64,000 nucleotides of DNA from Phormidesmis sp. (GTDB lineage Bacteria > Cyanobacteriota > Cyanobacteriia > Leptolyngbyales > Leptolyngbyaceae). The position numbers and the translations under genes were made by a program. Positions 1 through 64,000 of the stretch are shown here, one piece after another. The notes under the pieces are model-generated. The model saw nothing but the letters and a program-made list of their open reading frames with translations. It ran no database searches and had not been told where the DNA came from. Position 1 is the stretch's first letter; each line of letters starts with the position of its first letter. The stretch spans positions 1,568,001 through 1,632,000 of the forward strand of contig CBDFJR010000005.1 in assembly GCA_965248535.1 (NCBI GenBank), written 5' to 3'.

Positions 1-10
1 AAGGGGTAAT

Positions 11-1047
11 CGCGTGGTTTTAACCACCGTGTTCTTTCTAGTTTGCCCCGTGATGAGGGTCTTCGACATACCTCCTAACCGCTTCACTACTAACATTTCC
101 TGCTGTGCTGACAAAATAGCTACTAGTCCATAGCGAAGGCATCTTTAACAATTCTGGAAACTCTTTACGCAGAAAGAAGCTAGACCGTCTCTTGAACGCT
201 TTGACGTCTTACTAGATGAGGCGTATCCGTAGGTTTGACGCTGACAAAAAGGTGAATATGGTCTGGGGCAACTTCTAGAGCGAGAATATCCCATCCTTTC
301 TCTACCGCTACCTCTGCAAATATTTGACGGGTTCTAGTTGCTATATCCCCTGTTAAAACTTTTCGTCTACGCTTGGGAATCCAGACAAAATGGTAGTTAA
401 CCAAGTATTTGACGTGATTGTGAGTTTTGTACTCTTCCTGAGTCAGCATAGTTAATTAGTTGATTTATAGCTTGACATCTACTATGTTAGTTGTTAGAGT
501 ATGGGAAGTCAACAAAGCAAGCGAATCGATGTCAAAACCTAAGAAATTAATGGGAGTGCAGCAATGCTTGATTAGTGCCGACAAAGAGACTATGGCGGTC
601 TTAGAGTACCTCTGTTCAGAGTCAAATAAACTCAACAACTGTGCTGTTTACTACGCCCGGCAGATGTATTTCAAAACTAAGAAATATGTCACTGGCTTTG
701 ATCTGGTTAAAGCTATCGGCTCTAACAAACACTTCTCAGCGCTTCCATCGGATGCAGCCTGTCAGACTTGCCTATCGGTTGGTGAATCGGTTAAATCGTT
801 TTCTGAGCTTCTAAAGATGTGGTTCAACAGAGAACTTGAGGGAAAACCTAAATTCCCCAATTATCGCAAGTCAGGCTATCAGATAGTTTCGTTCCCTAAG
901 AGATCTATCAAACTAGTTGACGGGATGATCCGCTTTCCATTGGGGCTGCAAGTTAAAGCTTGGTTCGGTCTGAAAGAATTCTTTCTACCAATGCCGTCAA
1001 ATCTGGATTTCGTAGCCTTGCGAGAAGTTCGCATTCTGCCTAGAACC
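11..1047. mobile_element. Decayed IS200/IS605-family element (divergent tnpA/tnpB)
   Basis: Divergent tnpA and tnpB; subterminal hairpin GTGGTT-TT-AACCAC at 14-27; no right end found. Confidence 0.85.
38..449 (-). pseudogene. tnpA: IS200-type Y1 transposase TnpA, frameshifted
   Basis: YHFVWIPKRRRKVL and HUH motif DHIHLFV; after a frameshift near 208 another frame continues VKAFKRRSSFFLRKEFPELLKMPSLWTSSYFVSTAGNVSSEAVRRYVE to a stop at 38. Confidence 0.88.
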
Positions 1048-1110
1048 AGCATCATGATGTTAGAACCTCTTCTCAAACTGCCACGACGGTTTCGCGGATC
1101 AGGGCTTTGA
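529..1110 (+). pseudogene. tnpB: TnpB, 3'-truncated (no RuvC or zinc finger)
   Basis: TnpB N-terminal motifs (LCSESNKLNNCAVYYARQ, PKFPNYRK, EVRILPR); similarity ends near 1045. Confidence 0.85.
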
Positions 1111-1222
1111 ATTCTCTGATCGTTAAATTTTTGACCTGCATAGCATACACGAGACTCGGTATGAGAGGGACTCAATTCTAAACGGCAAGATCGCGGGCTA
1201 CGATCGCTAGCTACTCAGAAAA

Positions 1223-2527
1223 TCAACCCAGATCATCTAACTCCGCATAATCAGGCAATGTCGTATCGATCGATTTGCCGTGACGTAGAACAATGCGATC
1301 GTGCTGCGATCGTGACAGCAATTCGCTATAGCTGCGAGCTTTAAACAGCACCAGATCGGCAGGCAGTCCGACACCGATTCTGCCGACTTGAGGGAGACCG
1401 ATCAGATCGGCAGGTGTGAGGGTGATAGCGTTAACCCAATCGCTGTAGGGGTGGTCAAGATGAGCAATGCGAACCGAGAGATTAAACACTTCTAGGGCAT
1501 CGTGATCGCCAAACGCAAAGAAGGGATCACGACAATTGTCACTCGCGATCGCGACTGACACGCCCTGCTGCTTTAATTCGTGCAGCAGAGTTACCCCACG
1601 CCATCGGGGAGTGGATCTGGAAAGACGACCCTGTAGATAAAGATTGCACATCGGCAGACTGACCACCCCAACCCCCGCTTTTTTGACGAGACGCATGGTT
1701 TTAACCGCCTCGGCTTTCTCTTGCACGGCCAAACTACAGCAATGTCCGCAGACAATCTGCCCCTTGAATTTGTGGCGAATCGCGGCTTCTGCAACGTGTC
1801 TCAGCGTCATTGAGGCAGGATCGTCAGTTTCGTCAGTGTGGAAGTCTAAATTTAGCTTGCGTTCCTTAGCGAGGGCAAAGACGCGATCGAGTTGAGCGTC
1901 AATATCTGGGTTCTTATAGGCAACGCCACCCAACACGCCGCCAGCCGCCGCTACTAGATCGGCCAGTTTCTCGCCTTCTGGGGTGAGAAAGTAGTCTAAA
2001 GTCACGAGCGAGACGGCTTGAAGAATGAGCTTATCGGCCCAGCGATCGCGCAACTCTTGAAAGACTCGAAAGCCAATTTCGCCCTGCTCACCAAACGAGT
2101 CAAGATGAGTCCGAATGGCTTTTGTACCGTGGGCATAGCTACATTTGAGTCCAAATTCCATCCGACGGTAGACATCGGTCTCGTTCCAATGATTAGCCGC
2201 GTCTGTTTTAACGGCGGTGAGAGCGCTATCAAAGGTGCCATCTGGGTTTGGGGCCCGGTTCCAGATATGTCCTTTGTCGAGATGGGTGTGCATATCCACA
2301 AAACATGCCCACACCAGTCCACCTTTTAAGTCGATCGAGGGATCGCGATAAGTGTCATAGGTGCCAGAGGCGACGATCGTCGCAATCGTGCCATCAATAA
2401 TCTCTAGATCGACGGCTAGCAGAGGCTCGTTAGCAGACTTTTTGCCAGTCCACTTGGTGCCACTGACGATCAGAGAGGGCGGCACATGAGCGTTTTTGAG
2501 CCAGTAGTGATGAGAGTCAAACAGCAT
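1223..2527 (-). CDS. codA: Cytosine deaminase (amidohydrolase)
   Basis: DMHTHLDKGH, DFHTDE, GHCCSL and ASDNCRDPF motifs. Confidence 0.88.
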   Translation of the reverse strand: MLFDSHHYWLKNAHVPPSLIVSGTKWTGKKSANEPLLAVDLEIIDGTIATIVASGTYDTYRDPSIDLKGGLVWACFVDMHTHLDKGHIWNRAPNPDGTFDSALTAVKTDAANHWNETDVYRRMEFGLKCSYAHGTKAIRTHLDSFGEQGEIGFRVFQELRDRWADKLILQAVSLVTLDYFLTPEGEKLADLVAAAGGVLGGVAYKNPDIDAQLDRVFALAKERKLNLDFHTDETDDPASMTLRHVAEAAIRHKFKGQIVCGHCCSLAVQEKAEAVKTMRLVKKAGVGVVSLPMCNLYLQGRLSRSTPRWRGVTLLHELKQQGVSVAIASDNCRDPFFAFGDHDALEVFNLSVRIAHLDHPYSDWVNAITLTPADLIGLPQVGRIGVGLPADLVLFKARSYSELLSRSQHDRIVLRHGKSIDTTLPDYAELDDLG

Positions 2528-2563
2528 AGGAGCCAGTCGCGATCGCAGGTCACTCTTAAGGTA

Positions 2564-3184
2564 TCAGCAATGCTCTGGATCGGTCAGGGCACTCGATTCA
2601 CGGAGGGGTGCGAGATGTTTGTGCAAAAAGAGTCGTCTAGGCTGACCCAGCAACCAGGTCGTCAAACCCGCATCGGTGGCTTGCAGCCGATAGCCACTTT
2701 TTGCATAAAGCTGCTTTGCCGAGTGGTTATTCTCCAGCACATGCAGATAAATATCTGCCAGCCCCCACGATAAAACGACGCGATCGCAGTCCTCCAACAG
2801 TTGCAGCGCGGCTCCTTTGCGCCGACACTCTAATTTGACCGCAAGATTGGATAGATAGGCATATTGACTCGTGCGCGGCTGCCAGGGATTGAACGATCGC
2901 AGCCCCACTTCCACAGTGCCCACCAGGGTTTCTTGATCAAGGGCAACCAAGCAGCGATAGTTAGGCGGAGCCGAATTTAATCGATTTCGCAGATCTTCAT
3001 AGATCCCCATCCTCATGATTGGGATCAGCCAGCGCATAAACTCTGGTTGCAGGTGAAAACTTGCCGCCAAGATTCCAGCAATTTCAGACAAGTCTTGCTG
3101 CTCGACAGGACGAATCAGAAAGTGAGGAGACCGGGATGACTGCCCTGAAGGGTCTTTTTCGCGAGGTGAAGAAGGAGTGTTCAC
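2564..3184 (-). CDS. GNAT N-acetyltransferase
   Basis: YLSNLAV..CRRKGAA, LHVLENNHSAKQLYAKSGY; start uncertain (GTG 3184 or ATG 3265). Confidence 0.85.
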   Translation of the reverse strand: MNTPSSPREKDPSGQSSRSPHFLIRPVEQQDLSEIAGILAASFHLQPEFMRWLIPIMRMGIYEDLRNRLNSAPPNYRCLVALDQETLVGTVEVGLRSFNPWQPRTSQYAYLSNLAVKLECRRKGAALQLLEDCDRVVLSWGLADIYLHVLENNHSAKQLYAKSGYRLQATDAGLTTWLLGQPRRLFLHKHLAPLRESSALTDPEHC

Positions 3185-3265
3185 AACCAACTGAATAGGC
3201 AATACAGACCATCCTAGAGTTGAGCGGCCCAATCTGCCGCAACCAAGAATGGGTTTTTTTGACAT

Positions 3266-3305
3266 AAAAATACCTGCCTAGCCAAAGGTCAAGCGCTAGA
3301 CAGGT
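3266..3305 (-). terminator. Intrinsic terminator after psbB-psbT
   Basis: Stem ACCTGTCTAGC/GCTAGGCAGGT followed by a T-rich tail on the minus strand. Confidence 0.7.
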
Positions 3306-3326
3306 GATGGCCCAAAATAGTTGGGT

Positions 3327-3422
3327 CTATTTGCCAATCCGAGGCGGTTCGCGGAAGGCGATCGCAAAAAACAGCACCCCGATCGCGAGAGCAAGAATCA
3401 AAATGTAAGCAACGCTTTCCAT
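3327..3422 (-). CDS. psbT: Photosystem II reaction center protein T
   Basis: Hand translation [31 protein letters not shown]; directly downstream of psbB; too short for the ORF track. Confidence 0.97.
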
Positions 3423-3521
3423 GTCTGCATGTCCTGAGTGATGAGTAATCTCAAACCATCAAGCAGCCGGGAAAGTATAGCCGTTCACTGATGTAGAAGC
3501 GGTTAGACTTTCCCAACTACC

Positions 3522-5054
3522 CTATGACTGAGTTTGTTTGCGGGTGCTCTTGTCACCCAACTTCTGGAAGAAGCCCCACTCGACCTGCTCTTCTGCCAAA
3601 TCTGGGTCAACCCCTGCAAACACATCTCGGAAGATGGTGCGAGAGCCGTGCCAGATATGACCAAAGAAGAACAGCAGAGCAAAGACCGCGTGACCAAAGG
3701 TAAACCAACCTCTAGGACTGGTACGGAACACCCCGTCAGAGTTGAGCGTTTCACGATCGAACTCAAAGGGTTCACCCAATTGAGCCGCCCGCGCATAGCG
3801 CTTCACCTGAGCCGGGTCAGTGATCGTTTGACCCCCCAACACACCGCCATAGAAGGTCGCCGTGACACCCGCTTGTTCAAAGCTGTATCTCGATTCAGCC
3901 TTTCTAAACGGAATGTCTGCCCGGATTACCCCATCGGCATCGGTCAAGACCACCGGGAAGTTTTCAAAGAAGTTAGGCAAACGACGAACGGAGAGTTCTC
4001 TGCCGTCACTGTCTTTAAACACGGGATGCCCTAACCAGGCTTGGGCAATTCCATCACCTTTATCCATCTGACCTGTGCGGAACAAACCACCCTTGGCAGG
4101 GCTGTTGCCCACATAGTCATAGAACGCCAGTTTTTCAGGAATCTCTGACCAAGCTGCCTCAGGACTGGTGCCATTGGCAATGCTGGTCTGAACGCGACGA
4201 TTGATCTCTTGCTTAAAGTAGCCCGCATCCCACTGATAGCGAGTGGGGCCAAATAGCTCGATCGGGGTCGTTGCGTTGCCATACCACATGGTGCCCGCGA
4301 CGATAAACGCCGCAAAAAACACCGCCGCGATACTGCTGGCTAGCACCGTTTCAATGTTGCCCATCCGCAGCGCCTTATAAAGTCGCTCAGGAGGACGAAC
4401 ACTCAAGTGAAATAGACCTGCAATAATGCCCACGATGCCCGCCGCAATGTGGTGAGCCACAATTCCACCCGGATTAAACGGGTTGAACCCAGCCGGGCCC
4501 CATTCGGGCGCAACGGGTTGAACGCTGCCCGTGATCCCATAGGCATCAGACACCCACATCCCCGGCCCAAATAGCCCGGTGAGATGGAAGGCACCAAAGC
4601 CAAAACAAAGTAATCCAGATAAGAACAGGTGAATGCCGAACATTTTCGGCAAGTCTAGAGCAGGTTCGCCTGTGCGAGGGTCTCTAAACAGTTCTAAATC
4701 CCAATAGACCCAGTGCCAGCAGGCCGCTAAAAACAGCAAACCAGACAAGACGATGTGGGCGATCGCTACGCCCTCAAATGACCAGAAACCAGGATCGACT
4801 CCTGATTCACCCGTGATGCTCCAACCTGCCCACGATGAAGACACGCCCAAGCGCGTCATGAAGGGCAGCACGAACATGCCTTGCCGCCACATCGGATTTA
4901 AAATTGGATCGCTGGGGTCAAAGATCGCCAATTCATACAGCGCCATTGAACCCGCCCAACCTGCAACTAAGGCAGTGTGCATGAGGTGGGTTGCGATTAA
5001 CCGCCCTGGATCGTTCACCAAGACGGTATGGACTCTATACCAGGGTAGTCCCAT
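3522..5054 (-). CDS. psbB: Photosystem II CP47
   Basis: [11 protein letters not shown] start; full-length CP47 sequence. Confidence 0.99.
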
Positions 5055-5421
5055 TGACTACGCTCCTCCTAATAAATTACGTCTACTGCAACGCTCTTTT
5101 CAGCATTTTGTTAAAGTGCCATGTACTGGTAAATTTACCAGATTAGAGGCGACTTATCACTTTGCAATCACGCCCCGCAACCCCTCAAAAGAAGAGCGTG
5201 GATAGTTTGACAACGCCACTGTAAAAATGAAAGTGTATAACGAAGTGTAACCAGTGTTAGAGCCTATTGCAAGCAAATTCCAGATACCTGAGAAGGGCTT
5301 CAAGACTCAAGCTAAAAATGTTAATAATTCTTAATTTATTAATAGATTAAGTTACAAATTACAAGGGGCGGTTTTTCGAGTAAATCAGCCAGTAGAAAAT
5401 TCAGTTAGGAGCGTAGAAGCC

Positions 5422-5835
5422 ATGCAGCCAGCAGATACCAATGTCCAGTCACCCGAAAATGCCCAGCCGATCGTCGATTATCAAACTCCAACCGTTGAGC
5501 CACAAACCGTGAGCGAACCGATCAAGTCACGGTTTCAATCAGCCAGCATCACATTTGTTAAAGAAGGTAAAGAAGCGATCGTGGCTGATGGGTCAAATCT
5601 AAGAATCAAAGCCATAGAGAACGGGGTTGACCTCTACACCTTCGGCGGAAAAATGATGAACTGCGGCGGCTATGGTCAATGTGGCACCTGCATCGTAGAG
5701 ATTGTAGAGGGGACAGACAACCTCTCACCCCGCACCGATTTTGAAATCCGCAAACTTAAAAAGAAGCCCGCCAGTTATCGGCTTGCTTGCCAAGCCTTAG
5801 TCCACGGTTCTGTCAGCGTTAAAACCAAACCTTAG
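5422..5835 (+). CDS. 2Fe-2S ferredoxin-like protein
   Basis: [11 protein letters not shown]...RLACQ cluster motif; upstream of psbM. Confidence 0.9.
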
Positions 5836-5885
5836 TGGTATTCTAAAGAGTGTTAATGCCGAGATTGAGATAGGACCTGGGCTTT

Positions 5886-5996
5886 ATGCAAGTTAATGAT
5901 TTAGGGTTTATTGCCAGCCTTCTGTTTGTGCTGGTTCCTAGCGTATTTTTGCTGATTCTTTATATCCAAACCGCTAGCCGTCAGTCGGGTAAATAA
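5886..5996 (+). CDS. psbM: Photosystem II reaction center protein M
   Basis: Hand translation [36 protein letters not shown]. Confidence 0.97.
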
Positions 5997-6023
5997 CAGC
6001 AAGTTTCCACGGGTTATGTTCAT

Positions 6024-6065
6024 ATTAAGGAAGGCACAGGACAATTGTTCTGTGCCTTCCTTAAT
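6024..6065. terminator. Long inverted repeat, probable bidirectional terminator
   Basis: ATTAAGGAAGGCACAG...CTGTGCCTTCCTTAAT, perfect 16-bp arms between convergent genes. Confidence 0.8.
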
Positions 6066-6094
6066 TTATGAGAACGTAGACTATTTATTACGAT

Positions 6095-6445
6095 TTATGA
6101 AGCTGTAGACTCAGAATTTGCTTCGGAAACCGTAGCACTAGAATCATCATCAGCCGGATCTGGACATAAATTAACGAGAAAAGATTGCAGCCCCATTCGT
6201 CGAATATAGGGCCAGCCACCCTTCGCTTCGATGTCTCTCAAGAGCGCATAAAGTGCCTGTCGATTGTCTGGCAAAGACTCTTGAAAAGGCCCTTCACAAA
6301 CTTCTCGGTGCAAGCTTTCTAACAGTCTAAGCAAAGCCAGCAACGCTATGCTGTTGCCTTTTGAGACTTCAGCCAGCTTTTGAATCGATTGGGAAATCTC
6401 CTCAAACTCAGGCGACTTTAACTCAAAACTCACATCACTGTTCAT
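6095..6445 (-). CDS. Conserved cyanobacterial hypothetical protein
   Basis: LLRLLESLHRE, LPDNRQALYALLRDIE..GGWPYI; divergent from psbO. Confidence 0.8.
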   Translation of the reverse strand: MNSDVSFELKSPEFEEISQSIQKLAEVSKGNSIALLALLRLLESLHREVCEGPFQESLPDNRQALYALLRDIEAKGGWPYIRRMGLQSFLVNLCPDPADDDSSATVSEANSESTAS

Positions 6446-6809
6446 CCCAATCTCATCCCTCGGAACTCCACACCGTCGCGTGGTTAAGCATCCTATTCTT
6501 AACAGCTTAATCAGGGGATGTCATTTCAGTTGCGCGATCGCACATCCAATCAATTTAAATACATTAATTCTCTTGACTGAATTAAGACCTATCCCTTAGA
6601 GGATTCTTAAAAAGTTAACTAAAGTCTGTAAAATACTCTGAGAGGTTCCGCCCGAACCCCTTCAGAAATTATAGAAATTTCGATTTGACCTGGCAGCAGT
6701 TCAGCGCGTCTCCTCGACTACTGTGGCAGTAAGCTTCCAAAGCCGCCTTCCATATTAGTCAGATTGGGGTGCGCTGGCAGGGTTTTTTACATTGACTTTG
6801 AGGTTGACC

Positions 6810-7637
6810 ATGAGGTATCGCGCTTTAATCGTCACACTTTTGGCACTATGCATGAGTGTGTTAACCGCTTGCAGTGAGGCTCCCGCCAGCAGCACTGAAG
6901 CACTGACCTACGACCAAATTCGAGGCACTGGTTTAGCGAACAGTTGCCCTCAACTTGAGGAAACGTCTCGTGGCGTTATTCCGATCGAGAGCGGCAAATC
7001 CTACTCCATCAACAGCCTTTGCTTGCAGCCCACGGCCTTCTTTGTTAAAGAAGAGCCGACTAACAAACGCAAGGAAGCTGAGTTTGTGCCCACCAAGCTC
7101 ATGACTCGCTATACGTCTTCGATCGATGCCGTTTCGGGTGCGCTGACTGCAAACGCAGATGGCAGCCTGACCTTCAAAGAAGAAGACGGCATTGACTTTC
7201 AAGCCACCACCGTCCAGCTTCCCGGTGGCGAACGGGTACCTTTCCTGTTCACTGTTAAGGGGCTTGTCGCCAACAGCCAACCAGGGCAGAGCAGCGTTAG
7301 CACCTCGACTGATCTAGTCGGCGAATTTCGCGTTCCGTCCTACCGGACTTCTAACTTCTTAGATCCCAAAGGTCGGGGTCTAACTACAGGTTATGACAAC
7401 GCAGTGGCTCTGCCAGGTCAGGCAGACAGTGAAGAACTGCGAAAGGAAAATGTTAAGCAGTTCCAATTAGACAAGGGCAAAATTGCTCTCAGCGTTGCCA
7501 AAATTGACAGCACGACGGGCGAAATTGCAGGAACTTTTGAGAGCTTACAGCCCTCTGACACAGATATGGGTTCCCGCGAACCGAGTGAGGTCAAGATCCG
7601 TGGGCTTTTTTATGCACGGGTCACCCCTACCGCATGA
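6810..7637 (+). CDS. psbO: PSII manganese-stabilizing protein
   Basis: MRYRALIV signal peptide, GTGLANSCP, GGERVPFLFTVK, FLDPKGRG. Confidence 0.98.
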   Translation: MRYRALIVTLLALCMSVLTACSEAPASSTEALTYDQIRGTGLANSCPQLEETSRGVIPIESGKSYSINSLCLQPTAFFVKEEPTNKRKEAEFVPTKLMTRYTSSIDAVSGALTANADGSLTFKEEDGIDFQATTVQLPGGERVPFLFTVKGLVANSQPGQSSVSTSTDLVGEFRVPSYRTSNFLDPKGRGLTTGYDNAVALPGQADSEELRKENVKQFQLDKGKIALSVAKIDSTTGEIAGTFESLQPSDTDMGSREPSEVKIRGLFYARVTPTA

Positions 7638-7710
7638 CGATAATGGGTCAGTTTTATAAAGCTTCTATGAAGTTCACGAGCCTGACCCACCGTTAAAGAT
7701 CACTCATTTC

Positions 7711-7732
7711 GAGGGGCATTAGCCCCTTTTTT
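7711..7732 (+). terminator. Intrinsic terminator after psbO
   Basis: GAGGGGC-ATTA-GCCCCTTTTTT. Confidence 0.75.
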
Positions 7733-8111
7733 AGTGCAAACACGGTTTATAGGGAACTCTCTAGGCGTTAAAAAACAACTCCGTGCCTAAAAAGAAAATT
7801 CCCCTCCCAATGAGCAGGGTTATCGGCTAGTCAAAAACCTAGGTTCAGTGAAAATGCTCTAGTAAGTAATTGGGCGCAACGAATAGGTTTAATTCAGCAC
7901 ATCGGAAAATGCGTATCAGGAAATCAGTCGGACACGATCGTCGGTCAAAAAGCTTTTAAAGGTTGACGACTCTACGGAGTTAGATCTTTTCAACGCTTCT
8001 GAATTCCTGTAGCCTTCTGAAGGTGGCGTTAACCCTGACAGCAGTTCTAACAAAATCATTAGAACCAAGTCCGGCGCATTTATTGACCCGCTCTACCAAC
8101 TGAACTTCGTC

Positions 8112-8887
8112 ATGTCAACTCTCATCGCCAATGAACTGAGGAGCGAAAGCTTGCAACTCTTGCGGGAATATCAGAAGTCTCCTTCTTCACAAACCCGCAA
8201 TCAGCTTGTCGAGCTAAATTTTGGACTGGTCAGAAAAGAGGCTCATCACTGGATTAATCAATGCACCGAAAGTTATGAAGATTTGCTGCAAGTCGGCTGC
8301 ATTGGCTTGATTCGGTCGATCGAGCGATTTGATATGTCTAAAGGTCATGCCTTTAGCTCATTTGCGATTCCCTATATTCGAGGCGAGATCCAGCATTATC
8401 TACGCGACAAAAGCCCCTCCCTGAGGATTCCGCGACGCTGGCAAGCGCTTCAGCGTCAATCGGTTTGGGTGACTCGCGATCTGCAAGCGACCCTGCACCG
8501 CAACCCAACTGATGCAGAAGTCGCTGCCGTCTTAGAAATCTCTCTCAACGAGTGGCAAGAAATAAAAGTAGCCTGTCAAAATCGGGCGCTTCTAAGTTTA
8601 GACGCGCCGCTTAGAGACGAAGATAACGGCAACGCTACGATCGGGGATCTAGTGCCCGACAACCAATATCGCAGCTTTCAACTGGCTCAAGAAGATCAAA
8701 TTCGTTTACAGCAGGCTTTGGTTCAGTTAGAAATCCGAACTCGACAAGTTTTAGAGTTTGTTTTTTGCACGATTTGACTCAAAAAGAAACGGCGGAACGT
8801 ATGGGCATCAGTGCTGTCACCGTCTCGCGTCGTGTGAAAAAAGGCTTGGAATCCCTGCAAAAATTGATGATTGCGATCGAAGACTAA
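8112..8887 (+). CDS. sigF: RNA polymerase sigma factor SigF (one base missing in T-run near 8761)
   Basis: RNQLVELNFGLVRKEAHHW, FAIPYIRGEIQHYLRDK; adding one T gives VFLHDLTQKETAERMGISAVTVSRRVKKG (region 4) to a stop at 8887. Confidence 0.92.
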
Positions 8888-9119
8888 CGAGTATTTCAGC
8901 CGCCGTCGCTGCTATTTTTCTGAGCAGGCAGTTTAATTTGTGCAAAATAAAGTCTATCGATCGCCAAAAGTTTAGGGCATACTAGGGATATTCAAAGTTC
9001 CTGTGATTAACGTCAAATTAAGAATCTTGCAGAAGTGCAAACTATTTGTATGTAGGCTCGATTTAATCGTTAACCAGCCGGGCTAGAAACATCTGGTGTG
9101 AAATTTTTGAGGAGAGGAC

Positions 9120-9923
9120 ATGCAGAAGAAGTCTTTGATTGCCTGGGTAGGAGCATTTTCTGTGTTAGTCGGCGGTTGCGCCTCAGAGCAATCGAGCAAT
9201 CCTCCTACAAGTCCTTCTCCAGTGGCGGCACAGCCTTTCTCAAAGCCTCTGGTGTCTGAAAAGGCGGGTGATAAAAAAGCTAATCTATCGACCACTCGCA
9301 TCCCAGGGTTGGTGCAATCGACTGACCCTGATGAGCGGGTTCGTCAGGTTCAAGCGGGGATCAATGTCAAAAAAAGCCAGAACGACCCCTTTGCCAGCCT
9401 GGCTCCGCTGATCACGTTTAAAACCCCTGCCGGAAATTCTGGCACCCCTGGAACAACGGGAGGAAATGCCCCATCCAGTTCGGGTCCAGGAGAGCGAACC
9501 CCAAGTTTGCCTCAGCTTCCAAGCTTTCCTCAAGTTCCTCAATCTATCTCTCGCAGACCGACTTCTCGACCGTCTACGCCCTCTGTTGCGTTTAACCCCT
9601 CTACGCCAACCATTACCGCTCTGCCGCCGCTCCCAGAGCCGACCCTGGCTAGAGCCGTAGAAGTCTCAGGGGTGGTGGTAGTTGGGGGGGTTGCTGAAGC
9701 GATCGTGAAGGCCCCCAATGAGGCCACAAGCCGCTATGTCAGAGCAGGTCAACGTCTCTCAAACGGACAGATTTTGGTCAAGCGGATTGAGGTCAACGGT
9801 GGCTCTGACCCGATCGTGATTTTAGAACAAAACGGTGTCGAGGTGTCGAGAGCCGTTGGCGACAAACCATCGGCGGCTGGCTCACCCACCGCGATCGCGC
9901 CGACCTTTGAGTTTAGAGTTTAA
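9120..9923 (+). CDS. Lipoprotein with Pro-rich linker and possible PilP/GspC-like C-terminal domain
   Basis: Lipobox-like LVGGC; DPF motif; beta-rich C-terminus (VSGVVVVGG..AIV..RYVRAGQRL). Confidence 0.6.
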   Translation: MQKKSLIAWVGAFSVLVGGCASEQSSNPPTSPSPVAAQPFSKPLVSEKAGDKKANLSTTRIPGLVQSTDPDERVRQVQAGINVKKSQNDPFASLAPLITFKTPAGNSGTPGTTGGNAPSSSGPGERTPSLPQLPSFPQVPQSISRRPTSRPSTPSVAFNPSTPTITALPPLPEPTLARAVEVSGVVVVGGVAEAIVKAPNEATSRYVRAGQRLSNGQILVKRIEVNGGSDPIVILEQNGVEVSRAVGDKPSAAGSPTAIAPTFEFRV

Positions 9924-9963
9924 GAGATGGGCATTGTTGCACACCCCGGCGATCAAGTCATTC

Positions 9964-9995
9964 AAAAAAATGTAGCCCGTTTGCACAAGCTACAT
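9964..9995 (-). terminator. Terminator after the BON-domain gene
   Basis: ATGTAGC...GCTACAT stem plus T7 on the minus strand. Confidence 0.65.
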
Positions 9996-10023
9996 GACAT
10001 TGAGACTATAGAAGTTTGGTAGA

Positions 10024-10395
10024 TTAGCCGATCGTGACCTGATCAACCTCGACCGCCGATGCACCATTGACGCTATTGGCAATCTCAATTAGCTTGTTGA
10101 CAATCTCTTGACTGGGTGCTTCCCCTTTGAGGACAACCGTGCTGCCCGTTTGAGCTACATAAACATGCTCTAGGTCAGCCACTTGAGGATCTTGATCAAA
10201 TGCCAAGGCGACTCGTTTTGCCAGTCCGCTTTGGTCATATTCGCCGTTCAAGCCCACTCTTTCAGGCGCGATCGCTTCAACGGTCGGGGCATCGGCAGAA
10301 GCATCCATTGGGGCTTGAGCCACTGGTTGCCCACTAATGGCCTGCTGAGGATCTTGGGGTTTTTCTTGCCCAAACAGTCTTTGTAGCCAACCCAT
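10024..10395 (-). CDS. BON-domain protein
   Basis: GEYDQSGLAKRVALAFDQD, VAQTGSTVVLKG. Confidence 0.85.
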   Translation of the reverse strand: MGWLQRLFGQEKPQDPQQAISGQPVAQAPMDASADAPTVEAIAPERVGLNGEYDQSGLAKRVALAFDQDPQVADLEHVYVAQTGSTVVLKGEAPSQEIVNKLIEIANSVNGASAVEVDQVTIG

Positions 10396-10583
10396 AAAAG
10401 CTATTGCTCCACGCGAAATTTACATCATTAGATTAAAACGGTCAGGACATCCTGACGCATCTAACCCTAGCGAGAATAATATCCGATCGAGACCCTATAA
10501 AGCTGTTTGGGCAAACACAACCGGATTCGGGAGATTGCACGATAGAATAGGAAAACTTGATTTTTCTACTGACCCCTACGGCG

Positions 10584-11102
10584 ATGAAGCACACCCTTTC
10601 TGTTCTGGTTGAAGACGAAGCCGGAGTTTTGTCTCGGATTGCGGGCTTGTTTGCCCGGCGAGGCTTTAATATCGAGAGTCTGGCGGTTGGCCCGGCCGAG
10701 CAGATGGGCGTTTCGCGAATCACGATGGTGGTGCCAGGCGACGATCGCAGCATTGAGCAGTTGACCAAACAACTCTATAAGCTGATCAACGTCATTAAGG
10801 TGCAAGACATTACTGAAGTGCCCTGCGTGGAGCGGGAGCTAATGCTGTTAAAAGTGAACGCGGGCAGCACCAGCCGATCGGAGATTGTCGAACTCGCTCA
10901 GATCTTTCGCGCCAGAGTCGTAGATGTGTCAGAAGACTCGCTGACGTTGGAAGTGGTGGGCGACCCCGGCAAGATGGTGGCGATCGTCCAAGTGCTCAAC
11001 AAGTTTGGAATTCGTGAAATCGCCCGCACAGGCAAGATCGCGCTGACCCGTGAGTCAGGCGTTAACACTGAATTCCTCAAGTCACTAGAAGCCAAAGTTT
11101 GA
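10584..11102 (+). CDS. ilvN: Acetolactate synthase small subunit
   Basis: [33 protein letters not shown] (ACT domain). Confidence 0.97.
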
Positions 11103-11107
11103 GTTTC

Positions 11108-11842
11108 TCACTGACTTGCTTGAGGAAGGTAAGGGGTGCCGTTTTTCATTTCACCCGTGTAGCGTCTTCCATCGACGAAGACGATCGTGCCCCGGCCATC
11201 GGGTCGCCCGCCTCTAAGCTCTCCTGAATAGCTTCTGAAGGCAGACCCTGCCCGAAACGAGCATGATCCTCTCCCTGACAGGGCGCTGTTAAAGAAGACT
11301 CCTTGGCAGCGCGTTCCATTAGAGAGCGTAACCGTGCCGTTGCCATTGGCTTGCCCTAAATAGAAATCACCCGCGTAAACATTGCCGTTGCTGAAGACAA
11401 ACGTTCCGGTGCCGTGAGGGTGCCCACTCCGCATTTGTCCGCTGTAGCGATCGCCGTTGACAAAGCTAAAGGTGCCTTGACCGCTGGGCTGTCCATTTTT
11501 CATGCCGCCTTCATAGCGATCGTTGGTCGCAAAAAGAAACATCCCTTGCCCGTCAGGGACTCCATTTCGCACTTGCCCTTCATAGCGATTGTCGTTTTGG
11601 TAGACTAACACGCCTTGACCATTGGGGATGCCGTTGCGAATTTGTCCAGTGTAGTATTTATAGGGATTTGGGGCGGGGTTAATTGAAGAGTAGACACAAG
11701 TCCAGTCGCTGCCGGAGGTGCGTTCACAGTTGGGTCGCATTGTTTCGGCTCCATCTGCGTTGGCAGGCAGTGCGTGAAGCAGACTCATCAATCCTAAACT
11801 GGCAGACAGGGCGATACCAAAGGGTTTGTTATGAAGAAGCAT
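11108..11842 (-). CDS. Secreted MORN-repeat protein
   Basis: Signal peptide followed by tandem YxGxxxxGxPxGxG repeats. Confidence 0.9.
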   Translation of the reverse strand: MLLHNKPFGIALSASLGLMSLLHALPANADGAETMRPNCERTSGSDWTCVYSSINPAPNPYKYYTGQIRNGIPNGQGVLVYQNDNRYEGQVRNGVPDGQGMFLFATNDRYEGGMKNGQPSGQGTFSFVNGDRYSGQMRSGHPHGTGTFVFSNGNVYAGDFYLGQANGNGTVTLSNGTRCQGVFFNSALSGRGSCSFRAGSAFRSYSGELRGGRPDGRGTIVFVDGRRYTGEMKNGTPYLPQASQ

Positions 11843-12056
11843 AGGGCAATCGATCCAGTCATAAGGTGAGTAAAAAGGCGGATCGACTCCCAAGAGATGA
11901 TCACACCAGCCGTGATTCAAGAATGCCCGAAGAGATTATTCAGGTAACGGCAACAGGTCACCAAACCTAAACAGTAGATAGCGGGATGATTCAATCATCA
12001 GCCAGACCCGGTTCAGATTCTCTTGATCGCGGCAGCTTGTTGCTGGCTCGACTTTA

Positions 12057-14495
12057 CTAAATTGGATAAGCGATCGTCACCCCCGATCCGCCATCTTCAT
12101 GAGCGGCTAACTCAAATCGCTGGATGCGGGGATGTTGCTGCAAAAACGCATGAACGCCCTGCCGCAGTTTGCCCGTGCCGTGACCGTGAATAATCCAAAT
12201 CGGGCCGCCGACTTCAGAAATCGCCCGATCGAGCAAAATTTCGGCATCGGCAACGCGGCTGCCGCGAATGTCAACGGTGTTACGTGACGTGCGAATCGCA
12301 GGCGCGGGAGGCGGCGGAGTTTTTTCCTCTGATCGGCGATCGTCCGGTTTACGCTCTTCTCGCTTGGCAGGTTTCTCGCCCGTCAACGACTCCACATCCT
12401 GCACGGGGACGGTCATCTTCATCAATCCAAAGCGCACGATCAACTCTTCATCATCTGAGACGCTGATCACTTCGGCCGTTTGGCCCAAGCGAGGAATGCG
12501 GACTTTATCACCCACCTGCGGACGAAATCCGGGTTTAGGTTTGGCAGGTTGACGAGAAGGAAGCTGCTTTTCAGCGATGCGGTTCAAAGCATCCGTGGCT
12601 TGCTGGGCATCTTGGGCGGTGACATTGCCCTTTTGCAGTTGGCGGATGACCTTTGCAATCTCGGATTTTGCTTCTGCGATCGCGTCTTGAACCGCTTTTT
12701 CTTGGGCTTGTTGCAGCGATCGCTCTCGTTCTTGGAGATTAGCGGCTTTATCGGAAACTTGCCGATAGAGTTGTTCAGCACTCTCTAGAATTTTTGCCGC
12801 TTCTTGGGCTTTGGTCTCTTGTCGTCGTCGCTGAGATTCTAAGCCTGCGATCACCTGGTTGACATCCTCAGATGCGCCACCCACCTGGGCTTGAGCGCGT
12901 TGAATCACGTCTTCGTTAAGTCCGAGACGACGAGCGATCGTCAGCGCGTTCGATCGCCCCGGAATGCCCCACAGCAGGCGATAGGTGGGAGAGAGAGAGA
13001 CATCATCAAACTCAACCGAGGCATTCTCAAAGCGATCGTCTTCATATTTCAGGGCTTTGAGTTCGCCAAAGTGAGTGGTCGCGATCGTCAAGGCCGTGTG
13101 TTCAGCGAGATATTTAAGAAGCGCGATCGCCAATGCAGTGCCTTCTGTCGGATCGGTTCCGGCTCCAACTTCATCTAACAAAACGAGAGAATTAGAAACG
13201 ATTGGATCAGAAACATCTTGTGACTTCACCGATTCATCCCCTGTCAGCGCATTCAAGATGCGACTGATGCGGCGAATGTGACCCGAAAACGTTGAGAGAC
13301 TCTGTTCTAGCGATTGCTCATCGCCAATATCGGCCAGAACTTGGTCAAACCACGGCAACTCGACAGGCTCACGAGCCGGAATAAACAGCCCCACTTTTGC
13401 CATCAAAATCGCTAAAGCAAAGGTTTTGAGCGTGACGGTTTTTCCGCCTGTGTTGGGCCCGGTGATCGCCACCACTTTGATTTGAGGCTGAATAAACACA
13501 TCGATCGGCACCACCGATCGTCCCTGCTCGTGCCGCTGTTGCCAAACCAGAAGCGGGTGCCGAAGCTGGCGCAGCGTGACGGTTTCAGGAGCGGCGTTTT
13601 CTGTCGCGACGTAGTTGATAAATCGTGGCGGATTGGCTTCTAACCAAAGGCTATAGCGGGCACGAGCCGTTGCCAAATCCACGGTAGTGCAGATCACGAG
13701 CAGTCTTTCTAAATCGTCTTGAACCGCAGACACCTGCTCAGTCAAGACACGCCGAACGGCTTCTTCTTCGACCTGTTCTTGCCGCTGTAGCTGTCGCAGT
13801 TGATTGTTAAACTGCACCGTTGAGTTTGGCTCAATATAGAGCGTCGCCCCAGTCATGGAGGTGTCGTGAACAATGCCCGGAACCGCATCTTTTTGAGGCG
13901 CTTTGACCGGAACGACATAGCGCCCGTCTCGCTGGGTGATCAGTTGCTCTTGCATCGCGTTTGCCTGACGCTGCATGAGTCGTTGCAAGACATCGTAGAC
14001 GCGATCGCGCAGTTGCTTTTGCTTGGCCCGAATCTCAGCTAATTTCGGACTTGCCCGCTCACTGACTTTGCCATCGTCGTTGATGCAGCGATAGATTTCT
14101 TGCTCAAGCTCAGGATAGGTGCGTAGCTCAGACACGAGATCAGTCAGGACAGGAATTTCTTCCTGATTATCGATCGTGCGTCGCAGCGTTCTCGCACCGG
14201 ATAGGGTGGTGGCGATCGCTAGCAGTTCGGCTCCTGACAAAATGCCTTGCAGGGCAGCCCGTTCGAGCGCTTCACCAATGTCGTCAATGCCGTCAAAACG
14301 CAACCCACTAGGCAGACGACTCTCTAAGCCATAGACTTCTTGAGTTTGCGCCAACAGCATCAAGGTATCTGCTTGCCGAACCGGAATTTTGAGCCGACGG
14401 GCGGCGATCGCCCCTAATTTTGTTGCGGCAAAGGTCGCTAAGTGCTGACAAAGGCGCGACCACTCCAATAGTTCTAAAGTCTCCGCTTGGATCAA
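12057..14495 (-). CDS. mutS2: MutS2 with C-terminal Smr domain
   Basis: GPNTGGKT, SLSTFSGH, LLDEVGAGTDP, IIHGHGTGKL. Confidence 0.96.
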   Translation of the reverse strand: MIQAETLELLEWSRLCQHLATFAATKLGAIAARRLKIPVRQADTLMLLAQTQEVYGLESRLPSGLRFDGIDDIGEALERAALQGILSGAELLAIATTLSGARTLRRTIDNQEEIPVLTDLVSELRTYPELEQEIYRCINDDGKVSERASPKLAEIRAKQKQLRDRVYDVLQRLMQRQANAMQEQLITQRDGRYVVPVKAPQKDAVPGIVHDTSMTGATLYIEPNSTVQFNNQLRQLQRQEQVEEEAVRRVLTEQVSAVQDDLERLLVICTTVDLATARARYSLWLEANPPRFINYVATENAAPETVTLRQLRHPLLVWQQRHEQGRSVVPIDVFIQPQIKVVAITGPNTGGKTVTLKTFALAILMAKVGLFIPAREPVELPWFDQVLADIGDEQSLEQSLSTFSGHIRRISRILNALTGDESVKSQDVSDPIVSNSLVLLDEVGAGTDPTEGTALAIALLKYLAEHTALTIATTHFGELKALKYEDDRFENASVEFDDVSLSPTYRLLWGIPGRSNALTIARRLGLNEDVIQRAQAQVGGASEDVNQVIAGLESQRRRQETKAQEAAKILESAEQLYRQVSDKAANLQERERSLQQAQEKAVQDAIAEAKSEIAKVIRQLQKGNVTAQDAQQATDALNRIAEKQLPSRQPAKPKPGFRPQVGDKVRIPRLGQTAEVISVSDDEELIVRFGLMKMTVPVQDVESLTGEKPAKREERKPDDRRSEEKTPPPPAPAIRTSRNTVDIRGSRVADAEILLDRAISEVGGPIWIIHGHGTGKLRQGVHAFLQQHPRIQRFELAAHEDGGSGVTIAYPI

Positions 14496-14626
14496 AGCTT
14501 AAAATTTTTGCTAAAGGCTACTCATCCCATTCTAGAAGGATGCGGTAGGAAGGATAGAAGAGGAATCTAGCAAGGGATAGATCTGATTTTTTAAGTGGTA
14601 GGTTTTGCTAAAATCTATATTGATAT

Positions 14627-14647
14627 TTTTGGTAGATTAAACTATAA
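14627..14647. promoter_or_regulatory. Candidate NrtR operator upstream of nadA
   Basis: TTTTGGTAGATTAAACTATAA: 21-bp imperfect palindrome with a GT-N7-AC core, 38 bp before nadA. Confidence 0.5.
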
Positions 14648-14685
14648 CTACTAGAATAGAGATTCTTCCTTTTCGGGTTGCTATT

Positions 14686-15645
14686 GTGTTTACTACTCTT
14701 TCTTCTCCTAAAGTCGGGCTGCCTCGTGATTTATTTGGCGCGATCGCTGACCTCAAGCGTGAACTCAACGCCGTCGTTTTAGCGCACTACTACCAAGATC
14801 CTGATATTCAAGACGTTGCCGATTATTTGGGCGACTCATTGGGGCTAGCGCAACAAGCTGCCAAAACTGAGGCAGACGTGATTGTCTTTGCAGGCGTGCA
14901 TTTCATGGCAGAAACGGCGAAGATTCTCAACCCTAACAAGCTGGTTTTGCTGCCCGATTTAGAGGCGGGTTGTTCTCTTGCCGATAGCTGTCCGCCCGAT
15001 GCGTTTGCCCAATTTAAGGCAAAACACCCCGATCATTTGGTAATTTCTTACATAAACTGCACGGCAGACATCAAAGCCATGAGTGACATCATTTGCACTA
15101 GCGCTAATGCGGTGGCGATCGTTAATCAAATTCCTGTCGATCAGCCAATTATTTTTGCGCCCGATCGCAACCTCGGCCGATATGTGATGGAGCAAACTGG
15201 ACGAGACATGGTGCTCTGGCAAGGAAGCTGCATGGTGCACGAAACATTTTCTGAGAAAAAAATGGTGCAACTCAAGATTCAGAACCCTGAAGCCGAAGTT
15301 ATCGCCCACCCAGAATGCGAACCTGCGGTGTTGCGTCACGCTGATTATATTGGCTCGACAACGGCGCTGTTGAACTACTGCCAAAAAAGCGCCAGTTCAG
15401 CGTTTATTGTGGCCACCGAAGCCGGAATTCTTCATCAAATGCAGAAAGCGGCTCCTGGCAAAATGTTCATCCCCGCGCCGCCGATGAATAACTGCGCTTG
15501 CAACGAGTGTCCGCATATGCGCCTCAACACATTAGAAAAATTGTATTTGGCCATGAAGACGCGATCGCCAGAAATCACCTTGCCCGAAGCCACTCGTCTC
15601 GCTGCCCTGCGTCCGATGCAGCGAATGCTAGACATGAGCCTTTGA
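14686..15645 (+). CDS. nadA: Quinolinate synthase
   Basis: [35 protein letters not shown]. Confidence 0.97.
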
Positions 15646-15664
15646 CGGCTGCCTTCAGAGAAGC

Positions 15665-16711
15665 TCAACGAACTCGCACGAATCCGGCTTTGGCGATCGC
15701 TTCTTGCCCCTGCTCTGACAGCAGCAAATTCGCGTAGGCTTCTCCGGCCTGCTGCTCGGTGCCGCCGTTTTGCTTCACCACTACAAATAAGTTGCGGGTG
15801 ATCGGGTAGGTGCCATTTTGAAACGCCTGAATGTTTAACTGATTGCGTTGACTGGGACAATTTGTTACCAAAGGTTCTCGATAAGGCGGCACAAACTGAC
15901 CCGACAATTGCCCGATCGCTAACGGCTTAACGGTGCATTGAGGCACAACTTCAGGCGCAGACGCAAAATAAATGCCTCCCGGCGTGGCGGCGAGTTTTTG
16001 CAACGCTTGAGTTGTTGTCGAAACAACCTGCACGGTTTCTCCTGGCTGCTGCCCTGCAAGAACAGTTTCACCAAATATATTCTGAGCGCTGGACGATCGA
16101 AACAGCGGCACGATCGCCAGATTGGGGCCGCCGACTTCTTGCCAATTTTTGACTTGACCACTGTAGATGGCTTTTAATTGCTCGATCGTCAACCCTGGAA
16201 CATTCAGACCGGGATTCACTGCCACCGCCAAACCATCGATCGCGACTGGAATCTGCTTGAGGCTAAATCCTCGCTGCTGCGCCTGTTGATATTCTTGAGC
16301 CGAAACTGGACGCGACGATTGAGCAAAGGCAATTTGCCCATCTAACAGCATCTTGATGCCAGCACCTGAACTAGGTGGACTGCCGATCGGATCGACATAG
16401 CGCAATCGAAACTCTGGATGGGCCGCTTGCAGAACCGAGTCAACCGACAGCCGAACAGTTGCCCAAGAGGTGCTGCCTCCATAGCCAAACAACCCAGAAG
16501 GGAGCGGTTTAGCAGAGTTAGTAACCCCCGATGGATTGGGCTGACTCGACGAATTGGCTGAAGGACTAACGCTGTTTTGCGGATTAGGCGAGTCTGTCTT
16601 GCTTACATCCAAACCAGAGCGCTGCGTAAACCACCAAAAACCGCCGCCCAACAGCCCAGCCGTCACCAAGAAAGAAATAATTAAGGCAGGCGTTTCGTTT
16701 TTTTGAGACAT
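15665..16711 (-). CDS. PstS-like (PBP2) substrate-binding protein with N-terminal membrane anchor
   Basis: GGSTSW, AQSSRP, VAIDGLAVAVN, YPITRNLFVV. Confidence 0.88.
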   Translation of the reverse strand: MSQKNETPALIISFLVTAGLLGGGFWWFTQRSGLDVSKTDSPNPQNSVSPSANSSSQPNPSGVTNSAKPLPSGLFGYGGSTSWATVRLSVDSVLQAAHPEFRLRYVDPIGSPPSSGAGIKMLLDGQIAFAQSSRPVSAQEYQQAQQRGFSLKQIPVAIDGLAVAVNPGLNVPGLTIEQLKAIYSGQVKNWQEVGGPNLAIVPLFRSSSAQNIFGETVLAGQQPGETVQVVSTTTQALQKLAATPGGIYFASAPEVVPQCTVKPLAIGQLSGQFVPPYREPLVTNCPSQRNQLNIQAFQNGTYPITRNLFVVVKQNGGTEQQAGEAYANLLLSEQGQEAIAKAGFVRVR

Positions 16712-16721
16712 AAAATAATTT

Positions 16722-18134
16722 TTATCGTTGAACCGGAACAAAATCAAAGCCAGAACCGAACCGATCGCCCTGCGCCACCTTTACAAGCTGAATGCCCACA
16801 TTGCGATCGCCCGATGGCAAAAATCGCACCGTCTCAGCCGCCCCCGTCGCCGAAAAATCTGGAGCCAGCAGCGCTTGCTGAACGCCCGATCGGGTCGGGT
16901 CACGCTGAAGGGCTACCGCTAATGCTTGCACTGCATCGTAGGAAATTGCGGTGCGCCAGTTGACATCGCCGCCCCACAGCGATCGCGACTTCTTTGCAAA
17001 GGCAGAACCCGGATTGCCATTAATATGCCACGGCACTGATACCACCATGCCGACGGCTTGCTGTCCGCCAACCTCTAAGGTTTTGGGCGCATAGACATCA
17101 TCACCGGCCAGGAGCGTCATCCGCCGCTGATTGACCTGCACCACCTGAAGCGCCTTGTCGAGGGTGCTTGTGTTGGGGGCAAGCATCAGCGCTTTTACTC
17201 CCTGCTTGAGGGACTGATCGACCGCGATCGCCGCGCTAAAATCAGGAGCCGATAGATCATATTCACCCAACACCTGCCCCCCCGCTAAAGCGATCGCTCG
17301 ACTAAATTCTGATTTGAGCGACTGACTGTAGGCACTTTGAGAATTGAAAAACACGGCGACATTTTTCTGCTGCAATGTTTTGACGGTGTAGTCTGCCAAA
17401 GCTCCCGCCGCAATATAATCACTCGGCACCGTGCGAAAAATATATTTCCCAAAGCCAGACAGCTTAACCGTCGTGCTGATCGGCGAGATGCACACCAGCC
17501 CACCAGCGTTGTAGACACTGCCAGCGGCCAGGGTCACATCACTGGCGTAGTGCCCCACAACTCCCAGCACCTCAGGTTTTTGCACTAAAACACTGGCCAA
17601 TTGTTGAGCGATTTCGGGATTGTTGTCATCGCTAACGATCGCCACTTTTAACGGCACCCCTTTGATGCCGCCCGCCTGATTGACCTCGCTCTGAGCCTGG
17701 GCCACACCTCGCAAAATCTCTAAGCTGCCGTTGGGGTCAGCGCTCACCGGAACGGCAACGGCGATCGTGTAAGACGGGTTATTGCCGATCCGAGCATTAT
17801 TGAGATAGATCAGCGTTTCGGGCGAGTTGCGAGATTTTTGAAGCGCCGACTCAAACGACGGCACAGCCCGATCGTATTGTTGAGCCACGATCGCCGCCAC
17901 TCCGGCTTGTTTTGCCTGAGCAAACGCGGGGTTATCGGTTCTGCTTTCTGAAGGCACTAAAATTCGGTCGCCTTGACTGATGCGATCGCGGGTCGATAAA
18001 TTTTGGCTAGGCGCGGCTAACGGGTCAAATTTGACGGGCGATCGCGGCATCAGCAGCCAAAACCCTGTCCCCAACAGTGCGCCCGTGATCAAAAGTGACA
18101 GAATCAGAACCGGAGTTTCGTTTTTCTGAGACAT
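16722..18134 (-). CDS. LivK-like (PBP1) substrate-binding protein with membrane anchor and TPR-like helix
   Basis: PETLIYLNNA, EILRGVAQAQ, VVGHYAS, WRTAISYDA. Confidence 0.88.
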   Translation of the reverse strand: MSQKNETPVLILSLLITGALLGTGFWLLMPRSPVKFDPLAAPSQNLSTRDRISQGDRILVPSESRTDNPAFAQAKQAGVAAIVAQQYDRAVPSFESALQKSRNSPETLIYLNNARIGNNPSYTIAVAVPVSADPNGSLEILRGVAQAQSEVNQAGGIKGVPLKVAIVSDDNNPEIAQQLASVLVQKPEVLGVVGHYASDVTLAAGSVYNAGGLVCISPISTTVKLSGFGKYIFRTVPSDYIAAGALADYTVKTLQQKNVAVFFNSQSAYSQSLKSEFSRAIALAGGQVLGEYDLSAPDFSAAIAVDQSLKQGVKALMLAPNTSTLDKALQVVQVNQRRMTLLAGDDVYAPKTLEVGGQQAVGMVVSVPWHINGNPGSAFAKKSRSLWGGDVNWRTAISYDAVQALAVALQRDPTRSGVQQALLAPDFSATGAAETVRFLPSGDRNVGIQLVKVAQGDRFGSGFDFVPVQR

Positions 18135-18155
18135 AGAGCAGCCAAGTAAGAAGAC

Positions 18156-19541
18156 TTATTGAGAGATGGGCACAAAATCATAGCCGATTCCAGTTTGAGA
18201 ACTGGGCTGAACCCGGACGAGAATCGCCGACCCATTGCGATCGCCCGATGGCAAAAATTGAATTCTTCCGGTTGCCCCTTGAGCGACAAACTCTGGGTTA
18301 GAAAACGCTTTTTGCAGCCCGTCTCGGCTCTCGTTTTGCTTCAATCCGGTCAAAATTACCTGCACTGCATCATAGGCCATCGCGGTTCGCCAGTTGACTC
18401 GCCCACCCCAATATTTATAGGCATTGGTTGAGAACGAATGGTCAGCGATCGCGCTGGGGTGCCAGACGACAGGCAGCAATAACCCATTAACATCGGCTTG
18501 CCCTAACTTGAGTGTGTTGATGGTGTAAAGCGTTTGGTTGCCCATCAGTTGCAGTTTGCCTTGATTGGTGCGAGCCACCTCGATCGCCGAGTTAGCTCGG
18601 TCTACCTGAGGCGATAACAACAACCCTTCTGCTCCACTGCTCACCGCTTTAGAAATCACCGTCCCAGGGTTAAAGTCGGCAGCAGAAAAGTCGCACCCAA
18701 TGTTGACAAACCGACCGCCTTCTGACGAGAGCGCCGAGATAAAGTTGTTGGTAAACGATTGACTGTCAGGAGATTTTGCATCTAAGCAAATCGCAATATT
18801 TTTCTGATTCAGGCGCTTAACCACATAGCGAGACAGCACATCGGCGGTGTAGCGGGTGCTCGGCACAACTCGATAGATATAGCTCCCCGCATTAGAGAGC
18901 GTGTCGGCGGAACTGGTGGGCGTGATCATCGGCAACTGCCCTTTTTGATAGATCGGAGCCGCCGCGATCGAGGCATCACTCGCGTTGTGTCCAACCACGG
19001 CTAAAACGCGGCTGTCTCTAGCAAATTCGGCCGCCACTTGTTTGGCAATCTCTGGATCGTTGTCGTCATTGGCGATCGCCACTTCTAAGGGCTTTTCGTC
19101 CTTGCGCCGATTTGCCTCATCTTGGGCTTGCGCTACGCCCCGCAAAATTTCTTGGGCCACATTGAGATTGCTGCCGATCGGGACGCTGACGGCAATCTTG
19201 ACCGCCGATCGCTGATCTCGCATCAATTGAGCATTGTTTAAATAAATCAGCGCTTCTGGATCGTTGCGGTTTCCCTGAATGGCTGCTGTAAATTGCTCGA
19301 TCGCCCGATTAAAGTCTTTAGCCGCAAAGGCCGAGACTCCGGCTTGTTTGGCTTGACTGCTGTTAGCAATAATTAGCCCTCGGCTGCCTGAGCTAATGCG
19401 CTCTCCGATCGTCGTTGGGGTTAGCAGAGATCCGCTAGTCGGTGCAAATTGCCCAATCACCCAATGCAGACCCACAAACAAAAGTGCTCCTGTGATCAAG
19501 AGCGCTAAAAACAGCGCCAGCATCTCGTTCCGTTTAGCCAT
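18156..19541 (-). CDS. LivK-like (PBP1) substrate-binding protein, paralog of its neighbour
   Basis: PEALIYLNNA, EILRGVAQAQ, VVGHNAS, WRTAMAYDA. Confidence 0.88.
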   Translation of the reverse strand: MAKRNEMLALFLALLITGALLFVGLHWVIGQFAPTSGSLLTPTTIGERISSGSRGLIIANSSQAKQAGVSAFAAKDFNRAIEQFTAAIQGNRNDPEALIYLNNAQLMRDQRSAVKIAVSVPIGSNLNVAQEILRGVAQAQDEANRRKDEKPLEVAIANDDNDPEIAKQVAAEFARDSRVLAVVGHNASDASIAAAPIYQKGQLPMITPTSSADTLSNAGSYIYRVVPSTRYTADVLSRYVVKRLNQKNIAICLDAKSPDSQSFTNNFISALSSEGGRFVNIGCDFSAADFNPGTVISKAVSSGAEGLLLSPQVDRANSAIEVARTNQGKLQLMGNQTLYTINTLKLGQADVNGLLLPVVWHPSAIADHSFSTNAYKYWGGRVNWRTAMAYDAVQVILTGLKQNESRDGLQKAFSNPEFVAQGATGRIQFLPSGDRNGSAILVRVQPSSQTGIGYDFVPISQ

Positions 19542-19677
19542 AGCCGATGCCACCCTTTAACGTGAGTCATGACTTGAGTTATCTCGTCACGATCGCAACC
19601 TTGTCAAATGCCTATAGACTAAGACTTCACGGGCTTGTGCACAAATTCCTCAAGAGTGTTTGCAGAATTTACGGACT

Positions 19678-21138
19678 TTAAAAAAAGTGGGTGAGAATTT
19701 TGTAAATCAGCCGAAATAGGGCAGTAATAGCGATCGCGCTCAGTGCTCCAAAACCCGCCAACACTGCCACCGCTAAAAACCCATTCCCCAACGCTAGCCA
19801 GGCAATCCCAGCGTGAAGAACGGGCAGAAATCCAATCACCAAAAACGTAATCCCCGCCAAAATCACCAGATCAACTTTCTCAATAATTCGGCGCGACTGA
19901 GCCACGACTAAACCCACGGCGATCGCCAGCCAAAGCACTGCGTTGATCGGAGACGGAATCGGCAGACTGAAGAGTGCGATCGCCAGCAATGCCCCCTCAC
20001 AGCCCGTAAATGCCGCACCCCCCAATAGCTCCAAAATAGAAAAAGACTGCACCGACGATCGCGGCCGAAGGGGTGAACTCGACACCGGAGCGGGCAGAGG
20101 CGGTGGAGAACTCGATACCGCAACCGGGACAGGCAGAGACGTAGGGCTGCTAATCGGCAGAAGAGGAGACGGCGGCTGAGACAATGATGGACGAACGGCT
20201 AGAGCCTCTAACACCTCTGTAGCCGACTGAAATCGTTGCTCAGGCACGGGCAGCAGCATCTTATCGAGCACATCGGCCAGGGTCTGGCTCGTCTGCTCAT
20301 AGCTCCGCCATTTCCAAGAGTTGTTATAAGCATTAAATAGCTCTGGGGGCTGCTTTCCAGTCAGTAGCACAATGCAAGTCACCGCCAACGCATAGAGGTC
20401 AGTAGACGGATAGACTTCATCGCCCGAAACCTGCTCTGGAGGGGCAAACCCTAATGAATAGATGCTTGTGGAGACCTTCGAGCCGCCTGCGGCTTTGGTG
20501 GCATATTTCACGGCCCCAAAATCGAGCAGATAAAGCCGCCCACTCAAGTTTCGCATCACGTTAGAGGGCTTGATATCTCGATGGATTGAGCCATTTTCGT
20601 GAACGAATCGTAAGACTTTTAGGGCTTCCTTGAGCACATCTAACACCTCAATCTCAGAAAATTTGCCCTGCTGAATCAGCTTTTCCTCTAACGTCTCTCC
20701 GTCAATAAATTCTTGCACGAGATAAAAGAATTTCTCGTCGGTTGCCTGGTGAGGGCTAGGAATCGACAGTTCAAAAAAGGCAAACAAATCGGGAATCTGA
20801 GAATGCTCTCTGCCCAACTGTTCTAGCGCTTCGGCCTCTCGCTCAAACAGGTCTTGAGCCATCTTTAGCTGGTCGGGCGTGAGCCGACCCGACGGCTGAA
20901 ACTGCTTGACCACACACTGCCTTAACCCCGGCGTGTAGCGATCGCGGGCCAAAAATGCGGCTCCAAAGCCTCCCTGACCGAGCAGCTTGGTTGGCAAATA
21001 GCGGTCAGCCAGAATCAGCGACATGCCGCAGTTGGTGCAAAATTTTTGCCTGACGGTTTTCAGCGTAGTGAGGTTGTCTAGATCGTCAAAAAAGTTAGTC
21101 GGTTTTGAGCAACCCGGACGGGTGCAATAAAGCTGCAT
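19678..21138 (-). CDS. Ser/Thr protein kinase with 4-Cys prefix and C-terminal multi-TM domain
   Basis: YCTRPGC...FCTNCG; GQGGFG, HRDIKPSN, DFG; Pro/Ser linker; about four hydrophobic helices. Confidence 0.93.
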   Translation of the reverse strand: MQLYCTRPGCSKPTNFFDDLDNLTTLKTVRQKFCTNCGMSLILADRYLPTKLLGQGGFGAAFLARDRYTPGLRQCVVKQFQPSGRLTPDQLKMAQDLFEREAEALEQLGREHSQIPDLFAFFELSIPSPHQATDEKFFYLVQEFIDGETLEEKLIQQGKFSEIEVLDVLKEALKVLRFVHENGSIHRDIKPSNVMRNLSGRLYLLDFGAVKYATKAAGGSKVSTSIYSLGFAPPEQVSGDEVYPSTDLYALAVTCIVLLTGKQPPELFNAYNNSWKWRSYEQTSQTLADVLDKMLLPVPEQRFQSATEVLEALAVRPSLSQPPSPLLPISSPTSLPVPVAVSSSPPPLPAPVSSSPLRPRSSVQSFSILELLGGAAFTGCEGALLAIALFSLPIPSPINAVLWLAIAVGLVVAQSRRIIEKVDLVILAGITFLVIGFLPVLHAGIAWLALGNGFLAVAVLAGFGALSAIAITALFRLIYKILTHFF

Positions 21139-21210
21139 ACAGACGATCGAGGGGCATTTAAGATCTAAATTAGCTTACGATCGCCCGCCTCAGGCGATTT
21201 TTTGAGATCT

Positions 21211-22239
21211 CTAATCAACATCAGGGGTGACTCGACTGTGGTTTGAGGCGTGCAGCATGGCTCTCAGGTTTTGTGGCTCGACATGATTGGGGGCCTGTTT
21301 GCGCTCAAAGCTCACGGGCTGGTTAGTAAATCGGGGCAAAATTTCTCGACAAAATGCCTCGGCTGCCTTCGATCGATAGCGATTGGGGTTGATAATCACC
21401 GACAGCATCCGTTTCACCACAACATCGTTAATCTTGGCTCGATGCAGCATTCCCATTTGCAACTCTTTCTCGATCGCCGAAACCGACACAAACGACGCGC
21501 CCAACCCAGCTTGCACGGCATTTTTGATCGCCTCGATCGAGTTCAGTTCCATCTCAATCTTGAGGCGGCGGGTTTCGATGCCGCAGCGCGCTAACACCTG
21601 GTCAATCACTTTGCGAATCGTCGATTGAGAGTCAAGCGCGATAAATTGCAGGCGATATAAATCATCTTTTTGAATCACCTCAGTCCGCGCTAACGGGTGC
21701 AGCGTCGGCAGAATCAGTGCGAGTTCGTCTTCGGCATAGGGAATAATCTCTAAGGAATCCTGCAATTCAGGAGAAATCTCGCCGCCGATGATGGCCAGGT
21801 CAATCTGACCATTGGCCACACTCCAAGAGGTGCGCCGCGTCGAATGCACATGCAACTGCACCGCCACATCGGGATATTGTTGCCGAAACATCCCAATCAT
21901 GCGGGGGAGCAAATAGGTTCCCGTCGTCTGACTTGCGCCAATGATCAGAGAGCCACCTTGGAGGTTTTGCAAATCTTCTAGGGCGCGACACGTCTCTTGA
22001 CAGAGGGTGAGAATCTTCTCGCCATAGTTGAGAAGCAGATGCCCAGCCTCAGTCAGTTGTGCGCGTCGCCCGCCGCGATCGAACAGCGGTACATCTAACT
22101 GCCGCTCTAGATTTTGCACCTGCAAGCTCACGGCGGGCTGCGAAACGTAGAGGCTATCAGCCGCACGCTTAAAGCTTCCTTCGCTAGAAATCGCCTTAAG
22201 AATGCGTAACTGATCCAAAGTAAACGGAAGGTCAGACAT
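21211..22239 (-). CDS. ycf30: LysR regulator of the Ycf30/RbcR type
   Basis: [17 protein letters not shown]...[19 protein letters not shown]. Confidence 0.9.
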
Positions 22240-22427
22240 ACGGCTAAACCTAAAATGTGTAAAGAGCTTTGAGTAAAAATTAACTCAGTAAAGCAACCGA
22301 TTAAAGAGCAACCTATCAAGAGAAAATGAGGGCGGTCAAGCCAGAGCACAAACCGTTGCCGATTTATAGAATCTCCTTAAATGCAAGATATGACCCAGAT
22401 CGTAGAGAAACGTAACTTAGAGAATCT

Positions 22428-23192
22428 ATGAAACAGGAGGGAATCAGAGACTTTCTGAATTTACCAGGAATTGCGGGCATTGCTCTAATGGATGGACGAT
22501 CGCGCCCGTTTTTTGGCGGCATCAATTACGCCTTTAGTCTTCAGCAAAAGCAAGCCCTCTCTCAAAGCGCTTTGCAAGTGATTGAAACGATCCCAGAAGG
22601 CTTTGAATCGTTTGAATTTCAATTTTCAGCGTATCAGGTTTACATTTATAAATTGGTGTTTGGGCGAGTTCTCCTAGTTTTAGCCCATCAAACTTTAGAT
22701 TATTCAGACTATTCCAAAAGAATTGAATTATTCCAGGAAGCCATTCAGACAGATTTTGAGGAGGCGATCGTTCAGCTACGATCGCTCACCGCGACTCAAG
22801 CGCCCTCTGGTCTCGCCCTGAGTCAAGCCCCCCCTGCAACTCTTCAAGCATCTCAGCCCTCCTCGATCGCGCTTCAAGATATTCTGACCGCCCTCAATCA
22901 TCTCAGCCAGATCACCACCCACTATTTAGGAACACCCGTGATTGTCAATTATCTCAAGTCCACTCGCCCCGATCGAGACTGGCTGCATCAGTTTCAGGTC
23001 GATCGAGCGGCTCAAATTAGCGTTTCTAGCGATGCCCTTGATCTCAGCCAACCCATCAGTCCTGAAGAACAGCAGTGGGTTAGAGACTGGGTGGCTGCTT
23101 TTATTCAACGCTGTTCGCAGATCGTGCGCGACTTTGCGACGATCGTGCAAAAGGCGCTCCATCCTGAACAAGTTGCGCTGCTGTTCCCCTAA
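22428..23192 (+). CDS. Hypothetical protein, possible roadblock-like N-terminal domain
   Basis: FLNLPGIAGIALMDG...FEFQF..YQVYIYKL..LLVL; first gene of the V4R cluster. Confidence 0.65.
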   Translation: MKQEGIRDFLNLPGIAGIALMDGRSRPFFGGINYAFSLQQKQALSQSALQVIETIPEGFESFEFQFSAYQVYIYKLVFGRVLLVLAHQTLDYSDYSKRIELFQEAIQTDFEEAIVQLRSLTATQAPSGLALSQAPPATLQASQPSSIALQDILTALNHLSQITTHYLGTPVIVNYLKSTRPDRDWLHQFQVDRAAQISVSSDALDLSQPISPEEQQWVRDWVAAFIQRCSQIVRDFATIVQKALHPEQVALLFP

Positions 23193-23221
23193 TTTTTCAT
23201 CGCCCCAACTTTATTAAAATC

Positions 23222-23707
23222 ATGGCTAAAACCGTCAGACTCGAACCGATCGCCCAAGAAACCTCTGTCGAAACCAACAGCAATCTCCTCTCTGTCTTGA
23301 TCAATAAAGACTTAGACGTGCTGAGAGAATGCGGCGGCCGCGGGATGTGTGCCACTTGCCACGTCTACGTTCAATCTGGCATGGAGGCGCTCTCCCCGAT
23401 CAACCGTCGTGAGCAGCGCACCCTAGAAGTCATCACTTCCTGCAAATCAAATTCACGGCTAGCCTGCCAAGCCTGTGTCTTAAAAGATGGCGTAGTGGTC
23501 GAACTGCCTCCCGGTATGTATATCAACTCGTTGAAAGACATTGAAGATCTGATTGGTCGTCGGGCCGAACAGGATTTGCTGCACCCGCTGACTGGGCAAG
23601 TCTTAGTTGAGGCCGGAAAATTGATCACCCGATCGATGCTCAATAAACTCGAAGACACCACCAACTTCAACGCGGGCAACTATTTCTCAAACTCATCAGG
23701 TTTGTAG
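23222..23707 (+). CDS. 2Fe-2S ferredoxin with C-terminal extension (slr0148-like)
   Basis: ECGGRGMCATCHV...SRLACQ. Confidence 0.9.
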   Translation: MAKTVRLEPIAQETSVETNSNLLSVLINKDLDVLRECGGRGMCATCHVYVQSGMEALSPINRREQRTLEVITSCKSNSRLACQACVLKDGVVVELPPGMYINSLKDIEDLIGRRAEQDLLHPLTGQVLVEAGKLITRSMLNKLEDTTNFNAGNYFSNSSGL

Positions 23708-23730
23708 GAGGTTTACCAATAGCCTCATCG

Positions 23731-24030
23731 TTAGGCAACCCGCTCTTTAGGCGTGATCGAAAGCTTGAAACCTAACGCATCCAGCATTCTCAGCAGCGTG
23801 GGCAAATCTAGATCCTCCTGATGAGACAAGATGGGCTGAAGAATCGTCTGGTCTATAGCAGACTGATGGGCACCTAGAGCAGTTCGTCGAGCCTCTGTCA
23901 CATTCTTTAAAGCTAAATGTAACTCCTCGTCGTTGCCATCCTCCAAGACAGCAGCTAAATAGGCAGCAGCCTCTTGAGGATCTTTAAGGGACTCAATTAG
24001 AAACGAGTGATAGCTTCTACTCACTGGCAT
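23731..24030 (-). CDS. Addiction-module antitoxin (HI1420-like)
   Basis: YHSFLIESLKDPQEAAAYLAAVLE; overlaps the upstream toxin. Confidence 0.82.
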   Translation of the reverse strand: MPVSRSYHSFLIESLKDPQEAAAYLAAVLEDGNDEELHLALKNVTEARRTALGAHQSAIDQTILQPILSHQEDLDLPTLLRMLDALGFKLSITPKERVA

Positions 24031-24361
24031 TCTCACGCTGTTTGAAGTCAACCCAAAACTTTTTAGCTTGCAAGATGTCTCGATGTTGAGTGCTTTTATC
24101 GCCGCCACAGAGCAGCAGAATGATCAGCTTCTCAAATTGTGCAAAATACACCCGGTAGCCAGGCCCATAATCAATCTTAAGCTCAAAAACACCTTCCCCA
24201 ACAAATCGACAGTCCCCAAGATTTCCTAGAGCAACTCGGTCTAAGCGTTGTTTGATTTTTGCTCTAGCCTCTCGATTTGGCAAAGAATCTAGCCAAGACA
24301 CGAAGGGAACAGTTCCCTGTTTAGTCTCATAGATTAAAAGCTCTCTTGGCTCTGATTCCAT
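24017..24361 (-). CDS. RelE/ParE-superfamily toxin (HI1419-like)
   Basis: RLDRVALGNLGD, GVFELKIDYGPGYRVYF, LLCGGDKSTQ. Confidence 0.92.
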   Translation of the reverse strand: MESEPRELLIYETKQGTVPFVSWLDSLPNREARAKIKQRLDRVALGNLGDCRFVGEGVFELKIDYGPGYRVYFAQFEKLIILLLCGGDKSTQHRDILQAKKFWVDFKQRENASE

Positions 24362-24551
24362 ACAAAAACAAACCACACTGACCTAAAGACTGATTCAACA
24401 GAGCAGGATCATTCTAAAGGAGGGTAGCTTTGCTCTGACGAAGGGACGTTGATGCCCGTTTGCGTAGCCTATCATTGCCCGATATCCGTTATCACCTCTC
24501 GACTATGGGGAACGCTGCATAGAACGTCGATCGACCCAGAGAGGAGACCCG

Positions 24552-25025
24552 ATGCTCAGTCAAATTCAGCGCTTGACCCTAGAAACCGAAGGGCGCTATG
24601 CCACCGATGAAGAACTCGGATTTTTAGCCGACTACACTCGCTCCTTTAACCTGCGAGTTCAGACTTATCAAAAAATTCAGGAATGCGAGGCGGCGATCGT
24701 GCAGCAGGTGCAAACCAAAATGCGCGCCACCGATCCCACCCTCTTTCGCAGCGGCAACGAAGACATCACCGCTAAATGGAAGCGCGACACCCTCCGGGTT
24801 TTGCGCTATGCTGCCGCCGCCATGCTCATTGACGACCCAGAAACCTTGCGCGAACGGTTTCTGTTTTGGTTTCAAACCATCATGCGGGCCTTTAGCGCTC
24901 AACGCAGTTGCAACGTCACCTACACCGTGATGCAGGAGGTCGTCAAACAGCACCTAAATCCTCAACAAGCTAACCTATTTCTGCCGATTTTAGAGGTGAC
25001 TCGACGAATGCTCGGCACCGTGTAG
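24552..25025 (+). CDS. Phycobiliprotein-like globin-fold protein
   Basis: EGRYATDEEL, KWKRDTLRVLRY, AMLIDD..L.ERFL.W pattern; canonical bilin Cys replaced by W. Confidence 0.85.
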   Translation: MLSQIQRLTLETEGRYATDEELGFLADYTRSFNLRVQTYQKIQECEAAIVQQVQTKMRATDPTLFRSGNEDITAKWKRDTLRVLRYAAAAMLIDDPETLRERFLFWFQTIMRAFSAQRSCNVTYTVMQEVVKQHLNPQQANLFLPILEVTRRMLGTV

Positions 25026-25136
25026 ACGGTTTTGCATCGTTAGATCTTTTTCACCGAGGGAACACTGAAGCTAGCGATCCCTCACCCCGATTGCAGCGAT
25101 CCCCCGCGATTTATTCAGAATCTGTTAGAGAGGCTT

Positions 25137-25817
25137 ATGGCGATCCAACTCCCCCACCAAACTCCTGCAAAGCTTAAAAACCCCAAAAAGCATAACCACT
25201 ACGGGTTTAAAGACTTCTTTCAGTTTGACCCTGAGCGCGGCACGATCGTCGATTGGAACGATAGCCAAAACGTTTTGACCACCGAAGATTTCATCATTGG
25301 TTTGGTCGAAGGGTTAGAAGAAGAGGTCGGAGATGCTTCCGCCGCAATCATGTATACGATCGGGTGTGAGTGGGGTCAAAAAGATGCTTTCTTTTTTGAA
25401 AAATGGTTTGAGAAGGAGTTCGATCGCAACATTCGCCAGACCAATCTGCTGTTCTTGCTCGAAACCTGGTGGTGGCCCTTCACCTCTCAAGGCTGGGGGC
25501 GCTGGGAGATTGACATGGGCGATCGTAAGCAGGGTTTCATGTTTATCAACATTTTTGATTCAGCCGTTGCCCGCACTCTTGGCGATGTTGGCAAACCCGT
25601 CTGCTACCTCTATGCAGGCTTATTTGCAGGATTCTTCACCGAACTCGTGAAAAAGCAGTTAAGCTGCATCGAAATTCAGTGCTACTCAATGGGTGAAACC
25701 TACTGCAAGTTTCTCCTAGGCGGACAGGAACGCATTGATGCCGCCTCATTTTGGATGAACGAGGGAGCGACCGCCAGAGATATTGAAAAGCGGCTGCGAG
25801 ACGGAGAACTGCGATGA
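25137..25817 (+). CDS. V4R-domain protein (slr0144-like)
   Basis: GWGRW, SAVAR, PVCYLYAGLFAGFF, EIQCYSMGETYCKF. Confidence 0.92.
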   Translation: MAIQLPHQTPAKLKNPKKHNHYGFKDFFQFDPERGTIVDWNDSQNVLTTEDFIIGLVEGLEEEVGDASAAIMYTIGCEWGQKDAFFFEKWFEKEFDRNIRQTNLLFLLETWWWPFTSQGWGRWEIDMGDRKQGFMFINIFDSAVARTLGDVGKPVCYLYAGLFAGFFTELVKKQLSCIEIQCYSMGETYCKFLLGGQERIDAASFWMNEGATARDIEKRLRDGELR

Positions 25818-26116
25818 ACCGCACCCCCCACCCTCCAGATACTCAGATTTGGCTCCAGTCAACCGTTCAACACTTCTTTAAAACCTGCAATTGGGATGAC
25901 CAGACGATCGAGGTTCAAGAGATCCGGTTCGCCTCGCTCCTTGACGACAACACCGCTCTAGAGTTAACCCTCACCGTCAGTCAATTTTTTGCGGCCGTCA
26001 ATTGGGACGGGTCTACGCTGGCGGCTTCTGCTCCAGGGCTGGCAGAACCAGAACCTGTAGAAGCTGCTGACCCAGACGACTCCTTCACGCTGACCGATCT
26101 ATCGGATTTGTTTTAG
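25814..26116 (+). CDS. Small acidic hypothetical protein of the V4R cluster
   Basis: Duplicated motif TVxxFFxxxNWD; ends FTLTDLSDLF; start overlaps the upstream stop (ATGA). Confidence 0.75.
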   Translation: MNRTPHPPDTQIWLQSTVQHFFKTCNWDDQTIEVQEIRFASLLDDNTALELTLTVSQFFAAVNWDGSTLAASAPGLAEPEPVEAADPDDSFTLTDLSDLF

Positions 26117-26147
26117 CTCAACCTACCGTTGCACCTCCCCTAGAATT

Positions 26148-26645
26148 ATGCAATCGCCTATCGAAGCCGTTTTTGACGAAGCCGAAAATCGATATCTCAA
26201 GCTCGAAGAGTTGAGAGAAGTGACTCACTATGTCACCTCGTTGCCCGATCGGGTCGATGCCTATCGGGCCGCAAGAGACAGCGAGTTAACCGTTATGCAG
26301 CAAGTCGCAGACCAGCTTCAGGCAGATCTGCCTAACGCCTCCGTTGACGCGATCGAGCAGGGTCTTAAAAATGGCATTTTGGTTCTGCGCCATTGTGCGA
26401 TGTCAGTGCTGCTAGATGACGAGACGTTTGTGCAGACTCGCCTGCTCAATTGGTTAGCTGAATCTATTCAGGGGCAAAATGCGAGGGCGATCGATGCCCT
26501 GCTCTACCCGCTTATGACTCAGTATCTGACTCAAGCCTTGACTCCTAAGCAAATGAAGTTTTTAGAGCCACTTTTGACCATGGCACAAAGTGCCCTGCTG
26601 CAAACCGCCGACGCAGAAATGTTAACCGTCGCCGGAATGTTTTAG
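26148..26645 (+). CDS. Second phycobiliprotein-like protein
   Basis: FDEAENRYL, LVLRHCAMSVLLDD..F...RLLNW. Confidence 0.82.
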   Translation: MQSPIEAVFDEAENRYLKLEELREVTHYVTSLPDRVDAYRAARDSELTVMQQVADQLQADLPNASVDAIEQGLKNGILVLRHCAMSVLLDDETFVQTRLLNWLAESIQGQNARAIDALLYPLMTQYLTQALTPKQMKFLEPLLTMAQSALLQTADAEMLTVAGMF

Positions 26646-26683
26646 TCAATTCCTTAATCATTCACCCTCCACCCATCGCCCCT

Positions 26684-27337
26684 ATGATTTCTGTCGCTGA
26701 TTTACTCACCAGTCGCATCCCCGCTAACTACTACACAAGCGAAGTCTATGTGCGGGGCGATTTAGAAATGGGCCTGCTAGAGAGTCGGCGCGGCGATCGC
26801 CTGCTGGCCCTTCCAGAAACGCTGCTTCAGGCAATCTATGCCGGGCTTGATAAAGAAACCGGACAAGCCTCTAAATTGGTGCTGTTTAACTGCGGTCGCT
26901 GGTGGGGCAAAAAATTCTACACTCGCCTGCGCGATGAGTTGACCGACTACTATGGCACTCCGCTGGTGGACATGACCATGAGCGATTTTTTGCAGTGTCT
27001 GAGACAGTGCTGGGCCACCTACGGGTGGGGCAAGATTGAAATCGATCAGAGCTATCACCACCGGGGGTTTCTGGTCGTTCAAACCTGGAATTCTCCCTTT
27101 GCCCAGCAAGCGCCTAAAACGGGGTTGCCTGTTTGTTTTCTAGAAGCTGGCATCTTGGCGGCACTCTTGAGCCAACTGTCTGGGAAAGAGTTGTCCTGCA
27201 TTCAAACTAGCTGTGAATCGATCGATGCTGCGTGTAATCAATTTGTGATCGGGCTAAAAAAACGACTAGAACCTGCTGAAGCGCTCGTTGAAAATCACCT
27301 TGATCACGAGTCGATCATGCCAAAACTCTGTGGTTAG
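26684..27337 (+). CDS. V4R-domain protein (slr0147-like)
   Basis: GWGKI, NSPFA, PVCFLEAGIL, QTSCES...CNQF. Confidence 0.9.
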   Translation: MISVADLLTSRIPANYYTSEVYVRGDLEMGLLESRRGDRLLALPETLLQAIYAGLDKETGQASKLVLFNCGRWWGKKFYTRLRDELTDYYGTPLVDMTMSDFLQCLRQCWATYGWGKIEIDQSYHHRGFLVVQTWNSPFAQQAPKTGLPVCFLEAGILAALLSQLSGKELSCIQTSCESIDAACNQFVIGLKKRLEPAEALVENHLDHESIMPKLCG

Positions 27338-27364
27338 ACGTTTTCTTCATTCCCCTTTTGGCGC

Positions 27365-29052
27365 GTGGCACATCTGCTCGACTCTCAGCTAAAGCGCTCA
27401 AAATATCGGCTGCTTGGATTGATCGGACGGGGACAATTTGGCCGGGTTTATTGCGCTATTCATCGTCAGTCTGGGCAGCTAGTGGCGCTTAAAGCGCTGG
27501 ATCACGATCGCTTCTCAACTCACAGGTTTTTGCGCGAGTTGCGGTTTCTCTTAAGCTTTCAGCACCCCAATATCGTTGGCTGCAAAACTCTAGAGCATCA
27601 GCAGGGTTTGCGCTATTTAGTGATGGACTATTGCGAAGGGGGTTCGCTACGAAATCTGATGGAGCAGCAACGTCTGCATCCGGCTCTCAGCGTCAGACTG
27701 ATTTTAGATGTCTTAGCTGGGGTTGACCATGCCCACAGCCACAACATCGTTCACTGTGACCTAAAGCCAGAAAATATTCTGCTGACGATAAAGCCTAATG
27801 GGTGGGCCGCGCGCATTTCTGACTTTGGCATTGCTCAAATGAGTCAAGAGTTAGCCAACAAGGAAATGGGAGTCACGGGTTCCCCGGCTTATATGGCACC
27901 AGAGCGGTTTTATGGGCAAAACTCTGCGTCTTGTGATCTGTATGCGATCGGCATTTTACTATTTGAGTTGCTGACGGGCTATCGACCCTTTTCTGGCACG
28001 CCGTCAGAGTTGATGTCAGCGCACTTAAATCAGCCTGTCCTGATTCCAGATCAGGTTCCTCTTTCGCTGCGACCGATTATTTTAACGGCGCTGCAAAAGC
28101 TCAAAGCTCGCCGTTTTAGTTCGGCAAATCAGATGGCGATCGCGCTTCAGTTGGCGCTCAAAGCTTGTCCAAATCTTCAAGCAGAGACTCTCTTGATAGA
28201 GCCATTGGCTAGTTTTACCCCATCTTGTCAAGGTCTACGAGAAGAAACTGTCCGGCAACCCCTTCAGCCCAAAGTGATTAAAGGGGCTGCGCTCCTAGCG
28301 GTCGAGGTGATGACCTTAGTGGAGCCGATTCGAGAGTTAGCCGTGCGATCGCAGGGCTGTTTTGTGGTAACCTCTCAGTCGCTCTATCTTTTGAAGGATG
28401 ATCTCTGCCCGATCGTGCCGTTTGCCCAAGATTCCCTAGTGACGATCGAGCCTCAAGGACGCTGGGCCGCAGTGATTGAACCCCAAGCAAAGAATTCGAT
28501 AGGGATTCATCGATTCACAGACTCGGCAGTGGTTAGGGCGGATGTCTACCGATCAGGTGTTTAAACTGCTGGCTCTCGATTCTCGTCATCTCGTGGCCCT
28601 CTCCCATCGATCAAAACCGTTGGGTGACGGTACGCGGCTAGAGTTTTTTGCTCGTCGAGGGCAGACGATCGGGCACTTGGATTTAGCAGTGAATCTCGAT
28701 CGGGCCTTTTTAGGCTTCGATTCTCATAGTTTCATCGCCACCGAACTCGAACAGCCAACGTCGTTTTTGATGATCAATCTCAAGCCGCTCAAGGTGCTGC
28801 GTATCGCGATCGACCTTACGCCAACGTTTTTAGCCGCGACTGCCTGGGGCTATGTCTTGCTGGATGATCAAGAACAACTGGTTTTACTCGATCGAGAGGG
28901 ACACGTCATCAATCGCGCTGTAGCTCCAGTTAAGGCGGCCGCGATCGCGCCCTTGGGTGAATTTGGATTATTTTTGTCAACCTGGGACGGCAGACAAGGC
29001 AGTCTGCTACACGATCGACCTTCAGCCCCTGCTCAAATCAAGGGTTTCCTGA
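27365..29052 (+). CDS. Ser/Thr kinase (SpkG-like) with beta-rich C-terminal domain; apparent frameshifts near 28545 and 29006
   Basis: GRGQFG, HCDLKPEN, DFG, GSPAYMAPE; overlapping ORF 28542-29096 continues it, and a third frame gives YTIDLQPLLKSRVS* at 29052. Confidence 0.78.
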
Positions 29053-29127
29053 AGTCCAGAACTTCCTCCAGCAGTCTGCAAGCCCTTGTAAGCTAATATT
29101 AAGCACTCTAATTTTTATGACTTTCCC

Positions 29128-29841
29128 ATGGTTTACGACTGGCTGACTCCTAGCCACTTTATTATTTTTGGGCTGTTGGTTGGGTTTGCGATCGCCCACA
29201 GTGGTCTGGCAGCGCTGCGGCCTTGGGCCGAAAAGCGCATCGGTGCTCGTCTCTATCGCGTAGTGTTTGCAGTGGTGAGTTTGGGGATTGCCGTGCCGAT
29301 GATCATCTACTTTTTTAATCATCGCTATGACGGGTTAGAGCTTTGGAATGTGAAAAGCGTGCCGGGAGTCGAAGCGATCGTTTGGGTGCTCTCGGCGATC
29401 TCGTTTTTGTTCCTTTACCCAGCTACCTTCAACCTGTTAGAAATTGCCGCCATTCAAAAACCCGAAGTGCATCTTTACGAATCGGGAATCATTCGCGTGA
29501 CTCGACACCCGCAGATGATTGGGCAGGTGATTTGGTGCATTGCTCACACGCTGTGGCTCGGAACCACGTTTACGATCGTCACCTCGATCGGGCTGATCTT
29601 GCATCATCTATTTGGGGTTTGGCACGGCGATCGCCGATTGCAGCTACGGTATGGCGATGCCTTTGAGAAGGTAAAAGAACGCACTTCAACGATCCCCTTT
29701 GAGGCGATTTTACAAAATCGCCAAACGTTCGAGTGGAAAGAATTTCTTCGACCCTCTTATCTGGGAGTCACCGGGTTTATTTTTCTACTTTGGTGGGCAC
29801 ACCCAATTTTAATTGATGCAACTAGCCGCGTACCCTGGTAG
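29128..29841 (+). CDS. NnrU-family membrane protein (zeta-carotene isomerase-like)
   Basis: AHSGLAALR, GARLYR, GIIRVTRHPQ. Confidence 0.9.
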   Translation: MVYDWLTPSHFIIFGLLVGFAIAHSGLAALRPWAEKRIGARLYRVVFAVVSLGIAVPMIIYFFNHRYDGLELWNVKSVPGVEAIVWVLSAISFLFLYPATFNLLEIAAIQKPEVHLYESGIIRVTRHPQMIGQVIWCIAHTLWLGTTFTIVTSIGLILHHLFGVWHGDRRLQLRYGDAFEKVKERTSTIPFEAILQNRQTFEWKEFLRPSYLGVTGFIFLLWWAHPILIDATSRVPW

Positions 29842-29883
29842 GATTGATCCCAAAGCAATAGTAAACACCTATTTAAGTAAACA

Positions 29884-30210
29884 ATGATGCGATCTGTCAT
29901 TGGTGAACAGGTATTTGTAGAGGAAGTTCTGGAATCCTCGTCGCCTGTACTGGTTCATTTTTGGGCACCATGGTGCAGCCTATGCCGTTTGATTGAGCCT
30001 GCGCTGGCAAGTCTACGATCGGAGTCAGGCGGACGAGTCAAACTCATCGGGATCAACGCTGATGAAAACCTAAAATTAGCCAGCAGCTATAGAATCACCA
30101 CACTGCCAACTGTCTTATTGTTTCAAGGAGGAAAACTCCTGCATCGACTAGACAGCTATCACAACCGCGACGAGTTGCGAACTGTTCTTCAGGATGTCAT
30201 TCCAACCTGA
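29884..30210 (+). CDS. trxC: Atypical thioredoxin (TrxC-like, WCSLC)
   Basis: FWAPWCSLCRLIEP, INADENLKLA. Confidence 0.75.
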   Translation: MMRSVIGEQVFVEEVLESSSPVLVHFWAPWCSLCRLIEPALASLRSESGGRVKLIGINADENLKLASSYRITTLPTVLLFQGGKLLHRLDSYHNRDELRTVLQDVIPT

Positions 30211-30243
30211 GCCAGTGCCTGAGACCCTTAAATGAGAACTGAC

Positions 30244-30270
30244 AGGGAGATTGCTTTCGATCTCCCTTTT
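30244..30270 (+). terminator. Terminator after trxC
   Basis: AGGGAGATTG-CTTT-CGATCTCCCT-TTT. Confidence 0.65.
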
Positions 30271-30519
30271 GCCGTGTCAAATGTGGTGTCAAATGTGGAA
30301 CGATCGCTCATCCCTTACGATTCACTTTGCTAGAGATTCTTAAGACAACCCGACTCTTTTGCCTGTCTTCCTACAGATGTTGTCTATAAACAAATTGGAA
30401 ATACTATCCCGTAGATGCTTGAGTCATCAGCCTGCCTCCCAAGATTGGGCGAAGGGTTTATCATGGTCTCCTAAATTGACTACCCTGGATAGTAAAGAAC
30501 CTTAAACTAGGCGTGAGTG

Positions 30520-32594
30520 ATGGAACCGATTTATCAGTATGCCTGGCTAATTCCCGTCTTGCCCCTAGCAGGCGCGATGATTGTTGGTCTTGGGCTAATC
30601 TCATTTAACAAAGATACCAATCGTCTCCGACAGGCAAACTCTATTTTTATCGTGTCGCTTTTGGGTGCCGCGATGACCGCCTCGTTTGCCTTGTTTTGGA
30701 GCCAACTCCACGGGCATCAACCCTACACTCAGATGTTTGAGTGGGCATCAGCCGGAGATTTTCACTTATCAATGGGTTACGTCATTGATCCCCTGGCATC
30801 GCTAATGCTGGTGATCGTGACGACCGTAGCGTTTTTGGTCATGGTCTACACCGATGGCTATATGGCCCATGACCCAGGTTATGTTCGTTTCTATGCGTAT
30901 TTGAGCCTCTTCAGTTCCTCAATGCTAGGGTTGGTGATCAGTCCCAATCTGGTGCAGGTTTATATCTTTTGGGAACTGGTGGGGATGTGTTCTTATCTGC
31001 TGATTGGCTTCTGGTTTAACCGCAAAGCGGCAGCAGATGCCTGTCAGAAAGCATTTGTCACCAACCGAGTCGGCGACTTTGGGTTGCTGCTCGGCATTTT
31101 GGGTTTGTATTGGTCAACCCGCAGTTTTGACTTTGATGTGGTTGCCACACGGCTGCAAGGTTTGGTGGAGTCCGGGGCGATCCCTGGTGCGCTGGCAGCC
31201 TTGTTTGCCATCTTGGTCTTTTTAGGCCCCGTCGCAAAATCGGCGCAGTTTCCGCTCCACGTCTGGCTGCCGGATGCGATGGAAGGCCCGACCCCGATCT
31301 CGGCCCTGATTCACGCTGCAACGATGGTGGCCGCTGGAGTCTTTCTCATTGCTCGAATGTTCCCATGTTTGAAGGCATCCCGTCGTCAATGACGGTGATT
31401 GCCTGGACGGGGGCTTTTACGGCATTTTTGGGAGCCTCGATCGCCATTACCCAAAACGACATCAAGAAGGGCTTGGCCTACTCCACCATGTCTCAACTGG
31501 GCTACATGGTGATGGCGATGGGCGTGGGCGCTTATAGTGCAGGTCTGTTTCACCTGATGACGCACGCTTACTTCAAAGCCATGCTGTTTTTAGGGTCTGG
31601 CTCTGTGATCCACGGCATGGAAAGTGCGGTGGGTCATGATGCCGCCTACGCTCAAGACATGAGAATGATGGGTGGCTTGCGAAAGTATATGCCGATCACC
31701 TCTCTCACATTTTTAGTCGGAACCTTGGCGATTTCTGGAATTCCACCGTTTGCAGGCTTCTGGTCTAAAGACGAAATTTTAGGAGCTACTTTCGCCGCTA
31801 ACCCAGTGCTCTGGCTCGTGGGCTACTTAACGGCGGGGATCACAGCCTTCTATATGTTCCGAATGTATTTCACGACCTTTGAAGGCAAGTTTCGGGGCAA
31901 TGATGCTGCCGTTAAACAGACGATTCGCAATGAGCAACTTCAGGCGATCGGGCTAGCCTTCGGGCCGGGTGCGATGAACCCTAAAGAGCTAACGATGGAG
32001 TCTGCTCACGAAGAAGCCGATCATGGGGATGAGCATCACGGTCACGATCCCCACGAGTCGCCTCTGACCATGACGCTGCCGCTGTTAATTTTGGCAGTGC
32101 CTTCAACCTTGATCGGTCTAGTGGGCACCCCCTTTAACAACTACTTTGAGGCGTTTATTCACGCGCCCGGTGAAGCGGTGCAGGTTGCTGCCGAAGCCGG
32201 ATCAGAGCATCTGTCTGAGTTTTATGTGATGGCAGGTAGCTCGGTCGGCATTTCGCTGATTGGGATCTCGATCGCCACTCTGATGTACCTCCAGCGCAAG
32301 ATTGATCCAGGCGCGATCGCTGCCAAGATTCCCTTCCTGTACAAGCTTTCAAAGAACAAGTGGTATATCGATGAGATCTACAATGAGTTCTTTGTCAAAG
32401 GCAGCCGCCGTTTGGCCCGCCAAGTTTTAGAAGTCGATTACAAAGTAGTAGATGGCGTGGTCAACCTGGCAGGTCTGGCAACGCTGCTGACGGGTGAAGG
32501 TCTCAAGTATCTTGAAAATGGTCGCGCTCAATTTTATGCGCTGATTATTTTTGTCGCGGTGCTGGGTTTGGTGATCTTCTCTGGCGTGACTTAA
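30520..32594 (+). CDS. ndhF1: NDH-1 subunit F1 (one base missing near 31365)
   Basis: Two overlapping ORFs give contiguous NdhF ([22 protein letters not shown] then [12 protein letters not shown]). Confidence 0.93.
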
Positions 32595-32705
32595 AGACAT
32601 AGGGGGATCAGCAAAGCCACCGATCGCCTCCTGATCCCCAACCCTTTATCAAAGAACAATTAGCGAAATTCTTGCACAAGTCATCACTAAACCTTAAAAA
32701 CTAGA

Positions 32706-34298
32706 ATGCTAACGGCAGATTTTCCCTGGCTGACTACGATCATTTTGTTTCCGATCGCGGCCTCTCTCTTCATTCCGATCATTCCAGATAAAGATGGCAA
32801 AACCGTTCGCTGGTATGCACTGCTTATTGGATTGCTCGACTTTGCCCTGATTGTCTATGCGTTCTATACCCAATACGATTTTTCTAACCCAGATTTGCAG
32901 CTAGTTGAGAGTTACCCCTGGGTGCCGCCACTCGATCTCAACTGGTCGGTGGGAGCAGACGGGCTATCGATGCCGCTGATTATTTTGACCGGATTCATCA
33001 CCACGCTGGCGATTTTGGCCGCCTGGCCCGTGACCTTAAAGCCAAAGCTGTTCTATTTCTTGATGCTGGTCATGTTTGGGGGACAGATTGCAGTCTTTGC
33101 CGTGCAGGATATGCTGCTGTTCTTCCTATCGTGGGAATTGGAACTAGTTCCAATCTATTTCCTACTGTCGATCTGGGGTGGGAAAAAGCGTCTCTATGCC
33201 GCCACAAAGTTTATTCTCTACACGGCAGGCGGATCGCTGTTTATTTTAGTGGCAGCCTTGGCGATGGCCTTCTACGGCGGAGACATCACCTTTGACTTCC
33301 GATCGCTAGCTGCCAAAGACTATCCCCTAATTTTCCAGCTTTGGATCTACACCGCCTTCTTAATCGCCTACGCAGTCAAGTTGCCCATCATTCCCCTACA
33401 CACTTGGCTGCCGGATGCCCACGGTGAGGCGACGGCTCCAGTTCACATGCTGCTAGCGGGAATTTTACTCAAAATGGGCGGCTATGCCCTGATTCGGATG
33501 AATGCCGAAATGCTCCCGGCGGCTCATGCAACCGTTGCTCCCGCATTGGTCGTTTTGGGGGTTGTGAACATTATATATGCAGCCCTCACCTCTTTTGCCC
33601 AACGCAATCTAAAGCGCAAAATTGCTTACTCCTCTATCTCTCATATGGGGTTTGTGCTGATTGGCATCGCGTCCTTCACGGACTTAGGCTTAAGCGGTGC
33701 TGTGCTGCAAATGGTTTCTCACGGTCTAATTGGCGCGAGTCTATTTTTCTTGGTCGGGGCAACCTACGATCGCACTCACACCCTCATGCTGGATGAAATG
33801 GGCGGCGTGGGTAAGCAAATGCCCAAAATTTTCTCAATGTTCACCGCCTGCTCTCTCGCATCGCTGGCCCTGCCAGGCATGAGCGGCTTTGTCGCCGAAC
33901 TGATGGTGTTTGTGGGCTTTGCTACTAGCGATGCCTATAGCCTCACCTTTCGGGTGATTATTGTATGTTTGGCGGCGATCGGCGTGATTTTGACCCCGAT
34001 TTATCTGCTCTCAATGCTGCGAGAAATCTTCTATGGGCCTGAAAACAAAGAACTGACTTCTCACGAAGTTTTAGTCGATGCCGAGCCGCGTGAGGTCTTC
34101 ATCATCGCAAGTTTGCTGATTCCGATTATTGGCATTGGCTTCTACCCTAAGCTGTTGACTCAGATTTACGACTCTAAAACCATTCAGCTAACCGCTCGTC
34201 TCAGAAGTCAGTTGCCTGCGCTGGCGCTTCAGCAAAGCCAAAAGCCTGTGGCGTTCCACACCTTTGGTGAAGCTGAGCAAGCGCCCACGCTGCGTTAG
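32706..34298 (+). CDS. ndhD1: NDH-1 subunit D1
   Basis: [32 protein letters not shown]; follows ndhF1. Confidence 0.93.
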
Positions 34299-34323
34299 CC
34301 ATTAACAAAATTCGCAGACAAAA

Positions 34324-34358
34324 AGAAGGCAGGACGTATGATTTACCTCCTGCCTTCT
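34324..34358. terminator. Inverted repeat between convergent ndhD1 and devH
   Basis: AGAAGGCAGGA...TCCTGCCTTCT. Confidence 0.75.
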
Positions 34359-34383
34359 AGGTTTGATGACTCCTCGCAGGGGT

Positions 34384-35088
34384 CTAAGCATTGCGAGTGG
34401 TTAACACCGAGTCAGTGGGCAGGCAAAGCAAGTTATCACCCTGGGTGCGAATCATGCCTTTTTGACGCAGTTTGCCCATCAGCCGAGTGACGGTGACCCG
34501 CGTAGACCCGATCGCGCTGCCAATCTGAGCGTGAGTAAGCGGGAAGGGAAGACAATAGCCCTCGTCGGTTGGCTCACCATATTCTTCAATCAGCAAGGTG
34601 AGAAAGCCTAGGAGACGGTCGATCGTGCGACGCTGCCCCAGAGTGCTTAACCAGAGAAGCTTGCGCTGGTGCTGATAGCGAAATGCGTCTAGCACTTCAC
34701 GGCGGAAGTGAGGCCAGTTGTCTAAGTCATGCCAATACATCCACACCACCGAGGTTTGATCGACGTGGGCATAGCTTTGCAAGGTGAAGGGCGACTGGGC
34801 CACGATTTCAAAGGGTTGACCTGTGCCGACAAACCCCAAGAAGGCTTCTTCAGGGCTGATGCGGGCTAGCCGAGTCGTGGTAGTGCCCGTTGCGTTGACT
34901 TGAGCCGTGCCGACCAGCCGCACCGCCCCTTTTTGCACTAGGTAGAGCAACCCTGGACGAGTCGGAATTTTTTCATCTTTGCTGAAGGAGCGAACCCGAT
35001 AGTGCTCTTGTGCCCAATCGATGATCCGCTGCCAGGTAAGAAAGGGACGAGATGCTTCAGAGTTTGGTTGGGAAGATACTGAGTACAT
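34384..35088 (-). CDS. devH: Crp/Fnr-family regulator, DevH-like
   Basis: SRPFLTWQRIIDWAQEHYR; HTH LTHAQIGSAIGSTRVTVTRL. Confidence 0.8.
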   Translation of the reverse strand: MYSVSSQPNSEASRPFLTWQRIIDWAQEHYRVRSFSKDEKIPTRPGLLYLVQKGAVRLVGTAQVNATGTTTTRLARISPEEAFLGFVGTGQPFEIVAQSPFTLQSYAHVDQTSVVWMYWHDLDNWPHFRREVLDAFRYQHQRKLLWLSTLGQRRTIDRLLGFLTLLIEEYGEPTDEGYCLPFPLTHAQIGSAIGSTRVTVTRLMGKLRQKGMIRTQGDNLLCLPTDSVLTTRNA

Positions 35089-35395
35089 AAGTTAGTTAGA
35101 GAACAATGTGAGGACTTTGACAAGGGCTGAGTAGTCAGCAAAACCGGAACATTGGCTCAATCCTCAAGCAGGTCAGGATAGAGACAGGGCAAAAGAACTT
35201 TAACAGGCTTTTACAATCTTGTCGGCATTTTCACTGACGTGTCCATAAACAGAAACCTAAATGTCCTGACTTGCAAGGTTTCAGTCATCCTATCTACGCT
35301 AAATAAATATCGATAGCAGATATCACGGGCAAAACTTAAGGATTTTCAACCGAAACTCATCTGATCTTCAGAGCGTCAACCGTAAATATGATGGA

Positions 35396-36361
35396 ATGAT
35401 GAATTGTAACCTACCTAAGATTACTTATCCAGCACTTCGCACATTGTTACGGTTCAAACTTTACGAAGTAATCTACCCTCAGACAGATGTTACCGCCAGA
35501 AAAGTGTCTATGGCTACCTCTCAGAATAACCTTGATTTTTCGAGAGTCGAGCTTTTAAGGGACTCGATCTCGCTCAAACGCCGAAGCGGTAGCGCATTTC
35601 CAATTATTTATCAGTCTGCGATCGCGCTCCAGCTTTCCTCCGTGTTACGGAGAGATTCTCTAGAGGTATCGTATCAAATTTTAGAGCAGTTTCAGCAAGA
35701 AACCGTAAACTTTTGTCAAGAGGATTTGTCAGCAGATCAGTACATTCTTGGTGACTTTAGAGGACAGGTCTTGTCGTCAGGGTTGATCCAATTTGAGTTG
35801 GGCGATCGTGGGTTATCAGTGTGGTTACAGTGCTTAATGACGCTTCCCTTACAGTCCCATTCAATCCCGCTCTCAAGTCCTCTAAAACCGTTGGCACAGA
35901 CGCTAGAAAACCGTCAACAGATGTTTGTCTGTCAACATAGCTATGCCCGATGCTGCTCAGTGCTGCGGCTAGCTCAACCGTCTGAGATAGCCTCACGCTG
36001 GGGAATCCAGGCTCTAGACGATCGCGAGAGAATTCTGATCCCTGATCCGATGCCCTGGTTAACCCCTCAAGGGCCGCTCTGCCTCACTCACTCCGCAGAA
36101 CGATCACTGATTTCTCAACTGGTGACGATCGGAGATGATCTCGCCCAGATGATGACGATGCCTCAATTATGTTTGAGATCCGCGTTTTCCCTGAGTCAGG
36201 CTTTTCAAACCCTTTGTCGGACTTGTCAAATCTCTGAGCTAGTTTCTTCCCCATTGCTCCAGCGTTCTCAAGCTAGGTTGGGTTTAATCCTCATGACTCA
36301 GCGACTATTAAAGCACTTGCTCGAAGTTGGGCTAGCGGCAGAGGCTCCGTCTGAGCTTTAG
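35396..36361 (+). CDS. DALR anticodon-binding domain protein (ArgRS paralog without catalytic core)
   Basis: Aligns by eye to the N- and C-terminal domains of ArgS in this window; no HIGH motif; start uncertain. Confidence 0.75.
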   Translation: MMNCNLPKITYPALRTLLRFKLYEVIYPQTDVTARKVSMATSQNNLDFSRVELLRDSISLKRRSGSAFPIIYQSAIALQLSSVLRRDSLEVSYQILEQFQQETVNFCQEDLSADQYILGDFRGQVLSSGLIQFELGDRGLSVWLQCLMTLPLQSHSIPLSSPLKPLAQTLENRQQMFVCQHSYARCCSVLRLAQPSEIASRWGIQALDDRERILIPDPMPWLTPQGPLCLTHSAERSLISQLVTIGDDLAQMMTMPQLCLRSAFSLSQAFQTLCRTCQISELVSSPLLQRSQARLGLILMTQRLLKHLLEVGLAAEAPSEL

Positions 36362-36577
36362 CTTTAGCCCTTTGTGCAGGTGCAAACCGCCGCCTAACCT
36401 TTCCAAACTTTACAGAGGCAGGTCACCGTCTCATAACTTATTTTTATTTAACAAGTGGATGACAAACTCAGACATCTCAGCTAAAGTATTGGGGTGTGAG
36501 GAGCGAACCAGTAGGAGCACCGAGACGAAACACGGTCAGTCGTCGGTGCTCTTTCTGATTTTAAAGCTCAGGTTAAG

Positions 36578-37429
36578 CTAAAGCACAAACGTCTCAATGG
36601 CTGCTGCTGCTCCATCCAGCTCTACGCTGGGGGCCACCCACTGAGCGATCGCCTGCACCGCTTCGGGGCCATTGCCCATCGCAACGCCGACTCCAGCATA
36701 TTCAATCATTTCTACATCGTTGAAATTGTCGCCGATCGCCATTACATTATCCGCCTTGAGTCCCAGTACGTCTTCGGCCAGATAGCGAATGGCTGCCCCT
36801 TTGTTGGCAGCAGGGTTAGTAGCCTCAAAGAAGGTAGCTACCGATTTTGTCAGATAGAGTTCGGCAGGGGTGTATTGAGTTTGCAGGGAGCCAAGCAACT
36901 GGTCAATCAAGTCAACATCATCGCTGAGGGCTAAGACTTTGGTCGGCTCGGTCGAGAGGGTTGAACGCAGATCGCCTACGGCAATGGGCTGAATGCCCGA
37001 TCGCTCCGCATAGGCTTTGGTTTCAGGGGTGATCTCCCGCACATATAGCTCATCGTTGATGTAGAAGTGCACCGAGAGCAGCGATCGTAGCTCTGGTTGC
37101 TCAAAATAATCTAGCAAACTCAAGACTCGTTCTCTAGGCACCGACCAGTGACGATCGGGCTGTTCTGATCCTGGTTTTTGCACCCATGCGCCCTGATAGG
37201 CAATCAGTGGCAGTGTAGAACCAACCTGTTGATGAAACCGCAGCGCCGATCGAAACATTCTTCCCGTCACGATCGCGACTTGCACCCCTTTTTTTTGCGC
37301 GGCGCGGATCGCCTTCAACACAGGTTCACGGATATCATTAGATTTGCCTGCGATCGTGCCGTCGATGTCTAACGCCAAAAGGCGAATGTCTGGTTTTGAC
37401 CCCGCAAAGTCTGAGGCAACTGGCTGCAT
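36578..37429 (-). CDS. Cof-type HAD-IIB hydrolase
   Basis: LALDIDGT, TGR, NKG, AIGDNFNDVEM. Confidence 0.93.
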   Translation of the reverse strand: MQPVASDFAGSKPDIRLLALDIDGTIAGKSNDIREPVLKAIRAAQKKGVQVAIVTGRMFRSALRFHQQVGSTLPLIAYQGAWVQKPGSEQPDRHWSVPRERVLSLLDYFEQPELRSLLSVHFYINDELYVREITPETKAYAERSGIQPIAVGDLRSTLSTEPTKVLALSDDVDLIDQLLGSLQTQYTPAELYLTKSVATFFEATNPAANKGAAIRYLAEDVLGLKADNVMAIGDNFNDVEMIEYAGVGVAMGNGPEAVQAIAQWVAPSVELDGAAAAIETFVL

Positions 37430-37595
37430 AGTAACGGCTCCCTTGTTGATTTTTTCAGTATGAGGGTGTCTGTTCCCATCCCACACGCTGATTAAAAACG
37501 CAATCCATCAGCGCGAAAGAAAGCCACCTAGTTAATTTTCTTTCGTCTTGTCAATGAGTGCTTTAGGTAACAAATTCCGTGGTAGTTTGGGGGTC

Positions 37596-38543
37596 ATGGC
37601 TGAAGTTAGAAATCCTCGTGGGGTGAGTCGTCAGGTTTTATTCGTTACGCTCTGGCTGACGCTGCTGGTGTTGGCCATAAAAGTGTGGATTGGGTGGGCC
37701 ACCCGATCGCTAAGTCTTTTGGCAGAAGCCCTTCACACCGTCATTGATAGTTTCAGCACCGTTCTCAGTTTAGTGGCAGTGGCGGCTCCGCACCGCGTCT
37801 CAGGCAGAGAAGTCTGGGGGCATGGAAGACTCGAAACCACGTTAGCGCTGCTGTTGTCTGCTGTTTTGGGGTTTGCCTGTTTTAGTCTAGTGGGGCTGTC
37901 GATTCAACAGCTTGGGGCGACGCAGACGCTCACCGCACTGCTGCCTGTCAGCCTGTCACTGCCGCTCATTGGGCTGCTGACGATCGTGTTTTTATCAAGT
38001 TTGGGGTTGGCCTATTTTCAACGGCGGTTAGCCAAAACGTTAGAAAGCATCGCCCTGCGAGTAAACGCCAATCAGGTTTTGCAAGATGCTTGGCTGACTC
38101 TGGTGCTGCTGATAGGGTTGGTGGGCATCTGGAAAGGCTATCGCTGGCTCGACCCCCTCATGGCGATCGCGATGGTTTTGACGGCTGTGGTTAGCTGCTG
38201 GCGGGTGTTTAGTTGGCAACTGCCGCTGATGATTCGGCAAACGGCGATCGCCCCCGAAGCCATTTCTCAACTGGTGCGACCTGTGCAGGGGGTCATCACC
38301 TGCTACCAGATTCAATCACGCGGAATTGTTGGCCGTCAGGTGTTGATCGAAATGCGGCTCGTGCTGCACCCCGAATTTATGGGGGCAAGCCAGTGGATTA
38401 TGGAGCAGATCGAAGCCACGATTCGAGAACACTATGGGCCTGTGCAGGTGTGGATAAAAATCGACGACGATCACGACGAGTTGCATCCTTCTGATGAGAC
38501 CCTGCGATCGCAACACCCCAGCCGAGAATTAGACTGGAATTAG
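37596..38543 (+). CDS. Cation diffusion facilitator family transporter
   Basis: Six TM segments, SLSLLAEALHTVID, WGHGRLE, C-terminal dimerization domain. Confidence 0.88.
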   Translation: MAEVRNPRGVSRQVLFVTLWLTLLVLAIKVWIGWATRSLSLLAEALHTVIDSFSTVLSLVAVAAPHRVSGREVWGHGRLETTLALLLSAVLGFACFSLVGLSIQQLGATQTLTALLPVSLSLPLIGLLTIVFLSSLGLAYFQRRLAKTLESIALRVNANQVLQDAWLTLVLLIGLVGIWKGYRWLDPLMAIAMVLTAVVSCWRVFSWQLPLMIRQTAIAPEAISQLVRPVQGVITCYQIQSRGIVGRQVLIEMRLVLHPEFMGASQWIMEQIEATIREHYGPVQVWIKIDDDHDELHPSDETLRSQHPSRELDWN

Positions 38544-38714
38544 AGGCATTAACCTGTTTGTTAATCGGGTTGTTAAACCCTGTTAAGAAATTTTTGGCTG
38601 AGGCTTGATCGATTCCTTGCTCAAACGATCGCTCTTGCTGAATGATAGAGAGCCGTGTCGCTATTCTATAAGTAGTTAAATCTGAGTGATATTCTGTTTG
38701 CAGGCTTTGAAATT

Positions 38715-40499
38715 ATGAGTGCTACGAATGCTTTGCAGTCTTCTGAAGGGGTGATTGCACAATTAAAGAACCGCTTTGAGCAAGCCTTAATCGCTGCATT
38801 TGGAGAAGCACTCGCCGGAACCGACCCGATGCTAGTGCCGACGAGTAACCCCAAGTTTGGAGATTATCAGTCGAATGCACCCTTGGCGTTAGCAAAGCGA
38901 TTAGGGCAGGCACCGAGAGCGATCGCTGAGGCGTTAATTCAGCAGCTTGAGGTGTCTGATCTGTGTTTGCCGCCCGCGATCGCCGGGGCAGGGTTTATCA
39001 ATTTCACTTTAAAGCCAGACTATTTAGCAGCTAGACTTTCAGTTTTTCAGATCGACGATCGCTTGGGTGTAGAAAAAGTCAAGCAGCCAAAGCGAACGAT
39101 CGTGGATTTTTCTAGCCCCAATATTGCTAAAGAAATGCACGTTGGGCATCTACGATCGACCATTATTGGCGACTGCATTGCGAGAATTCTTGAGTTTCAG
39201 GGTCACGACGTTTTGAGGCTCAATCATGTCGGAGATTGGGGCACTCAGTTCGGGATGTTGATTACTTATTTGAGAGAAGTTTGTCCAGATGCCCTCACCA
39301 CTGCGGACGCGTTGGATTTAGGTGATTTAGTCGCATTTTATAAAAAAGCAAAACAGCGATTTGATGAAGATTCAGACTTTCAAGAGCGATCGCGGCACGA
39401 AGTTGTGCGGCTACAATCGGGTGCCGAAGATACCATTCGGGCGTGGAATTTGCTGTGTGAACAGTCTCGAAAAGAGTTTCAGATTATCTACAATCTGCTG
39501 GATATTAGCATCACTGAACGAGGCGAATCTTTCTACAATTCGCTTTTGGCAGCAGTCGTTAAAGACCTAGAAACAGCAGGATTGCTTGTCGAAGATCAGG
39601 GCGCAAAATGCGTTTTTCTAGAGGGTTTTCAAAATCGCGAAGGGCAGCCGCTCCCTCTAATTATTCAAAAGTCAGATGGGGGCTATAACTATGCGACCAC
39701 AGATTTAGCCGCCATTCGCTATCGCATTCAGCAAGATCACGCCCAGCGATTGATTTATGTGACCGATGCGGGGCAGGCAAATCACTTTGCTCAAGTGTTT
39801 CAAGTGGCCCGTCGGGCAGGGTGGATTCCTGACGAGGTGGAAATTGAACACGTTCAGTTTGGGCTGGTGCAGGGCGAAGATGGCAAGAAATTAAAGACCC
39901 GATCGGGCGACACAATCCGGCTGCGAGATCTCTTGGATGAAGCGGTCGATCGGGCCCGGGCCGATCTAGAAACTCGACTTCAAGAAGAGGGTCGTCAAGA
40001 AACTGAAGCATTTATTACCAACGCTTCTGAAATTGTGGGAATTAGCGCCGTCAAATATGCTGATCTAAGCCAAAATCGCACCAGCAACTACATTTTTAGT
40101 TACGACAAAATGTTAGCGCTTCAGGGCAATACTGCACCTTATATGCTTTATGCCTATGTGCGAGTTCAAGGAATCAGTCGTAAGGGTGAAATTGACTTTC
40201 AAAACTTGGGAGCAGGCGCAAAGATTTTGCTGCACGAAGAAACAGAATTAACCTTAGCAAAACATCTCTTGCAGTTAGAAGATATTCTCGATTCCGTCAG
40301 TCAAGATCTGTTTCCCAATCGATTGTGTCAATATTTATTTGAACTGAGTCAAAAATTTAATCAGTTCTACGATCGCTGTCCTGTTTTGCAAGCTGAAGAC
40401 TCGCTTAAAACCTCTCGATTGATGCTCTGCGATCTCACAGCACGAACCCTAAAATTAGGATTATCTCTGTTAGGAATTCGCGTCTTAGAGAGAATGTAG
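38715..40499 (+). CDS. argS: Arginine--tRNA ligase
   Basis: [40 protein letters not shown] end. Confidence 0.98.
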
Positions 40500-40508
40500 A
40501 ATTCCCTT

Positions 40509-41363
40509 ATGAACTTCCATCTTGGCTGTGCAATTTGGGCTTATAAAGGCTGGGTTGGAGATCTATTTCCGGTCAAAGCCCGATCGGGCGATTTTCTCAA
40601 CCTATATAGTCGTCGGTTCACGGCGGTCGAAGGCAACACCACGTTCTATTCAATTCCAGATTCTAAAACGGTTGCGCGATGGGCAGCCGAAACCCCGCCT
40701 GGGTTTAAGTTCTGTTTAAAGCTGCCAAAAGCGCTGACTCACAACCCCTTATTGCAGCCTTCGCTACCGGGAGCGCTGACGTTTTTAGACCAAATGCAGG
40801 GATTGGGCGATCGCTTAGGCCCTTTGTTTGCCCAACTGCCGCCAAGCTACAGTCCTGCAAATTTTGACGATTTGGCAGGCTTTTTAGAGGGCTGGGCGAT
40901 CGCGCGATCGCCCCTAGCCGTCGAAGTTCGGCATCCCGATTGGTTTAAAGAGCCTCACGCCAGCCGACTGAATGGGCTACTAGAGGATCTCAACATCGGA
41001 CGAGTTTTGCTCGACACCCGCCCGATTTATAATGCGCCTGACGATCCTCAAATTGGCTCTGAGCGCCGCAAACCCAACCTGCCGCTGCACCCGATCGTGA
41101 CTGCGCCCTTCAGCCTAATCCGGTTTATCAGTCACCCCGATCGAGAGATCAATCAAGTTTATTTAGAAGAATGGGTGAAAATCGTCGATCGCTGGCTCAG
41201 TCAAGGAACCACCGTTTATTTCTTTGTGCATTGCCCCATTGAAGCGCGATCGCCCCAAACTGCCCGCCACTTTCAGCATCTGCTTCAACAACAGAATCGT
41301 TCCGTTCCACCCTTGCCGTGGGACTCATTGGAGCAAACGCCGACTCAGCTAGATTTGTTCTAA
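40509..41363 (+). CDS. DUF72 family protein
   Basis: GCAIWAYKGW, VEGNTTFY, AQLPPS, AVEVRHPDW. Confidence 0.92.
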   Translation: MNFHLGCAIWAYKGWVGDLFPVKARSGDFLNLYSRRFTAVEGNTTFYSIPDSKTVARWAAETPPGFKFCLKLPKALTHNPLLQPSLPGALTFLDQMQGLGDRLGPLFAQLPPSYSPANFDDLAGFLEGWAIARSPLAVEVRHPDWFKEPHASRLNGLLEDLNIGRVLLDTRPIYNAPDDPQIGSERRKPNLPLHPIVTAPFSLIRFISHPDREINQVYLEEWVKIVDRWLSQGTTVYFFVHCPIEARSPQTARHFQHLLQQQNRSVPPLPWDSLEQTPTQLDLF

Positions 41364-41471
41364 AAGAAAGAACGAGAACGACCATTTTCTTGACTTCCTC
41401 ACTAGCAAGATAGAATGAATCCAGCAAAAGTTCTCAACATTTAGTTAGACACGCGAGGAGCACCGCAAGGC

Positions 41472-43962
41472 ATGGGAAGAGTAGTCGGTATTGACCTGGG
41501 GACTACAAACTCGGTGGTGGCAGTCATGGAAGGCGGCAAGCCCGTCGTCATTGCCAACGCAGAAGGAATGCGAACAACGCCCTCCGTCGTCGGCATTAAT
41601 AAAGAGGGCGAACGGCTCGTCGGGCAAATGGCCAGACGGCAATCGGTGCTCGACCCTCAAAACACCTTTTTTGGGGTCAAACGCTTTATTGGTCGCAAAT
41701 ATGGCGAGCTTTCACCAGAGTCAAAGCGGGTGCCCTACACGATTCGCAAAGACGATGTGGGCAACATTCGGATTAAGTGTCCGCGGCTCGATCGAGACTT
41801 TGCTTCTGAAGAAATCGCGTCAATGATTCTCAAAAAGCTGGCAGATCAAGCCTCACGCTACTTAGGTGAACCGATCACCGGAGCCGTGATCACCGTTCCG
41901 GCTTATTTTAACGATTCTCAACGACAGGCAACCCGCGACGCAGGGCGCATTGCAGGGTTAGACGTGAAGAGAGTTCTGAATGAGCCAACCGCCGCATCGT
42001 TAGCCTACGGACTCGATCGGGGACAAAGCGAGACCATTTTGGTGTTTGACTTGGGCGGCGGCACTTTTGACGTGTCTATTCTCGAAGTCGGAGACGGGGT
42101 TTTTGAGGTCAAAGGCACGAGCGGCGACACGCAGCTAGGCGGCAACGATTTCGACGAAAAAATCGTAGACTTCCTAGCAGAAGAATTTTTAGAAAAGGAA
42201 AAAATTGATCTGCGGCGAAATCGGCAAGCCTTACAGCGACTCACCGAGGCGGCCGAAAAAGCCAAAATCGAGCTATCAGGAGTTGCCGTCACCGAGATTA
42301 ACCTGCCGTTTATTGATGCGAATTCGGACGGCCCTCTGCACATTGAAACGCGGTTGACCCGATCGCAGTTTGAAGGCTTTTGTGGTGACCTGCTTTCTCG
42401 GCTGCGCGGCCCTCTTAAACAAGCGTTTCGCGATGCGGGCATGACCCCGATGGATATTGACGACATCGTGCTAGTGGGCGGCTCGACGCGAATTCCGATG
42501 GTGCAGCAAGTTGTGCGATCGCTGATCAAAAAAGAACCCAATCAGAACGTTAACCCCGATGAAGTCGTCGCGGTCGGTGCCGCGATTCAAGCGGGCATTC
42601 TCGCCGGGGAAATCAAAGACATTTTGCTGCTCGATGTCACACCGCTCTCGTTTGGACTGGAGACGATCGGGGGCGTGATGAAAAAACTGATTCCTCGCAA
42701 CACCACGATTCCGACTCGGCGATCGGACACCTTCTCGACCTCAGAAGACAACCAGACGATGGTCGAAGTCCACATCCTGCAAGGCGAACGGGATATGGCA
42801 TCGGGCAATAAATCCCTCGGTCGCTTTAAGCTGATGGGCATTCCGCCTGCGCCGAGAGGCATCCCCCAAGTGCAGGTGTCGTTTGACGTTGATGCCAATG
42901 GCATTTTGCAAGTCACCGCGATGGATCGCACCACGGGGCGAGAGCAGAGCATCACCGTCCAAGGTGCTTCGACCCTGGGTGAAGACGAAGTGCGGCAGAT
43001 GATTCGCAATGCCGAAGAGTTTGCCGAAGTCGATCGCCTCCGCAAAGAAAAAGTCGAGAAACGCAATCGGGCTGAGGCGCTCACCTTTCAAGCAGAGCGG
43101 CAACTGCGAGAAGCCACCCTCGACTTTGGAATGCAGTTTGTCAGCAGCTACCGTTCTCGGATCGAGCCGTTAACTCGCCAACTGCGGGAAGCGCTGGCAG
43201 ACAACAACGATCGCGGCGTTGACATTGCCGAAGCCGACCTCAAAGACGCGCTCTATGATCTCAATCGCGAAGTCTATCAGCAAAATCAGGGTGACGAAGA
43301 AGGCGGATTTTTTGAGTCGATCAAGAATTTCTTCTTAGACGATGACGAAGATTACGACTACTACAACAACGATCGTCGTGATCCCTATGACTATGGCACT
43401 CGCCGCGATAACGGTTGGGATGCTCCACGTCGAGACTCCGGGAATCGAGACCCTTATGATGCTGGTCGCCGCGACTATGACGCGCCCAGACGTGACTCGC
43501 GAGATGGCTACAACTCAGTTCCCCGCGACTATCCCCCCAGTGAACCGCGCAACCGCGACAATAACCCGCCTAGACCCAACAACGATGGCAACGGAACCCG
43601 CGATCGTGGCTACGATGCCCCTAGACAAACCGACAACTACAACTCACCCAATCGAGATTCTCGTGATCCCTATAGTGACCGCGACTACAATGCTCCGAGA
43701 CGCAATCGCGACGATGAGCCGAGACCCGATCGCAACCCTCCCCCCTCTCGCTCATCTAGGGGTGACTCGACCGGAAACCGGAGCAGCGACACGCTCCCGA
43801 CGCAACAGTGACGATGTGCCCAAACGCAATTCTCAAAGCGACCCCTACGGCAACAGCGATTATGGAGCGCGTCGCCCCAACCGAGACGACCCGGCTAAAA
43901 AGCGTCCGAGTCGCCCCAACTACGATCGAGACAATTGGGATGACGAAGACGATTGGCTCTAA
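41472..43962 (+). CDS. dnaK: DnaK3-type Hsp70 with long low-complexity tail (frameshift near 43790)
   Basis: [32 protein letters not shown]; the alternative frame ends NWDDEDDWL*. Confidence 0.93.
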
Positions 43963-44030
43963 AAACAACCAGGGTTAATTTGCCCTAAACTCAAACCCCG
44001 GACTTCAAACCTCAAACTCGCTCTAACGCT

Positions 44031-45032
44031 ATGCAGAATTTCCGAAATTATTATGAAACCTTGGGGGTTGAAAAAGATGCAACGAGCGATGACATTAAGA
44101 CGGCTTATCGAAAGCTAGCGCGGCGCTATCACCCCGATGTCAACCCCGGTGATCAGGCGGCTGAGGAAAAGTTTAAAGAACTCGGCGAAGCTTATGAAGT
44201 GTTGGGGGATGTCACCAAGCGATCGCAGTATGATCAGTTCGGCAAATTTTGGCAACAGCGAGGGTTTCAAGGAGCCGCCAGAGCCGCTAAGAATGCTTGG
44301 AATAAAGCGGGCAATAACGGCTCTCAAGAAGTCGATTTTGGCGAATATCGCAACTTCAATGATTTTGTCGATCAGTTGCTCAATCGGCGGGTGACCACCA
44401 ACACCACCAGCACCCGACCCCCGCAAGCCGATTACTACAAACCAGGCACGAGCAAAACTAGCTACACCGTTCCGAGTGCCCGATCGACAGCCTCTCGCCG
44501 CGATGCCGAAGCGCGACTGACCGTGCCCTTAGAAAAAGCCTACTCCGGCGGACGGGAGCGAATTCGGCTTGAAGATGGGCGATCGCTAGAGGTGAATATG
44601 CCTGCTGGCATGATCACAGGGCAAAGAATTCGACTCAAAGGGCAGGGGATGTCTGGCGGCGATCTCTATCTCAAAATCGAAGTGTCACCCCACGCATTCT
44701 TTAAGTTAGAAAGCTCTGATGTTGTGTGTCAGTTGCCGATTACACCCAGTGAGGCGGTGTTGGGTGGCGCGATCGAGGTTCCCACCCTCGACGGATTGGT
44801 GAAAATGACGATTCCGGGTGGGGTGCGATCGGGGCAGCGATTGCGATTGGCCAACAAAGGCTATCCCGAAATCGGCAGTGATGGGCGGGGCGATGCGCCT
44901 AAAGAACGGGGCGACCAGATCGTTGAGTTGCAAATCGTTTTGCCCAAAGAGCTAACGCCTCAAGAACGCGAACTCTATGAAAAGCTGCGCCAGTTAGAGA
45001 CGTTTAATCCTCGTGCAAATTTGCCCGTGTGA
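44031..45032 (+). CDS. dnaJ: DnaJ/CbpA-type co-chaperone
   Basis: J-domain with HPD; C-terminal domain; no zinc finger. Confidence 0.92.
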   Translation: MQNFRNYYETLGVEKDATSDDIKTAYRKLARRYHPDVNPGDQAAEEKFKELGEAYEVLGDVTKRSQYDQFGKFWQQRGFQGAARAAKNAWNKAGNNGSQEVDFGEYRNFNDFVDQLLNRRVTTNTTSTRPPQADYYKPGTSKTSYTVPSARSTASRRDAEARLTVPLEKAYSGGRERIRLEDGRSLEVNMPAGMITGQRIRLKGQGMSGGDLYLKIEVSPHAFFKLESSDVVCQLPITPSEAVLGGAIEVPTLDGLVKMTIPGGVRSGQRLRLANKGYPEIGSDGRGDAPKERGDQIVELQIVLPKELTPQERELYEKLRQLETFNPRANLPV

Positions 45033-45096
45033 GATGGATGCTGCGATCGCCCAGTTCCTAGATTAGATTGAAAGAACTTGACACAAACCACAAACT

Positions 45097-45360
45097 ATGA
45101 AAAGGCTAGGGGAAATATTGACCACAGAGGTTAGTCAAGACGGACAAACTACAATTCCAGAGGATGTTCGTGAGTTGCTTAGTCTGCATCCGGGCGATCA
45201 AGTAGAGTTTGTGATTTCTGAAGATGGCAAAGTCTATCTTCAACCTGCAAAAATCGATGTTCGGCAGCTATCTGCAATGCTTTATAAGCCAGAGAGAAGA
45301 TCTCTTTCTATTGAAGACATGGATGCAGCGATCGCTCAGTGCGCTGGAGAATCAGATTGA
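45097..45360 (+). CDS. AbrB/MazE-family antitoxin
   Basis: GQTTIPEDVRELLSLHPGDQVEF. Confidence 0.88.
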   Translation: MKRLGEILTTEVSQDGQTTIPEDVRELLSLHPGDQVEFVISEDGKVYLQPAKIDVRQLSAMLYKPERRSLSIEDMDAAIAQCAGESD

Positions 45361-45767
45361 GAGGACTAGATACAAATGTCATCCTCCGGTATTTGCTACG
45401 GGATGACGAAGAACAATGGCAACTAGCTGATCACTACATCAACAATATTCTGGATGCGGCCGAGACTTGTTTTATTAATAATATCGTTCTCTGTGAACTA
45501 GTTTGGGTGCTGCGATCGGGCTATAAACTCAGCAGATCAGAGTTGATTAATGTAGTAGAAAAACTGCTAAGAACTAGTGGCTTTGTGTTTGAAAATCAAG
45601 AAGCGGCATGGTGGGCAGTTCAACAAATGAAACGAGGAGAAGCTGATTTTTCAGACTATTTAATCTTGAAGATCAATCAACAGATCAAGTGTGTAGAAAC
45701 TGCTTCTTTTGATGCCAAACTGCAAGGCATTGAAGGAATACGATCGTTGAAGATAGATAGAGATTGA
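45357..45767 (+). CDS. vapC: VapC/PIN toxin
   Basis: GLDTNVILRYL, VLCELVWVL, DFSDYLI, SFD; start overlaps the antitoxin stop (TTGA). Confidence 0.9.
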   Translation: MRGLDTNVILRYLLRDDEEQWQLADHYINNILDAAETCFINNIVLCELVWVLRSGYKLSRSELINVVEKLLRTSGFVFENQEAAWWAVQQMKRGEADFSDYLILKINQQIKCVETASFDAKLQGIEGIRSLKIDRD

Positions 45768-45811
45768 TCAATATCCAGTCCAAAACTGGTTATGCAGAAC
45801 TCGTGAAAAAG

Positions 45812-46454
45812 TCAGGAGTCAATTTGATTAGACCCTGATTCGTGGTTCTGGTTTGATGGCGCGAGAATTAGATTAATTAAGTTTGTGACTAAGCGATCGT
45901 AGTCCATTGGCATCACTTCTTTGCCGTGGAGAATATGCTGCACCAACATATGAGAGACAAGAGACCCGAAGAAAATTTGCGCGACGGCTTCAGAGTCAGC
46001 AATGCCAAGTTCTGGATGGGCCTCAAAGTATTGGCTGAGTAACTGTCGCCCTTGTTTAATCACCGTGGTTGTGAATAACTTTGCTAATTCTGGAAAGCGA
46101 TCGGACTCTCCAATAATCAATCGGATCAAACACAAATAATTCTGATCCGCGACTTTAGAACTGTAAATTTGGGCAATTTGCCTCAATAAAATGGCAGGCT
46201 CACCGCACAGACCGCTCCCGTCATAGACTTCTCGAAATCGGGAAAGCGTCATCCATTCTAATAACGCTTTGAACAGCCCTTCCTTATTGACAAAGTGGCT
46301 ATAAATCGTCTGCTTAGAAACGCTCGCTTCGGTGGCGACGCGATCCATGCTGGTGCCTGCATAGCCACATCTGAGAAACACGACGCATTGCCCCACGCAA
46401 AATCTGCTCTTGCTTGGGCGTGATGCTAAAAGGAACAACGTCTAGTGAGGTCAT
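45812..46454 (-). CDS. TetR/AcrR regulator (one extra base near 46383)
   Basis: Repaired start MTSLDVVPFSITPKQEQILRGAMRVFL; GTSMDRVA..ASVSKQTIYSHF.NKEGLF. Confidence 0.88.
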
Positions 46455-46530
46455 GGAGCGCAGGATACATTGTCAATGGGCAGGAAGAATTATTTCTTAG
46501 CGTATTAACTTTTTCTAATGAGTATTGTTT

Positions 46531-46557
46531 AATCATACTAGACGGTCTAGTATGATT
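46531..46557. promoter_or_regulatory. Candidate TetR operator (perfect inverted repeat)
   Basis: AATCATACTAGAC-G-GTCTAGTATGATT between divergent tetR and hlyD. Confidence 0.8.
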
Positions 46558-46615
46558 TGTGATCTTGAAAGCATTTGACTTAATAGCGGCAATCCCTCTC
46601 TTTTGGCTCCTCATC

Positions 46616-47919
46616 ATGACTCAGCTTAGTCCCCAACCGACTGATCGACTGCCAGATTCACCTCCATCAAACCCTAAGAAAAGATCGATTCCTAAACCTC
46701 TATGGTTGTCCGATCGGGCTAGCGATCGCCGGAGTTGGCTACGGAATCTGGCGGTTGATGCCGCACCCAGAGCCAACGAGTTTGCATTTAAGTGGGCGGA
46801 TCGAAGGCTATGAGACTGACATCGGCGCAAAAACAGGCGGACGGGTGAATTTCATCGCGGTGCGAGAGGGCGATGAAGTCAAAAAAGGGCAAGTTTTGGT
46901 GCGAATCAACGACGAAGAAATTCAGGCCCAGCTAAGAGGCGCGATCGCCAGCGTGACTTCTGCTCAACAGCAGGCCCAGCAAGCGCAGTCTCAAATCGAT
47001 GGGATCGACAGCAAGATTCAAGAAGCCGGACTCAATCTCAAACAGTCAAAAGGCGATGCCAGTGGGCGCATTAGTCAGGCCCAGTCCACCGTTTCGGCGA
47101 CCAACGCTCAACTGGCAGAAGCGATCGCGCAAGTCAAACAGGCTGAGGCGCAGGTGAGACAAGCTCAATCGTCACAGAGATTTGCGGCCGTCGATCGCGA
47201 TCGCTATGCCCAGCTAGTGGCTCAAGGGGCCGTCAATCGCCAGCAGTTTGACCAGTCGCAAACCGCTTTTGAGACGGCTCAAGCTTCGGTCGAGACGGCT
47301 CAGGCGACCTTTTAGCGCGTCAAGCAGGGGTGAATGCGGCGCGTGATCAACTGAGGCGGCTGCAGGGCGGCTTTGCTCAAGTGCAGACAACGGGGCTAAA
47401 TCCTGATATTCGAGACGCGCAACTGTCGGGGTTTTATCAACAGCGCCAGCAGGCGGTGGCTCAACTCAAACAGGCAGAGGCCCAGATCAAAACGGCTCAA
47501 GAAAAGCAAAAAGAAATTCAGGCGCAGCTTAATTATTTGAATGTGATCAGCCCGATCGATGGAGTCGTCACGGCCCGCCCGATCGAGCCTGGGGCAGTCG
47601 TCGCCACGGGCAAAACGATGCTGACCGTGATGGATTTAACCTCGGTTTATCTGCGGGGCTATGTGCCAGAAGGCGAAATCGGCAAAATTCGGGTGGGTCA
47701 AGCTGCCCAGATTTTTCTCGACTCCAATCCCAATCAAGGGCTGACGGCGAGGTGTCGGCGATCGATCCCAAAGCGTCGTTTACGCCCGAAAATGTTTACT
47801 TTCGCAACGATCGGGTCAAACAAGTGTTTGGGGTGAAGTTGACGATCGACGATGCCAAAGGGTTTGCAAAACCAGGAATGCCAGCCGATGGAGAAATCAC
47901 TTTAGAGCCGACCCAATAA
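46616..47919 (+). CDS. HlyD-family periplasmic adaptor (several frameshifts; sequencing error or pseudogene)
   Basis: Fragments SGRIEGYETDIGAK, SPIDGVV, YLRGYVPEGEIG and DPKASFTPENVYF..RVKQVFGVKL, KPGMPADG in successive frames. Confidence 0.82.
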
Positions 47920-48023
47920 AGCACTCTGGAGGTTCCCAAGGATTCAAACCATGATTCAAAAAACGTTAACCAACAGCCAGCTTGCAGAAGTCCAACCCCT
48001 AGATTCTGCCTGCTTCAGACGAT

Positions 48024-49961
48024 GTGATTCGCGTGGTCGGATTGCACAAACACTATGGTCGAGTGGCGGCCGTTCGAGGCGTTGATTTCTCAGTGCGACG
48101 CGGTGAGGTTTTTGGGCTGATTGGGCCCGATGGCGCTGGCAAGACAACCACGTTTCACATTCTCGGCGGCGTGATGGAGGCGACCACCGGGGATGTGCAA
48201 GTCTTGGGACAACCGCCACGAGATGCCCGACTCAGCATCGGCTATCTGACTCAGCAATTTTCGCTCTATCTCGATCTCAGCATTGATGAGAATTTACGCT
48301 ACGTGGGCGGACTCAGACAAGTGCCCGATCGTCAATTCTCAGAGCGGCGCGACAAATATCTGCGACTGATGAATTTAGAGAAATTTGGCGATCGACTCGC
48401 CGGAGAGCTATCGGGCGGCATGAAGCAAAAACTTGCCTTGTGCTGTGCGCTCGTGTCTCAGCCTCAGGTGCTGTTGCTCGACGAACCGACGACGGGCGTT
48501 GATCCCGTTTCTCGGCGCGAGTTTTGGGATGTGTTGGCGGCGCTATCGTCTGAAGAAGGGGTGACGATCGTGGTGGCAACCCCCTATCTTGACGAGGCAG
48601 AACGCTGTAATCGCATCGCGCTGATGTATGACGGTCAAATTCAGCAAATCGGCACGCCAACTGAGTTGAGAAACAGTTTAGGATTGCATCGCCTCGAAGT
48701 GCATACACCCCAGTTGCAGGCGGCCGAGCAAGCGTTGACTGCGCCGTCTCAGTCCGACTCGATTGTGGATGTGCAGACCTTTGGCGATCGCTTAGATGTG
48801 TTGGTTAGCGATCCCCAAACCGGGGAAGCACAGGTGCGTGAATTGTTTCAGCAACATCACCTGCAAGCCGCCACGATCGAGCTTGCTGAACCCACCCTAG
48901 AAAATGTGTTTGTGACTCGATTGCGTCAGCAGGGATCGGCCCCGCAGTTTTTTGAGTTTCCGCGATCGCGGGGCGGCAACCGAGCCATCACGACGAATGC
49001 CCTCTCGGATTTTGCGATCTATTCTCACAACTTAAATCGGAATTTTGGCAGCTTTCAAGCCGTCAAAAACGTCAATGTCGAGGTGCGCTACGGCGAGATT
49101 TTTGGCTTACTCGGAGCCAACGGAGCCGGAAAAACCACCACGATTAAAATGCTGTGTGGGCTGCTGCCCGCAAGTTCTGGCGAGATTGCCCTCGGCGGAG
49201 AACGGGGAAATCTTCGCAGCAGCGAGTTAAGGCGACGCATCGGCTACATGAGCCAAAAATTCACTCTCTACGATGACTTAACCATTCTGCAAAACCTGGA
49301 ATTCTACAGCGGCGTCTATGGCGTGCCGCGCAAACTGAGACGTGAAAAAATTGACTGGGTGATCGCCACCTGCGGACTTGAAGGACGAGAATCTTTGATC
49401 ACCGGACAGCTTCCCGGCGGTTGGAAACAGCGCGTGGCCTTTGGTGCGTCGGTAATGCACGAACCCGACATTCTCTTTCTTGACGAGCCGACTTCGGGCG
49501 TTGATCCCCTCGCTCGTCGTCAATTTTGGAAGTTAATCAATGATTTTGCTCGCAATGGCACCGCGATTTTAGTCACGACTCACTATTTAGAAGAAGCCGA
49601 ACAGTGCAATCGCATGAGCTTTATGGTGGCGGGCGAAATCGTCACAGAAGGGTCGCCGAGCCAGATCAAAGCCGCCCAACCCGGACAGTTGATTGAGGTG
49701 ATCACCGATCAAACGCAAGCGGCTTCTAATTTACTCAAACAGCAGATGGAGTCTTGGCGAGTTTCGATCTTTGCCGATCGCTTACACATTGTCGTTGATG
49801 ATCCCGATCGGGATATTCCCACTCTGCGATCGCGCCTTGCCGCCGCCAATCTCACCGTTCAGTCTCTGCGGCCGATTCCCTTCTCGCTCGAAGATGCCTT
49901 TATTGGAGTCGTGCAGCGATCAGCGCAGAGCGCAACTCCAAAGGAACCGCAGCCATCATGA
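48024..49961 (+). CDS. Double-NBD ABC ATPase (YbhF-like)
   Basis: Two Walker A motifs (GPDGAGKT, GANGAGKT), LSGGMKQK, LDEPT; true start may be ATG 47951 with a frameshift. Confidence 0.93.
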   Translation: MIRVVGLHKHYGRVAAVRGVDFSVRRGEVFGLIGPDGAGKTTTFHILGGVMEATTGDVQVLGQPPRDARLSIGYLTQQFSLYLDLSIDENLRYVGGLRQVPDRQFSERRDKYLRLMNLEKFGDRLAGELSGGMKQKLALCCALVSQPQVLLLDEPTTGVDPVSRREFWDVLAALSSEEGVTIVVATPYLDEAERCNRIALMYDGQIQQIGTPTELRNSLGLHRLEVHTPQLQAAEQALTAPSQSDSIVDVQTFGDRLDVLVSDPQTGEAQVRELFQQHHLQAATIELAEPTLENVFVTRLRQQGSAPQFFEFPRSRGGNRAITTNALSDFAIYSHNLNRNFGSFQAVKNVNVEVRYGEIFGLLGANGAGKTTTIKMLCGLLPASSGEIALGGERGNLRSSELRRRIGYMSQKFTLYDDLTILQNLEFYSGVYGVPRKLRREKIDWVIATCGLEGRESLITGQLPGGWKQRVAFGASVMHEPDILFLDEPTSGVDPLARRQFWKLINDFARNGTAILVTTHYLEEAEQCNRMSFMVAGEIVTEGSPSQIKAAQPGQLIEVITDQTQAASNLLKQQMESWRVSIFADRLHIVVDDPDRDIPTLRSRLAAANLTVQSLRPIPFSLEDAFIGVVQRSAQSATPKEPQPS

Positions 49962-51064
49962 AACGAATTCTGGCTCAGTGCACTAAAGAATTAGCGCAGT
50001 TTCGTCGCGATCGCCTCACGCTGGCCCTGGCCTTCATCTTGCCTGTGATGACGCTGTTTATCTTTGGGTTTGCGATCCGATTAGAGGCGAAAAATATCGC
50101 GATCGTGGTGCAAGATCTCGATCGCAGCAACCTCAGCCAGCGCTACACCGAGGGGCTATATCAAACCAATCAGTTTGTAGCCGTTCAGTGGCGGGGCAGT
50201 GACCCAGTGCGAGATGCGCTCGATCGGGGCATCGCCAAAGCCGCCGTGATCATTCCTCCCAACTTTAGTCGAGACATCACCGCCGACAAAACTAGTCCGC
50301 TACAGGTGCTGATTGATGGCACTGATGTCAACAATGCGCGAGTGATTAAAAACAGCATTCAAGCCTTCACGCAGTTTTTTTTGCAAGATCAACATCTTAG
50401 GTCGGGAACGAGCAAAATTACGCCACGAGTGCGTCTCTGGTTTAACCCAGGGCGGCAGGAATCGCTCTATATTGTGCCGGGCGTGTTTGGGGTGATTTTG
50501 GCGATCTATCCCTCCCTGCTGGCAGCGTTGGCAATGTCACGAGAAAAAGAACAGGGCACTATCTTGCAAACCTATGCCTCTAGCATCAGCGCGGCTGAGT
50601 TGCTGTTAGGCAAATGTCTGGCTTATTTTGTTGTGGGCATTGGGCAAGCGCTCTTTGTGATCGGCTTAGGGTGTGCAACGTTTCGCATTTGGTTTGTAGG
50701 GAATCCCACTTCGTTTTTAATCGGGACGGGTATTTTTTTGATCGCCAGCATTATGTTTGGTTTGTTGATTGGGGTTCGAGCTAATAATCGCAGCGTTGCA
50801 GTCCAGGGTGTGTCAACCGCAGGATTTTTATTAGCGCTGCTCTTATCGGGGTTTATCTATCCCCTGAGTAACATTCCGTTTCCGCTGTCTCTCGTCACCA
50901 ATATTGTTCCGGCTCGCTATTTCATTGAGATCAGCCGGGATGCCTTTGTGCGAGGCACAGGCTGGGCGGGCGTTTGGACGGCCCATCTCTGCCTGATAGT
51001 GTTAGCGTTTGTGTTGTTTAATCTCGCTCGTCGCGGGATGGGTCGAATGCAATTATCGGGCTAG
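49958..51064 (+). CDS. ABC-2 permease (YbhS-like)
   Basis: KELAQFRRDR, WFNPG, REKEQGT. Confidence 0.92.
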   Translation: MKRILAQCTKELAQFRRDRLTLALAFILPVMTLFIFGFAIRLEAKNIAIVVQDLDRSNLSQRYTEGLYQTNQFVAVQWRGSDPVRDALDRGIAKAAVIIPPNFSRDITADKTSPLQVLIDGTDVNNARVIKNSIQAFTQFFLQDQHLRSGTSKITPRVRLWFNPGRQESLYIVPGVFGVILAIYPSLLAALAMSREKEQGTILQTYASSISAAELLLGKCLAYFVVGIGQALFVIGLGCATFRIWFVGNPTSFLIGTGIFLIASIMFGLLIGVRANNRSVAVQGVSTAGFLLALLLSGFIYPLSNIPFPLSLVTNIVPARYFIEISRDAFVRGTGWAGVWTAHLCLIVLAFVLFNLARRGMGRMQLSG

Positions 51065-51103
51065 ATCGTGGATTAAGTCGGGCTGGTTGCTGACGTAGCT
51101 CAT

Positions 51104-51128
51104 AGGCACGGCGGTGCCACGCCCATAC
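51104..51128 (-). repeat. REP-like palindrome, copy 1
   Basis: GTATGGGCGTGGCACCGCCGTGCCT; 21/25 identical to 58257-58281. Confidence 0.6.
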
Positions 51129-51155
51129 AGGTTGATTGTTAGAGGGGTTTGAGGC

Positions 51156-52277
51156 ATGAAGCTGCTGCATCGGTTGGTCGAAAGTCGTTTTTGGGCGTTG
51201 ACGGTTAAAGAAATCGGTCAGATTTTGCGAAACAAACAGTTGATCTTTCTGCTGGTGTTTCCGCCAACGGTGCAGTTACTCATTTTTGGGTTGGCGTTAA
51301 ACCCTGATGTGCAAAATCTCAAGTTGGGGGTGGTTGATTATTCCAACACGCCCATGAGTCGAGAGTTGGTATCCGCGTTGACCGCAAATGGCGTGTTTCG
51401 GCTCGATCGCTCTCCTCCCAATGAGCAGATTTTGGGTGAGCAAGTGCGGCGCGGCGACATCACGACGGGCCTTGTGATTCCACCGACGTTTAATCGCGAC
51501 CTCAAGAGTGATCACTCCGCAGAGGTGCAGGTTCTCATCGATGCGGTTGATGCTAACACTGCGGGCATTGCCAGTGGTTATGCGGCTCAGATCATCAATC
51601 AATTTAGTCAACAATTGGCTCCGCAGAGTTCAGCGGCGATCGTCACTCAAGCCACTATTCTCTACAATCCGGGTCTGGTTTCTAGCTGGTTTATCGTCCC
51701 CGGCGTTTTGGGACTGGTGCTCAATCTTGGTAGCTCTCTTGTCTCAACCGCAACCGTGGTGCGAGAAAAAGATACGGGCACGCTAGAGCAGTTATTGATG
51801 ACTCCAGCCGCCGCTTGGGAGATTATTCTAGCCAAAGTAGTGCCGCTATTTGTCTTGTTGTTAGGAGAAGTGATGCTGGCAATCGCCGTTGCCACGCTGA
51901 TTTTTCACGTCCCCTTTCGAGGGAACTTTTTCTTATTTATGGGCTTCTCAGGACTCTATATTTGCGTGGGCATTGGGATCGGGTTTCTCTTAGCCACGGT
52001 TTCGCGCAGTCAGCAGCAGGCGATTCTCACTTCGTTTTTTATCAATTTGCCGCTGATCCAACTATCGGGCGCGATCGCTCCCGTCGAAAGTATGCCGCGA
52101 TTTTTTCAGATCGTGTCGCTGTTTAACCCCCTGCGGCATTATGTCAAGATTGCTCGCGGGGTTCTTCTCAAAGGCAATGGGCTAGAAGTGCTCTACCCCG
52201 AAGCGCTCGCTCTGACTGCTTTTGCCATCGCTCTATTGACCATTAGCACCTACAAATTTCGGACGCAATTAAGCTAA
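51156..52277 (+). CDS. ABC-2 permease (YbhR-like)
   Basis: LYNPGL, VREKDTGTLEQLLMTP, NPLRHY. Confidence 0.92.
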   Translation: MKLLHRLVESRFWALTVKEIGQILRNKQLIFLLVFPPTVQLLIFGLALNPDVQNLKLGVVDYSNTPMSRELVSALTANGVFRLDRSPPNEQILGEQVRRGDITTGLVIPPTFNRDLKSDHSAEVQVLIDAVDANTAGIASGYAAQIINQFSQQLAPQSSAAIVTQATILYNPGLVSSWFIVPGVLGLVLNLGSSLVSTATVVREKDTGTLEQLLMTPAAAWEIILAKVVPLFVLLLGEVMLAIAVATLIFHVPFRGNFFLFMGFSGLYICVGIGIGFLLATVSRSQQQAILTSFFINLPLIQLSGAIAPVESMPRFFQIVSLFNPLRHYVKIARGVLLKGNGLEVLYPEALALTAFAIALLTISTYKFRTQLS

Positions 52278-52424
52278 ACTGCTTGGTTGATCGACAGCAC
52301 AAGCGTTATCCTGCTTAAGGCTGTTGATCTCAGATTTCTCTCTTAAAAAGATAGACTTTTGAGATTCAGCCTCATTTAGTTTGTAAAAGCCAGTTTTTTA
52401 GTCTGTGGGCTAACCAAGAACCGT

Positions 52425-54248
52425 ATGAAAATGTCTCTTCATTTAATTCAAGTGGGTGTGGGAGCTTTGATCGCCTTTGGCTCTGTGGGGGCAGCTTACT
52501 CACAGACCTCGCCTGCTGGTCAGCCCCAGAAACGCTCTAATCTTGCCGCTCAACCTCCTACTCTCAAGGCGATCGCTGCCACGTTTGCCAATCAAGCTGA
52601 TCCAAAACCAGCTAAACCGGAGACGATCGTTCAGCAACCGCCTTTTGAGGTCGCTAAAATCGTTCAACTGTTTGCCAGCGATGCTCCCACGTCCGTCATG
52701 GCTGCAACGGCTGCAACCTCAGTCGCCCAAACGTCTAAGCCTGTCACGCCGCCGCGATCGACCCCACAGCCGCCGTCTAAGTCTCCCGCGACAGCGCCAC
52801 AACCTCCTGCGACAGCGCCGCAACCCGCTGTTGTCACCCCCGCACCAACTCCCGGCACACCAGTCTCCACTCCCACAACTGCCAAATCTGACCCCACGCC
52901 TGCCCCTGCCTACCTCAATTCGCCCACCAATCCGCTATTGTTTCCTACCCGCCCCGATGAGGTGCGCCTAGCCGGAACTCAACTGATCAGCTTGCAGCAA
53001 GCGATCGACGTAGCCGAACGCAATAATCGCGATCTTCAAGTGTCTAGACTTCAGCTAGAAAGCAGCCGATCGGCCCTACGCGAAGCCCAAGCCACGCTCT
53101 ACCCAACGGTGGGTCTTCAGTCTAGTCTGAGTCGCTCTCAGAGTGCATCGGGTGACATCTCAGCAAGGCAGCAAGCGCAATCCCTGCAATCTCAGCTATT
53201 TGGGATTGACAGCAGCAACCCCCCCAGCACCAGCTTGAGCGGCACTGTTCAACTCAGCTACAACATTTTTACATCGGGTCTAAACAGTGCTCAAAGAAAG
53301 GCCGCAGAACGGCAAGTGAGAGCGGCCGAGTTGACCGTTGAACAAACTCGTGAGCAGCTACGGCTGGATACGACCACCGATTATTACAATCTGCAAAACG
53401 CCAATGAGCAAGTGCGAATCAATCTGGCAGCCGTCATCAACGCCCAGCGAAGTTTGAGTGACACTCTGGCTCAAGAGCGCGCCGGGTTAGGCACTCGGTT
53501 TGACGTGCTGCGATCGCAGGTCAACTTAGCCAACGCTCAACAGCAACTCACCAACGCCAACGCCACTCAGGGCATTAACCGCCGTCAACTGGCTTCGCGC
53601 TTGAGTTTGCCAGAGTCGATCAACGTCTCGACCGCTGACCCTGTGCAGCCTGCTGGCACTTGGGCACTGCCGATCGAAGAGACGATCGTTCTCGCTTATA
53701 AAAACCGGGCAGAGCTAGAAGTGCAGCTAGTGCAGCGAGAGGTCAGTGAGCAGCAGCGGCGAGCGGCGTTGGCGGCGTTGGGCCCAACCCTGAGCGCCAC
53801 GGCTAGTTACAACGTGCTCAAAAGCTTTGAGGCATCTGTGAGCCGACCCGGAGACGGCTACACCCTGGCCCTGCAAGCTCAATGGAACTTTTTTGATGGT
53901 GGAGCCGCTCAAGCGCGGGCAGCCCAACAGGAGCGAAACAAAGAAATTGCCGAAACTCGGTTTGCTCAGAACCGCAACAATGTTCGGTTTCAAGTTGAGC
54001 AGGCTTACACCAATTTGCAGGCAAACCGGGCCAATATTGACACCACAACTACCGCCCTCTCGCAAGCAGCAGAGGCACTCAGACTGGCTCGGTTGCGCTT
54101 TCAGGCTGGGGTAGGCACTCAAACCGACGTGATCAACGCCGAGACAGATTTGACTCGCGCAGAGGGCAATCGGGTCAGTGCCATTATTGGCTATAACCTC
54201 TCGCTGGCTCAACTGCAACGAGCCGTCAGCAACATCGCCACCCGATAA
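52425..54248 (+). CDS. tolC: TolC-family outer membrane protein
   Basis: Signal peptide, Pro-rich linker, two OEP repeats (AGLGTRFDVL, RFQAGVGTQTDV). Confidence 0.92.
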   Translation: MKMSLHLIQVGVGALIAFGSVGAAYSQTSPAGQPQKRSNLAAQPPTLKAIAATFANQADPKPAKPETIVQQPPFEVAKIVQLFASDAPTSVMAATAATSVAQTSKPVTPPRSTPQPPSKSPATAPQPPATAPQPAVVTPAPTPGTPVSTPTTAKSDPTPAPAYLNSPTNPLLFPTRPDEVRLAGTQLISLQQAIDVAERNNRDLQVSRLQLESSRSALREAQATLYPTVGLQSSLSRSQSASGDISARQQAQSLQSQLFGIDSSNPPSTSLSGTVQLSYNIFTSGLNSAQRKAAERQVRAAELTVEQTREQLRLDTTTDYYNLQNANEQVRINLAAVINAQRSLSDTLAQERAGLGTRFDVLRSQVNLANAQQQLTNANATQGINRRQLASRLSLPESINVSTADPVQPAGTWALPIEETIVLAYKNRAELEVQLVQREVSEQQRRAALAALGPTLSATASYNVLKSFEASVSRPGDGYTLALQAQWNFFDGGAAQARAAQQERNKEIAETRFAQNRNNVRFQVEQAYTNLQANRANIDTTTTALSQAAEALRLARLRFQAGVGTQTDVINAETDLTRAEGNRVSAIIGYNLSLAQLQRAVSNIATR

Positions 54249-54437
54249 CCCGATCGAGGCAACATTGGGGAAGGTGAATCTGCTGGTTAGGGTGCTGTCG
54301 GGCTGATTAATAATTCTAATCTCTGCCGATTAACGGTAGTCGATCGCTTGAGTTCAAGCCACAATAGACTCAGTAGCCTTGATATAACGACTCAGAAGTC
54401 AGTCGTTCTTCCCTCTACGTCCTTGAGAGATTGCCCC

Positions 54438-55463
54438 ATGACTGAACGTAAACTGTCGGCTTCCACGGTTCAAAAACGAGTATGTCAGAGTTCTTTACTG
54501 CTGTATGGACTCGGTTGGACGGTGGGTTCGGGCTTTTTGAGCGGTGGCGTGACCCTCGCCCAAACTCCGACACCCGCAGCGCAGTCTCCGATCGTCATAG
54601 ACTTGGTTCCGAAGACTCCTTCATCGACTCCGACTCCGGCGGCGATCGCTCCTGAACTGTCGGCTCCAGAATTTTCGACTTCAGTCGCGCCTAGATCCGC
54701 CACTCCCGCCGATGGAGGAGACCTGTTTATCGATCGCACCAGCTACAGCTTAGGAGCCACCGAGCGTCGCGACCCAGCTTTAGAAACGGCAGCCAATCGC
54801 CCGATCGGGGTTGATCGAGAGGGCGTTCCGGTGAGTGCGCCTGCTGTGCATCTCGGTTCGGTTAATGTCTCATCTAGCGGCATTGGTTGGAGTGCGGCTC
54901 CAGGGAGCACGACCCCGATCGGGCGAGAATATAGCACCGTGCGCGACTACTACAACCGCACCATTCGTCCTCCTGCCCGCCTAGGCAATGGCAATATTCG
55001 ACTCATCTTTCCGCTCTCGATTCCCTCGGCGATCACCTCTGTCTTTGGCTGGCGCGTTCACCCGATCACGGGCGACAGCCGCTTCCACTCTGGCACCGAT
55101 TTAGGCGCGCCAATGGGCACCCCAGTTTTAGCCGCCTATGCAGGTCAGGTGGCGTTTGCAGACTTTTTGGGGGGCTATGGGCTGGCAGTGGCACTCAATC
55201 ACAATCAGGGCACTCAGCAGACTCTCTATGGTCACTTATCAGAGATCTTTGTCAAACCGGGCGATCTTGTGCAGCAAGGAATGGTGATCGGGCGAGTCGG
55301 CAGCACCGGGGCCTCGACCGGGCCTCACTTGCACTTTGAGTTTCGTCAGTTGACCACAGAAGGCTGGGTGGCGATGGATGCCGGAACCCAGCTAGAAACC
55401 TCATTAGCCGATTTAGTGAAAGCGTTGCAGGTTGCTCAGTCCTCTGCAAAACCGACTCAATAG
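54438..55463 (+). CDS. M23 family metallopeptidase
   Basis: HSGTDLGAP, YGHL, STGPHLHFE. Confidence 0.92.
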   Translation: MTERKLSASTVQKRVCQSSLLLYGLGWTVGSGFLSGGVTLAQTPTPAAQSPIVIDLVPKTPSSTPTPAAIAPELSAPEFSTSVAPRSATPADGGDLFIDRTSYSLGATERRDPALETAANRPIGVDREGVPVSAPAVHLGSVNVSSSGIGWSAAPGSTTPIGREYSTVRDYYNRTIRPPARLGNGNIRLIFPLSIPSAITSVFGWRVHPITGDSRFHSGTDLGAPMGTPVLAAYAGQVAFADFLGGYGLAVALNHNQGTQQTLYGHLSEIFVKPGDLVQQGMVIGRVGSTGASTGPHLHFEFRQLTTEGWVAMDAGTQLETSLADLVKALQVAQSSAKPTQ

Positions 55464-55580
55464 CCCGTTGAGAACAGCGGCGGGTGTTCGAGTCGGGATC
55501 GTTCTCCCGGTAGATAGGTAGATCTATCATTGGTCTGATAATAGATCGTGTTGACCGTCACGTTGAGCCGACTTGTCTAA

Positions 55581-57350
55581 ATGATTGACGCGCTGCCGCC
55601 TGAACGTTTGCCCTCAATTCCCCTCCCTGCTAACGAAGTCAACCGACTGGAGGCGTTGCGGCGATATCGCATTCTTGATACCCCGACTGAGGTTGCCTTT
55701 GATCGCATCACAACCCTGGCAGCACGACTGTTTGATGTGCCGATCGTGCTGGTTTCGTTAGTCGATCACTCCCGGGCCTGGTTTAAGTCAAGCTATGGGT
55801 TTGATCTCTGCGAAGTGCCGCGAGGCGATGCGATGTGCAATTTTTCGTTGCTCTCTACCGATGTTCTCGTCGTTCCTGACACTCGCAAAGACGATCGCTT
55901 TGCTTGCAACCCGTTTGCCGTTAGTGAACCGGGGGTTCGGTTTTATGCAGGCGCGCCTCTGGTGACGCATGATGGCTATAACCTGGGCACTCTCTGCTTG
56001 CTAGACGGCAACCCGCGAGAGGCGTTAAGCGACGACCAAAGAGCGACGCTGGTTGATCTAGCTGCTATGGTGGTCGATGAGTTAGAGCTGCGGCTGGCGG
56101 CCAAAAAAATTGCCCAGACCGATGCTGCCCTGATGACAGTCACTCAAGGCGTTTCGACCGTGACGGGCAACGCCTTTTTTCAGGCGCTCGTGCAGCACTT
56201 TGCTAATGTTTTAGACGTTAACTATGCTTATATTGGGCTGGTGACTAATCAGAACAACGAAGCCATTCACACGATCGCGGTGTGCGCCCAGGGCGAGATT
56301 AGCGAAAATTTTGACTATTTGCTCAAAGACACTCCCTGCCAAGCCGTGATCGCAAAACGCGCTATTTGCTGCTATCCGCATCAAGTGCAGGCGCTGTTTC
56401 CTGATGCGCCTTTATTGGCTCCTTTCAAGATCGAAAGCTATATTGCGATTCCCTTTTTTGACTCTAGGGGAGTGGCGATCGGGCTGTTGAGCGTCATGGA
56501 TGTTAAGCCTTTAGAAAATGTGTATCTTGCAGAGTCACTGCTGACGGTTTTTGCCCTGAGAATTGCCACTGAGCTAGAGCGCCAACAAACTGAGGAAGTT
56601 CGCGCCCAGATGCTGTCCCGTGAGCAGCAGGCCCGTGCCCAGGCCGAAACCGCTAACCGCATGAAAGATGAATTTTTAGCCATTCTGTCTCACGAATTGC
56701 GAACTCCGCTGAACCCAATTTTGGGCTGGGCAAGACTGCTGCGGACGCGATCGTTTGATGCCACGAGAACCCAACAAGCGCTAGAAACGATCGAGCGCAA
56801 TGCTCTCTTGCAGACGCAACTGATTGATGATTTATTAGATATCTCGCGCATTGTGCAGGGCAAACTCAGTCTGACCATCGCCGCAGTGGATCTGAATGTG
56901 ACGATTCGATCGGCGATCGACACCCTGCAATTAGCGGCCCAGGCTAAGGCGATCGCGGTTAAATTTGAACCGCGATCGCGGTCGATCTGGGTGTCAGGCG
57001 ATGCCAACCGTCTTCAGCAAGTGGTCTGGAATCTGTTGTCAAATGCCGTCAAATTTACGCCCGCCGGGGGAAAAATTGTCGTTAACTTAATGCAGGCTGC
57101 TGATCAGGCTCAGATTCAAGTCAGCGACACCGGAAAGGGGATCAGGGGCGACTTTTTGCCGTTTGTGTTTGAGTCTTTTCGGCAAGCTGATAGTGCGACG
57201 ACGCGACAGTTTGGTGGGCTAGGGTTGGGTCTAGCGATCGTGCGGCAATTGGTCGAATCCCACGGGGGCACCATTGAAGTTGATAGCCCAGGAGAAGGAC
57301 AGGGAGCCGTTTTCACGCTGAAGCTGCCGCTGCCAAACGCACCAGACTAA
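55581..57350 (+). CDS. GAF-GAF sensor histidine kinase
   Basis: [22 protein letters not shown]-box [26 protein letters not shown]. Confidence 0.93.
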
Positions 57351-57396
57351 CTGCAAGTTTAGCGATGAATTCAAGTCTCAAGTGCACAACTGAACG

Positions 57397-58071
57397 TTAT
57401 TGAGCGATCGCCTCAAAGGCAATATCCATCAAGGGCGACTGCTGCCAGTCTTTTGCGTCAAAGTGCCACCACTCGGTTTGCAAAGGGATAAACCCGCGTT
57501 TGATCATAGCTGATTCTAGGGTCTGGCGATTTTTTTTAGCTGTCTGGCTGATAGGGTTGTAGTCACGATGAGCACGATCGCTAAAATCATCAAATCCTGT
57601 TGGCATTTCTAATTCTTTGCCAGACTTGTCTACGAGAGTGACATCTACCGCAGATCCCCGATTGTGTCTCGATCCCTTCGCAGGGTTTGCAACGTAGAGA
57701 TCATTGTGCACGATCTTCCACATAATCCTCTGCACAGATAGAGGACGATAGCAATCATATACTTTTAAGCTTAACGATTGCGATTCTAAATCTGTTTGCA
57801 CTTGTGATAAGTCATTGGCAACTTTCGGCTTTAATAAACACCGAGCTTGTCGATAAAGCTGCTGTTTGGTGAAATTATTTTTAGTCGCATATCGAATGTC
57901 TAATTTGATAGTTGAGTTAACTGATCGGATGTCTACTAACTTGGCGGGCGGTGGCACGATCGCCCGCACAGAAGGTTGCGCTTGGTGGATGATCACTAGC
58001 GATATCAGCAGCGCCAGCACAACGTTAAGCCAATTTCTAATCTTGTTCTTAATCCTAAAAGTTTTGTCCAT
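57397..58071 (-). CDS. ddpX: D-Ala-D-Ala dipeptidase (M15, VanX/DdpX-like)
   Basis: YDCYRP, SRHNRGSAVD, EWWHF. Confidence 0.9.
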   Translation of the reverse strand: MDKTFRIKNKIRNWLNVVLALLISLVIIHQAQPSVRAIVPPPAKLVDIRSVNSTIKLDIRYATKNNFTKQQLYRQARCLLKPKVANDLSQVQTDLESQSLSLKVYDCYRPLSVQRIMWKIVHNDLYVANPAKGSRHNRGSAVDVTLVDKSGKELEMPTGFDDFSDRAHRDYNPISQTAKKNRQTLESAMIKRGFIPLQTEWWHFDAKDWQQSPLMDIAFEAIAQ

Positions 58072-58256
58072 TTCTATAAATCTGAAGGGCATAAATCGCT
58101 GGGCAAAGGTGATTAAAGCGGTAATTAACGGTGTATAGTTTCAGGCTTTTGCTGAGTTTTATGGGAGCGATCGTGAAATAAATTTCTCTATCTGTCAACT
58201 ATTTCTAATCTGTAGAGTTCCCGCAGAACGTCTCTTTAATGCACTGACTCTCACCT

Positions 58257-58281
58257 GTAAGGGCATGGCATCGCCGTGCCC
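58257..58281 (+). repeat. REP-like palindrome, copy 2
   Basis: GTAAGGGCATGGCATCGCCGTGCCC hairpin preceded by GTA. Confidence 0.6.
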
Positions 58282-58359
58282 ATTGTCTATGCTAACGACG
58301 GATCGGAGTTCATCGACGGCTCTTGGCAAGGAGCAGCGATCGGGTCACCTCTCAGCCTT

Positions 58360-58938
58360 TTATTTGCCCATTTTTCGCTTCATCTGATCAAGCTCTTCTT
58401 GGGCTTCCCAGCGCTTAAACTCTTGCTCAAGGGGGTCAGCCGAACTGTGAATATAGGTCGCGTTTTGATCTTGATTCCAGCCGTTCACAGCCCACCGGGT
58501 TTCGGTCTGCGCTGCACGAGCCGCCTGAGCCTCGGTGATTTTAGTTTGCACTTCTTGGCGACGGGTCTGAATCTGCTGCTGCAACTCTTCAGTCTGCTTG
58601 AGGCGCTGTTTGAGAATCTCCATTTGGCCCCATTTTTGATTGCCTTCTCGCAGCAAGCCCGCCTCGTGGGCCTGAGCAGGTTCAGCCAGGTCGAGCCTGC
58701 CAGCCGCTTTTGCTTTCTCAATGCGAAGGTGCCAGCGCTGAATTTCTTGAGCCGTCGCCAAAATCTCATCTTGAAGCTGCTTTTCGTTGAGCCGCAAGTC
58801 TGCCATCAGTCGCCGCGTCTCTTGCTCCTGTTCTCGCAGTTTTTCTTCGAGCGCCTGCAACTCTAAATGAGGGTTATTTCGCAAAAACTCATCAAGTCGA
58901 GCTTCGAGAAATCGACTGAAATCATCAAACAGACCCAT
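58360..58938 (-). CDS. Coiled-coil protein, TIGR04376/PspA-like
   Basis: MGLFDDFSRFLEARLDEFLRNNPHLEL; AKAAGRLDLA; DPLEQEFKRWE. Confidence 0.8.
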   Translation of the reverse strand: MGLFDDFSRFLEARLDEFLRNNPHLELQALEEKLREQEQETRRLMADLRLNEKQLQDEILATAQEIQRWHLRIEKAKAAGRLDLAEPAQAHEAGLLREGNQKWGQMEILKQRLKQTEELQQQIQTRRQEVQTKITEAQAARAAQTETRWAVNGWNQDQNATYIHSSADPLEQEFKRWEAQEELDQMKRKMGK

Positions 58939-59002
58939 GATCGCAACTCCTGCAATGGTGAAGGGTGAATGGCGATCGTCGCGCCACCCACTGATCGCTA
59001 TT

Positions 59003-60079
59003 TTAGAGTTTCTGCCCGGCGGAGATCGTTCTAACTTCCCCGTTTCGGCGCACGGTGACATATTGTTTAGACACTTCGACCAGGTTCCAGCCGCTCGACC
59101 CAATACTTTCACCCACGTAGTAGCGCTGAGTGATGCCATTCAACTCAAATAAAGCCGCCGATCGTGAGGGGTCTGAGCCTTCTAGAACCCCAACTAGGGT
59201 GCGCTGAGGGGCCACGGGTTCAGGATTAGCTTGGGGCACAGAGCGCGCTTGAGGCTGCAACGTGACGGGGCGATTGGCGGTGGGCGAAAGGCGCTCTAAC
59301 ACACTGGCCAGCCGACCCAAGATCTGGTTTAGCTCTCGGCGAGAGGGGTCAACGGGGCTGGAGGCTTGAGGCACGGTGACCACGATCGGAGACGTTTTGG
59401 GCAACGGCACCGACGATCGCAGCGGCGGCTGATTAGCAGGCACCGGAACCGTGGGCAGCCCGCTATTATAAGGCGCGGTGGGCAGTCCTTCTGCTTTTCC
59501 GGTGGCGGCTTTGCGATCGATGGCTTCGAGCGATCGCTGCACATAGTCAGAAAACTGCGGGTTGGTGTCTACCTGGGGAGTTGGAGCGATCGTCGTGGGC
59601 ACGATCGTCTCAGGGAGCGGAGTCAACGCGGTCACAAATCGGCTAGCTAGCCCACTCGTCACGAGCCAAACGGTTAACGCTGCGACAGCAGACGTGCATC
59701 CTGTGATGATCAAGAAGCGAGTAAACCCATTTCCCCGATCGCTGGGCGGCGGTTGGGTATTCACCAATTCACCCAGATCGGGCAGCGTGGAGGGATCGCG
59801 TTCAGGTTGCGGCTGCGGGCGAGTCAGCAGGCCAGACGAGAGAGGCGGCGGAGCAAGATTGAGCTTAGGTCGGGGAGCGGGCGCTTCCACCCGCACTGGC
59901 TCAGAAGGAGGAACGGCCCCGTCGAGCAAGCGATCGACATCACCAAACAGGTCATCCATCAAGCGATCGGCGTAAGACTCGACCAAAAATGGCTCAGGCA
60001 GCGAATCTACGCCTGAAGTCCGCGAGTCATCATGGGTAGGATCGAGAAGCGGTTTGGGGTTTGTGACGGGTTGAGTCAT
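59003..60079 (-). CDS. Single-TM Pro-rich protein with possible PilP/GspC-like C-terminal domain
   Basis: YADRLMDDLF, one TM helix, C-terminal LVGVLE..AALFEL..YYVGESIGSSGW. Confidence 0.6.
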   Translation of the reverse strand: MTQPVTNPKPLLDPTHDDSRTSGVDSLPEPFLVESYADRLMDDLFGDVDRLLDGAVPPSEPVRVEAPAPRPKLNLAPPPLSSGLLTRPQPQPERDPSTLPDLGELVNTQPPPSDRGNGFTRFLIITGCTSAVAALTVWLVTSGLASRFVTALTPLPETIVPTTIAPTPQVDTNPQFSDYVQRSLEAIDRKAATGKAEGLPTAPYNSGLPTVPVPANQPPLRSSVPLPKTSPIVVTVPQASSPVDPSRRELNQILGRLASVLERLSPTANRPVTLQPQARSVPQANPEPVAPQRTLVGVLEGSDPSRSAALFELNGITQRYYVGESIGSSGWNLVEVSKQYVTVRRNGEVRTISAGQKL

Positions 60080-60364
60080 AGCTTTCTTGCTGATGTCGAT
60101 CAAAACGGACGATTGACTGCAAATGCACCTTTAGGATAATGATTAAACTAATGAGCAACCGTTTAGGCTGATCTTGATCACAGGTGTTGTCGGCGTTTGA
60201 AGAGACGATCCCCACTCATAGCACTTAGTGAGGATAGCTCAAATGCCAAGTTAGCGCTAAATCCTGTACGAATTTTAATATTCGTTTGAGAATTATAGTC
60301 ACTCAAGCAGAGGGCGATGACATTTAGTGAAGAAGTTTAGTGGAATTCGGTGAAACCCGCGGAC

Positions 60365-60679
60365 TTATGGGTGTGAACTCAGTCCCGTAGTGCTACAGAG
60401 AATCTCGATCGCTTGGTCGGCGGTAATCAGTCGTTTTAAAACCACTTGCCCGATCGCCGGGTTAGGCATCGTCGCGGCAATCTCTAAACTTGGCTTGACC
60501 TCAACCATGAGAATGGCCTCTTCGACGCGATAGAGCCACAGCTTTTCGCCATTTTCCCAGAGGCAGAGGGTGGTTTGCTCAATTTCTGGGGTGCGCCTCC
60601 AGGCGATTTCGTTCCACAAGCCGCCGAGTTCCCAAATGCGACCGACAAACCAACCATCGGAGAGAAAAAAATACTTCAT
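60365..60679 (-). CDS. Conserved cyanobacterial hypothetical protein
   Basis: 104-aa ORF with upstream GAAGGGA; MKYFFLSDGW.VGRIWE, IGQVVLKRLI. Confidence 0.75.
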   Translation of the reverse strand: MKYFFLSDGWFVGRIWELGGLWNEIAWRRTPEIEQTTLCLWENGEKLWLYRVEEAILMVEVKPSLEIAATMPNPAIGQVVLKRLITADQAIEILCSTTGLSSHP

Positions 60680-60841
60680 CTATCCCTTCGAGAAGCTCAG
60701 ATTTGCTGTTCACCATAGCGCGACTCGCTAGAGTCTTAGACGAATTCTGTAGGATCTCTCAAGGAATTTGCCAAATTGAATCGGTTTCTAAAGGGTTGAT
60801 GAAGGAATTTTATGGGTGGGGGTTCACGGGCTGCGATCGCT

Positions 60842-61021
60842 TCAAATTTTCCCCTCTTCTTCCGCCTTCTTCAAACCGTCTCGAATCAACCTTTGAGCTG
60901 TTTTTCCTTCCGATCGCTCTTCTACTCTTGCCAGTTTTTTAAGCTTTTCGCTCTCGTCTTCCGTTAAAGGAACATTCAAACGCCGAGAAGATTCCTTTTT
61001 TTGCGGTTCATCTTGGTTCAT
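60842..61021 (-). CDS. Small ribbon-helix-helix (CopG/Arc-like) protein, 59 aa
   Basis: Hand translation MNQDEPQKKESSRRLNVPLTEDESEKLKKLARVEERSEGKTAQRLIRDGLKKAEEEGKI*. Confidence 0.75.
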   Translation of the reverse strand: MNQDEPQKKESSRRLNVPLTEDESEKLKKLARVEERSEGKTAQRLIRDGLKKAEEEGKI

Positions 61022-61250
61022 CTTTGCTCAATTAAGTGCTGCTTTGGTTCAAGAACGATCAAAAGTAGAAGCCAGTGCGTCCCGTGGAAAGTTCTGCACT
61101 GGCTTTTGCTCCAAACTCAATGTAGGAGACAGAAACATTATGTCGTATGCGATCGTTTAAGACGATAGGCAGTCTTTCGCTTGCTTGCAAAGTTGAATGC
61201 CAGCGCTAGCCGTTAAAATAGAGTCTGACCTTCTGCTGCACCCGATCGCC

Positions 61251-63158
61251 ATGAACGCTCCTGTAGATTTTATTGATGCCTATGATGTGGTGGTCGTCGG
61301 AGCCGGGCATTCAGGCTGTGAAGCAGCATTGGCTAGCGCTCGGCTCGGCTGTCGCACGCTGCTGCTGACCCTCAACCTCGATAAAATCGCGTGGCAACCG
61401 TGTAACCCGGCAGTGGGCGGCCCAGCCAAGTCGCAGTTGGTGCATGAAGTCGATGCGTTGGGGGGCGAAATTGGCAAAGTCAGCGATCGTACCTACCTGC
61501 AAAAGCGCATTCTCAACGCCTCAAGAGGCCCGGCAGTGTGGGCGCTGCGGGCGCAAACCGACAAGCGCGAATATGCGGCGGTGATGAAGAGCATTGTAGA
61601 AAATCAAGAGAATTTGACCATTCGCGAGGGCATGGCCACCGATCTTGTCTTGGGGGCAAACCAAGAAGTTAGAGGAGTGCAAACCTACTTTGGGGTAGCG
61701 TTTGAGTGCAAAGCTGTGGTGCTGACCACCGGGACTTTTCTGGGTGGAATGATCTGGGTCGGCAACAAGTCAATGGCCGCCGGACGAGCCGGAGAGTTTG
61801 CAGCCGTAGGCTTGACCGAGACTTTGAATCGATTGGGCTTTGAGACCGGACGCTTAAAAACCGGGACACCTGCTAGAGTCGATCGGCGATCGGTCAACTT
61901 TTCTCAACTCGAACCGCAGCCCGGAGACACAGAGATTCGCTGGTTTAGCTTTGACCCTGACGTGTGGGTTGAGCGCGAACAGATTCCCTGTCACCTGACG
62001 CGCACCACTGCCGAGACCCACCAAATTATTCGCGAAAACCTTCATCTCTCGCCCGTCTATGGCGGCTGGGTTGATTCTAAAGGGCCGCGCTATTGCCCCA
62101 GCATTGAAGACAAAATTGTCCGCTTTGCCGACAAAGAAAGCCATCAGATCTTTATCGAGCCAGAAGGACGCGACACTCCAGAGCTTTATATTCAAGGCTT
62201 TTCAACGGGGCTACCCGAAACGATTCAGCTAAAAATGTTGCGATCGCTCCCTGGTCTAGAAAACTGCGCGATGCTGCGTCCTGCTTATGCGGTCGATTAT
62301 GACTATCTGCCCGCGACGCAGTGCTACCCGACTCTGATGACCAAAAAAGTTGAGGGACTGTTTTGTGCGGGTCAAATTAACGGCACAACGGGCTATGAAG
62401 AAGCGGCCGCTCAAGGCTTGGTCGCGGGTGTCAACGCGGCTCGGTTTTGTCGTCATCAAGAGATGATCGTCTTTCCGCGTGAGCAGAGCTATATCGGGAC
62501 GCTGATCGATGATTTGTGCACTAAAGATCTGCGCGAACCTTATCGGGTGTTGACCTCACGATCGGAATATCGGTTACTCCTGCGATCGGACAATGCCGAT
62601 CAGCGTCTCACGTCCCTCGGTCGAGAGATTGGATTGATTGACGATCGTCGCTGGCAACTCTACACCACTAAGCAAGAAAATATCACGGCTGAAAAAGAGC
62701 GATTGCATGAGACACGCATCAAAGAACACGATGCGATTGGTCAAGCGATTGCTAAAAATACTGAGCAAGCGATTAAAGGATCAATCACTTTAGCAGAGCT
62801 TTTAAGGCGCTCTGGGTTTCACTATGTAGATTTAGATCGACATGGATTGGGAAACGCTGCCCTCGATCGCTCTGAACGAGAAGGTGCCGAAATTGACATC
62901 AAATATGCGGGCTACATTCAACGTCAGCAGCAGCAGATTGATCAAACGGCTCGTCAAGAACATCGCAAGTTGCCGGATGATTTGGACTATGCCGCGATCG
63001 CCACGCTTTCTAAAGAGTCGAGAGAGAAATTAGCCAAAGTCAAACCGATGACGATCGGGCAAGCAACTCGCATCGGGGGGGTCAACCCTGCGGATATTAA
63101 CGCGCTGCTGGTTTATTTAGAAATCCAATCTCGTCAAGCTGCGGAAGTGCTGACATGA
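61251..63158 (+). CDS. mnmG: tRNA uridine 5-carboxymethylaminomethyl modification enzyme
   Basis: [46 protein letters not shown]. Confidence 0.98.
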
Positions 63159-63251
63159 CAGCCTACACAATCAATTTCAATCCTGTAATCCAGGATCAGC
63201 TTTGTCGGGCAAATCCAGAGATGAAGTTTGAGCGCAATACCCAACGAGAAC
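63155..63251 (+). pseudogene. Uma2-family endonuclease 5' fragment, interrupted
   Basis: [32 protein letters not shown] resembles cyanobacterial Uma2 N-termini; similarity ends at the attC crossover. Confidence 0.7.
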
Positions 63252-63330
63252 AGCTAAGTTGGGCGGCGGCTAGCATCCATTACTTCCTCACCAGGAGTTT
63301 TTGCTCGTCTGCTCCAACGTGTTGTTATAC
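63245..63330 (-). mobile_element. Integron attC recombination site
   Basis: Minus strand: R'' GTATAAC - AACAC - L'' GTTGGAGC AG A CG AGCA ... TGCT AGC CG CC L' GCCCAAC - TTAGCT - R' GTTCTCG. Confidence 0.78.
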
Positions 63331-63481
63331 CGGGCTTTCGCGACAAGTTAACGACTTCTCTGCCGCTTTCTGCTTCCTTCTTGCGTAGGTCTGCAAAGAT
63401 TGCGTCCAAATCGTAGTTGAAGGATTTCGCATACTCTTCACGGATTCGGTGGATCTCTTCGACAATCTCATCTGTCCACAT
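63254..63481 (-). CDS. Putative antitoxin partner of the PIN toxin
   Basis: MWTDEIVEEIHRIREEYAKSFNYDLDAIFADL; C-terminus reads into attC. Confidence 0.75.
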   Translation of the reverse strand: MWTDEIVEEIHRIREEYAKSFNYDLDAIFADLRKKEAESGREVVNLSRKPGITTRWSRRAKTPGEEVMDASRRPT

Positions 63482-63484
63482 AAC

Positions 63485-63958
63485 CTAATCTCCCATTAGT
63501 TCATTGGGTGTGCACAGGATAGGCAACACATAGCCAAAATCTAGACTAATCTCCGCCAACTTCCTCTGCATTTGGGCATTGGCGATATGTTTGCAATTCC
63601 ACGTTAACAGATAATCCATGCCGTGTATGGTAGCGGCAGCGATGTGGATCGCGTCCACCCTCGCCTTTGCAGGAAGACTACTTTGAGCGAGAAATTGCGC
63701 AGCTAAACCTTGTACGACTTGATTCAATGACAGCAAGGGAAAATTGCGCAGAATCTCCCGTCGTTGAGCAGCAATCTTTGCGTCCCCCTGTGCCACTTCC
63801 TCTAGAACCGCCTCCGAAGTGTAGAGAGTGAAGGCGTTTCGACGAGATTCCCACCAGTCTTTTGTGATCTCAATATTTGCAGCCAAGATCAGGTCTTTGG
63901 TTGACCTAGCAGTAAGGTATCCCAAGATACTAGTTTCGATATAGACAGTCTCGGTCAT
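63485..63958 (-). CDS. PIN-domain (VapC-like) toxin
   Basis: VYIETSILGYL, DAIHIAAA, YLLTWNCKHIAN. Confidence 0.9.
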   Translation of the reverse strand: MTETVYIETSILGYLTARSTKDLILAANIEITKDWWESRRNAFTLYTSEAVLEEVAQGDAKIAAQRREILRNFPLLSLNQVVQGLAAQFLAQSSLPAKARVDAIHIAAATIHGMDYLLTWNCKHIANAQMQRKLAEISLDFGYVLPILCTPNELMGD

Positions 63959-64000
63959 ATTTATTTAACTCACGACTATCGCTGGGAGACTCTCACCCCT

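Follow-up and report, generated by a model that had tools for sequence, protein, structure and literature searches.

Single attC sites without an integrase are described as SALINs. For IntI1-3, insertion at GWT triplets (attG), disruption of genes and deletions upon imprecise excision were shown, and a hotspot motif CRGM was reported for IntI1 (Loot et al., bioRxiv 10.1101/2022.09.11.507474). The word "cyanobacteria" does not occur in the main text of this preprint, whose supplements may list cyanobacterial SALINs. Integrons were reported in Cyanobacteria in another preprint (Cury et al., bioRxiv 10.1101/030866), whose authors left single attC sites out of account because these might be false positives or products of decay, and toxin-antitoxin (TA) gene cassettes of integrons are known too (PMC8618304).

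The stretch of DNA analysed here (the window) is 64,000 nt of Phormidesmis sp., and near its end a gene for a PIN-domain protein, a small partner gene and one attC site interrupt a Uma2-family gene. This element is a real but eroded SALIN, and an attC x attG insertion by an integrase acting in trans is its most likely origin. It resembles the SALINs of Loot et al., as their main text presents them, in having coding sequences with a single attC, no integrase or further att site nearby, a GWT junction and a disrupted host gene. It is unlike them in being a natural cyanobacterial event with an empty allele available, in having its far end deleted and in having native chromosomal IntI enzymes in place of IntI1-3. 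Like the CALINs and single attC sites of Cury et al., it is an attC without adjacent integrase; unlike a CALIN, it is one site and not a cluster, and homology together with the empty site show here that a single attC is real. It is also similar to the TA cassettes (PMC8618304) as a two-ORF cassette with a TA pair. Unlike the cassettes described there, the toxin gene comes first, the partner belongs to no named family and takes its tail and stop from attC, and in several relatives the pair is fused behind a passenger gene and half an attC.

The mechanism of insertion is already published, and the locus is not unusual, since the genome has 14 single attC loci, this one included, and the class (SALIN/attG) has been described before. 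What it offers is a natural, base-mapped insertion outside an integron, in a phylum for which no case-by-case documentation was found in the searched literature, and it adds to the picture of the genome as a dispersed cassette reservoir. No literature linking attC with Uma2, Nostoc or antitoxin overlap was found, and here again supplements may list cyanobacterial SALINs. One end of the window copy is damaged, and at another site the genome has a cleaner example with both ends.

The attC site and its cassette family

The attC site (63245..63330, minus strand) is 86 bp long and slightly decayed, and its last six bases come from the target. Read from 63330 to 63245 on the minus strand, it consists of R'' GTATAAC, a spacer AACAC, L'' GTTGGAGC, AG-A-CG and AGCA, followed by TGCT, CG-CC, L' GCCCAAC, a spacer TTAGCT and GTT-CTCG. 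Every sequence detail of the attC architecture outlined in a preliminary description of this DNA was recovered, including the two A.C mismatches of the stem, which are G.T pairs on the plus (bottom) strand. The boxes follow the order RYYYAAC-L''-L'-GTT with conserved AAC and GTT and spacers of 5-6 nt. R'' GTATAAC deviates from RYYY at one position, and the same box was found in three other loci (L035, L052 and L053). In the minimum-energy fold of the plus (bottom) strand the R box and the L box were formed, and both extra bases were unpaired.

The folding energy of -10.8 kcal/mol (z = -1.12) was not above chance, as 28 of 200 shuffles folded equally well; z was -2.54 for an intact family copy and -4.84 for another site of this genome. 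For this reason profiles that excluded the element's own family were used as the test. A covariance model (CM) was built from 15 attC sites outside the TA family of the window, 11 from this genome and four from others. Its alignment covaries, with 90.2% of cells paired and 39 two-sided changes, and none of 500 shuffles was as high in a control which takes no account of relatedness among the sites. The CM matched exactly 63245-63330 with 45.7 bits (E 5.8e-9 by a rough calibration), the other seven of its eight matches within the window had at most 11.9 bits, and family attC copies scored up to 82.5 bits. An HMM from ten non-family sites gave the window attC an E of 1.5e-7 genome-wide. The attC status of the CM seed sites is backed by their position in arrays adjoining IntI, and also by group II intron domains inserted at eight such attC sites across the seven loci scanned; class C introns target attC. 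A loose regular-expression scan for attC was rejected as non-discriminating (25 matches in 5.0 Mb vs 5 in 1.5 Mb of shuffled DNA), and its matches served solely as seeds for the profiles. Rfam over 60000-64000 gave a single chance match (E 9.5) and nothing relevant. Judged from these profiles, the 86-bp element is a genuine attC, and the covariance-model check that had been proposed for it came out positive with our own non-family model.

The PIN-partner-attC unit is, on sequence evidence, a cassette family, some copies of which stand in complete integrons. DNA similarity between the window and other genomes breaks off at 63249-63253 in seven places of six genomes (G009, G010, G015, G018, G023 and, twice, G024). 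Across 27 family attC sites the GTT triplet has frequencies of 0.85 for G, 0.96 for the first T and 1.0 for the second, and the base that follows it in the window was found in 0.04 of these copies. Among 23 full copies, 16 different 4-mers follow the triplet. Arrays adjoining an integrase gene contain the pair twice in G024, where IntI is full-length, and also in L058, where intI is frameshifted. In these integron copies the G|TTAGAC at the cassette start is complementary to R'' GTCTAAC. Ahead of the TA promoter come a passenger gene and the left half of an attC, in decayed form. Such a half-attC leader was present in 9 of 82 copies vs 0 of 246 control windows, and the passengers were unrelated.

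According to the CM, the attC after the partner is retained in 37 of 80 loci. Eight of these copies have another attC in their flanks, two more have intI sequence and 27 have neither, in flanks which reached at most 4 kb per side and were often shorter owing to contig ends. A -10-like hexamer 29-33 nt before the PIN ATG is usual in the family (34 matches among the 80 loci). It is a doubtful but conceivable idea that the TA family is a cyanobacterial cassette "lock", which would spread mostly as solitary copies with a dead left half attC, become fused behind passengers that are then inseparable from the toxin, and have an antitoxin reading its own attC as well as a mobile, passenger-less short form with a non-canonical start (window and L105). 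The searches made found no literature on such a module.

The PIN protein and its partner

The PIN-domain (VapC-like) putative toxin (63485..63958, minus strand) is encoded by an intact frame of 157 aa. The protein matched PF01850 with 23.9 bits vs a cut-off of 23.6, and it had no sequence match in PDB or NCBIfam. Its model had a pLDDT of 92, with entries for FitB and VapC among the best matches by structure. Among 40 homologues, residues E54, D102 and N121 are invariant and E8 is kept in at least 90%. The putative antitoxin (63254..63481, minus strand) has 75 aa with a conserved helical core of about 50 aa, and its last 25 codons and stop are encoded within attC. It matched no Pfam or NCBIfam family above the cut-off and only unnamed clusters in Atlas, and a DNA-binding domain was not detected with these three resources.

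Pairwise dN between copies, which is not specific to the window's own branch, was 0.05-0.07 vs a dS of 0.44-1.81 for the PIN gene and 0.01-0.07 vs 0.33-1.68 for the partner core. A low ratio was found for both the PIN gene and the first 50 codons of the partner, but not for the last 25 codons read from attC, where dN was 0.31-0.37 vs a dS of 0.17-0.43.

Among the best 80 of 493 confirmed matches, every locus (80 of 80) has the partner gene after the PIN gene. The complex model of the two proteins reached 0.86 vs 0.55 for the best control, with a contact agreement of at least 96% between runs and a partner pLDDT of at least 85. Of 157 solved pairs, 116 reached the mark set for such models, as did 2 of 215 mismatched ones, and passing it may stem partly from likeness to solved VapBC complexes. 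The modelled interface surrounds the conserved acidic positions and includes PIN residues 9-10, 52-54, 97-104 and 120-124. The model supports binding of the partner to the PIN protein, and together with the constant linkage it makes the TA pair of the preliminary description plausible. The PIN protein would then be the toxic component and the 75-aa partner, as its presumed antitoxin, would neutralise it.

Like VapBC and FitAB, the pair combines a PIN fold and a conserved acidic cluster with a small partner that is modelled over residues including those of the putative active-site region. Unlike them, it has the toxin before the partner, no detected DNA-binding domain in the partner, and N at the fourth conserved position. 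Since the partner is downstream and without a family match, the protein would be classed as a VapC-like toxin and not as part of a canonical VapBC system.

The Uma2 target and the two ends of the element

The host flank is a 653-aa ORF (61197..63158, plus strand), which we take, from its sequence and the preliminary description, to be mnmG (gidA), and which has DNA-level orthologues in relatives. Its stop overlaps the Uma2 start in the window and in G007, a genome of the same genus with an intact 191-codon Uma2-family gene behind mnmG. The Uma2 label itself comes from the preliminary description and from similarity to a paralogue, which is the best match to PF05685. In the window, codons 1-38 of 191 survive as the 5' remnant (63155..63250, plus strand), which has lost 18 bp internally and ends in GAA; its amino-acid identity to G007 is 66% over residues 1-38, gap included. 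Uma2 is uninterrupted behind mnmG in 17 of 28 loci (L139-L166, from 90 family genomes), two of the 17 having frameshifts further down and one being cut by the locus end. The comparison with an empty site, which had been suggested earlier, could therefore be made with G007 and 16 further loci.

The orthologues agree with the window as far as 63251 and the cassettes from 63249 onwards, so that Uma2 and cassette overlap in the AAC triplet only. With 27 family attC sites and 15 Uma2 orthologues (those parsed from the 17 loci), the crossover was placed at 63250|63251. In the G|TT triplet (63249..63251, minus strand), G 63251 comes from attC and TT 63250-63249 from the target. This agrees with the preliminary description on three points, namely that Uma2 similarity ends at GAGAAC (63246-63251), that the crossover is at G|TT inside Uma2, and that the R' tail is target-derived, for the window leaves the family right after GTT and agrees there with the Uma2 orthologues. 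The T at 63252 is invariant in the 15 orthologues and missing in the window. Ten of the 15 have GAA as junction codon, and 4 of the 15 have GAA-C. The downstream junction is a G|WT with a target-derived tail, and GAA is the majority codon at this position; the closest empty allele (G007) has GAG-C. On the cassette strand this is G|CT, which does not fit GWT, and a synonymous exchange between GAG and GAA has to be supposed. The CRGM motif reported for IntI1 was not seen right of the crossover.

The TA pair of the window was found at the mnmG-Uma2 locus in none of 40 relatives. In a CM scan of 23 loci the L105 cassette gave a match and the mnmG-Uma2 loci gave none. The locus is unstable, with Uma2 absent behind mnmG in five of seven same-genus genomes. 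A different TA insert is present in the same Uma2 gene of G002; its half attC and differing junctions rule out that it goes back to the same event. Uma2 as a recurrent attG hot spot was rejected too, Uma2 lying within 500 bp of one of the 52 attC sites of this genome (that of the window) and of none of 27 family ends.

At the far end, a leader of 18 nt (63959..63976, minus strand) survives from the module; it is identical in L105 and is not the cassette start. It is followed by a second Uma2 remnant (63978..64000, plus strand, continuing to 64039 past the window), which holds codons 98-117, agrees with G007 in 57 of 62 nt and has its place in the intact gene about 175 bp beyond the crossover. 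The piece at 63978-64000 had been overlooked in the preliminary description, whose two predictions for this end did not come true. Neither the predicted GTATAA nor GTCTAA occurs between the PIN start and frr, and what follows of the Uma2 gene is just this 62-bp internal piece, the intact 3' half being absent. G|TTAAAT just before the PIN ATG was rejected as cassette start, because L105 shares seven further bases beyond it, and the sole AAC upstream (63967; apparent GTT 63967-63969) falls within the leader common to L105. The 3' flank of frr begins at 64051. In G002 and G007 frr has another neighbour gene, which sits about 520 kb away in this genome, and the synteny break is 60-70 bp from the far end.

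At this upstream junction a target G followed by TTRRRY complementary to R'' was not found. This was read as a secondary deletion, and the element was therefore filed as an eroded and not as a complete cassette. At the promoter position of the family (29-33 nt before the ATG) the window has Uma2 DNA, and a promoter scan found no minus-strand promoter before the PIN gene. Given this Uma2 DNA and the missing GTATAA, the cassette start and any passenger have been lost, and probably the promoter with them. A terminator scan found no terminator after frr, though a hairpin folds there, and read-through transcription of the putative TA pair from frr is possible. As far as the sequence tells, the insertion is one-ended and eroded and not a cleanly excisable cassette.

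Contigs of public runs, possibly from the source study, bridge both junctions with 0-1 differences, which speaks against assembly errors and is a check of the assembly only. These contigs, which drop rare variants, contained no joint across the element of the kind that an excised circle or an empty allele would give. One public RNA run contained small foreign pieces only.

Integrases, origin and alternative histories

Two intact IntI genes were identified on contig C2 (468 and 466 bits, cut-off 265; 68% identical to each other), and none on contig C5, where the window locus lies 1.63 Mb and 0.82 Mb from the contig ends. The earlier remark that no integrase is nearby is thus correct, and the intI search advised with it shows that IntI is available in trans. 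The closest attC-like neighbour of the window attC is about 62 kb off, and the locus has the SALIN arrangement, a single attC with coding sequences and no further attC or intI near. In the genome 52 attC-like sites were counted. They form 27 clusters, of which 14 consist of one site, that of the window included, and cassettes are dispersed as had been supposed. The 52 sites comprise 45 of 51 CM rows (four opposite-strand duplicates and two weak ones were dropped) and seven HMM-only sites, and the CM search of the genome scored 150 of 1204 candidates. Three other single sites were compared with five same-genus genomes. One of them (C2:1883233) has both ends intact, with G|TTATGC, R'' GCATAAC and G|TTCTCC, and its flanks are adjacent in five of five same-genus genomes. 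The flanks of a second one are adjacent in four of five genomes with a continuous match in the fifth, and a clear start was not resolved; a third one lies at a synteny break.

The TA pair of the window is sister to L105, a copy from a Synechococcales MAG (support 100/88, 89% identity; 88% over 724 nt), and is nested among copies from other families of organisms in a midpoint-rooted tree. The second TA copy of the genome itself is 73% identical, ranks 31 of 87 and belongs to another clade, and intragenomic copying from it was excluded on these grounds. Since the closest copies are foreign, the pair came from outside, in the preferred reading from another cyanobacterium.

In the preferred history, a cassette ending with PIN toxin, partner and attC would have arrived from another cyanobacterium, and IntI in trans would have made the junction at Uma2 GAA|C by attC x attG insertion. 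Later ordinary deletions would have taken about 175 bp from Uma2 and, on the cassette side, the G|TTRRRY start, the probable passenger and the place of the family promoter; further deletion and rearrangement would have removed the 3' end of Uma2 and placed frr beside the element. As it lacks a crossover site upstream, the cassette can probably no longer move. We infer that IntI made the junction, and likewise which IntI it was and in what order the events took place; an integrase signature is seen at one end only. Because of the synteny break, the history may exceed one insertion with deletions.

Other histories could be drawn up, all of them improbable to different degrees. It is unlikely that two integrase steps were involved, by which a longer cassette or small array first entered elsewhere in or behind Uma2 and a later attC x attG recombination deleted the DNA from this attC to GAA|C, making the precise junction and removing the 175 bp. 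Other copies of the TA pair do sit in composite cassettes or arrays, the far junction is at a GAT that fits GWT, within GCGATCGC of Uma2, and excision at nearby genomic sites with deletion was reported (10.1101/2022.09.11.507474). But an extra event is needed, the cassette-derived TT is missing at the far junction, and ordinary deletions in the remnant, seen as the 18-bp gap and the lost 3' end, explain the 175 bp more simply. Quite unlikely, too, is the insertion of a whole but shortened cassette (leader-PIN-partner-attC) with a non-canonical start G|TCGTGAG (63976), where C and T at 63976-63977 would be the target Leu codon and only Uma2 DNA was lost later. Such a start would violate the conserved triplet with its GTC, although unusual cassette ends were reported for IntI1 (PMC12901181). 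The window and L105 match up to the same G and no further, L105 ends in G|AT, which is likewise GWT, and after the Glu codon Uma2 of G007 has C-T-A and the window C-T-ATC. However, this comes from two copies and one or two informative bases. A third copy with the short leader was found in none of 400 other genomes of the phylum, and three metagenome matches were all unrelated. The relative compared, 72% identical and with about 170 bp of other intergenic DNA, was too distant to reveal the empty site of L105.

A history without integrase is very improbable. In it, illegitimate or transformation-linked recombination would have brought a fragment with TA and attC into a Uma2 gene already in decay, and it would be a coincidence that the break falls at the R' triplet. 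The far end, which is not integrase-like and lies at an octamer that we take to be of HIP1 type, would suit it, and so would the unstable locus with its frequent lack of Uma2 and the other TA insert of G002. The AGCTAA common to Uma2 and the attC spacer next to the junction could have served as microhomology, but a join there would lose AAC, yet AAC is present. Against the coincidence, the break falls within the one 3-bp window that IntI uses, and many other copies end at the same triplet.

A clean solitary cassette and the interrupted Uma2 gene

A clean solitary cassette with both ends preserved was identified in the source genome at C2:1882553-1883317 (L131:1554-2318), which opens at G|TTATGC (the bar marks the integrase crossover), carries one ORF of 183 aa, and is closed by the end box R'' GCATAAC and G|TTCTCC. 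Its flanks were contiguous in all five of the same-genus genomes compared, and its target tail begins with TTCTC, as does that of the window cassette. In the same-genus relative G002 (locus L023, contig C62, about 116600-117600), the same Uma2 gene was interrupted by a different PIN toxin-antitoxin (TA) pair accompanied by a left-half attC, and this insert includes pieces resembling cassette regions of the source genome. The disruption in G002 is independent of the event in the window, and the junctions differ. In the sister copy of the window pair (L105:3983-4714), which terminates in G|AT, the PIN gene contains an in-frame stop near codon 120; this copy is flanked by genes that, judging from their translations, presumably encode a histidine kinase on one side and a response regulator on the other.

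Among four single cassettes analysed in the source genome, two lie beside rearrangement breakpoints, namely the window cassette, with a breakpoint at 64040-64050 just beyond the window end, and the cassette at C2:1835627 (locus L130). Since the genus is heavily rearranged, this association may be due to chance. A 59-aa ORF divergent from mnmG (60842-61021, minus strand) gave a weak match to the ribbon-helix-helix family RHH_5 that fell short of the cut-off, with an E value of 0.042.

Partner tails and composite cassettes of the TA family

The C-terminal tail and stop codon of the partner gene, a putative antitoxin, were supplied by attC, both in the window (63254-63330, minus strand) and among the family loci L035-L114. 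Where attC had decayed or belonged to another subtype among these loci, the partner tail was altered to match, and constraint at the protein level was not seen in the attC-read tail.

The TA family frequently formed the 3' portion of a composite cassette, with examples at L027 (7464-8897), L028 (7913-9346), L043 (3125-4417), L008 and L044. The order was G|TTAGAC, passenger gene, decayed left half of attC, PIN gene, partner and full attC, with the TA promoter fused to the decayed half and a passenger gene that was not the same from copy to copy. A half attC site was present in 9 of the 82 family copies.

Integrons and cassette arrays

The integrases of the two integrons in the source genome were only 68% identical, and both integrons have in common a block of about 190 bp that shows no difference between them; at its end, in the position of attI, is an attC-like hairpin of 114 bp. 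In a third occurrence of the block, the upstream region of the second integrase, IntI-2, was retained without intI. The hairpins were located at C2:161068-161181, C2:1132828-1132941 and C5:797636-797749 (loci L116, L117 and L118). Group II intron domains (RF02001 and RF01998) were matched at attC sites in eight places (L116, L117 twice, L118, L122, L127, L128 and L134), mostly with identical scores. In another genome with integrase-bearing arrays, G024, a cassette of about 308 bp was repeated many times in tandem, in near-identical copies, within the arrays (L027:6154-11689 and L028:4773-13685).
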